The notes below the pieces were generated by a model that did no database searches, had not been told where the DNA came from, and worked only from the letters and a program-made list of their open reading frames with translations. The position numbers and the translations under genes were made by a program. From an uncultured Candidatus Saccharibacteria bacterium (GTDB lineage: Bacteria > Patescibacteriota > Minisyncoccia > Minisyncoccales > Staskawiczbacteraceae), in the NCBI GenBank assembly GCA_964453095.1, contig CAYVRE010000002.1, positions 1-32,201 on the forward strand: a stretch of DNA of 32,201 nt, given 5' to 3'. Every line of letters begins with the position of its first letter. Position 1 is the stretch's first letter. Below are positions 1-32,201 of the stretch, in pieces.

Positions 1-79
1 ATTTTTCCCCGTTGAACTTAAAGCTATTTTCATATTGTTTTCTTTTATCTTTTAATTTATATCTCTTAACTTATAATTT

Positions 80-119
80 TAAACTAAACTGCCCCATATT
101 GATTATTGATTATGGGGCA
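80..119 (-). terminator. Putative rho-independent terminator after the DUF5320-like gene
   Basis: Inverted repeat TGCCCCATA (90-98) / TATGGGGCA (111-119). On the minus strand it is followed by a T-rich tract (GTTTAGTTTAAAATT). Confidence 0.45.
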
Positions 120-127
120 ATATTTAG

Positions 128-421
128 TTATTTTTGTCCTTTGAGTTCGGCTAAGCGGGCTTTAATGGCTTTAAGCTCATCCTCTAAATCTTTCGCGTCT
201 TCGGAAAGTATCTCTGTTTCCTCCTTTTTAGAAGGAGCAGAAACAGGATAGTAGGGATTGTAACCCCCTGATCTTCCCAAACCAAATCCTCTTCCATATC
301 CACGACCTAAACCACGGCCACCACCTCTGCGACCATAAGCCATTCCTCCACCGCAAGGACCTAAACCCCAGCCAGTGCCGGCGCCCGAACCTCTAGGACC
401 AGTTCCGTCTAATTTTGGCAT
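128..421 (-). CDS. Small Gly/Arg-rich protein with C-terminal coiled coil, DUF5320-like
   Basis: 97-aa ORF. The N-terminal half is low-complexity (GTGPRGSGAGTGWGLGPCGGG...GRGYGRGFGLGR). The C-terminal part is a charged helix (EDELKAIKARLAELKGQK). Family recalled from memory, not searched. Confidence 0.7.
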   Translation of the reverse strand: MPKLDGTGPRGSGAGTGWGLGPCGGGMAYGRRGGGRGLGRGYGRGFGLGRSGGYNPYYPVSAPSKKEETEILSEDAKDLEDELKAIKARLAELKGQK

Positions 422-473
422 ATTTTTTATATTTATTTTTATATTGAGGTACGACCAACTCCTCTATATTGAG

Positions 474-501
474 TATATACCCGAAACTATATCCATGTCA
501 A
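474..501 (-). promoter_or_regulatory. Sigma70-like promoter candidate for the DUF5320-like gene
   Basis: Minus strand reads TTGACA (501..496), a 16-nt spacer, then TATATA (479..474), about 50 nt upstream of the ATG at 421. Confidence 0.4.
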
Positions 502-517
502 TACTTATTTTACAATT

Positions 518-688
518 CTATCTCAACCTCTTTCGCAGATCCAGCTCCAAGTCTTCGTTTCGGATCTGCGTGTATTGAAATGACGACGACAGCTGGCTGT
601 GGCCCAGAGCTTCTGAAATCAGAGAATTATTGAATCCCCTTTTTACCATATCTGTGCCGAAGTGATGCCTTAATGATTGCGCGTTTAC
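518..688 (-). pseudogene. C-terminal remnant of a tyrosine recombinase (XerC/D / phage integrase family)
   Basis: Minus-strand translation gives SLRHHFGTDMVKRGFNNSLISEALGHSQLSSSFQYTQIRNEDLELDLRKRLR*. This aligns with the box II region of tyrosine recombinases (h.LRH.fat.l...G.dl..iq.lLGHs.l.tT.iYthv). Only about 55 codons remain, and the frame runs upstream straight into the rplK terminator. A 9-bp inverted repeat (534-542 / 562-570) lies inside it. Confidence 0.5.
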
Positions 689-721
689 AAAAAAAACGGA
701 GCCCGAGACTCCGCTTTTTTT
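689..721 (-). terminator. Terminator after rplK (bidirectional hairpin)
   Basis: CGGAG (697-701) / CTCCG (709-713) hairpin flanked by an A8 run (689-696) and a T7 run (715-721). Confidence 0.6.
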
Positions 722-737
722 AAATTTGTGTTTTTCC

Positions 738-1163
738 TTAATTCACGACTTCTATCCCCATATTTTTGGCTGTCCCGGCTATGATTTTCATTGCCTGTTC
801 AATGTCTGTGGTATTCAGGTCAGACATTTTTTTCTCCGCTATTTCCTTCAGCTGGGCCTTAGTGACCTTGCCAACTTTGGTTTTATTGGGCACGCCGCTT
901 CCTTTTTCAACGCCGGCCGCCTTCTTTAATAATTCCGAGGCCAAAGGCGTTTTCAATTTGAAGGTGTAAGACCTGTCTTTGAAAATTGTAACTTCCGCCG
1001 GAATGGTGTAGCCGGCCATCTCCTGAGTTGCCGCATTGAACTTCTGGCAGAACTCTGCGATGTTTAATCCATGCTGGGCCAATGCCGGACCTATAGGAGG
1101 CGCAGGCGTTGCTTTGCCTGCCGGTATTTGTATCTTTACGATAGCTTTAATTTCTTTTGCCAT
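738..1163 (-). CDS. rplK: 50S ribosomal protein L11
   Basis: 141 aa. N-terminus is [35 protein letters not shown], the conserved L11 signature. It sits directly downstream of nusG as in the universal secE-nusG-rplK cluster. Confidence 0.97.
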
Positions 1164-1193
1164 AAATTTTTAATTTAGCGTAGCGATATAATT

Positions 1194-1739
1194 TTACATT
1201 TTCTTAATTTGTAATGAATCTAATTCCACCGGAGTATCTCTGCCGAACATATTCACCAGCACCTTGATCTTTCCCCTCTCCCTGTCTATCTTCGATACCC
1301 TGCCCTCAAAACCTTTGAAAGGCCCGTCTGTTATTTTAACAATAGCTCCGATTTCAAAATCAATGGTAAACTCCGGCTCGCTGACTTCCATTCTTTTCAT
1401 CAAATCATCGATATCATGCTTTGAAACCGGAATCGGCGTGGTCCCTGCTCCTAAAAATCCTGTTACTCTGGGCGTGTTTCTAACTACATACCAGGAGGCA
1501 TCGGTAACAACCATTTCTACCAGCACGTATCCGGGATAAATCTTTTCTTCGACTGTTTTTCTCTTTCCGTTTTTAATCTTTATCTTTTTTTCTTTGGGAA
1601 CAATCACATCGAAAATCTTGTCTTCCATGCCCAAAGATTCAATCCTCTGTTTCAAATTCTTTGCCACCGCATCTTCATATCCGGAATAGGTGTGTATCAC
1701 ATACCAATTTTTTTCTTGTTCTATTACTTGTTTTGGCAT
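1194..1739 (-). CDS. nusG: Transcription termination/antitermination factor NusG
   Basis: 181 aa. NGN start WYVIHTYSGYE and C-terminal KOW motif (GAIVKITDGPFKGFEGRVSKID). Flanked by secE and rplK. Confidence 0.95.
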   Translation of the reverse strand: MPKQVIEQEKNWYVIHTYSGYEDAVAKNLKQRIESLGMEDKIFDVIVPKEKKIKIKNGKRKTVEEKIYPGYVLVEMVVTDASWYVVRNTPRVTGFLGAGTTPIPVSKHDIDDLMKRMEVSEPEFTIDFEIGAIVKITDGPFKGFEGRVSKIDRERGKIKVLVNMFGRDTPVELDSLQIKKM

Positions 1740-1740
1740 A

Positions 1741-1932
1741 TTAAAAAACTAACCTCTTAATTATCTCAGAAAAAAGAAAATCGAGGGCGCCTAAAAATGC
1801 AGCTACTGCAATAGTGATTCCAAGCACAACCATAGTGTGCCTAAAAACTTCCTTGCGCGTCAGCCAGCTTACTCTTTTCATTTCCACCCAGACCTCTCTG
1901 AAAAATGTTTTAATTTTTTGAATTATCTCCAT
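1741..1932 (-). CDS. secE: Preprotein translocase subunit SecE
   Basis: 63 aa with a single C-terminal TM helix (VVLGITIAVAAFLGALDFLF). Ends 1 nt before the nusG start, the canonical position. Confidence 0.85.
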   Translation of the reverse strand: MEIIQKIKTFFREVWVEMKRVSWLTRKEVFRHTMVVLGITIAVAAFLGALDFLFSEIIKRLVF

Positions 1933-2028
1933 ATATTTTTAAAATATTTTATACTTCTTGTTCTAAAAAACGGCCTCGGCGGCCATCTATTTACATAATA
2001 TCCGACTCAAAGGCATAAGTCAAGGGTT

Positions 2029-2058
2029 ATAAAAAATCCTGCGGTGTTCAGTCGCAGG
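2029..2058 (-). terminator. Rho-independent terminator of the kinase-like/IMPase-like operon
   Basis: Minus strand reads CCTGCG-ACTGAACAC-CGCAGG followed by ATTTTTTAT. A second weak GGCC/GGCC hairpin plus T6 lies at 1965-1984. Confidence 0.7.
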
Positions 2059-2090
2059 AAATCACCCGACAAAACAGCTGGTTCAGCCGG

Positions 2091-3260
2091 CTAGTCGAGG
2101 ATTATTTCGCGGTAGCAATGCTGTTGCATCAGGGAGTTCACCCATTCATTGTTCAGTGGCGCCACAATCAGCGTCGACCGATATCTGCTGGGGTTCGGGA
2201 ACCTCCGTAAAAAATTAACATCCAGCGCTGTCCCCCTATCATCAAAATCCTGGAATACGCTATAGATAGGAGAAGTTGCCATCAAGATGCCCTCCTTTGT
2301 CCGTGGAGTCTCCTGAGAAATTTCAAAAATCCTCAGGATTTTTTCCTGCCCGCGCCGGGCAAATATTACAAAGGGTATCCAGTGAATCCACTCTGTGATT
2401 TTCTCTCCATTTGCCAGAATAAATCCCATAGGCTCGGATGCTGATTGCAACGACGAGAGATATAGGATTCTTGCAGGCCCGCCGGGCTGATCATAACGTC
2501 CAAAACGCTTACGCTCATCAGGCGAGAGAATATCAATATCGTCCATATTTTCTGCATAGCCGGTTTTTGTCTCGCTTCCTAAAAAAGCGGTGAAATATTT
2601 GGATTTATCCCATGGCCTGCCCGACGGAATAGGGTTAAACCCAATAACTCTGCCTTTTTTAAGAACATCTGCCAGTGTAAGCCGGCAGCATCTCGACGAG
2701 CCGTCACACTTCAATTCCATAATGAAGATGCCGGAAGAACAGGCGACAACAAGCTCCTGAGTGATATAGTTGAGCAGGACAGAAAAGACTATCATACCCC
2801 TCCTCACGCAGGTTATAGCTCCTGTGGACCCGGTGATTGATACCGGCCCGCCGGCGATTCTTTTCCATCGCCTCAGGGATTTTTCCTGGGTTATCACATT
2901 GCCAAATTTTTCTAAGCCGTGCTCAGCTTGCGCGCGCTTGAGAAATTTCACCAAGTGGCTGGATCTGTCTACGGGATCGCAGAAAAATACAGACGGGTGA
3001 AATTTGATGTCGGCAAAGGCTGGCCATCTTTTCAAAAAACTAGACCCCAACTCTTCGGTGACAAGCACAGAATCAGGGTCATACCTCTTTAGACAGCCGT
3101 CTATTTGTATCTCTGTGTCCGCATCAAAAGCATATGTGTCTGACTTGCCATAAGAAACTCTTTTCAGCAAATCAGAAACACGCGTTTGGGTCAAACTCTT
3201 GTTTGCCAGAAGTAGCGCCTCAATACAGGCGGTGCAATAGTCGTCGTTTTTACCTGACAT
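2091..3260 (-). CDS. Divergent inositol-monophosphatase/FBPase/CysQ (FIG)-fold-like protein, function unknown
   Basis: The ORF track starts at GTG 3266. ATG 3260 is preferred because AAGGAGG lies 7 nt upstream. KSDTYAFDADTEIQIDGCLKRYDPDSVLVTEELG matches IMPase motif A (K..D.VT..D...E......P...i..EE.G). FFCDPVDRSS matches W.iDPiDGT with DGT changed to DRS. I see no clear WD.AAG third motif, and the C-terminal ~200 aa are unassigned. Confidence 0.8.
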   Translation of the reverse strand: MSGKNDDYCTACIEALLLANKSLTQTRVSDLLKRVSYGKSDTYAFDADTEIQIDGCLKRYDPDSVLVTEELGSSFLKRWPAFADIKFHPSVFFCDPVDRSSHLVKFLKRAQAEHGLEKFGNVITQEKSLRRWKRIAGGPVSITGSTGAITCVRRGMIVFSVLLNYITQELVVACSSGIFIMELKCDGSSRCCRLTLADVLKKGRVIGFNPIPSGRPWDKSKYFTAFLGSETKTGYAENMDDIDILSPDERKRFGRYDQPGGPARILYLSSLQSASEPMGFILANGEKITEWIHWIPFVIFARRGQEKILRIFEISQETPRTKEGILMATSPIYSVFQDFDDRGTALDVNFLRRFPNPSRYRSTLIVAPLNNEWVNSLMQQHCYREIILD

Positions 3261-3262
3261 AG

Positions 3263-3952
3263 TCACACCTCCTTACTTTTTTGCTGGCCGTTGATGGAAA
3301 AAGAAACAAGCTCGGTCAATGCCTTGCCCACCTTTTGTATCACTACTGTTTTAGATGAGCTGGCATCAATCATTATCTTCGGGACGCTGAGGCGCTCGTA
3401 AATTGCAATAAGCGCCGGCCTGAGTTTTTTCAAATACTCGTAGTACTGGCCAATTATCTTGGTGCGCTCTGACTCTGCAAAACACACAAGGCGCTGTTGG
3501 TAGCGGTGCTGCCTCCGTTCCCAGGAAAGTTGCAGCGGAACATCCAAAAAGATTATTCCGGCCTGCAATTTCTCAAGCCTTGCAATATATTCCAGCCAAT
3601 ACTCTTCAGCCAAATCAAGGCCGTGGGCTTTTGCGTGGGCTATCGTAAAGATATTGCACTCATCCAAATACACCAAATTGTCGTGTTTTTGTCCGAGTAT
3701 CAAATCCATACGATCGAGATCCCATTTTATAACTTCGAGTTCCTGTTCCAGTGTCATAAAGATCCCGCCCAGCACAACCTCTTTGTGCACCATAAGCTGC
3801 CTGCTTTCCTGTAAAGCGAATAAAAACGGCAAACTCTGCTGGCCGAGCGCAGCAATCACCGGAGACAAGTTTTCATAATGCTCGTTAAGAGCTGATATAA
3901 CGGTTGTCTTTCCTGCTGCTTGCGGGCCGGCGATTATGATAAACCTTTTCAT
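3263..3952 (-). CDS. P-loop nucleoside/nucleotide-kinase-like protein (dNK / AAA_28-like layout)
   Basis: The ORF track starts at GTG 4000. ATG 3952 is preferred because GGAGG (3963..3959) lies 6 nt upstream and puts Walker A (GPQAAGKT) at residues 8-15, as in small kinases. Other motifs: VYLDE (Walker B-like), ESRQ, and an Arg-rich lid-like WERRQHRYQQR. Its stop TGA (3265..3263) is 2 nt from the downstream ATG. Confidence 0.8.
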   Translation of the reverse strand: MKRFIIIAGPQAAGKTTVISALNEHYENLSPVIAALGQQSLPFLFALQESRQLMVHKEVVLGGIFMTLEQELEVIKWDLDRMDLILGQKHDNLVYLDECNIFTIAHAKAHGLDLAEEYWLEYIARLEKLQAGIIFLDVPLQLSWERRQHRYQQRLVCFAESERTKIIGQYYEYLKKLRPALIAIYERLSVPKIMIDASSSKTVVIQKVGKALTELVSFSINGQQKSKEV

Positions 3953-4045
3953 GCTAATCCTCCATAATTGAAACCGCGGATAGGTCTTGTCAACGAGCAC
4001 GCTATTTTTATCTAATCACTTTAAAAACCTTTGTCAACTCTATTA

Positions 4046-4085
4046 CAACAAAAAAGCCCTGCGTTACCCGAAGGTAAGGCAGGGC
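4046..4085 (-). terminator. Strong rho-independent terminator after the small acidic ORF
   Basis: Minus strand reads GCCCTGC-C-TTACC-TTCG-GGTAA-C-GCAGGGC followed by TTTTTTGTTGT, a long GC-rich hairpin with a UUCG loop. Confidence 0.85.
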
Positions 4086-4187
4086 CTGGTTCCCCTTGTC
4101 AGAACCTCGTTGAGAGATTCAACATCCGCCGGAGGGAAAGCTCGTCATCGTAGCTCGACGGCAAAAGATGCGGGCAGCTGACAGGCG

Positions 4188-4361
4188 TTAGCCCTGAAGA
4201 TCTGCATCCAAGCACAGATCTTCAAAATACTCTGTCATCTCATCTACGGTCATCCCGCGACGGGCAGCTTCAGCCGCTTCATCGTGAGCTGCCCTGGCGA
4301 TGTCATCCAAAAGGATGGCTTCCTGCTCTGCGTCTTGTACTGCTACCAGTGTCAACGACAT
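4188..4361 (-). CDS. 57-aa highly acidic hypothetical protein
   Basis: MSLTLVAVQDAEQEAILLDDIARAAHDEAAEAARRGMTVDEMTEYFEDLCLDADLQG. AAAGGAG lies 7 nt upstream of ATG 4361 (the track ORF begins further upstream at 4397). It has its own promoter and terminator. Confidence 0.6.
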   Translation of the reverse strand: MSLTLVAVQDAEQEAILLDDIARAAHDEAAEAARRGMTVDEMTEYFEDLCLDADLQG

Positions 4362-4410
4362 TCCAGACTCCTTTCTAGGGGGGACTTGAAAGAACATTCT
4401 ACGTAACTAT

Positions 4411-4439
4411 ACTATAGCATACAGGATATTTCCTGTCAA
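4411..4439 (-). promoter_or_regulatory. Near-consensus sigma70 promoter with an overlapping palindrome
   Basis: Minus strand reads TTGACA (4439..4434), a 17-nt spacer, then TATAGT (4416..4411). The perfect inverted repeat ACAGGA-TATT-TCCTGT (4421-4436) overlaps the -35 box and spacer, like an operator. Confidence 0.6.
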
Positions 4440-4442
4440 GGT

Positions 4443-6554
4443 TTATATATCCAGATTCTTGGCTGCTTTGGCATGGGTTTGGATAAACTTCTTGCGGGGC
4501 TCCACTTCCTCTCCCATCAGGGTATCAAGGGTTTTATCCGCTTCGTGGGCTACCTCGACTGAAACCTGCAATAATGTTCTGTTTTCTGGATTCATTGTTG
4601 TTTCCCAAAGCTGCTCCGGGTTCATTTCTCCCAAACCTTTGTAGCGCTGTATGGAAGCCGACTTGCCTGTTTCTTTTATAATCTTATCTTTTTGATCGTC
4701 TGAATAGGCATACTGGGCTGTTTTTCCCGATTGTATCTTATACAAAGGCGGCTGGGCGATATATATATGGCCGGCATCGACAACGGGCTTGAAGTGCCTG
4801 TAAAAGAAAGTCAGCAATAGCGTCCTTATATGCGCCCCGTCAACATCAGCATCAGTCATAATTATAATACGATGATATCTTAACTTTTCTATATCAAAAT
4901 CCTCTCCTATTCCGGTGCCCATAGCAATAATCAAAGCTTTGATTTCTTTTGAAGCCAGCATTTTATCTAAACGGGCTCTTTCCACATTTAAAATCTTTCC
5001 GCGCAAAGGCAATATCGCCTGGAATCTTCTGTCGCGCGCCATTTTTGATGAGCCTCCGGCTGAATCTCCTTCGACGATATATATTTCTGATTCTTCCGGC
5101 TTGCGAGACAAGCAATCCGCTAGTTTCCCCGGCAATGCCAAACCTTCCAGAGCGCCTTTTCTCAACACTGTTTGCCTTGCAGCTTTGGCTGCCAATCTTG
5201 CTTTGGTTGCCAAGAGACAATTTTCAATAACAGACCTGGCGTCTGACGGATTTCTTTCTAAATAATCAGACAAACCCTCGGCTACAGCGGTTTCCACCGC
5301 GTTCTTGGCCTCAGGGTTGCCGAGCTTGGCTTTTGTCTGGCCCTCAAACTGCGGAGTCCGTATTTTAACTGAAACAACGGCAGTCAAACCCTCTCTGACA
5401 TCGTCTCCTGAAAAGTTTTCATCTTTTTCTTTCAAAAAACCTTCCCGTCTTGCGTAATCATTTAAAGACCTGGTCAGCGCAGTGCGGAATCCGGAAATGT
5501 GCGTGCCTCCCTCAACTGTATAAATATTATTGGCAAATGACTCTTCGGTGCATTCCATTTCCTGAGTGTATTGGAAAGCCGCTTCAACAAAAATGTCTTC
5601 CTTGGTAGCGGCAACTGAAAAGATATTCGGATGGCGGGGCGTATTGCTTTGCACCAGATATTTTACATAAGACGCAACGCCTCCCTCAAAATAGAAGCTA
5701 TAACTGGCTTCCTGCCCTTTTATCCTCTCGTCGCTAAAAACAATTCTTACTCCTTTTGTCAGATAAGCCTGCTGTCGCAGATGATTCAAAATTCTTTTCG
5801 GATCGTATTTTATTTCAGAAAAAATCAAAGGGTCGGCATCAAAGGTCTGCGTGGTTCCGGTTTTTTTTGAATCCCCAACTTTTTTAACTGCTGATTTGGG
5901 ATTGCCCCTGAAATATTCCTGCTGATAAACTCCTCCGTCTCTGTGCACCTCGGACAGCATATACGTTGAAAGCGCGCAAACTACGGAAATACCGACTCCG
6001 TGTAAACCGCCGGAAACTTTGTAAGCATCTCCGCCGAACTTTCCTCCGGCATGCAAGGTAGTCATAACTGTTTCCAATGCCGACTTCTTGGTATCAGCGT
6101 GCTTTTCTACGGGAATACCCCTGCCGTCATCAGATATTCTCACCCTGTTGCTGGGCATCAGAACAACCTCAATGGTTTTGGCATAGCCGGCCATTGCTTC
6201 ATCTAAACAATTATCGACAACTTCCCATATCAAATGGTGCAAACCGTCGATTCCGGTGGAACCGATATACATTCCCGGCCTCTTTCTTACAGGCTCCAAG
6301 CCCTTCAGCACATAAATGTCCTTGGCAGTATACTCTCCTTCTTTCCTCACCTTCTTCGCCTCAATTTTCGGCTCCTCTTTCACAACCTCTGTTTTTCTCG
6401 GCTCCGGCTTTACTTCCTCCTTTATTTTTTCCTCAATTTTAACCGGTTTTTCCTTCTTCACCGGCTTCGGCACTACAGCCTTCTTCACCGCTGGTTTTAC
6501 CACGGCCTTTTTCTCTAATTTTTCATCTGCGTCCTTGATATTCAATTTGATCAT
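4443..6554 (-). CDS. gyrB: DNA gyrase subunit B
   Basis: GHKL motifs (HHLIWEVVDNCLDEAMAG, DDGRGIPV, GGLHGVG), Toprim motifs (EIYIVEGDSAGGS, MTDADVDGAHI) and C-terminal YKGLGEMNPEQLWETTM. The first 68 codons are a K/E/P/V-rich extension. An alternative GTG start at 6350 with GAGG 8 nt upstream would give a normal-length N-terminus. Confidence 0.95.
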   Translation of the reverse strand: MIKLNIKDADEKLEKKAVVKPAVKKAVVPKPVKKEKPVKIEEKIKEEVKPEPRKTEVVKEEPKIEAKKVRKEGEYTAKDIYVLKGLEPVRKRPGMYIGSTGIDGLHHLIWEVVDNCLDEAMAGYAKTIEVVLMPSNRVRISDDGRGIPVEKHADTKKSALETVMTTLHAGGKFGGDAYKVSGGLHGVGISVVCALSTYMLSEVHRDGGVYQQEYFRGNPKSAVKKVGDSKKTGTTQTFDADPLIFSEIKYDPKRILNHLRQQAYLTKGVRIVFSDERIKGQEASYSFYFEGGVASYVKYLVQSNTPRHPNIFSVAATKEDIFVEAAFQYTQEMECTEESFANNIYTVEGGTHISGFRTALTRSLNDYARREGFLKEKDENFSGDDVREGLTAVVSVKIRTPQFEGQTKAKLGNPEAKNAVETAVAEGLSDYLERNPSDARSVIENCLLATKARLAAKAARQTVLRKGALEGLALPGKLADCLSRKPEESEIYIVEGDSAGGSSKMARDRRFQAILPLRGKILNVERARLDKMLASKEIKALIIAMGTGIGEDFDIEKLRYHRIIIMTDADVDGAHIRTLLLTFFYRHFKPVVDAGHIYIAQPPLYKIQSGKTAQYAYSDDQKDKIIKETGKSASIQRYKGLGEMNPEQLWETTMNPENRTLLQVSVEVAHEADKTLDTLMGEEVEPRKKFIQTHAKAAKNLDI

Positions 6555-6575
6555 AATTAAAAATTAAATATATAT

Positions 6576-7715
6576 TTAGCGGAGGACCGCGCTTAAATCT
6601 GTTTTTGTTTTTTCGCGGATTTTGTCTTGTATCTTATTTATCTCTTCATTGGTTAAAGTTCTCTCCGGAGAACGGTAGATAATTCTGAATGTATAGCTTT
6701 TTTTATCTTTGCCGAACTTTGCGTCATCTTCAAACTCATCAACAAGTTTTACTTCCTCGATCAGATTCTCGGCAAAGTCCCTTACGATTTCGTAATAATT
6801 ATTCAGGTTTATATTTTTATCAATAATAAAAGAGATGTCTCTTGAAGTTTCCGGATATTTGCTCACCTCTTTATATCTATTATTTAAATCTTTAAGCTGG
6901 CTGGTGATTCTCGGATCGTCCGACCAAAGTATCCGTATATCCGGAATCCCCATTTTGATTAACGCCAATCTTTCCAAGCCGAATCCAAACGCCCAGCCAT
7001 TGTAGCCCTGGATGCCAAAGTTAGCTAATATGTTTTTTTTAGGCATTCCGCTTCCTACTATTTCCATCCACTCTCCTTTAATTTCAACTTCGATTTCCAA
7101 TGACGGATCGGTGTATGGGAATGTCTCAACAACAAATCTGAACTTTATATCCGAACCAAAAATGCTTTTAACTATTAACGACAGAGAATCTTTTAAATCT
7201 TCGATGTTAAGATTTTTTTTGCTATCCGGAACAAGATAAAGACCGCCCATTTGATGAAACACATTCATATGGTGCCTATCGATTTCATCCTTGCGGTAAA
7301 CTTTGCCGAAGCAGAACGTCCCAAAAGATTCATTTTGTTCAATCTTTTTTTTAATCTCGGGCTGGTTTAAATAATAATGCCAGAAGACGGTGTCGTGCGG
7401 GCGCAATACATGTTTTTCGTCCGCGTAATAAGTGTCTGATTCGCTGCGGGCAGGATGATCCTGCGCAAAGCCGAAAAGATCGAAAATGATATGCGTTGAT
7501 ATGATTTCAGGTATTTGGATCACATCGAAATCTGCAAATTCAGGAATTTGCAAAACTCTGTCTACGACCGACTTAATCGGGCTCCCCTCGGTGCGGGATA
7601 AATCGGGCAACTTCAAAAGTCGCTTAATCCTTTCGGCCTTAATATCGGTTCTGGCTTCCAACTCCTTTATTAACCCTCCCTCTTCCGAGTCGTTTATAAC
7701 GATATTTTTCCTCAT
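6576..7715 (-). CDS. pheS: Phenylalanine--tRNA ligase, single-chain type (PheS catalytic core + C-terminal FDX-ACB domain)
   Basis: Class II core motifs: HPARSESDTYY, FGKVYRKDEIDRHHMNVFHQMGGL, and motif 3 GWAFGFGLERLALI. The C-terminal ~95 aa (SKYPETSRDISFII...LIEEVKLVDEF...YTFRIIYRSPERTLTNEEINKI) have the ferredoxin-fold anticodon-binding pattern seen in mitochondrial PheRS and the PheT C-terminus. No pheT follows. Confidence 0.9.
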   Translation of the reverse strand: MRKNIVINDSEEGGLIKELEARTDIKAERIKRLLKLPDLSRTEGSPIKSVVDRVLQIPEFADFDVIQIPEIISTHIIFDLFGFAQDHPARSESDTYYADEKHVLRPHDTVFWHYYLNQPEIKKKIEQNESFGTFCFGKVYRKDEIDRHHMNVFHQMGGLYLVPDSKKNLNIEDLKDSLSLIVKSIFGSDIKFRFVVETFPYTDPSLEIEVEIKGEWMEIVGSGMPKKNILANFGIQGYNGWAFGFGLERLALIKMGIPDIRILWSDDPRITSQLKDLNNRYKEVSKYPETSRDISFIIDKNINLNNYYEIVRDFAENLIEEVKLVDEFEDDAKFGKDKKSYTFRIIYRSPERTLTNEEINKIQDKIREKTKTDLSAVLR

Positions 7716-7791
7716 ATATATTCTTTAATTATACTCCTAATTTAGGGGTAAAGCAAGATCTAAAATGTGGATAAATCAGCTCATTTTTGTC

Positions 7792-7820
7792 CTTGACATT
7801 TACGTTGAAAAGTTATAGTA
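7792..7820 (+). promoter_or_regulatory. Sigma70-like promoter candidate for the 113-aa/71-aa cassette
   Basis: TTGACA (7792-7797), then either TATAGT (7813-7818, 15-nt spacer) or TAGTAT (7815-7820, 17-nt spacer), about 55 nt upstream of ATG 7875. Confidence 0.5.
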
Positions 7821-7874
7821 TAAAAGCATTGAACACCGATCGTTGATAACTAACCCCCAGAAAGCGAGGGCCAC

Positions 7875-8216
7875 ATGGCAAAAAAACGCGAACGAGTGAC
7901 TACCTACTATATCGAACCCAGGGGCGATATTGCCTATACAAACAGGGTTTTGGCAAGCAACATCGATGAAGAAGACGCCCTACAAAGCGTGCTCTGCAAG
8001 GACGGCGTAAAGCGCGACTTGTGGAGGTGCTCGTCAGGCAAGGCTGTTGCGATGTGGAGCAGCAGGCACAACTGGGAGGAACTGGGCTTCAAAATTAGAA
8101 TCTGGCAGCAGGAAGGCAACGGAGAAATACGCATTGCAAGCGGCAAAAATAAAAACCCCCGCTTCCCTTACGGCCGTCCGAGAAAGAAAGTGAGTAAAGC
8201 TTATGGCAAGTTCTAA
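7875..8216 (+). CDS. Hypothetical basic protein (113 aa)
   Basis: ORF with GAGGG 4 nt upstream of the ATG. No motif recognised. Basic C-terminal tail (NPRFPYGRPRKKVSKAYGKF). Confidence 0.6.
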   Translation: MAKKRERVTTYYIEPRGDIAYTNRVLASNIDEEDALQSVLCKDGVKRDLWRCSSGKAVAMWSSRHNWEELGFKIRIWQQEGNGEIRIASGKNKNPRFPYGRPRKKVSKAYGKF

Positions 8217-8418
8217 TAAATGTGGTATGTGGGGAAATTTCATCGTCGGAGATCCCATAAAATACAAAGGGAAAAGGGCAAGAATCGTAGCAGCCCATCC
8301 GGACGATGGAATAAGGGGATTTGTTCCCATAAAAATCGACACTGAAAACCGGTTCAAACAGAACGCTTGTATCTGGGTGCCCGAGAAAGACCTTGAAAGG
8401 GATAACGCCTGGCCTTGA
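8203..8418 (+). CDS. Hypothetical small protein (71 aa)
   Basis: Overlaps the upstream ORF by 14 nt, suggesting translational coupling. No motif recognised. Followed by a terminator. Confidence 0.5.
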   Translation: MASSNKCGMWGNFIVGDPIKYKGKRARIVAAHPDDGIRGFVPIKIDTENRFKQNACIWVPEKDLERDNAWP

Positions 8419-8431
8419 ATAAAAAAAATAT

Positions 8432-8460
8432 GGCGGCCGTCTGTTGACAGCCGCTTTTTT
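8432..8460 (+). terminator. Rho-independent terminator of the two-ORF cassette
   Basis: GCGGC (8433-8437) / GCCGC (8450-8454) stem with an inner GTC/GAC pairing, followed by TTTTTT (8455-8460). Confidence 0.7.
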
Positions 8461-8534
8461 GTTGACAGCAGTTGTTTTTAGCCCTGATATATGGTAGTAT
8501 AGGTTTAGAAGCAATATTATTAAAATAATATAAT

Positions 8535-8792
8535 ATGCCAGGAAAAGCAAACTCGGCTTTCATGAAGCCGCTAAAGCTCACCTCTGACCTCGAAGCAGTT
8601 GTGGGAAAGGGTCCTATGCCAAGATCCGAAGTCGTAAAAAAACTTTGGGTGTATATAAAGAAAAATAACTTGCAGGATCCAAAAAAGAGAAGGAATATAG
8701 TCGCCGACGCCAAATTAAAAGTAGTCTTTGGCGGAAAAGGCGTAGTAGATATGTTTGAGATGACAAAATTGGTCTCAAAACACCTGTCCTAA
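8535..8792 (+). CDS. SWIB/MDM2 domain protein
   Basis: 85 aa. LSDLEAVVGKGPMPRSEVVKKLWVYIKKNNLQDPKKRRNIVADAKLKVVFGGKGVVDMFEMTKLVSKHL matches the SWIB/MDM2 pattern (r.ev.k.lW.YIK...LQdp...r.I..D..L..vf......mfem.kll..H). Confidence 0.85.
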   Translation: MPGKANSAFMKPLKLTSDLEAVVGKGPMPRSEVVKKLWVYIKKNNLQDPKKRRNIVADAKLKVVFGGKGVVDMFEMTKLVSKHLS

Positions 8793-8809
8793 TCAAGTTG
8801 CAGGCAAAC

Positions 8810-8845
8810 AAAAAACACGATTCAACTCGTGTTTTTTGTTTTTTT
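8810..8845 (+). terminator. Rho-independent terminator (bidirectional) after the SWIB gene
   Basis: AAAAACACGA-TTCAAC-TCGTGTTTTTTGTTTTTTT. The stem is 8815-8820 / 8827-8832, with an A-run before it and a long T-run after it. Confidence 0.85.
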
Positions 8846-8847
8846 AG

Positions 8848-9009
8848 TTATTTTGGAAGAGAGGCTGAAAAACTGGTCTCCGAAAACAGGGATATAATTT
8901 TCTCAAACTGAATATTTTGATAAACAACAACCCCGCTAAAGAAAATAAACGCGGCGGCAACAATAATTATGGCTCCAATCATAGTCGAAACTTCTTTTTG
9001 GCTCTTCAT
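8848..9009 (-). CDS. Possible 53-aa single-pass membrane protein
   Basis: Below the ORF-track cutoff. Minus-strand translation is MKSQKEVSTMIGAIIIVAAAFIFFSGVVVYQNIQFEKIISLFSETSFSASLPK. Lies 28 nt downstream of the response regulator gene on the same strand. Confidence 0.3.
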   Translation of the reverse strand: MKSQKEVSTMIGAIIIVAAAFIFFSGVVVYQNIQFEKIISLFSETSFSASLPK

Positions 9010-9037
9010 ATTTTTAATAGTTTAATTATTTATTTTA

Positions 9038-9442
9038 TTATGACCTTTGCTTTAAAACTTCTTTTACTTTATCCATTAATTGTTTTATTGAAAGACTGGC
9101 TTTAACTATGTAATAAACAGGCCCGGTGTCTGCCACTTTTTTAATAATGTCTTCGCTATCGGCACTGAGATTAGTAAGCATAATCACCGGAATTTTTCTA
9201 ATCGGGTCTTCTTGCTTTCTCAATTCTTTAAGCATCTCAAACCCATCCATAATTGGCATTAAAATGTCCAGCAATATCAAATCCGGCACTTCTTCGATGG
9301 CTTTTTTTAAGCCGTCTACGCCATTCACCGCGCATAGAGCTTCAAATCCATTTATAGAAAGCGCCTTGCAATATACATCCCTGGTATTTTCGTCGTCCTC
9401 CACAACTAAAATTCTAATTTTACCTGATTTTTCCTGCTTCAT
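9038..9442 (-). CDS. Response regulator, receiver domain only (CheY-like)
   Basis: 134 aa. VVEDDENT acidic pocket, phospho-acceptor context LILLDILMPIMDG, and the Thr and Lys region (IMLTN..., KASL). No output domain. Confidence 0.9.
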   Translation of the reverse strand: MKQEKSGKIRILVVEDDENTRDVYCKALSINGFEALCAVNGVDGLKKAIEEVPDLILLDILMPIMDGFEMLKELRKQEDPIRKIPVIMLTNLSADSEDIIKKVADTGPVYYIVKASLSIKQLMDKVKEVLKQRS

Positions 9443-9469
9443 ATATTTTTAATTTTAATGTTAATAACT

Positions 9470-10285
9470 TTATGGTTTATGACGAAGTCCGAAACTGATT
9501 TTATGGCCGGATATCTTTTCATAACGGGAAATCAGCAAAGCTACAATTTTCGCCGGCTCTTTTTTAATATTGATAACTAGGCCGTTTTTATCGTTGATGT
9601 CCAAGTCCGGAATGTCTTTGGCGATTTCTAATGCATCATCCCCTATCCTTAACCGCATCTGAGAAATAACATCGCTTAGAATTTCGTAATAAATAATTTG
9701 ATCTTTCGGCTTGCTACTGTAATCATGAAGCGCTATATTAATCTTTTGGTTCCTGCGGGAGAAAAAATAGGCAAGGGTGAATACCGCCGAGATGACCACA
9801 ATGATAATTATGGAAAACAAAATTAAGTCGCTTTGGAAGAAACCTGCAATTTTTGTTTCCACCACGAAAGAAAACTCAGACACCGCCGGTGCTTCCTGGT
9901 AGGGATATTTTAAAATAGTAACGAATGTATAGGTGCCGGGCTTTATAGTATAGGGCAGCTGTACCCGCTTTACAAAACTGGCCGTGGTTTCCACTGCCAC
10001 GGTTTCGTTTTCTGAGTAAACTTCCTTATCGCCATTGTCTAAAATTTTGTAATCGACGACTACATCTATCCTTTTGATCGAACCAAAATTAACCAACTTT
10101 ACGGAAATTGGCAAAAATTCTCCGGGAGCTATTCTGCTCTCGGCGCTCTCGGAGGCGGATTTTATCGTGCCGATACCGGAGGCGTCCGATGCGGTTTCCT
10201 GAGCCATAGCGGAAACTCCGCAGGCCAGTGAAAAGAACAACGCAGAGTAAAAAAATAAAAACTTAACTTTCTTAAAATCCATCAT
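9470..10285 (-). CDS. Secreted/membrane-anchored hypothetical protein with beta-sandwich (CARDB-like?) ectodomain
   Basis: 271 aa. Signal peptide (FFYSALFFSLACGVSAMA), a beta-rich ectodomain, one TM helix (LILFSIIIIVVISAVFTLAYFF) and a cytoplasmic tail. The fold guess is weak. Confidence 0.75.
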   Translation of the reverse strand: MMDFKKVKFLFFYSALFFSLACGVSAMAQETASDASGIGTIKSASESAESRIAPGEFLPISVKLVNFGSIKRIDVVVDYKILDNGDKEVYSENETVAVETTASFVKRVQLPYTIKPGTYTFVTILKYPYQEAPAVSEFSFVVETKIAGFFQSDLILFSIIIIVVISAVFTLAYFFSRRNQKINIALHDYSSKPKDQIIYYEILSDVISQMRLRIGDDALEIAKDIPDLDINDKNGLVINIKKEPAKIVALLISRYEKISGHKISFGLRHKP

Positions 10286-10295
10286 TCTGACGCTT

Positions 10296-10757
10296 TTAGT
10301 TTTTTTTAATCTTTTCCAGTTTTGCTTTTTTATAGGCCTTATAAATTAAACTGGCTGCAAATAATAAAAGCAATACAAAAAAGGTCGTCCACAATAAAAG
10401 GACAACCGTATTATTTTCTCCGAAGATCGGCTGGACAGAAATATCGAATAAAACCGGCGGGATGCCGTTTAGAGCGACCGTTCGACCGCCTTCGCCCTGC
10501 TTGTCTTGATTTTGGTTTTGAGTATTAGAGGCAAATTGACCGCCTGTTGTGTTTTGATTATTAAAAGCTATCTGCGACATAGGGGCAACCAGTCCGGTAT
10601 GCGTATTTTCGGCTACAAAGCCGACTATAGAAGAAACTTTTTGGCTATCAAATTCTGCCGCTATGCCTAAAAAATACGACGCTAAACCAATAACAAAAAC
10701 CAGGCAACCAATGATAACAGCCCATCCTATTTTCTTAGCGATAAATTTTCTTTTCAT
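10296..10757 (-). CDS. Hypothetical membrane protein (153 aa)
   Basis: N-terminal and C-terminal TM helices flank a Gln/Asn/Gly-rich segment. Co-directional within the HK-RR string. Confidence 0.7.
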   Translation of the reverse strand: MKRKFIAKKIGWAVIIGCLVFVIGLASYFLGIAAEFDSQKVSSIVGFVAENTHTGLVAPMSQIAFNNQNTTGGQFASNTQNQNQDKQGEGGRTVALNGIPPVLFDISVQPIFGENNTVVLLLWTTFFVLLLLFAASLIYKAYKKAKLEKIKKN

Positions 10758-10820
10758 AGCATTGAAATAAATTCGCCTTATATCATTATATCCCCCTTAA
10801 AGGCCGGATGTCAAAAATAT

Positions 10821-12014
10821 TCAACCCGAAATAACCCCTGGCGCCTCCGGCTGCACAACGGGTAATTCTATATGAAAAACAGACCCCTTGTCCTTGCCCT
10901 CGGATTCTACCCAGATTTTTCCGTTATGAGAATTGATAATTTTTGAAGAAAGATACATTCCTATCCCTATGCCCGTAACATTAATGCTCTTTGCCTCCTC
11001 TCCCCTGGTGAATAAATTTGCGAATAAATTATCTATTTGTCCCCTATCCATGCCGACTCCAGTGTCTTTTATGATAATTTCCAATTCTTGTCCAAAGCTT
11101 CCAGTGCTGTCAATTTTGTTTTTCAACTGTATTAGTATGCCCCCTCTTTGAGTGTATTTGATGGCATTATCAATTATATTAACCAGCACCACTTGCAGCC
11201 TATTCGAATCAGCCTGTATTTTTGAGATAACCTCTTTTGGTTCTTCAATTTTTAACGTTAATCCCTTCTTGTCCGCTTCAATCTTCAGTTCGCTTAATAC
11301 GTTCTCAATAATTGCTTTCACGTCCACACCGGATTCTAATTTTATGACCTTCTCCCCCATCTGAAAACGGGACAAATCTAAAAACTCGTTTACTATCCTG
11401 ATAAGCCTTCCCGAGGAAGCGCCGAATTTATCGACAACCTGGCTGATTTTTTTAGGCACCTTGCCGTAAGCGCCGTCTTGCAGAAGAGACACATAACCCA
11501 TCATCGATGTAAGCGGCGTGCGGAGATGATGCTGGGTTATCATCATAAACTCATTTTTCTGTTGGTCGAGTCTCTCTAAGCTCTCCTTTGCTTTCTTTTC
11601 AACATTGTAGGCCTCTCTAATCTTTTCTGTCTGTTCATGAACTTTATGCTGGAGAGTCAAGCTAAAATCTTCTAGGGCTTCGTTGGCCTTTCTTTGGGCA
11701 AAACTGGCTTCGACGATCTTCCGCGTGCTTTTGTCAAAATAGTAGCCATAGGCAATAACTAATGTAAAAACTGAGACAATCAATGATTTTGAGATGCTCT
11801 TTTCAACAAAAAAAGAAAGCGTGAAAACAAAAATGACTAAAACCAAACTGACTACCAGGTACCGGGAAAACAGGCAATTGCCAAGCTTCAGCTCGCAATA
11901 CTGGCAATGCGTAGAGGGCGGATAACCAAGATTTTTGGCTAACCAGCAATTTTTATTTATATATCCGGAATCACCCAGCTTCTTTTCTTTTTGAGATTTT
12001 TCGGATGTTTCCAT
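10821..12014 (-). CDS. Sensor histidine kinase (HisKA + HATPase_c)
   Basis: H-box HHLRTPLTSMMGY, N-box NIIDNAIKYT, G-boxes DTGVGMD and GIGIGMYLS. The N-terminus has a 4-Cys segment (NKNCWLAKNLGYPPSTHCQYCELKLGNC) before two TM helices. Confidence 0.9.
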   Translation of the reverse strand: METSEKSQKEKKLGDSGYINKNCWLAKNLGYPPSTHCQYCELKLGNCLFSRYLVVSLVLVIFVFTLSFFVEKSISKSLIVSVFTLVIAYGYYFDKSTRKIVEASFAQRKANEALEDFSLTLQHKVHEQTEKIREAYNVEKKAKESLERLDQQKNEFMMITQHHLRTPLTSMMGYVSLLQDGAYGKVPKKISQVVDKFGASSGRLIRIVNEFLDLSRFQMGEKVIKLESGVDVKAIIENVLSELKIEADKKGLTLKIEEPKEVISKIQADSNRLQVVLVNIIDNAIKYTQRGGILIQLKNKIDSTGSFGQELEIIIKDTGVGMDRGQIDNLFANLFTRGEEAKSINVTGIGIGMYLSSKIINSHNGKIWVESEGKDKGSVFHIELPVVQPEAPGVISG

Positions 12015-12020
12015 TTATCT

Positions 12021-12452
12021 TTATTTATTAAAAATCTTTTTGAACACAACATACATCATGGCGGCCAAACAAAAATTGGCGAAGCTGGCCAAAAGCGTTA
12101 AAAAGGCCACTGTCAAATCCAGTCCCCAGGCGAAACTGACAAATTTTCCATAATAAATCAACAAAAAAGAAATCAGAAACATTGCCCCGGTGAAACTGTA
12201 TACAAACCGTATTTCCCCCGTGTCTTTTTGAATTGGATTAATTTCCAGATTCAAAACCTTATTTGAAAAATAATTGTGAATCTGATAAACAAAATTCAGC
12301 TTCATGGAAACGGCGCCGAGGAAGAATAAGATGCTGGTTAGCAAGACTAACCAATTATTATGAATCAGAAAAGCAAATAAAGGAAGAAAACCGCCGACAG
12401 CTCTGAAAAAATTTAAAGAAGCGTTGCTGTAAATTACACAATTTTGTGCCAT
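12021..12452 (-). CDS. Small polytopic membrane protein (possibly DUF4395-like)
   Basis: 143 aa with about 4 predicted TM helices. Sits between the desulfurase/rhodanese pair and the HK. The family guess is from memory and weak. Confidence 0.6.
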   Translation of the reverse strand: MAQNCVIYSNASLNFFRAVGGFLPLFAFLIHNNWLVLLTSILFFLGAVSMKLNFVYQIHNYFSNKVLNLEINPIQKDTGEIRFVYSFTGAMFLISFLLIYYGKFVSFAWGLDLTVAFLTLLASFANFCLAAMMYVVFKKIFNK

Positions 12453-12505
12453 ATCCGTAAATTATTAAATTATATTATTAAACAGACCTTAATATATTTT
12501 ACTTC

Positions 12506-13837
12506 TTAACTCTTTTCTTTGCAAATGAGGCTTACGGCATCGCAGGCCCTCTTTACGTCTTCAATATTGTTATAGATATAAAAACTCAGCCTGCAACTTG
12601 CGGGAGGGTTCAGTTCAAAAAAATGATGGGCCAGGGTTGCGCAATGGCATCCTGCGCGTGATTCTATGCCCAGCTTGGCCAATGCTTCGGCAATTTCAAA
12701 AGGATTTTTATGCTCGCAGGTAAATGCAACTAAACAAGTCCTTTGGTCGGCGTCTTTCGGGCCATAAATTTTTATGGACGGTATCCGGCCTAACAGCTTC
12801 AGCGCCTCTTCCATTAAAATCGTTTCGTGATGCTCTATATTGCTCATGGCATTTTTTATATCCGAGGGCTCCAATTTTTTATCAGTCATAAAGTACTTGT
12901 ATTGGCCGGGCGTCAGAGCAAAATCCAGCAATAACCTTAGAGCCTGAGCGGAAAGTATTGTTCCCAATATATTGGGGGTTCCGGCTGTAAATTTCCAGGG
13001 CAGCGTATTGTACTCCACTTTTTCCGGGCTTACCTTCCCTTCGGCAATCATGTCCCCCCCATAGAGAAACGGCCTTATTCTTTCAAGAATCTCTTCCCTT
13101 GCATACAAAGCTCCGACGCCGAAAGGAGCAAGCATCTTGTGAAAAGACCAGGCAAAAAAATCTATATCCAGTTTTTTGACATTAATAAACATATTCGGAG
13201 CCATCTGGGCGCCGTCAATCAAAAGATAAGATCTTTTTTCTCCGCCGGGCTGCATATATCCGCTGGCATAAGCAATTTCCCTTATTTTATCTATAGGATT
13301 TTTTGTTCCTAAAAAATTTGAGGCGCCCGTACAGCACACCAGTTTTGTTCTTTCATCAACCAAAGATTTTAAATGGGCCAAATCAAGATCTCCCGTCTCT
13401 TTGTTAAATTTCGCAATCCTAAGGCCTACATTAACTCCGAATTTAACCAATATCTCATTACACATCGCATACCAGGGAACATAGTTTGAATTGTGCTCCA
13501 TGTAGGTCGTTACAACGTTATCCCCGTCCCTGAACTCCGTCATTAATGAATACATCACTGAATTAACCGCTTCGGTCGCATTTCTGTACAAAACAATGTT
13601 TCTTTTTGAAGGAGCGCCGATAAATTGCGCGATAGTATCATAGGAGGCCTCAAATTTTTCAGTAGTTAAAACCGAGGCATGCGACTGCCCTCTGTGAACA
13701 TTTTCATATTGTACGGAAAGGTCTTTTAACAAACCCAGCAATTGAATCGGAATCTGGGTGCTTGCCGCATTATTGGAAACAGTTCTCCCGGAATTTATCG
13801 CCGGAAAGAAAGTTCTTATCTTTTGAGTTTTAATCAT
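12506..13837 (-). CDS. Cysteine desulfurase-like class V aminotransferase (SufS/CsdA type)
   Basis: 443 aa. PLP-lysine context FAWSFHKMLAPFGVGALY and active-site Cys context ESRAGCHCATLAHH (R.G.HCA). Confidence 0.85.
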   Translation of the reverse strand: MIKTQKIRTFFPAINSGRTVSNNAASTQIPIQLLGLLKDLSVQYENVHRGQSHASVLTTEKFEASYDTIAQFIGAPSKRNIVLYRNATEAVNSVMYSLMTEFRDGDNVVTTYMEHNSNYVPWYAMCNEILVKFGVNVGLRIAKFNKETGDLDLAHLKSLVDERTKLVCCTGASNFLGTKNPIDKIREIAYASGYMQPGGEKRSYLLIDGAQMAPNMFINVKKLDIDFFAWSFHKMLAPFGVGALYAREEILERIRPFLYGGDMIAEGKVSPEKVEYNTLPWKFTAGTPNILGTILSAQALRLLLDFALTPGQYKYFMTDKKLEPSDIKNAMSNIEHHETILMEEALKLLGRIPSIKIYGPKDADQRTCLVAFTCEHKNPFEIAEALAKLGIESRAGCHCATLAHHFFELNPPASCRLSFYIYNNIEDVKRACDAVSLICKEKS

Positions 13838-14118
13838 AATACATCCTTAAGGTCAGAACAACTACCGCCGTTATACACTTTTTCGAACTCATTGGCTTGC
13901 AATATTTTCTTTGCAATTTCGCTTCTTTCTCCGGACGCGCAACAAAAAATTATGGGTTTGTCTTTTTTCAATTCTGACATATAGTTATTGATATCAGCCA
14001 ATGGAATATTCAATGATCCATCCATATGCTCCTCGGCATATTCAGCGGGGGTGCGCACATCAACAACAATCGCGCCATCGGCAATCATATTTTTTAAATC
14101 TTTAATATCTTCCTGCAT
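13834..14118 (-). CDS. Rhodanese-domain sulfurtransferase
   Basis: 94 aa. Active-site loop FCCASGERS (C.....R). Its stop overlaps the desulfurase start (ATGA, 13834-13837). Confidence 0.85.
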   Translation of the reverse strand: MQEDIKDLKNMIADGAIVVDVRTPAEYAEEHMDGSLNIPLADINNYMSELKKDKPIIFCCASGERSEIAKKILQANEFEKVYNGGSCSDLKDVL

Positions 14119-14160
14119 AATTAATTATATTCAATTATATCACTCTACCAAGAAACCGCC

Positions 14161-16869
14161 TCAATTAAAAGAAGCTACACGCCTTTTCCAAAATCTATAA
14201 GCTAATTTTCGAATCTCCTCTATTAATATAACAGAGGAGGCTATTAATATGATTAACAGCCAATCGTATCCGTTAAGCGGGCTGGTGTGCAATATCTTTT
14301 GCATAACCGGATTATAAACGGCCAGCAATTGCAACGATACGACAATAATTGTTGCCGCTGCCAAAAATCTGTTTGACAGTGGATTGGATTTAAAAATTGA
14401 CTTGTCTTCCGACCTGCAGTTCCAAACATTAAACCATTGGAATACCGCCAGAACAACCAAGGACATTGTTTGGGCTTTTACCAAATCTGCCTGGAATAAT
14501 CCCTTAAAAATGAACAGGGTTCCCAGCATCATCGGCAAAGCCATAAACAGCATTCTCTGCGCCATCAGAAAATCGAACAGATACTTATTGGGTTTTTTGA
14601 ATTTTTCTAAAAGCAGGTTCTTCTCCCTGGGCTCCATGGCCAAAGCAACATCAAGAAATCCGTCGGTCACGAAATTAAGCCAGATAATCTGCACCGGCAG
14701 AATAGGAAGAGGAAATCCCAAGAAGAGGGCTCCGGCAATAGTTAAAACTTCTCCAAAGCTGGTGGAAAACAGATAAAGAATTACCTTTTTGATTGTCTTA
14801 TAGATGCTTCTCCCCTCTTCTATGGCAGAAATGATGCTGCCAAAATTATCATCCAAAAGCACTATATCCGATGCCTCCTTGGCAACTTCCGTGCCGATCT
14901 TACCCATTGCAACCCCAAGGTCTGCTGATACCAGCGAAGGCGCATCATTGACGCCGTCTCCTGTCATAGCAACTATTTTCTTAGTCGCCTTAAATGCCTT
15001 TATTATTCTTAATTTATGTTCCGGAGAAACCCTGGCAAAAACAGAGACTCCGCTGATCCTTTCAGCCAGTTCTTCATCGCTCATTTTTTCCAACTCATTC
15101 CCGGTGATAATCTCATCCCCTGCTTTATAGATCCCGGCTTCTTTGGCAATTGTTTTGGCGGTAATCCTGTGGTCTCCTGTTATCATAACCACGCGCACGC
15201 CTGCGCTGATGGCGCGGGCCATGGCAGCCGGAACTTCGGGGCGCAGCGCATCTTTCATCCCGAAGAATCCCACAAAAGTAACTTCTTTTATCTTGTCAGC
15301 TGATATATTCTTGGGCGGGCTGTTATTTATTCCCAGCGCCACCACCCTAAGCCCTTCTGCCGACATTTCTTCAAATATGTTTTTCAGCTTCTCTTTTTCT
15401 TCTTCCAGAAAGTTGCAGTTCTCTCCGTTGTGCCATATCTTTTTTGACATCTCTAAAATGTTTTCAGGGGCCCCTGTCACTATCAAGAAGTTTTTGTTAT
15501 TCGCTTTACGCACAGAAGCGCGGTATCTCAAGCGATAATCAAAGGGAAATTCCGCCGCAGAAGGATATTCCTGCTCTAAAATATTCTTATGAAAACCAAT
15601 TTTCTGCGCCAATACCAGCAATGAGGCTTCGGTCGGATCTCCGCCGATTGCCCATCTGCTCTCTTTCTCCAGAAAAACCACCCTGGCGTCAGTGCACAAT
15701 GCGGCGTTTTTGACTGCAAAAATCAATTCCGGGTGATTGAGCGGCTCTATAACTTTGTTGTCTGCCTCAATGCTTCCTCTCGGATCATAGCCTGTTCCGC
15801 CAATATCAAAAAAGCTGTTGTCGACAAATACCTTCTGTACAACCATTTCGTTTTTTGTAATCGTTCCTGTTTTGTCAACCGCGATAATCTCCGCCCTTCC
15901 CAATGCCCCGACTGCCTGCAATCTCTTCACCAATGCATTGCGCTTGCTCATCCTCCATACACCGGTAGCTAATATCAGGGTCATTACAATAGGCAGGCCT
16001 TCCGGGATAACGGAAATGGAAAGCGACACCAGAGTTATAAACATTTCCTTTATGCCCTTGCCTGACATCAATCCCTCTATAAAGAGGACAACATTCAGAA
16101 GAACCACAACAATGATAATGGCTCTTGATAAATAGCGTATATTCTTTTTAAGAGGTATTTCCGTGTCTATGGATGCGATCTCTTTAGCTATTTTTCCTAT
16201 CGCGGTATTTATGCCCGTGGCAATAACAACCGCTTTTCCGCTGCCGGACAATACATTCGTTCCCTTAAAAACAATGTTCTTCTGTTCGGCGACAGGCAGA
16301 TATTCCCTGTCTATTATCTCGGAAATCTTGTGCGCCGGCACAGACTCTCCGGATAAAGCCGACTCGTCTGTTTTAAGGTTATTTGATAAAATCACACGAG
16401 CATCAGCAGGAACTTTTTCGCCTTCCTGCAAAATGATAACATCTCCCGGAACAATATCTTTATCCGTGACAATAATTTCCTGGTTATCCCGCAAAACAGT
16501 TGTTCTGGTTTCTGTACATTTTTTAAGCGCCAATAAAGTATTTTGGGCTTTACCTTCCTGCAGCGCGCCTACAATTGCATTAAAGATAAGGACGAAAAAG
16601 ATGATAAGACCGTCGATAATCTCCCCCATAGCAAAAACCACGACACCGGCCAACAGGAGAATATATATCAGGGAGCTTTTGAACTGACGCAGGAAGATAA
16701 TAAAAAGCCCGTCCGGCTTGGCTTCGGGCAATTTATTCGAACCGTATTCTTTCAGGCGGGATATCGCCTCCTGCTCGCTTAATCCCTGCTGGCTGGATCC
16801 TACCTCCTCAAAGACATCTGAAATTGATTTTGCATACCACTGATTTTGCATATTCATCAATTTTACCAA
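14161..16869 (-). CDS. P-type cation-transporting ATPase (P2/Ca2+-ATPase-like)
   Basis: Phosphorylation site DKTGTITKN, hinge MTGDGVNDAPSL, SGESVP, and IPEGLP in TM4. The track start is TTG 16869. ATG 16857 or ATG 16851 is more likely, because an extended -10 (TGGTAAAAT, 16868..16860) sits just upstream. Confidence 0.93.
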   Translation of the reverse strand: MVKLMNMQNQWYAKSISDVFEEVGSSQQGLSEQEAISRLKEYGSNKLPEAKPDGLFIIFLRQFKSSLIYILLLAGVVVFAMGEIIDGLIIFFVLIFNAIVGALQEGKAQNTLLALKKCTETRTTVLRDNQEIIVTDKDIVPGDVIILQEGEKVPADARVILSNNLKTDESALSGESVPAHKISEIIDREYLPVAEQKNIVFKGTNVLSGSGKAVVIATGINTAIGKIAKEIASIDTEIPLKKNIRYLSRAIIIVVVLLNVVLFIEGLMSGKGIKEMFITLVSLSISVIPEGLPIVMTLILATGVWRMSKRNALVKRLQAVGALGRAEIIAVDKTGTITKNEMVVQKVFVDNSFFDIGGTGYDPRGSIEADNKVIEPLNHPELIFAVKNAALCTDARVVFLEKESRWAIGGDPTEASLLVLAQKIGFHKNILEQEYPSAAEFPFDYRLRYRASVRKANNKNFLIVTGAPENILEMSKKIWHNGENCNFLEEEKEKLKNIFEEMSAEGLRVVALGINNSPPKNISADKIKEVTFVGFFGMKDALRPEVPAAMARAISAGVRVVMITGDHRITAKTIAKEAGIYKAGDEIITGNELEKMSDEELAERISGVSVFARVSPEHKLRIIKAFKATKKIVAMTGDGVNDAPSLVSADLGVAMGKIGTEVAKEASDIVLLDDNFGSIISAIEEGRSIYKTIKKVILYLFSTSFGEVLTIAGALFLGFPLPILPVQIIWLNFVTDGFLDVALAMEPREKNLLLEKFKKPNKYLFDFLMAQRMLFMALPMMLGTLFIFKGLFQADLVKAQTMSLVVLAVFQWFNVWNCRSEDKSIFKSNPLSNRFLAAATIIVVSLQLLAVYNPVMQKILHTSPLNGYDWLLIILIASSVILIEEIRKLAYRFWKRRVASFN

Positions 16870-16895
16870 AAAATCGCCGAAAAGGCGACTTTTTG
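16865..16895 (-). terminator. Terminator after the SPFH gene, fused to an extended -10 element
   Basis: Minus strand reads GTCGCC-TTTTC-GGCGAT. The closing G:U pair is possible only in the minus transcript. It is followed by TTTTTT and then GGTAAAAT. Confidence 0.7.
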
Positions 16896-16911
16896 AAAAC
16901 GCGCGGATGTT

Positions 16912-17679
16912 TTATTGTGGCTGGTCTTTCTTGCCGAAAGATTCAAATGCCCTTAAAACCTCAAGCGGCACGGCAAAGACTATTGTGTTTGACTGGTCAG
17001 AGCTTATATCATTAATAGATTGGAGGGTTCTCAAGTGTAAAGCTCCGGTTGATTCTGAAAGTATTTTAGCCGCTTTGGACATGTTATCAGCGGCAACAAC
17101 TTCTCCCTCGGCTTTTATAATCATGGCTCTTTTTTCTCTTTCAGCTTCAGCCTGTTTGCCTATTACTCTCTTCATCTCCTCGGGCAAAACAATGTCTTTT
17201 AATTCAACGTTGGAAACCTTGATTCCCCAGGGGTCAGAAGCGTCGTCTATAATCTTCCGTATATTCTCCGAAACCCTGTCTCTTTGGGAAAGCAGGTCAT
17301 CAAGATCAACCTGTCCTACGGCATTTCTCATTGTTGTCTGGGCTAATTGAGAAATAGCGTAATAGAAGTTTTCCACTTCCAGAACCGACTTATCGGCATC
17401 CTGGACCTTGTAATAGATTACTGCGTTGACGCCAACAGAAATATTGTCTTTGGTAATCGCCTCCTGGTTAGGGACATCAACTGCCTTAACCCTCAAATCT
17501 ATTTTCCTGTACGACTGGAATATCGGCCAGATCAGCCTCCAGCCCGGCTCCATTGTGCCGATGTATTTTCCCAGCATAAACTTAACCCCTTTTTCATACT
17601 GGTTTATCTGCTTGATTGATGCCAGAATAATCAAAACAATTACACCGGCTACGATATATAGAAAACTTACGAACATCAT
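16912..17679 (-). CDS. SPFH/Band 7 (stomatin/slipin-like) membrane protein
   Basis: 255 aa. N-terminal TM helix followed by an SPFH core (RVKAVDVPNQEAITKDNISVGVNAVIYYKV...) and an Ala/Glu-rich coiled coil (GKQAEAEREKRAMIIKAEGE). Confidence 0.9.
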   Translation of the reverse strand: MMFVSFLYIVAGVIVLIILASIKQINQYEKGVKFMLGKYIGTMEPGWRLIWPIFQSYRKIDLRVKAVDVPNQEAITKDNISVGVNAVIYYKVQDADKSVLEVENFYYAISQLAQTTMRNAVGQVDLDDLLSQRDRVSENIRKIIDDASDPWGIKVSNVELKDIVLPEEMKRVIGKQAEAEREKRAMIIKAEGEVVAADNMSKAAKILSESTGALHLRTLQSINDISSDQSNTIVFAVPLEVLRAFESFGKKDQPQ

Positions 17680-17768
17680 ATTTTTAAAATTTAATTATTA
17701 ATATTCGCCTTCAATTTTATCTAACCAGCTTTAACTGTCCTTGTCAAACAAAAACCGCCTCTTAATTT

Positions 17769-19229
17769 CTATTTCAACCCTCCTAGGTCCAGCGTGAAAT
17801 CTACTCTTACTTTTTCTACAAAATCACTTGCGTGACTTACTAGTATCATAGCTCCGTCAAAATTAGTAATTGCTTCGGCAATAATCGGAATATGACGAAA
17901 ATTAATATGGTTCGTGGGCTCGTCTAAAATAAGTAAACCGGGTTTTTCTAATGATATTGTCGCAAAAGCAACTAATCCTTTTTGGCCCTCAGATAAAGAT
18001 CCAATCTTAGCTTTTAATATTTCCGAATCCAAAAGAAACCCTGCTGCATGCGCCCTCAATCCTTGCTCTGTTCCATCGCTTCCCATTGCCGTTGAAAGTG
18101 TTTGATACACAGTGGCATTAAAATCTAATGTTGAAAAATCTTGTCTATAATATCCAATTTTAACCCCTGATTTGACATGCTCTCCTTTCGCGTGCCCCGA
18201 AGCTAATTTTTCTAAAAGTGTAGTTTTACCAATTCCATTCGGCCCGGTCAAAAGCAATCTTTCTTTTTTATTTAAAGTTATATTTACTTTTTTATTCACA
18301 AACTTATGATTTATGGCAACTGCCACAGAATCTAATTGCAGAATCACGCCTCCAATATCTTTCTGAGCCGGTATATTAAAGTTTTTTATTGTTTTGTCTT
18401 CCCTTCTCAGACCCACCACTTCACCCTCTAATTCTTCTATCTTTTTTTTCATCTTTGAAGAAACGTCTCTAAGGTGTCCTCCCTTTTGCGCAAAAAAATT
18501 AGCCTGCTCTTTTCTATGAGAAATATCTTTTTCTAATCTGGCATTTTTCATTCTCTCCCTTTCCAATCTTAATTTAATTTCTTCTACAACAGTAAAATAG
18601 TCTCCCGCATATTGCTCAACTTTTTTGGAGAATATATCGAGATATAAAACGCCTTGCGTAAAAGCATTTAAAAAATCCGCGTCGTGGGAAATGACAATAC
18701 AAGTTTTTGGATATTCAATAATAAACTTTGTTAAGTGCTCGATTCCCGCCTTGTCCAGATTGTTTGTTGGTTCATCCAATAAAAGCAAATCCGGGTCTTG
18801 TATCAAGGCTGACGCCAAAAGAATCCTTGCCTGCTGTCCTCCGGAAAGATTTTTTACCTCTTTATCGTGCGAGACAGAAAGATTAACTATTTTTAAAACA
18901 TCATCAATTTTTTTATCAATGTTGTAGGTTTTACCGGGAAAACACTTCTCAAAAAATTCTCTCACAGATAACATCAAATCCTTACGCCCTATCACCTGTT
19001 TTGCCACGGCTATAGTTAAGTCTTTATCTAAGCTGACAACTCCTGATTCCGGACTTGATTCTCCGCCTATCAATTGAAAAATCGTGCTTTTCCCCGCTCC
19101 ATTCTGCCCCATTAATGTAATCTTTGATCCCCTGCGTACAGAAAAACTCGCCCCCTTTAAAATCGGCTTGTTTTGACCCCATTCAAAAAAAACATTATTA
19201 AATTTTAGTATTGTCTCATCTCTTGACAT
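17769..19229 (-). CDS. ABC-F family ATPase (two tandem ABC domains, no TM domain)
   Basis: First domain: Walker A GQNGAGKST, signature LSGGQQARILLA, Walker B LLLLDEPTNNLD. Second domain: GPNGIGKTTLL, LSEGQKGLVAFA, LLILDEPTNHIN. A charged linker separates them. Confidence 0.9.
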   Translation of the reverse strand: MSRDETILKFNNVFFEWGQNKPILKGASFSVRRGSKITLMGQNGAGKSTIFQLIGGESSPESGVVSLDKDLTIAVAKQVIGRKDLMLSVREFFEKCFPGKTYNIDKKIDDVLKIVNLSVSHDKEVKNLSGGQQARILLASALIQDPDLLLLDEPTNNLDKAGIEHLTKFIIEYPKTCIVISHDADFLNAFTQGVLYLDIFSKKVEQYAGDYFTVVEEIKLRLERERMKNARLEKDISHRKEQANFFAQKGGHLRDVSSKMKKKIEELEGEVVGLRREDKTIKNFNIPAQKDIGGVILQLDSVAVAINHKFVNKKVNITLNKKERLLLTGPNGIGKTTLLEKLASGHAKGEHVKSGVKIGYYRQDFSTLDFNATVYQTLSTAMGSDGTEQGLRAHAAGFLLDSEILKAKIGSLSEGQKGLVAFATISLEKPGLLILDEPTNHINFRHIPIIAEAITNFDGAMILVSHASDFVEKVRVDFTLDLGGLK

Positions 19230-19271
19230 AATAGATATCTTACCTTATTTCTAAACAAATATCCAACCTGA

Positions 19272-19326
19272 TCAAAAAACCACCTCAATTATCCTTCAAT
19301 AAATTCAGGATAAGAAAGGTGGTTTT
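19272..19326 (-). terminator. Long interrupted hairpin terminator after the ArsM-like gene
   Basis: Outer stem ACCACCT (19279-19285) / AGGTGGT (19317-19323). Inner stem TTATCCT (19289-19295) / AGGATAA (19307-19313). On the minus strand it is followed by TTTTTTGAT. Confidence 0.75.
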
Positions 19327-19421
19327 ATAAAGATACTTGACGGTGCGCGGGCGAGTGTACGACGCTAGAACCGCCGTACAAAGGAATGAGGGACAAATCT
19401 ATGTCCCTACTTTAGCTTAAA

Positions 19422-20156
19422 CTATTTTATTAGCTCAACCATTATACTCTCTAACGGGATGCCATTATATTGCGTCTTACTAATGCCCGTATTTTCATAT
19501 AAAACCTTCACATTAAACCCCGCTCCCCTTATTTTACCCAAATAATCATCTCTTAACAAAGCACCCGCTACACAGCCGGATATAAGCTCCTTATTATTCC
19601 TTTGCTCATCGGTCAACTCCTTCAATAAAACAATATCAGACAAGTAAATCCTCCCTCCTTGCTTGAGAACCCTATATGCCTCGGCAAAAGTTTTGGCTTT
19701 GTCGGGAGTAAGGTTTATTACACAATTTGTTATAATTGTATCCACTGAATTGTCTTCCAGCGGAAGCTTTTCTATTTCACCTAATAGAAATTCTACATTT
19801 GTTACATTCTGCTTTTTGGCGTTTTCTTTTGATTTTTCTATCATTTCCTCGGTCATGTCTACACCTATTACCTTTCCCTTTTCTCCCACTTTTTGAGCTG
19901 CTAAAATTGCGTCTATACCCGCACCAGAACCCAAATCCAAAACAGTATCCCCTTCTTTTATCTTTCCAAAGGCCAAAGGATTTCCGCATCCCAAGCCTAG
20001 ATTAGCTTCGCCAACGATTTCTAATTCCTCATCTGTGTATCCTATACTTTTTGAGATATTCTTTGCCTTTTTACAGCTACATCCACAGCCAGAACCATTA
20101 GTAGCTATTTCCTTGTATGCATCCTTCACAATTTTTTTTATAACATCTTTTTTCAT
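19422..20156 (-). CDS. arsM: SAM-dependent methyltransferase, arsenite methyltransferase (ArsM)-like
   Basis: SAM motif VLDLGSGAGID plus the Cys motifs I associate with ArsM (GSGCGCSC, LGLGCGNP, TNCVINL, SGCVAGA). Confidence 0.8.
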   Translation of the reverse strand: MKKDVIKKIVKDAYKEIATNGSGCGCSCKKAKNISKSIGYTDEELEIVGEANLGLGCGNPLAFGKIKEGDTVLDLGSGAGIDAILAAQKVGEKGKVIGVDMTEEMIEKSKENAKKQNVTNVEFLLGEIEKLPLEDNSVDTIITNCVINLTPDKAKTFAEAYRVLKQGGRIYLSDIVLLKELTDEQRNNKELISGCVAGALLRDDYLGKIRGAGFNVKVLYENTGISKTQYNGIPLESIMVELIK

Positions 20157-20169
20157 ATTCTAAATTCTA

Positions 20170-20200
20170 CCAAAAAACCGCTTCGTTGAAAAGCGGCTTC
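20170..20200 (-). terminator. Terminator after tRNA-Asp, fused to an extended -10 element
   Basis: Minus strand reads CCGCTT-TTCAACG-AAGCGG, then TTTTTT, then GGTAGAAT. TGGTAGAAT spans 20172..20164, and the ArsM ATG at 20156 lies 7 nt after the hexamer. Confidence 0.75.
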
Positions 20201-20209
20201 CGGAAAAAG

Positions 20210-20283
20210 CGCGGGCGACGGGATTTGAACCCGTGGTCTCTCCCGTGACAGGGGAGCATTTTACCAGACTAAACTACGCCCGC
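20210..20283 (-). tRNA. tRNA-Asp (anticodon GTC)
   Basis: Hand-folded cloverleaf: acceptor GCGGGCG/CGCCCGC, D-arm GTTT-AGTCTGGTA-AAAT, anticodon arm CTCCC-CTGTCAC-GGGAG, T-arm ACGGG-TTCAAAT-CCCGT, discriminator G. No encoded CCA. Confidence 0.9.
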
Positions 20284-20946
20284 ATTTTTATACGTTTTAT
20301 ATTTTCTTTCTAAATAAATCAAATTTTCAACTTTATCCCCATTATACATAAATTTGAAAAGTTTTCTAGAGTCATTAATACTATAATTTAATCTCCACGT
20401 ATTGTCTCTACAATACGATGATCCTGTTGTGCCCAATAATCTACTTAGACTATTTTTTAAATTATTTAAAATTAATCCGCTTCCGGATGTAAATCTTGTA
20501 GATAAAACGCATGCTTTACTTTTTCTATCACACCTATCAAAATACCCCGATACTACATTTCCGTCTCCGTCAAAATATCCTCTTACAAAATGGTGAAAAT
20601 ATTTATCTGGGACATGGGGCAAATCTATTGTTTTACTTTTGTTGGGCGTTAAACCCAACTTCAATAAATCATCAAATATTTTTTTGCTTCCAATCTGTAA
20701 GCGATACGCATCTTTCCATTTTTTATTTAAGACGTTCCTTCGCTTAATGCTAATCTTATGATTCGAGCCAAAAGCTTCTTTAATCTCTTCTAATAAATCT
20801 TTATCTGTAATTTCAATAGCTATAAAATGCGCTCCCCTCTTATTTCTTATCATGTTTCCATCGGCTGTAAAAAATCCCAAGACATAGGCCATTTCTGGTG
20901 TCCAACTTTTAAAGAAATCTTCATTCTTTATTTTAAAAATCGGCAT
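20269..20946 (-). CDS. LAGLIDADG homing endonuclease (double-motif, monomeric type)
   Basis: 225 aa with two LAGLIDADG motifs (YVLGFFTADGN and FVRGYFDGDGN). The ATG at 20946 is 1 nt after the tRNA-Met discriminator. The stop TAG (20271..20269) is nt 13-15 of tRNA-Asp. Confidence 0.9.
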   Translation of the reverse strand: MPIFKIKNEDFFKSWTPEMAYVLGFFTADGNMIRNKRGAHFIAIEITDKDLLEEIKEAFGSNHKISIKRRNVLNKKWKDAYRLQIGSKKIFDDLLKLGLTPNKSKTIDLPHVPDKYFHHFVRGYFDGDGNVVSGYFDRCDRKSKACVLSTRFTSGSGLILNNLKNSLSRLLGTTGSSYCRDNTWRLNYSINDSRKLFKFMYNGDKVENLIYLERKYKTYKNAGVV

Positions 20947-20947
20947 G

Positions 20948-21021
20948 TGCCGAGGGTGGGAGTCGGACCCACGACCTCTGCGTTATGAGTGCAGCGCTCT
21001 TACCAACTGAGCTACCCCGGC
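20948..21021 (-). tRNA. tRNA with CAT anticodon, elongator type (Met or Ile2)
   Basis: Acceptor GCCGGGG/CCTCGGC (G1:C72), D-arm GCTC-AGTTGGTAA-GAGC (C11:G24), anticodon arm CTGCA-CTCATAA-CGCAG (A31xC39), T-arm GTGGG-TCCGACT-CCCAC, discriminator A. The T-loop has C where U55 is expected. No CCA. Confidence 0.8.
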
Positions 21022-21266
21022 TTGTTCTGGTTTTGAATAAATTTTAACTTTTCTTCACGCGTCCGTTTTTTAATCTCCCTCTCTCTTCTCTGCGCCGTTA
21101 CCTTTTTATCATATTCTTCAAAAAACACAATTTTTTGGGGAGGGTGCGATCGTGTATATTTTGCCCCCTTTCCTTTTTTATGCTTATCAAAACGTCCTTC
21201 TAGATTGTTAGTCGAGCCGGCGTATAAAGAGCCGTCGACACATTTTATGATATAAACAAACCACAT
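21012..21266 (-). CDS. Small GIY-YIG nuclease-domain protein
   Basis: 84 aa. FVYIIKCVDGSLYAGSTNNLEGRFDKHKKG...AKYT contains the GIY...YxG, R and K(H) elements of the GIY-YIG domain. The stop TAG (21014..21012) is nt 8-10 of the downstream tRNA. Confidence 0.85.
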   Translation of the reverse strand: MWFVYIIKCVDGSLYAGSTNNLEGRFDKHKKGKGAKYTRSHPPQKIVFFEEYDKKVTAQRREREIKKRTREEKLKFIQNQNKPG

Positions 21267-21279
21267 TAAAAAATATATG

Positions 21280-21350
21280 TTGGGCCGCCCCGAATTGCAC
21301 GGGGGCCTGGAGCTTATGAGACTCCCGAGGTACTACTCCTCCACGGCCCG
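21280..21350 (-). tRNA. tRNA with CAT anticodon, initiator-like (C1xA72 mismatch, A11:U24) but atypical
   Basis: 71 nt. Acceptor CGGGCCG/CGGCCCA with C1 opposite A72, T8, D-arm GAGG-AGTAGTA-CCTC, anticodon arm GGAGT-CTCATAA-GCTCC, variable AGGC, T-arm CCCCG-TGCAATT-CGGGG, A73. No CCA. It lacks the three G:C pairs of canonical initiators, has no GG in the D-loop and has G at position 55. Confidence 0.65.
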
Positions 21351-21423
21351 ATGATACTTTGTACTCTAACACAAAAAAACAACAAAAACAAGATTTTGCA
21401 GGTATTTAATAGGGATATAGGGG

Positions 21424-22962
21424 CTAGAAAACTCCAGCCGGAATAGGTCCGGAGGCATTATTCGCCATTACGTTGCCAACCAAGTCTTTGATTATTCCTC
21501 CGAATTGCGTGATAGCTCGAGATGAATAACCTGCATTTCCGATAACAATAGTTGATCCGCTGATTTGAGTTATGGTAATGGTTAAAATTGTTCCGGTTGA
21601 ATCAAGAGATAATTTAACAGTTTCCACTGGAGCAATGCACGCCGGATTCCCTATATTCCAGCCCCTGCCATCACAGACAAAAGCATACATCTGAAAACTT
21701 AAAATATTTGGGATGACAATGACAACTGAGCCATATGCGCTAGTCCAAGCAGGATAGGCAACAAGATTAAGCCCTCCGGTTGTTGAAGAAGAAATATTTG
21801 AAACAGAGCCCCCTTTTGTTAGATTGCCGTTAATTGATGTTGGGTCAATAGGTTCACTGAAAGTAATTGTGATTACATCTCCATTAACTCCTGCTATTCC
21901 CATAGGATTACTGATAAACACCGAAGAAATTGATGGAGGAGTAGAGTCAACGCACGACTGCGTAGTTGCAGGGATATTTGCCGTTGCTCCGCAGTAGTTT
22001 AAGTCGGCCGCTGTTCTTGTCTGTGAGTTATTTATGCAATCGCTCCAGGCGCCAGTCTGCCAATTAGGAACACAGGCAACCGTACACGATTGCGTATCAA
22101 CCGGTTTGTTGGTTGTAACTCCGCAGTAGTTATAATCAGTTACTGTTCTTGTCTGCTGATTGTTTGTGCAGGTATTCCATGCGCCGGTCTGCCAATTAGG
22201 AGTGCAGGCGGAAGCAGAAGTACAATACTGCGTCAAGGTAGGCAGTCCCGTTGATACTCCGCAGTTGTTTAAGTCGGTTGCTGTTCTTGTCTGCTGATTG
22301 TTTGTGCAGGTATTCCATGCGCCGGTCTGCCAATTAGGGGTGCAGGTGAGAGCAGAGGTACAATACTGCGATGTTGCAGGTTTGTTGGTTGTTGTTCCGC
22401 AGTAGTTATAATCGGTTACTGTTCTTGTTTGCTGATTGTTTGCGCAGGTACTCCATGAGCCGGTCTGCCAATTAGGGGTGCAGGTAGTTGGCGGTATTGT
22501 CGGAGGCGTAGTATTTGAGACGCATCCATAAAGCTGGTTTAATTTGGTTCTGGTGGAATTTCCTGTAAATCCGGTTCCGCGGGACAAACCAAGCGGAGTT
22601 AATATTTCATAAGCATATTTTTCCTGAAAAGCGATGACTGCTTGCGATGTTCCGCTTGAATATGTATTAATATCGTCCGGGCTATAAGAGATGCCTTCTT
22701 TTTGCAAAGCTAAATGAAGATTAACAACTTCATTCGTACCGGAGTTGGCGTATCCTAAATTATTATTAAAAGTGTAGCACCATGTTTGAGTGCCCTGCCG
22801 CTCAGCTATTATTTGGTTTATCTGCTGAGTAAGCTGAGTTACCTGCACCTGCAATTGGGCAATTAATGCCTGGCGTTCTGTTTCGGTCATGGCAAGGGCG
22901 GTTGAGGTAACGCAAAAAACAAGTGCCAACGATAATATGACTAAAAATATCTTTATCTTCAT
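21424..22962 (-). CDS. Secreted repeat protein: signal peptide, coiled coil, PG-binding-like domain, 4 Cys/Trp repeats, C-terminal beta-rich domain
   Basis: 512 aa. Signal peptide MKIKIFLVILSLALVFCVTSTALA, coiled coil (ERQALIAQLQVQVTQLTQQINQ), and a PG_binding_1-like segment (LHLALQKEG...SQAVIAFQEKY). Four repeats of about 44 aa, C.PNWQTG.W..C.NN.QTRT..D.N.CG........Q.C, each with 4 Cys. Confidence 0.85.
   Translation of the reverse strand: MKIKIFLVILSLALVFCVTSTALAMTETERQALIAQLQVQVTQLTQQINQIIAERQGTQTWCYTFNNNLGYANSGTNEVVNLHLALQKEGISYSPDDINTYSSGTSQAVIAFQEKYAYEILTPLGLSRGTGFTGNSTRTKLNQLYGCVSNTTPPTIPPTTCTPNWQTGSWSTCANNQQTRTVTDYNYCGTTTNKPATSQYCTSALTCTPNWQTGAWNTCTNNQQTRTATDLNNCGVSTGLPTLTQYCTSASACTPNWQTGAWNTCTNNQQTRTVTDYNYCGVTTNKPVDTQSCTVACVPNWQTGAWSDCINNSQTRTAADLNYCGATANIPATTQSCVDSTPPSISSVFISNPMGIAGVNGDVITITFSEPIDPTSINGNLTKGGSVSNISSSTTGGLNLVAYPAWTSAYGSVVIVIPNILSFQMYAFVCDGRGWNIGNPACIAPVETVKLSLDSTGTILTITITQISGSTIVIGNAGYSSRAITQFGGIIKDLVGNVMANNASGPIPAGVF
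21949..22482 (-). repeat. Four tandem in-frame repeats of about 132-138 bp inside the secreted-protein gene
   Basis: Encodes aa 161-338. Repeats 2 and 3 share stretches of 50 or more identical nt, for example GTCTGCTGATTGTTTGTGCAGGTATTCCATGCGCCGGTCTGCCAATTAGG, which occurs twice. Confidence 0.9.
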
Positions 22963-22999
22963 AGATAATTTAAAATAAATAATATTAGCTTATTATACA

Positions 23000-24799
23000 C
23001 TACGCTCTGAAAACCTCCAAGAAGGCCTTGGTAGGCACATTAACCCTCCCCTTCTGCTTCATAAGCTTCTTGCCTTTTTTCTGCTTATCACGAAGCTTAT
23101 TTTTTCTTGTTATATCCCCTCCATAAAGATATCCTGCGACATCTTTCATATATGCTTTAATTGTTTCTCTGGCAATAATTTTACCTCCAATAACTGCCTG
23201 CAAAGCAACCGTAAACATTTGCTTTGGCAAAACATCTTTCAATTTTTCAACGACCCTTTTCCCTTCTGCGTATGCTTCGTCTTCTGCCACTATTTTTGAA
23301 AACGCCTCTTCCCTTTTTCCTGCAATTAAAATTTCCATCTTCACTAATTTTGCCGGCCTATAGCCCAACACCCTATAATTCATAGATGCATATCCTTGGC
23401 TGGCTGTTTTTATCTTTTCATAAAGATTAGCAATGATTCCTCTCAAGGGTGTCTCAAAGATAATAATTGCTCTTTCCGGACTTAAATAGTTTGTTTCCAC
23501 ATAATTCCCTTTCAAACTTTTTAAAATTTCCATTAATTTGCCCATTTGCACAGATGGCGCGATTACTTCCAAAGAAACCCACGGCTCTTCGCAACTTTTA
23601 ATTTTTGACTGGTCCGGCCAATCTGATGCTGAATGAATTACAATTTCTTTTCCTTTTTGGTCAAAAACCTTATAAATAACGGAAGGAGTTGAAATAACCA
23701 AATTTAATCCGAATTCTCTGCTTAATCTTTCAGAAATAATTTCTATATGCAAGGTCCCCAAAAATCCGCAGTTAAATCCCCTGCCCAAAGCTTCTTTCAT
23801 TTCCTGCTCAAAAACTAATGCCGGATCGTTCAACTTTAATTTTCCTAAAGCAACTTTTAAATTTTCGAAATCTTCTGGATTTTCAGGATACAAGCTGGCA
23901 AAAACCATTGGTTTTGGCTCTTGATATCCGGGTAAAGATTGAACGGTTCCTTTTGTCGCTAATGTCTGTAATTTTATAATTGTATCACCGGCTGTAACTT
24001 TTCCGGGTTCTTTTATCCCCGTTGCAATATATCCTATATCTCCTGCAGAAATTTTATCTTTTGCAGAAAATGTTGGATTCAAATATCCCAGTTCTTTGAC
24101 CTCAGCTTGAGTATCAGTAGCCATTAGCTCAATTTTTTCTCCGTTGGAAATCTCTCCGTCTACCACGCGCACAAAAGCAACCACTCCCTTAAAAGAATCG
24201 AATTCGGAATCAAAAATTAATGCGCGGAATTTCTTTTCAGTACTTTCTTCCGGCGCAGGAATTTGTTTTATAACAGCTTCCAAAATTTGTTCAACGTTTG
24301 TTCCGTCTTTCGCCGAAATCTTAATTATCTCATCCGGTAAAATATCTAAAAGATTTGCCAGTTCTTCAACCGACTCTTCAACCTTTGCAATTGGCGAATC
24401 AATTTTGTTTATTACCGGTATAATTTTTAAATTCTGTTTTTTAGCTAACTCTAAGTTAGCTAATGTTTGCGCCTGAATCCCCTGAGTTGCATCAACTAAT
24501 AACACGGTACCTTCAACGGCCTCTAAAGACCTTGAAACTTCGTAAGAGAAATCAACGTGGCCCGGAGTATCAACCAGATTGAGGATATATTCTTTGCCCT
24601 CAAAATTATACTTCATCCTGATGGCTTTGAGCTTTATGGTAATCCCCTTTTCCCTTTCCAAATCCATTGAATCTAAAAACTGCGGCATCATTTTCTTGGG
24701 GTCGATGGTGCCGGTCAATTCCAAAAGCCGGTCGGCCAGAGTGGATTTTCCGTGGTCGATGTGGGCAATTATTGAGAAATTTCTTATATTTTCCTGCAT
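23000..24799 (-). CDS. lepA: Elongation factor 4 (LepA)
   Basis: 599 aa. NFSIIAHIDHGKSTLADRLL (G1), DTPGHVDF (G3), NKID (G4), and the characteristic LepA C-terminal domain (YGGDITRKNKLRDKQKKGKK). Confidence 0.97.
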   Translation of the reverse strand: MQENIRNFSIIAHIDHGKSTLADRLLELTGTIDPKKMMPQFLDSMDLEREKGITIKLKAIRMKYNFEGKEYILNLVDTPGHVDFSYEVSRSLEAVEGTVLLVDATQGIQAQTLANLELAKKQNLKIIPVINKIDSPIAKVEESVEELANLLDILPDEIIKISAKDGTNVEQILEAVIKQIPAPEESTEKKFRALIFDSEFDSFKGVVAFVRVVDGEISNGEKIELMATDTQAEVKELGYLNPTFSAKDKISAGDIGYIATGIKEPGKVTAGDTIIKLQTLATKGTVQSLPGYQEPKPMVFASLYPENPEDFENLKVALGKLKLNDPALVFEQEMKEALGRGFNCGFLGTLHIEIISERLSREFGLNLVISTPSVIYKVFDQKGKEIVIHSASDWPDQSKIKSCEEPWVSLEVIAPSVQMGKLMEILKSLKGNYVETNYLSPERAIIIFETPLRGIIANLYEKIKTASQGYASMNYRVLGYRPAKLVKMEILIAGKREEAFSKIVAEDEAYAEGKRVVEKLKDVLPKQMFTVALQAVIGGKIIARETIKAYMKDVAGYLYGGDITRKNKLRDKQKKGKKLMKQKGRVNVPTKAFLEVFRA

Positions 24800-24819
24800 T
24801 TTTTATTGTTTTTTACCTC

Positions 24820-24847
24820 TTGACAATGCTTATTGATTTGTTATTAT
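24820..24847 (+). promoter_or_regulatory. Sigma70-like promoter candidate for the plus-strand small RNA
   Basis: TTGACA (24820-24825), a 16-nt spacer, then TATTAT (24842-24847). The predicted start falls at about 24854, exactly at the base of the closing stem. Confidence 0.45.
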
Positions 24848-24853
24848 TAAGTT

Positions 24854-24939
24854 GACGCTTGGAGGGCTTCGGCCCTGTCACGGCTATCCAAGCTGTAGCC
24901 ATGCGTCACTAAAGAATACTGCTAAAAGCAGTGTTTTTT
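24854..24939 (+). ncRNA. Candidate structured small RNA (about 86 nt), family unknown
   Basis: Closing stem GACGC (24854-58) / GCGTC (24903-07). Hairpin 1 is AGGGC-UUCG-GCCCU (24863-76). Hairpin 2 is GGCUA-UCCAAGCUG-UAGCC (24882-900). GCUUGG (24856-61) can alternatively pair with CCAAGC (24888-93). Terminator ACTGCT-AAA-AGCAGT followed by GTTTTTT (24918-39). Confidence 0.45.
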
Positions 24940-24942
24940 AGT

Positions 24943-25425
24943 TTAATCAGAATCTGGATTGCCGCTGTATAAAATCCGCTTGCTTCCTGCCCTGTCAATT
25001 CCCCAATAAGGAATCACACTCCAAAAATGTTTTTCTCCGCCGAACACTTCTTTCACAATAACTTTCACGCGAACTCTTTCTAAAACAGCGATAAACTCAT
25101 AAAAAGTAACTTCTTTCATGGTATATTTCCATTGGCTATTTGTTTTATACGGCTCGAATCGTTTAGTTTCCCAAATTCCCTGAAGCGTGTGCGACCTATT
25201 TAATACTTGCGGAGCAAGATGCAAAAGTTTTAATCTTGGGTATTGGTCTTTTTGAGCACGAGCTTGCTGATCAGATTTAAATTTAAGATGTCGCAGCCCT
25301 TTTGCATTAAATGATATCTTCTCTCCAAAATACGGACAATAAATCAAATTAATCATTTGATAAAATTTTTCTGCTTCATCCCTAACTTTTTCAAATTCCT
25401 CCTGATTAAAATTAAATTTTCCCAT
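24943..25425 (-). CDS. Hypothetical protein (160 aa)
   Basis: The ORF starts 2 nt after the murJ stop. No family recognised with confidence. Confidence 0.75.
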   Translation of the reverse strand: MGKFNFNQEEFEKVRDEAEKFYQMINLIYCPYFGEKISFNAKGLRHLKFKSDQQARAQKDQYPRLKLLHLAPQVLNRSHTLQGIWETKRFEPYKTNSQWKYTMKEVTFYEFIAVLERVRVKVIVKEVFGGEKHFWSVIPYWGIDRAGSKRILYSGNPDSD

Positions 25426-25427
25426 TT

Positions 25428-27071
25428 TTATTTCCCTGAATACAAAAACTTCCTTATAAAAGAATCGGCGAAGGTTTTCACTTCCGGAGATTTTAATTTC
25501 AACGAAACCAGCGCATAGACAGCCACTCCTGCGATTCCTGAAAGAACCAGCTGGAAGAATATTGACCAGAAGTTCTGCAAGCTCATGAAATTTCCCCAGA
25601 GCTGCCTGACTGAAAGTACAGCCAGGGCCATTATCAAGCTGGCAATCAGAGTTTTGGATAATGAATCATATATGTCTTTTGTCCTGAGATCAGGAAACTT
25701 TTTATAAAACATATGCAGAAGCAGATAGCATTCCACTATGGCGGTAATGGAATAAGCCAGGGCCAAGCCGATGACGCCGATGTTTTTTACGCCGTCAACC
25801 CTGAAAATCACCTGGGCCAGATTGGAAAACACGGGAAACCTTAATATCCAAACAAAGGTTAGGCTGAGTATAATATTAAAAACCACAGTCAATCCGCTGA
25901 TTATAGCCGGAATCTTGGTATTTTGGGCTGCATAGAATGTTTTGGAGAGAAAGAGAATCAATCCCTGGGCCAGTAGATTGAAAGCCAGTATGCCCAGGCA
26001 GGCGGTGGTGAGCTTGGTATCAACCCAGTCAAACTTGCCCACCCCTAAAAACACTCTTACAATCTGGGCTCTTAAAATCAAAATCAAAAGGCTCAAGGGA
26101 ATAATCAAAAACATAACCTGCCTTAATATATTGGAAAACTTTTTCAGAAAATCCTCTTTCTCTTCTCTCAAAAAAGACATGGCCATGGAAGGAAAGGCGG
26201 CTGTTGAAACAGACACCGCCACAACGGTTACAACGATAGAGGCCAGGTTATTGGCCAGATTAAACACAGCAATGCTGCCTGATATCAGGGTGGAAGCAAT
26301 GGCTGTAGTGGCAATCTTATTCAGCTGCCCGGCTCCCAAACCCAGAGAGCGCGGAGCCATGAGCTGCAATGTCTTAACCACTCCGGGATCTTTATAGTCA
26401 AAATCAGCCTTGTACTTAAACCCGGAAAAGAGAAAGGCCGGTAGTTGTATCAGCAAGTGCATTGCTCCGCCCAGCACCACGCCCCAGGCCAGACCCTGCA
26501 ATCCGTACCTCGGCAAAAAAAACAAGATGCCGATGATTATACCGAGGTTGTACATTAAGGGAGCCAAGGCTGTGGCTATAAACCTATGGAAGACCTGCAG
26601 TATACCGCTGATAATGTTGCTGGCCCCAAGGATAATCGGGCTGAGAAACATTATACGCATCAGCAATATGGCCATTTCTTTCTTATCCCCTGTAAACCCC
26701 GGAGCTACGATGGAAATGAAGGCCGGAGTAAAGATTATCAGGATAACGCAGATAGCAATCAAACATCCCAAGAATACATTGAGCACCCGTGAAGCATATC
26801 TGAAAGCCTCTTCCTTTGATTTTATAAGATAGGAGCTGAATATGGGTATGATAGCGGCTGATATGGCGCCGAAAATCAGTATCATAGCTATCAAATCAGG
26901 CACTGTAAAGGCCGCGTAATAGACATCCAATTCCGCGCTGGCTCCGAAAGTGCCGGCTAACAACCTGTCCCTCAGCAAACCTAAAACAGCGCTCATCATG
27001 GAAGAGATCGCCAAAATCAACGAGGCAGAACTTATGCTTTTGGTCTGCGAGTTAAGAAACCTTTGAATCAT
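25428..27071 (-). CDS. murJ: Lipid II flippase MurJ (MviN family)
   Basis: 547 aa and about 14 TM helices. N-terminal pattern SASLILAISSMMSAVLGLLRDRLLAGTFGAS...DVYYAAFTVPD is typical of MurJ. Confidence 0.9.
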   Translation of the reverse strand: MIQRFLNSQTKSISSASLILAISSMMSAVLGLLRDRLLAGTFGASAELDVYYAAFTVPDLIAMILIFGAISAAIIPIFSSYLIKSKEEAFRYASRVLNVFLGCLIAICVILIIFTPAFISIVAPGFTGDKKEMAILLMRIMFLSPIILGASNIISGILQVFHRFIATALAPLMYNLGIIIGILFFLPRYGLQGLAWGVVLGGAMHLLIQLPAFLFSGFKYKADFDYKDPGVVKTLQLMAPRSLGLGAGQLNKIATTAIASTLISGSIAVFNLANNLASIVVTVVAVSVSTAAFPSMAMSFLREEKEDFLKKFSNILRQVMFLIIPLSLLILILRAQIVRVFLGVGKFDWVDTKLTTACLGILAFNLLAQGLILFLSKTFYAAQNTKIPAIISGLTVVFNIILSLTFVWILRFPVFSNLAQVIFRVDGVKNIGVIGLALAYSITAIVECYLLLHMFYKKFPDLRTKDIYDSLSKTLIASLIMALAVLSVRQLWGNFMSLQNFWSIFFQLVLSGIAGVAVYALVSLKLKSPEVKTFADSFIRKFLYSGK

Positions 27072-27136
27072 TCTTTAAAAATTAACAATGTTTCATTTTA
27101 CTATTTTCTCCGTGTTTTTACAAATCACCCCAACTA

Positions 27137-27165
27137 TTGACAAAACGGCTTAAACGGCTTAATGT
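27137..27165 (+). promoter_or_regulatory. Promoter candidate for rnpB
   Basis: TTGACA (27137-42), a 17-nt spacer, then TAATGT (27160-65). The predicted start is 1-2 nt before the P1 stem. Confidence 0.45.
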
Positions 27166-27173
27166 GAAAATAT

Positions 27174-27518
27174 CTCAGCAAGATGAGTGATCGCTCTAAA
27201 CGCAAGTTTGGGGAGGAAAGTCCGAACACCCTCCGTGAAAACGGATAAAAAGATAGCGGCTAACAGCCGTCCACCGCAAGGTGCGAGGTGCGAACAGAAA
27301 CGGCCAAGATCGAAAGGTCTGGCATCCCCCCGTGGGATAGTTTTACAGCAATGTAAAAATGAAACGGCTAAATCCTTATCGGGCGCAAGAACAAAGCAGA
27401 TGATTGGGTTAATTTTATCTCAAGATTCTGTTAAAAGTAGTTCGCTTGATTCCGACAGTAATGTCGAGAACAGACAGATGATCGCATAAAACAAAATTCG
27501 GCTTACGGTCTTGCTGAG
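27174..27518 (+). ncRNA. rnpB: RNase P RNA, bacterial type A
   Basis: P1 stem CTCAGCAAGA (27174-83) / TCTTGCTGAG (27509-18). CR-I is GGGAGGAAAGTCCGAACAC. Also ACAGAAAC, and CR-V AACAAAATTCGGCTTAC. Followed by a strong terminator. Confidence 0.93.
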
Positions 27519-27523
27519 ACAAC

Positions 27524-27553
27524 AAAAAACTCGACTTTGCGTCGAGCTTTTTG
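27524..27553 (+). terminator. Bidirectional rho-independent terminator (rnpB / histidine kinase)
   Basis: AAAAAA-CTCGAC-TTTGC-GTCGAG-C-TTTTT. Confidence 0.85.
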
Positions 27554-27577
27554 TTTGTATTCAAAAACAATTTCTGA

Positions 27578-29347
27578 CTATATCTTTTGCGGTATGACGG
27601 GAATGGTTTGCTGGGTTATAGGGATGGTGAAATAGAAGGTGCTTCCCTTTGCCTCCACGGATTCCACTCCGGCTATTCCTCCGTGGGATTCAACTATGCT
27701 TTTAATTATCGCCAGGCCTAAGCCTGTTCCCCCCTTCTGGGTGAACATGTTTTTTATCTGGGAGAATTTAACGAAGAGCTGGTCTATGTCGGCAGGAGAA
27801 ATCCCCACTCCGTTGTCGGTAACTGTAATAAACAAACAATCGGGAATCTTTGTGAAATCAACTTTGCTGTTATTTAAAAACCATCCTGCGCCCGCGCTTC
27901 CCGCTTCCACCTGTATATCCCCTCCTTTTTTATGAAGCATTGCGCTGATAACAATATCACTCTTTTCCTTGCTGAATTTGATGGCATTAGAAACAAGATT
28001 GTTTATAACCTGAGAAATCGTGGGCTGGTCGAAATCAACTTTCTCCGGCACATTAGCGGCAATCTGGCTGACTATTTTTATCTTGGCATCCTTAGCGGCT
28101 GTCTGGAAAAAAAGCAAACGGCTTTCTATCACCTCCTTTATACTTGACGGCTGTTTGGATATCTGAAACTTGCCGGCCTCTATCTTAGCCACATCCAAAA
28201 GGTTGTTAATCAATTCCAGCATATCGGAAGAGCTGTGGTACATCATTTGGAAATACTCCGGCTGCTTGGACTTTTGAATCTTTGACCTTCTTATCGACTC
28301 AACTGTCTTTTTTATGCCGTCCAGCGGAGTGCGCAGTTCGTGCACAATCATCGAAGTAAAGTCCTCTTTCATCTTTTCAACTTCCTTCTCCTCGGTTACA
28401 TCACGGAAGATTGTAACGCATCCCAGGATATTTTCCTGCGAGCCAACCTTGTTTTTAACCGGAGAAACCACCACCTGGAAGAAACGGTCTTCCAGGGAAA
28501 CCTCTTCGGAAATAAAAACCTTGTCCAGCTTAAAACTTTCTTCAATCTTGCCCCTAAAATCAAACTTACCGCTTAATCTGTCTATAAAATCAAATATTGA
28601 AATATCTTCTTTAAATTCGTAGCCGATGGCCTTTTTAGCGGCAGGATTAACCACCAGTATTCTGTGCTCCTGGTCGGTCATAACCACGCCCTCCGTCATG
28701 CTGGCCACCATTGCGCTTAACTTAGCCTGCTCTGTTTTCACAACTTCCTGTAATCTGGTGACCGCCTGGGAAGCCTGCTGGGTAATTTTGTACAAGATAG
28801 TCATTTCCTCTTCCTTATACAGCCCGGTCTTGGTGTCGGCAATAGTAAGAACGCCCACTACGTTGCCGGCGATAACCAGAGGAATGTTAAAAAATGATTC
28901 CACCGGCATGTCCAGTTCTTCATTGAGAATCACGCCGGATAATATCTCTTCTATCTTAATCTTCTTGAAATCCGTGCCCAAAAGAGCCGACAGAGAGCCG
29001 ACCATCCTGTTTTTTATATTATCTATGAATTTTCGGGAAACCTGCTTTTCCAGATGGACTTTGAAGATAATCTTCTCCGGCTCCAAAAACATATATGACA
29101 CAACGCTGTAATCAATAAACTGATGTAAAGATCCGGTAATAATATCTATTATGTTTTGGACGTTGAGCGAATAGCCTATTCTGTCTCCCAGCTCTTTCAG
29201 AATAGAAAGCTCGTACATCCTGCGCTTGGTGTCCTTTTCCCTCTTTTCCAAATCTATTCTGAATTTTCTGCTTTTGAAGTACGAAAAACCGCCGGTGAAA
29301 ACGGTTATCACAAAAAGTAAAATTGTAATTAAATTAGCTACAGCCAC
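27578..29347 (-). CDS. Sensor histidine kinase (TM, GAF-like, PAS, HisKA, HATPase_c)
   Basis: 589 aa. H-box VHELRTPLDGI, N-box NLVSNAIKFS, G1 DNGVGIS, G2 GGTGLGLAIIKSIV. PAS-like segment MTEGVVMTDQEHRILVVNPAAKKAIGY. Confidence 0.92.
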   Translation of the reverse strand: MAVANLITILLFVITVFTGGFSYFKSRKFRIDLEKREKDTKRRMYELSILKELGDRIGYSLNVQNIIDIITGSLHQFIDYSVVSYMFLEPEKIIFKVHLEKQVSRKFIDNIKNRMVGSLSALLGTDFKKIKIEEILSGVILNEELDMPVESFFNIPLVIAGNVVGVLTIADTKTGLYKEEEMTILYKITQQASQAVTRLQEVVKTEQAKLSAMVASMTEGVVMTDQEHRILVVNPAAKKAIGYEFKEDISIFDFIDRLSGKFDFRGKIEESFKLDKVFISEEVSLEDRFFQVVVSPVKNKVGSQENILGCVTIFRDVTEEKEVEKMKEDFTSMIVHELRTPLDGIKKTVESIRRSKIQKSKQPEYFQMMYHSSSDMLELINNLLDVAKIEAGKFQISKQPSSIKEVIESRLLFFQTAAKDAKIKIVSQIAANVPEKVDFDQPTISQVINNLVSNAIKFSKEKSDIVISAMLHKKGGDIQVEAGSAGAGWFLNNSKVDFTKIPDCLFITVTDNGVGISPADIDQLFVKFSQIKNMFTQKGGTGLGLAIIKSIVESHGGIAGVESVEAKGSTFYFTIPITQQTIPVIPQKI

Positions 29348-29369
29348 CGATAAAATGGCTTAATTCTAT

Positions 29370-29702
29370 TTATTTCCCGCCGGTCATCTTGTCAACCTCT
29401 TTTCTGGCATCTCCCAGAACTTTCAAAGTCAGAATGAATACCACAAACCAAACCAGGAAAACCGGCAAACCCAGATAAATTCCCCTCTGGTCCACGAGCA
29501 TAAGGGTTGTGGTAACTATGCCCAGGCTGTACATCTCCACTAAAATCGTCAAAACTAAAACCTTTGTCAGCTTGCCGATTAACGATCCTTTTACTAATTT
29601 GTAGACGGCCCTTCCTTTTACAAAAAGATAAATACTTCCTCCGATAAGAACCGGCCATCCGACTCCTAATATTATATCTCTGATCATAGTTAAATAGTTC
29701 AT
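29370..29702 (-). CDS. Hypothetical membrane protein (110 aa, 3-4 TM)
   Basis: Hydrophobic ORF starting 1 nt after the upstream 89-aa ORF ends, in the HK/RR string. The overlapping 88-aa alternative-frame ORF is rejected. Confidence 0.7.
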   Translation of the reverse strand: MNYLTMIRDIILGVGWPVLIGGSIYLFVKGRAVYKLVKGSLIGKLTKVLVLTILVEMYSLGIVTTTLMLVDQRGIYLGLPVFLVWFVVFILTLKVLGDARKEVDKMTGGK

Positions 29703-29703
29703 G

Positions 29704-29973
29704 TTATTCTACTTTTTTAATATCCGGATACTTTGTAAAGATCGAGCTTAAAGCGCCTTTTACAATCTGGCCGGATAGCTGAACGTATTCGTCTATCAGC
29801 TGCTCAACAATATCACCGGGATCTCCCTTTATATCAGTTACTTTCCCGCTTTCATCGATCAGCAGGCCCAATACGTTGCGCGCCTTGAGAATGGCGATGT
29901 CCGGGCCTAAGATAACCGCCTGTTTGGCAATAATCTCCGATATTAAAGACATATATTGGTTTTTTTCTTCCAT
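29704..29973 (-). CDS. Hypothetical soluble protein (89 aa)
   Basis: ORF tightly coupled to the downstream membrane protein. No family recognised. Confidence 0.65.
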   Translation of the reverse strand: MEEKNQYMSLISEIIAKQAVILGPDIAILKARNVLGLLIDESGKVTDIKGDPGDIVEQLIDEYVQLSGQIVKGALSSIFTKYPDIKKVE

Positions 29974-30011
29974 TGTATTAAATTTAGATTATTTATTAAT
30001 GCCGCGACCTT

Positions 30012-30386
30012 TTAATCTTTTACGTTTAATTTGCTTTTTACTCTCTTGACCACTTCGTCGAGGGACCAGTCGGATTTAACCAGATAATCATAGGCTCCTT
30101 TCTCCAGAAATTCAGCCACGTTCTTTTCGCTGGTCAGATTGGTCAGAACAATTATATCCACATTCTTGCCCCATTCATCGGCCCTCAATTTTTCAGTCAT
30201 CTCCATGCCGTTCATAATCGGCATCATAATATCCATCAGAATCAAATCCGGATGGGCTTTTAAAGCCAAATCCAGGCCTTCCTGGCCGTTGGATGCCCCC
30301 AGCACCTCAAACCCCTGGGCAGTAAGCTCATCTCGCATCAGGTTTAATAATACTTTATCGTCTTCTGCAATCAATATCTTTTTCAT
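30012..30386 (-). CDS. Response regulator, receiver domain only
   Basis: Start taken at MKKILIAEDDKV (ATG 30386). The track extension to 30551 overlaps rnhA. Phospho-acceptor context LILMDIMMPIMNG, then VLTN and YLVKS. Confidence 0.9.
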   Translation of the reverse strand: MKKILIAEDDKVLLNLMRDELTAQGFEVLGASNGQEGLDLALKAHPDLILMDIMMPIMNGMEMTEKLRADEWGKNVDIIVLTNLTSEKNVAEFLEKGAYDYLVKSDWSLDEVVKRVKSKLNVKD

Positions 30387-30438
30387 ATATTTTTTAATTA
30401 TATTAATATATTTATTAATATTACCATAAAACAAAACA

Positions 30439-30882
30439 TCAAAACAACGGCCTGGCGCCTGTTTGCGCATCCAGCGCTTCATTGACCAGCCGGTCAGCCT
30501 CCTTATTCCTTTCCCGCGGAGTGTGTTTGAACTTGACTGACTTGAAGTCAAACTTCAAATTCCAGATCTCTATAAAAAACCTCTGAATCTTGGGATCCTG
30601 CAATCGGTATTCTCCGTTAAGCTGTTTGACCACCAATTCAGAATCAGCCCGTATCTCCACATCCGATGTTACGGCTATGGCTTTGCCAAATACGGCTTTG
30701 AATTTCTTCAGAGCAAAGATAACAGCTTGGTATTCAGCATCGTTGTTTGTAAGGCCATCCCCCAGATATTCCCCGTATTTTTTAATCACCTGCTCTCTCT
30801 CGTTGCAAAAAACAACTCCGATGGCCGCCTTGCCGGGATTTCCTCTGGAACCGCCATCTGTGTAGATAATAATCTTTTTCAT
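30439..30882 (-). CDS. rnhA: Ribonuclease HI
   Basis: 147 aa. IYTDGGSRGNPGKAAIGVV (first catalytic Asp), NNDAEYQAVIFAL (Glu), SDSELVVKQL (Asp), and C-terminal NKEADRLVNEAL. Confidence 0.88.
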   Translation of the reverse strand: MKKIIIYTDGGSRGNPGKAAIGVVFCNEREQVIKKYGEYLGDGLTNNDAEYQAVIFALKKFKAVFGKAIAVTSDVEIRADSELVVKQLNGEYRLQDPKIQRFFIEIWNLKFDFKSVKFKHTPRERNKEADRLVNEALDAQTGARPLF

Positions 30883-30888
30883 TAAACT

Positions 30889-31920
30889 TTATTTAATAAT
30901 ATTAAGGAAGGCATCTCTTATACTGGCCAGGAATGAACTCTCCTTTATGTTCTGCGTTGTTTCTATAAAAACAACCGGGTCAACTCTCGAGCTTCCGGCT
31001 CTTATTGAAAAATGCAGATGCGGAGCTGTGGAATAGCCGGTATCCCCTGACAGCCCTATCACTTGGCCCTTTTTTACCATATCACCTTCGGCAACCTTGA
31101 ATTCATCAAGGTGGAGGTAAAGCGAGAATATATACAGGCCATGGTCTATGATAACGGTTTTGCCGCCGTTAGACAAATTAAGTATTGCCGCAACCTTGCC
31201 GTCGTTGATGGAATAAATGTCTGTTTTCTCAACAGCCCTGAGGTCAACTCCGAGGTGCTGGAGCGTGGACCCGGCAAAGGATATATACCGTCCGAAGCCA
31301 TAGCCGCTGATTTCCATCTTGCTTAAAGGAAAGGAAAAGGATTCTTTGAAATACGGCTCCGGAGTAAATTTGCTGAGAACCTTTTTCAAAGCCGGGCTGT
31401 CATTCTCTGATATATTCTCAATAGCTATCTTATTGGTATAGCCTTTGTCTGTAAGATTAGGGGCCTTAGCCGCCGGAGCAGAGGAAAAATCAGCTAATTC
31501 CACTTTGATTGCCTGCGTGAATGATTCTGTTTCAGAGGCATCCACAGATATGCTATAACTGCCCGGCTTTTGGCCGGCGTCAATTCCTAAAAGAGCTATC
31601 CATTCCTTTGAATCGCCTTTTCTATAAAAAACCAGATGTTCATCTCCGAACTTGCCTGTTACATTGTCTGTCGCGCCTTTGACCCTGATTAAAACCGTAT
31701 CGCCCTGCTTTACCTTTTCAGGAGAAACAGACAAACTTGCGGGCTCTTGGTTAAAAGAGATATATATGAAAAAGGCCGCCACGGCTGCCAGACAAACAAC
31801 CACCAGCCCTCCAATCACATACAAAACCACCGGAATCTTTTTCTTATTCTTTTTAGCTTTTTTGCCTGTCTCAGCTTTTTTCTTTTTATGTGTTTTCTTC
31901 CTGGCCATAGTATATTTCAT
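30889..31920 (-). CDS. M23 (LytM-type) metallopeptidase with Lys-rich N-terminus and TM anchor
   Basis: HLGVDLRA (H...D) and GDTGYSTAPHLHFSI (H.H). N-terminal KKTHKKKKAETGKKAKKNKKK followed by a TM helix. The true start is possibly ATG 31908, because the first ATG overlaps an extended -10 element. Confidence 0.9.
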   Translation of the reverse strand: MKYTMARKKTHKKKKAETGKKAKKNKKKIPVVLYVIGGLVVVCLAAVAAFFIYISFNQEPASLSVSPEKVKQGDTVLIRVKGATDNVTGKFGDEHLVFYRKGDSKEWIALLGIDAGQKPGSYSISVDASETESFTQAIKVELADFSSAPAAKAPNLTDKGYTNKIAIENISENDSPALKKVLSKFTPEPYFKESFSFPLSKMEISGYGFGRYISFAGSTLQHLGVDLRAVEKTDIYSINDGKVAAILNLSNGGKTVIIDHGLYIFSLYLHLDEFKVAEGDMVKKGQVIGLSGDTGYSTAPHLHFSIRAGSSRVDPVVFIETTQNIKESSFLASIRDAFLNIIK

Positions 31921-31925
31921 TCTAC

Positions 31926-31957
31926 CAAAAAATCGCCGGTTAGGCGATTTTGTTATT
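31926..31957 (-). terminator. Terminator after the YwbE-like gene, fused to an extended -10 element
   Basis: Minus strand reads ATCGCC-TAACC-GGCGAT, then TTTTTT, then GGTAGAAT. TGGTAGAAT spans 31927..31919. Confidence 0.75.
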
Positions 31958-31961
31958 TAAT

Positions 31962-32201
31962 CTAAGTCAAACCTTCCTGGTATTCAACTCCGTTGATCTT
32001 GGGGAATGACGGATATATCTTCTGCACCCTGCCGACCTGGCCGTCTTCCAGGCGCACCTTGACTCCGCGCGGATGAAAGCTGTCGCCGGTTAAGATATCC
32101 TTCACCTTTCCTCGGGTAAGCTTGCCGGTGGGCTGGTCCTTCTTCAATACTATATCCACTTCCCCTCCTATTTTAATATTACTCCTAGTCTTTCCGTCCA
32201 T
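31962..32201 (-). CDS. YwbE/DUF2196 family small protein
   Basis: 79 aa. GGEVDIVLKKDQPTGKLTRGKVKDILTGDSFHPRGVKVRLEDGQVGRVQKI matches the YwbE pattern (V.IV.K.DQ.TG.LT.G.VKDILT.S..HP.GIKVRL..G.VGRVQ). The ATG sits at the last 3 nt of the window. Confidence 0.8.
   Translation of the reverse strand: MDGKTRSNIKIGGEVDIVLKKDQPTGKLTRGKVKDILTGDSFHPRGVKVRLEDGQVGRVQKIYPSFPKINGVEYQEGLT

Follow-up and report, generated by a model that had tools for sequence, protein, structure and literature searches.

Patescibacteria and DPANN archaea must scavenge their building blocks, and a large part of their proteome lacks annotation. Between secE and gyrB, the 32,201-nt window (the whole stretch of DNA analysed here) carries two genes for which the first-pass annotation could name no pathway or defence system, and searches of Pfam, NCBIfam, and PADLOC likewise gave no assignment. 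What do these genes encode, and do their products work together? Here we define two unannotated enzyme families whose folds are predicted with confidence, whose active sites are conserved, and whose genomic partnership is statistically clear in both bacteria and archaea. No description of either family was found in the literature, and the pair is a specific candidate, open to experimental test, for a step that is missing from nucleotide or phosphate-ester metabolism in these organisms.

A coupled gene pair inserted between secE and gyrB

The two genes form a translationally coupled pair (Table 1). Only 2 nt separate the gene 1 stop codon from the gene 2 start codon, and the coupling described in the first-pass annotation, including its positions for the stop, the start, and the AAGGAGG element, agreed with the sequence. 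Homologues of the two ORFs are conserved (284 and 80 matches), and thus both are real genes rather than chance ORFs. Strong terminators had been proposed at both ends, and both elements fold; none of 200 shuffled sequences folded as well as the downstream hairpin, which lies 31 nt beyond the gene 2 stop codon. The upstream, intrinsic-terminator-like hairpin is predicted to end the transcript of gyrB and a 69-aa acidic ORF. A promoter-like sequence directly follows it, and a consensus scan returned a different candidate. An Rfam scan of positions 1900-4500 gave no riboswitch or leader match.

Table 1. Features of the gene pair and its surroundings; positions are those of the window unless residues are given.
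Feature	Position	Strand	Details
secE	1741-1932	-	neighbour of the pair
Downstream terminator-like hairpin CCUGCG/CGCAGG	2059-2037, U-run 2035-2030 (U6)	-	dG -16.7 kcal/mol, z -3.9
Gene 2 (P)	3260..2091	-	389 aa; ATG 3260, TAG 2093-2091
Gene 2 Shine-Dalgarno AAGGAGG	3274-3268	-	in gene 1 3' end, 7 nt before ATG 3260
Gene 1 (K)	3952..3263	-	229 aa; ATG 3952, TGA 3265-3263
Gene 1 Shine-Dalgarno GGAGG	3963-3959	-	6 nt before ATG 3952; read from sequence
Alternative promoter candidate	TTGACA 3993 / AATTAT 3964	-	consensus scan
Promoter-like candidate	TTGACA 4037-4032, TAGATA 4014-4009	-	17 nt spacer; read from sequence
Upstream terminator-like hairpin	4087-4056, U-run 4055-4050 (U6)	-	dG -25.1 kcal/mol, z -3.1
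Acidic ORF	4188-4397	-	69 aa; neighbour of the pair
gyrB	4443-6554	-	neighbour of the pair
Gene 1 Walker A GPQAAGKT	residues 9-16		G9-T16
Gene 1 ESRQ	residues 49-52		E49/R51
Gene 1 LDE	residues 96-98		D97-E98-C99-N100 block
Gene 1 Arg-rich lid WERRQHRYQQR	residues 144-154		W144-R154
Gene 2 DADTE	residues 46-50		
Gene 2 VTEELG	residues 67-72		contains E69-E70
Gene 2 CDPVDRS	residues 94-100		D95-P-x-D98-x-S100
Gene 2 invariant N284-G-E286-K	strand-helix junction		where WDxAAG lies in IMPases

Because secE and gyrB are adjacent in the Doudnabacteria locus L014, whose nusG and gyrB are 67% identical to those of the window, the pair is a cassette inserted between these genes. L014 does encode a gene 2 homologue, located about 2 kb beyond rplK and not between secE and gyrB, with no kinase beside it. 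The possibility raised earlier that the pair is a conserved syntenic core in close relatives was not borne out at this locus, either in L014 or among gene 2 relatives at ~70% identity. The cassette has its own terminators and a GC content of 0.46-0.47, compared to 0.419 +/- 0.026 for other large ORFs. The acidic ORF lies on the far side of the upstream terminator from the pair and was therefore not counted as part of the module; the one relative recovered for it was weak (E 0.003) and precedes the kinase in L094, a close relative.

Predicted folds and active sites of the two proteins

Structural and profile matches both point to gene 1 as a small-molecule kinase in a new clade of the deoxynucleoside/thymidylate-kinase (dNK/TMK) fold, in agreement with the small kinase proposed earlier. 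Its AF2 model (pLDDT 91.7) gave best Foldseek matches in the PDB to dAK/TMK structures (E 5e-6, TMt 0.6-0.74), with dNK and dCK also matched. In profile searches of the PDB, TMK was matched at E 4.6e-5 with the lid region included, and S. aureus TMK was matched over both the P-loop and lid regions. All motifs listed for the two proteins in the first-pass annotation were present, except that Walker A starts at residue 9, not 8. The protein has the N-terminal Walker A pattern GxxxxGK[ST] and the Arg-rich lid of dNK/TMK kinases, the latter aligned with the TMK lid region. The family alignment (A2) contained 27 invariant columns, including S143, W144, R146, R147, Y151, and R154 in the lid.

Gene 1 shares its P-loop, fold, and lid with the dNK/TMK family (Pfam dNK, Thymidylate_kin) but differs from it in other conserved positions. 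The motif that follows strand 3 (DR[YHF] in TMK, ERS in dNK) is missing, with an invariant D97-E98-(C)-N100 in its place (DECN instead of DRY/ERS), and the family has invariant residues of its own in QESRQ, AHAxAHG, and SWERR. Its Pfam and NCBIfam matches all fell below curated cut-offs: nothing in Pfam exceeded the gathering score (dNK, E 5e-3; AAA_28, E 2.8e-5), and the NCBIfam dTMP kinase model scored 23.5 bits against a cut-off of 83. PADLOC-DB v2 gave no significant match, only matches limited to the P-loop (residues 1-27).

Gene 2 had no match in Pfam, NCBIfam, or PADLOC, and PF00459 was not detected even at E<=1. Its AF2 model (pLDDT 90.6, pTM 0.92) adopts the two-domain alpha-beta-alpha-beta-alpha sugar-phosphatase fold, and all of the top 50 Foldseek matches in the PDB belonged to the IMPase superfamily (E to 1e-8, TMt 0.6-0.74, alignments of ~380 columns). 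These included the top match 9mmi, a riboflavin-pathway phosphatase, as well as IMPases, the archaeal FBPase/IMPase AF2372, and SuhB of the rrn antitermination complex (6tqn). Alignment to E. coli SuhB with hhalign gave E 3e-6 over residues 29-176, covering the N-terminal domain only, and the family profile reached only E 0.03 against PDB IMPases. Together with the model, these matches support the IMPase fold read from the motifs in the first-pass annotation, and identify gene 2 as a highly divergent member of the IMPase/FBPase/CysQ superfamily by fold. The superfamily is thereby extended to a clade missed by current profile libraries.

Like the known members of the superfamily (IMPase/SuhB, archaeal FBPase/IMPase, HisN, CysQ; PF00459), gene 2 is predicted to have the two-domain fold over its whole length, and its N-terminal motifs line up with those of SuhB (K..D..D..E, TEE, DPxDxS), with TEE (68-70) and DPVDRS (95-100) aligned to SuhB TEES and DPLDGT. 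Even distant subfamilies keep E69, E70, D95, P96, D98, S100, and E286 unchanged, and across lineages the family retains ~40% identity, with 52 columns invariant. The acidic metal-ligand pattern (EE; D-P-x-D-[GS]-[ST]) is therefore present, although R99 does not fit [GS]; DPxDGS occurs in some relatives. Gene 2 differs from the superfamily in escaping detection by PF00459 or any NCBIfam model, in ~120 extra residues that occur as insertions (e.g. 108-145, with no SuhB counterpart), and in a C-terminal domain lacking detectable sequence similarity.

The earlier observation that DGT is replaced by DRS and that the WDxAAG motif is missing held up; this motif supplies the third Asp ligand in IMPases, and in gene 2 it is replaced by an invariant NGEKIxEW. 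N284-G-E286-K may be its equivalent, with E286 as a third metal ligand, a role assigned purely from position because the C-terminal domain does not resemble IMPases in sequence. No sequence link for this domain was recovered by hhalign of the gene 2 family against the Inositol_P protein of locus L089, by global hhalign against SuhB, or by hhalign of the C-terminal part by itself. The C-terminal ~200 aa, previously described as unassigned, are the second IMPase domain plus insertions.

Linkage of the kinase to IMPase-fold genes

Linkage was counted over 31 non-redundant kinase loci at which genes could be seen on either side. A gene 2 homologue was adjacent or nearby at 19 of these, in tandem, reversed tandem, convergent, or divergent arrangement. 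At two further loci of the 31, and on one contig outside this set with genes visible on one side, a different, Pfam-recognisable Inositol_P clade lay directly upstream of the kinase; a Woesearchaeota archaeon was among the kinase loci with this second clade. An IMPase-fold gene therefore lies beside the kinase at 21/31 informative loci (~68%), in four orientations and from two IMPase clades, an adjacency that chance cannot explain for so rare a family. Pairwise identities of kinase and phosphatase were also correlated (r 0.66, Mantel 0/5000).

The reverse relationship was much weaker. A kinase was near gene 2 at only 7 of 80 species-level gene 2 loci (~9%), or 6 of the 64 with at least 1 kb on both sides, and even relatives sharing ~70% identity are found in different surroundings with no kinase, which argues that gene 2 has a kinase-independent job. 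Co-conservation is thus asymmetric, in that the kinase depends on an IMPase-fold neighbour and gene 2 mostly occurs alone. The co-occurrence elsewhere that the first-pass annotation proposed to check was found in one direction only: the genes are linked at other loci, but most gene 2 homologues lack the kinase.

Neighbour clustering at the 80 gene 2 loci found nothing recurrent except the kinase, and Pfam counts on 133 flanking proteins returned only scattered housekeeping families. A sulfotransferase, a cyclic phosphodiesterase, and proteins of 444, 215, and 113 aa were seen as neighbours, none of them recurrently. Single cases with a nucleotide theme comprised an archaeal kinase flanked by a 2H cyclic phosphodiesterase and another kinase convergent with dihydroorotase, and some distant kinases pair with radical SAM/SPASM genes instead.

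The gene 2 family is small and patchy, with 242 matches among 1.84 billion representatives. Its hosts include Patescibacteria, and the pair recurs in many tiny symbiotic bacteria and archaea. A 4.5-Mb chromosome labelled Bacteroidetes also carries the tandem pair, close to an IS110 transposase. Scans of IMG/VR and tblastn against plasmids found no relatives of either family, nor did a viral fold search in BFVD, and a phage or plasmid origin is therefore unsupported.

Candidate roles for the pair

Since the genes recur side by side in many tiny symbionts, their products probably form one small nucleotide-handling pathway. Our preferred reading, held tentatively and with somewhat less than even confidence, is that the two enzymes form an accessory module that moves horizontally and acts on a phosphorylated nucleoside-type metabolite, most likely in nucleotide salvage; a wider wording would be nucleotide salvage or phosphate repositioning, on a presumed substrate. 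Gene 1 would be an ATP-dependent small-molecule kinase of dNK/TMK type, and gene 2 a catalytically competent, divalent-metal-dependent phosphomonoesterase of the IMPase superfamily, the two acting in succession on one shared compound. In this scheme, gene 2 would take a phosphate other than the 5' one off a 3'(2')-nucleotide or a nucleoside 3',5'-bisphosphate, with gene 1 providing or regenerating the 5' phosphate, although this order of steps is itself conjectural. RNA and DNA breakdown products could in this way become usable 5'-nucleotides in organisms unable to make nucleotides. Patescibacteria and DPANN archaea, which host the pair, are generally unable to synthesise nucleotides (PMC7304191).

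The 3'-phosphate route is proposed on chemical grounds, with CysC/CysQ and T4 Pnkp as the analogues. CysC (APS kinase) and CysQ (pAp phosphatase) are, to our knowledge, the nearest functional precedent for pairing these two folds: CysC, a P-loop kinase, places a phosphate on the 3' position of an adenosine nucleotide, and CysQ, a phosphatase of the IMPase superfamily, takes a phosphate off that position. Gene 1, in contrast, is not an APS kinase (the match is to the P-loop alone, E 0.76), and sulfate-assimilation genes do not recur nearby; the sulfotransferase beside one relative was a single case. T4 Pnkp, which has both P-loop 5'-kinase and 3'-phosphatase activity and accepts 3'-NMPs, offers a mechanistic template for salvage. 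It differs from the pair in that its phosphatase is HAD-type, not IMPase-fold, and both activities are fused in one protein, whereas the lid of gene 1 is of the dNK/TMK type typical of small-molecule kinases; no ligase lies near the pair. A more ambitious version, which we consider doubtful, is a previously undescribed salvage route in ultra-small symbionts, served by the pair and by the second-IMPase-clade variants in DPANN archaea. Here a dedicated dNK/TMK-like kinase would 5'-phosphorylate 3'(2')-nucleotides or 2',3'-cyclic-nucleotide breakdown products of host RNA, and a dedicated IMPase-fold enzyme would then strip the 3' phosphate to yield 5'-NMPs.

Among the alternatives, the foremost, though unlikely, is a housekeeping role for gene 2 as a sugar-phosphate phosphatase (FBPase/IMPase-like, resembling archaeal bifunctional enzymes), with the kinase an unrelated or loosely related neighbour such as a spare thymidylate or deoxynucleoside kinase. 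The structural matches to IMPases and AF2372, the absence of the kinase from ~90% of gene 2 loci, the housekeeping genes around gene 2, and the JGI label 'thymidylate kinase' on some gene 1 relatives are consistent with this. However, the kinase adjoins IMPase-fold genes too often, and in too many arrangements, for chance, and a core gluconeogenic enzyme of Patescibacteria would have to be far more widespread than the gene 2 family. Next in likelihood, and rather improbable, gene 1 may be a NadR-type (AAA_28-like) kinase of ribosylnicotinamide or another cofactor precursor and gene 2 a phosphatase of NADP, NMN, pAp, or a riboflavin precursor. AAA_28 was the commonest sub-threshold Pfam match of the kinase family (29 of 34 members), but these matches stayed below the gathering score and the structural matches favour dNK/TMK. 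The IMPase fold includes NADP phosphatases as well as the riboflavin-pathway enzyme 9mmi, and MJ0917 is an NAD kinase fused to an IMPase-like NADP phosphatase; NAD or flavin genes, however, were nowhere recurrent among the neighbours.

A role in conflict, in which the kinase makes a toxic or signalling phosphorylated nucleotide that the phosphatase degrades, ranks below the cofactor reading and seems improbable. It would explain why lone phosphatases are common and kinases without a phosphatase rare, and it fits the patchy, horizontally transferred distribution, the relatives outside Patescibacteria near STAND, TIR, or NACHT genes, a subfamily fused to an Xre HTH domain, and weak Zeta_toxin Pfam matches in 15 of 34 kinases. 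The defence or toxin idea of the first-pass annotation nevertheless fared poorly for Patescibacteria, where PADLOC gave no significant match, viral and plasmid copies of both families were missing, and the neighbours are housekeeping rather than defence genes. Gene 2 is also conserved to a degree unlike fast-evolving immunity proteins, and convergent and divergent layouts are ill-suited to co-regulated toxin-antitoxin pairs. Very improbable is a non-catalytic, SuhB-like transcription factor acting in a Nus complex beside nusG-secE: SuhB (6tqn) is among the structural matches and secE-nusG adjoins gene 2 in the window, but this proximity is not conserved in L014 or at other loci, and the invariant acidic residues argue for catalysis. 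The HTH-fused subfamily of gene 2 occurs outside Patescibacteria with no kinase in the contexts checked, and this form of the IMPase clade may be a metabolite-sensing regulator.

Organization and genomic setting of the cassette

The two genes are flanked by rplK-nusG-secE and, at the opposite end, by a 69-aa acidic ORF followed by gyrB and pheS. Reading the sequence confirmed the two-gene arrangement proposed in the first-pass annotation, including its coordinates and the AAGGAGG within the end of gene 1, and the genes are translationally coupled at this locus. The strong terminators it had placed on either side also held up, as both hairpins carry a U6 tract and fold well; a consensus scanner skipped both because of its loop-length rule. 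An Rfam scan of positions 1900-4500 gave no family match.

Features of the window
Feature	Position	Strand	Details
Gene 1	ATG 3952, TGA 3265-3263	minus	229 aa, read from sequence
Gene 2	ATG 3260, TAG 2093-2091	minus	389 aa, read from sequence
AAGGAGG	3274-3268	minus	within gene 1 end, 7 nt ahead of gene 2 start
GGAGG	3963-3959	minus	ahead of gene 1
Upstream hairpin	stem 4087-4056 + U6	minus	folding dG -25.1 kcal/mol, z -3.1
Downstream hairpin	stem 2059-2037 + U6	minus	z -3.9; 0/200 shuffles fold equally well
Second, weaker hairpin	1965-1990	minus	GGCCgccgaGGCC + U6, z -1.9; between secE promoter-like site (2023-1995) and secE start
Acidic ORF	4188-4397	minus	very acidic, 69 aa (57 aa from second ATG); between gyrB and upstream terminator
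DUF5320-matching protein	128-421	minus	97 aa, Gly/Arg-rich, acidic coiled-coil tail; E 3e-22
113-aa ORF	7875-8216	plus	other large ORFs checked are minus strand
LAGLIDADG_3 ORF	20269-20946 (region 20210-21021)	minus	225 aa, homing-endonuclease-like, between two tRNA hits
RNase P RNA	27175-27521	plus	bacterial class A, 122 bits; surrounding genes on opposite strand

The cassette is an insertion between secE and gyrB, as indicated by its own terminators, its raised GC content (0.46-0.47, compared to 0.419 +/- 0.026 for other large ORFs), and a Doudnabacteria locus (L014) without the cassette at that site. There, nusG and gyrB are 67% identical to the window copies, rplK-nusG-secE-gyrB are contiguous, and ~625 nt separate secE from gyrB; the L014 gene 2 homologue is only 42% identical, is placed elsewhere, and lacks the kinase. 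Conserved synteny of the pair in close relatives, which the first-pass annotation had raised, was looked for as well, and gene 2 relatives with ~70% identity were located in different surroundings and lacked the kinase.

Folds and active sites of the two proteins

Pfam and NCBIfam matches to gene 1 were all below threshold (AAA_28, dNK, Zeta_toxin, dTMP kinase). Across 34 family members, recurring Pfam matches were to AAA_28 (29/34), AAA_18 (25/34), AAA_33 and Zeta_toxin (15/34 each), dNK (8/34), and Thymidylate_kin (6/34). The small-kinase layout suggested earlier was borne out by the family profile, which matched Staphylococcus aureus thymidylate kinase over the P-loop and lid regions (E 4.6e-5), and by the structure model (pLDDT 91.7), which matched deoxyadenosine kinase, many thymidylate kinases, Dm-dNK, and dCK. 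The reported Walker A motif is present, but starts at residue 9 rather than 8. Invariant positions in the family alignment are G9-P-Q-x-x-G14-K15, E49, R51, D97-E98-x-N100, and H106, with S143-W144-x-R146-R147...Y151..R154 in the lid. Gene 1 encodes a small-molecule kinase with a lid, of the dNK/TMK type, yet it forms a separate clade, with DECN where DRY or ERS would be expected in dNK/TMK proteins.

Gene 2 had no match in Pfam, NCBIfam, or PADLOC, even at E<=1. A set of 5.8 billion proteins contained 284 homologues, nearly always from Patescibacteria MAGs and either without a name or labelled 'hypothetical protein'. In an alignment of 32 diverse members, 52 columns are invariant, including K39, D41, D46, E50, E69-E70, D95-P96-x-D98-R99, PGGPxRxLYLS (259-269), and NGEKxxEWIHW (284-294). 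The AlphaFold model built from this alignment was confident (pLDDT 90.6, pTM 0.92), and its best 50 Foldseek matches in the PDB all belonged to the IMPase superfamily (IMPase, SuhB, HisN, CysQ, and archaeal FBPase/IMPase), with E down to 1e-8, target-normalised TM-scores of 0.6-0.74, and 9-14% identity. Since these alignments are ~380 columns long, both domains are covered.

In the family profile, GKxDT..DAxPE, TEE, and DPTDRS pair with KGSNDFVTNVDKAAE, TEES, and DPLDGT of SuhB (E 0.03). Using hhalign, a broader alignment matched Escherichia coli SuhB (E 3e-6, probability 88%), with residues ~108-145 as an insertion and no sequence-level similarity to IMPases found in the C-terminal half. For the N-terminal domain, sequence evidence agrees with the fold from the structure search, in keeping with the earlier assignment. 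WDxAAG, previously described as not recognisable, is indeed absent; based on a strand (280-287) followed by a helix (288-300) in the model, invariant E286 may stand in for its Asp. Even a distant subfamily shows no change at the metal-site residues, a sign that gene 2 encodes a functional enzyme and not a pseudoenzyme. Gene 2 has the IMPase fold, and its acidic metal site is intact. The two proteins represent new clades, so far without annotation, of well-known superfamilies.

Distribution and linkage of the two families

Among 1.84 billion representatives clustered at 50% identity, the gene 2 profile (E<=1e-3) recovered only 242 proteins, many of them fragmentary; the family is small, has a patchy distribution, and does not belong to the Patescibacteria core. 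A 4.5-Mb chromosome labelled Bacteroidetes likewise carries the pair in tandem, amid non-CPR genes with an IS110 transposase nearby.

Scanning one GTDB genome per species identified 128 gene 2 relatives, and the best 80 of the 128 loci, Patescibacteria almost throughout, were fetched. A gene 1 relative lay within 10 kb in 7 of these 80 (6/64 when at least 1 kb was required on both sides), as the immediately next gene except for one small ORF between them at L043, with the kinase upstream in a tandem arrangement or downstream in a convergent one. No other gene 2 neighbour was conserved among the 80, and a Pfam count over 133 flanking proteins turned up scattered housekeeping families. From the kinase side, loci were collected by six gene 1 homologue look-ups and a metagenome scan with the gene 1 profile, and scored with family HMMs. 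Of these loci, 31 were non-redundant and had genes visible on each side; in 19 of the 31 a gene 2 homologue was adjacent or nearby, with every one of the four relative orientations represented. In another two of the 31 (L089, which comes from a Woesearchaeota archaeon, and L096), the gene directly upstream encodes an Inositol_P protein of ~320 aa that belongs to a different clade and is recognised by Pfam, as is also the case in the one-sided contig L127. Pairwise identities of gene 1 and gene 2 proteins are correlated (r 0.66, Mantel 0/5000), and the gene 2 copies linked to a kinase are scattered across the gene 2 tree. Adjacency of kinase and IMPase-fold genes recurs beyond the window. The co-occurrence that the first-pass annotation had proposed to check holds from kinase to IMPase-fold neighbour but not from gene 2 to kinase. 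The linkage is therefore genuine, though asymmetric: the kinase requires an IMPase-fold partner, whereas gene 2 mostly functions in the absence of this kinase.

Other kinase neighbours were also recorded. A radical SAM/SPASM protein of ~390-400 aa is encoded directly upstream of three distant gene 1-type kinases (L120, L125/L128, L126), where an IMPase-fold gene would otherwise be expected. A 2H cyclic phosphodiesterase, NIF3, and dihydroorotase were each seen once; at L085 (159-2049, an archaeal contig with RFC genes), the kinase lies between a CPDase/LigT-like 2H cyclic phosphodiesterase and a 215-aa protein with no match in Pfam or PDB.

Candidate functions and additional observations

We infer that a single phosphorylated metabolite, probably derived from a nucleoside, is handled by both enzymes. 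A known precedent for the fold pairing is CysC/CysQ: the P-loop kinase places a 3'-phosphate on an adenosine nucleotide, and the IMPase-fold enzyme takes it off. In T4 Pnkp, a 5'-kinase is joined to a 3'-phosphatase. Because these hosts are generally unable to make nucleotides (PMC7304191), we favour a salvage module that would turn non-5' nucleotides (3'(2')-NMP, pNp) into 5'-nucleotides, with the phosphatase useful by itself and the kinase an add-on. We hold the general model at somewhat less than even chances and consider the specific 3'-to-5' route improbable by comparison.

Gene 2 might instead be an FBPase/IMPase with a housekeeping role, and the kinase beside it incidental. The pair could also be a cofactor kinase/phosphatase for NAD(P), CoA, or flavin, or gene 2 a SuhB-like Nus factor. 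A further alternative is a conflict or toxin-immunity module; both families were absent from IMG/VR, BFVD, and PLSDB plasmids, and the cases of proximity to STAND-type genes are too few to call a defence association. The literature searched contained no description of the gene 1-gene 2 partnership, including the second IMPase clade in DPANN archaea, and the pair would gain interest if the salvage route were confirmed.

Those STAND-type genes (TIR-NB-ARC-TPR, NACHT) occur near non-CPR gene 2 relatives at L087/L088/L118 (6001-9651), L051, and L090. L087 has a three-gene cluster of kinase, 444-aa protein, and 482-aa gene 2 homologue with a weak HTH match, close to a TIR-NB-ARC gene; NACHT-like genes are close to two other non-CPR copies. 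A gene 2 subfamily of ~430-480 aa (proteins P0279-P0293 and P0346-P0357; L090, L091) carries an N-terminal Xre-type HTH domain, retains the metal-site residues, and comes from bacteria outside the CPR (Nitrospiraceae and others). It stands alone, with no kinase partner found in its loci, and may be a metabolite-sensing regulator.

Within the window, neither the acidic ORF nor the 113-aa ORF had a Pfam match. Among the fetched loci, the former has a single relative, matched weakly (E 0.003) and placed ~170 nt upstream of the L094 kinase, which is 72% identical to gene 1. In the latter, GC is locally high (0.49), and AT and GC skew are both strongly positive. The LAGLIDADG_3 ORF overlaps the tRNA hit at 20210-20283 by 15 nt and lies 1 nt short of that at 20948-21021.
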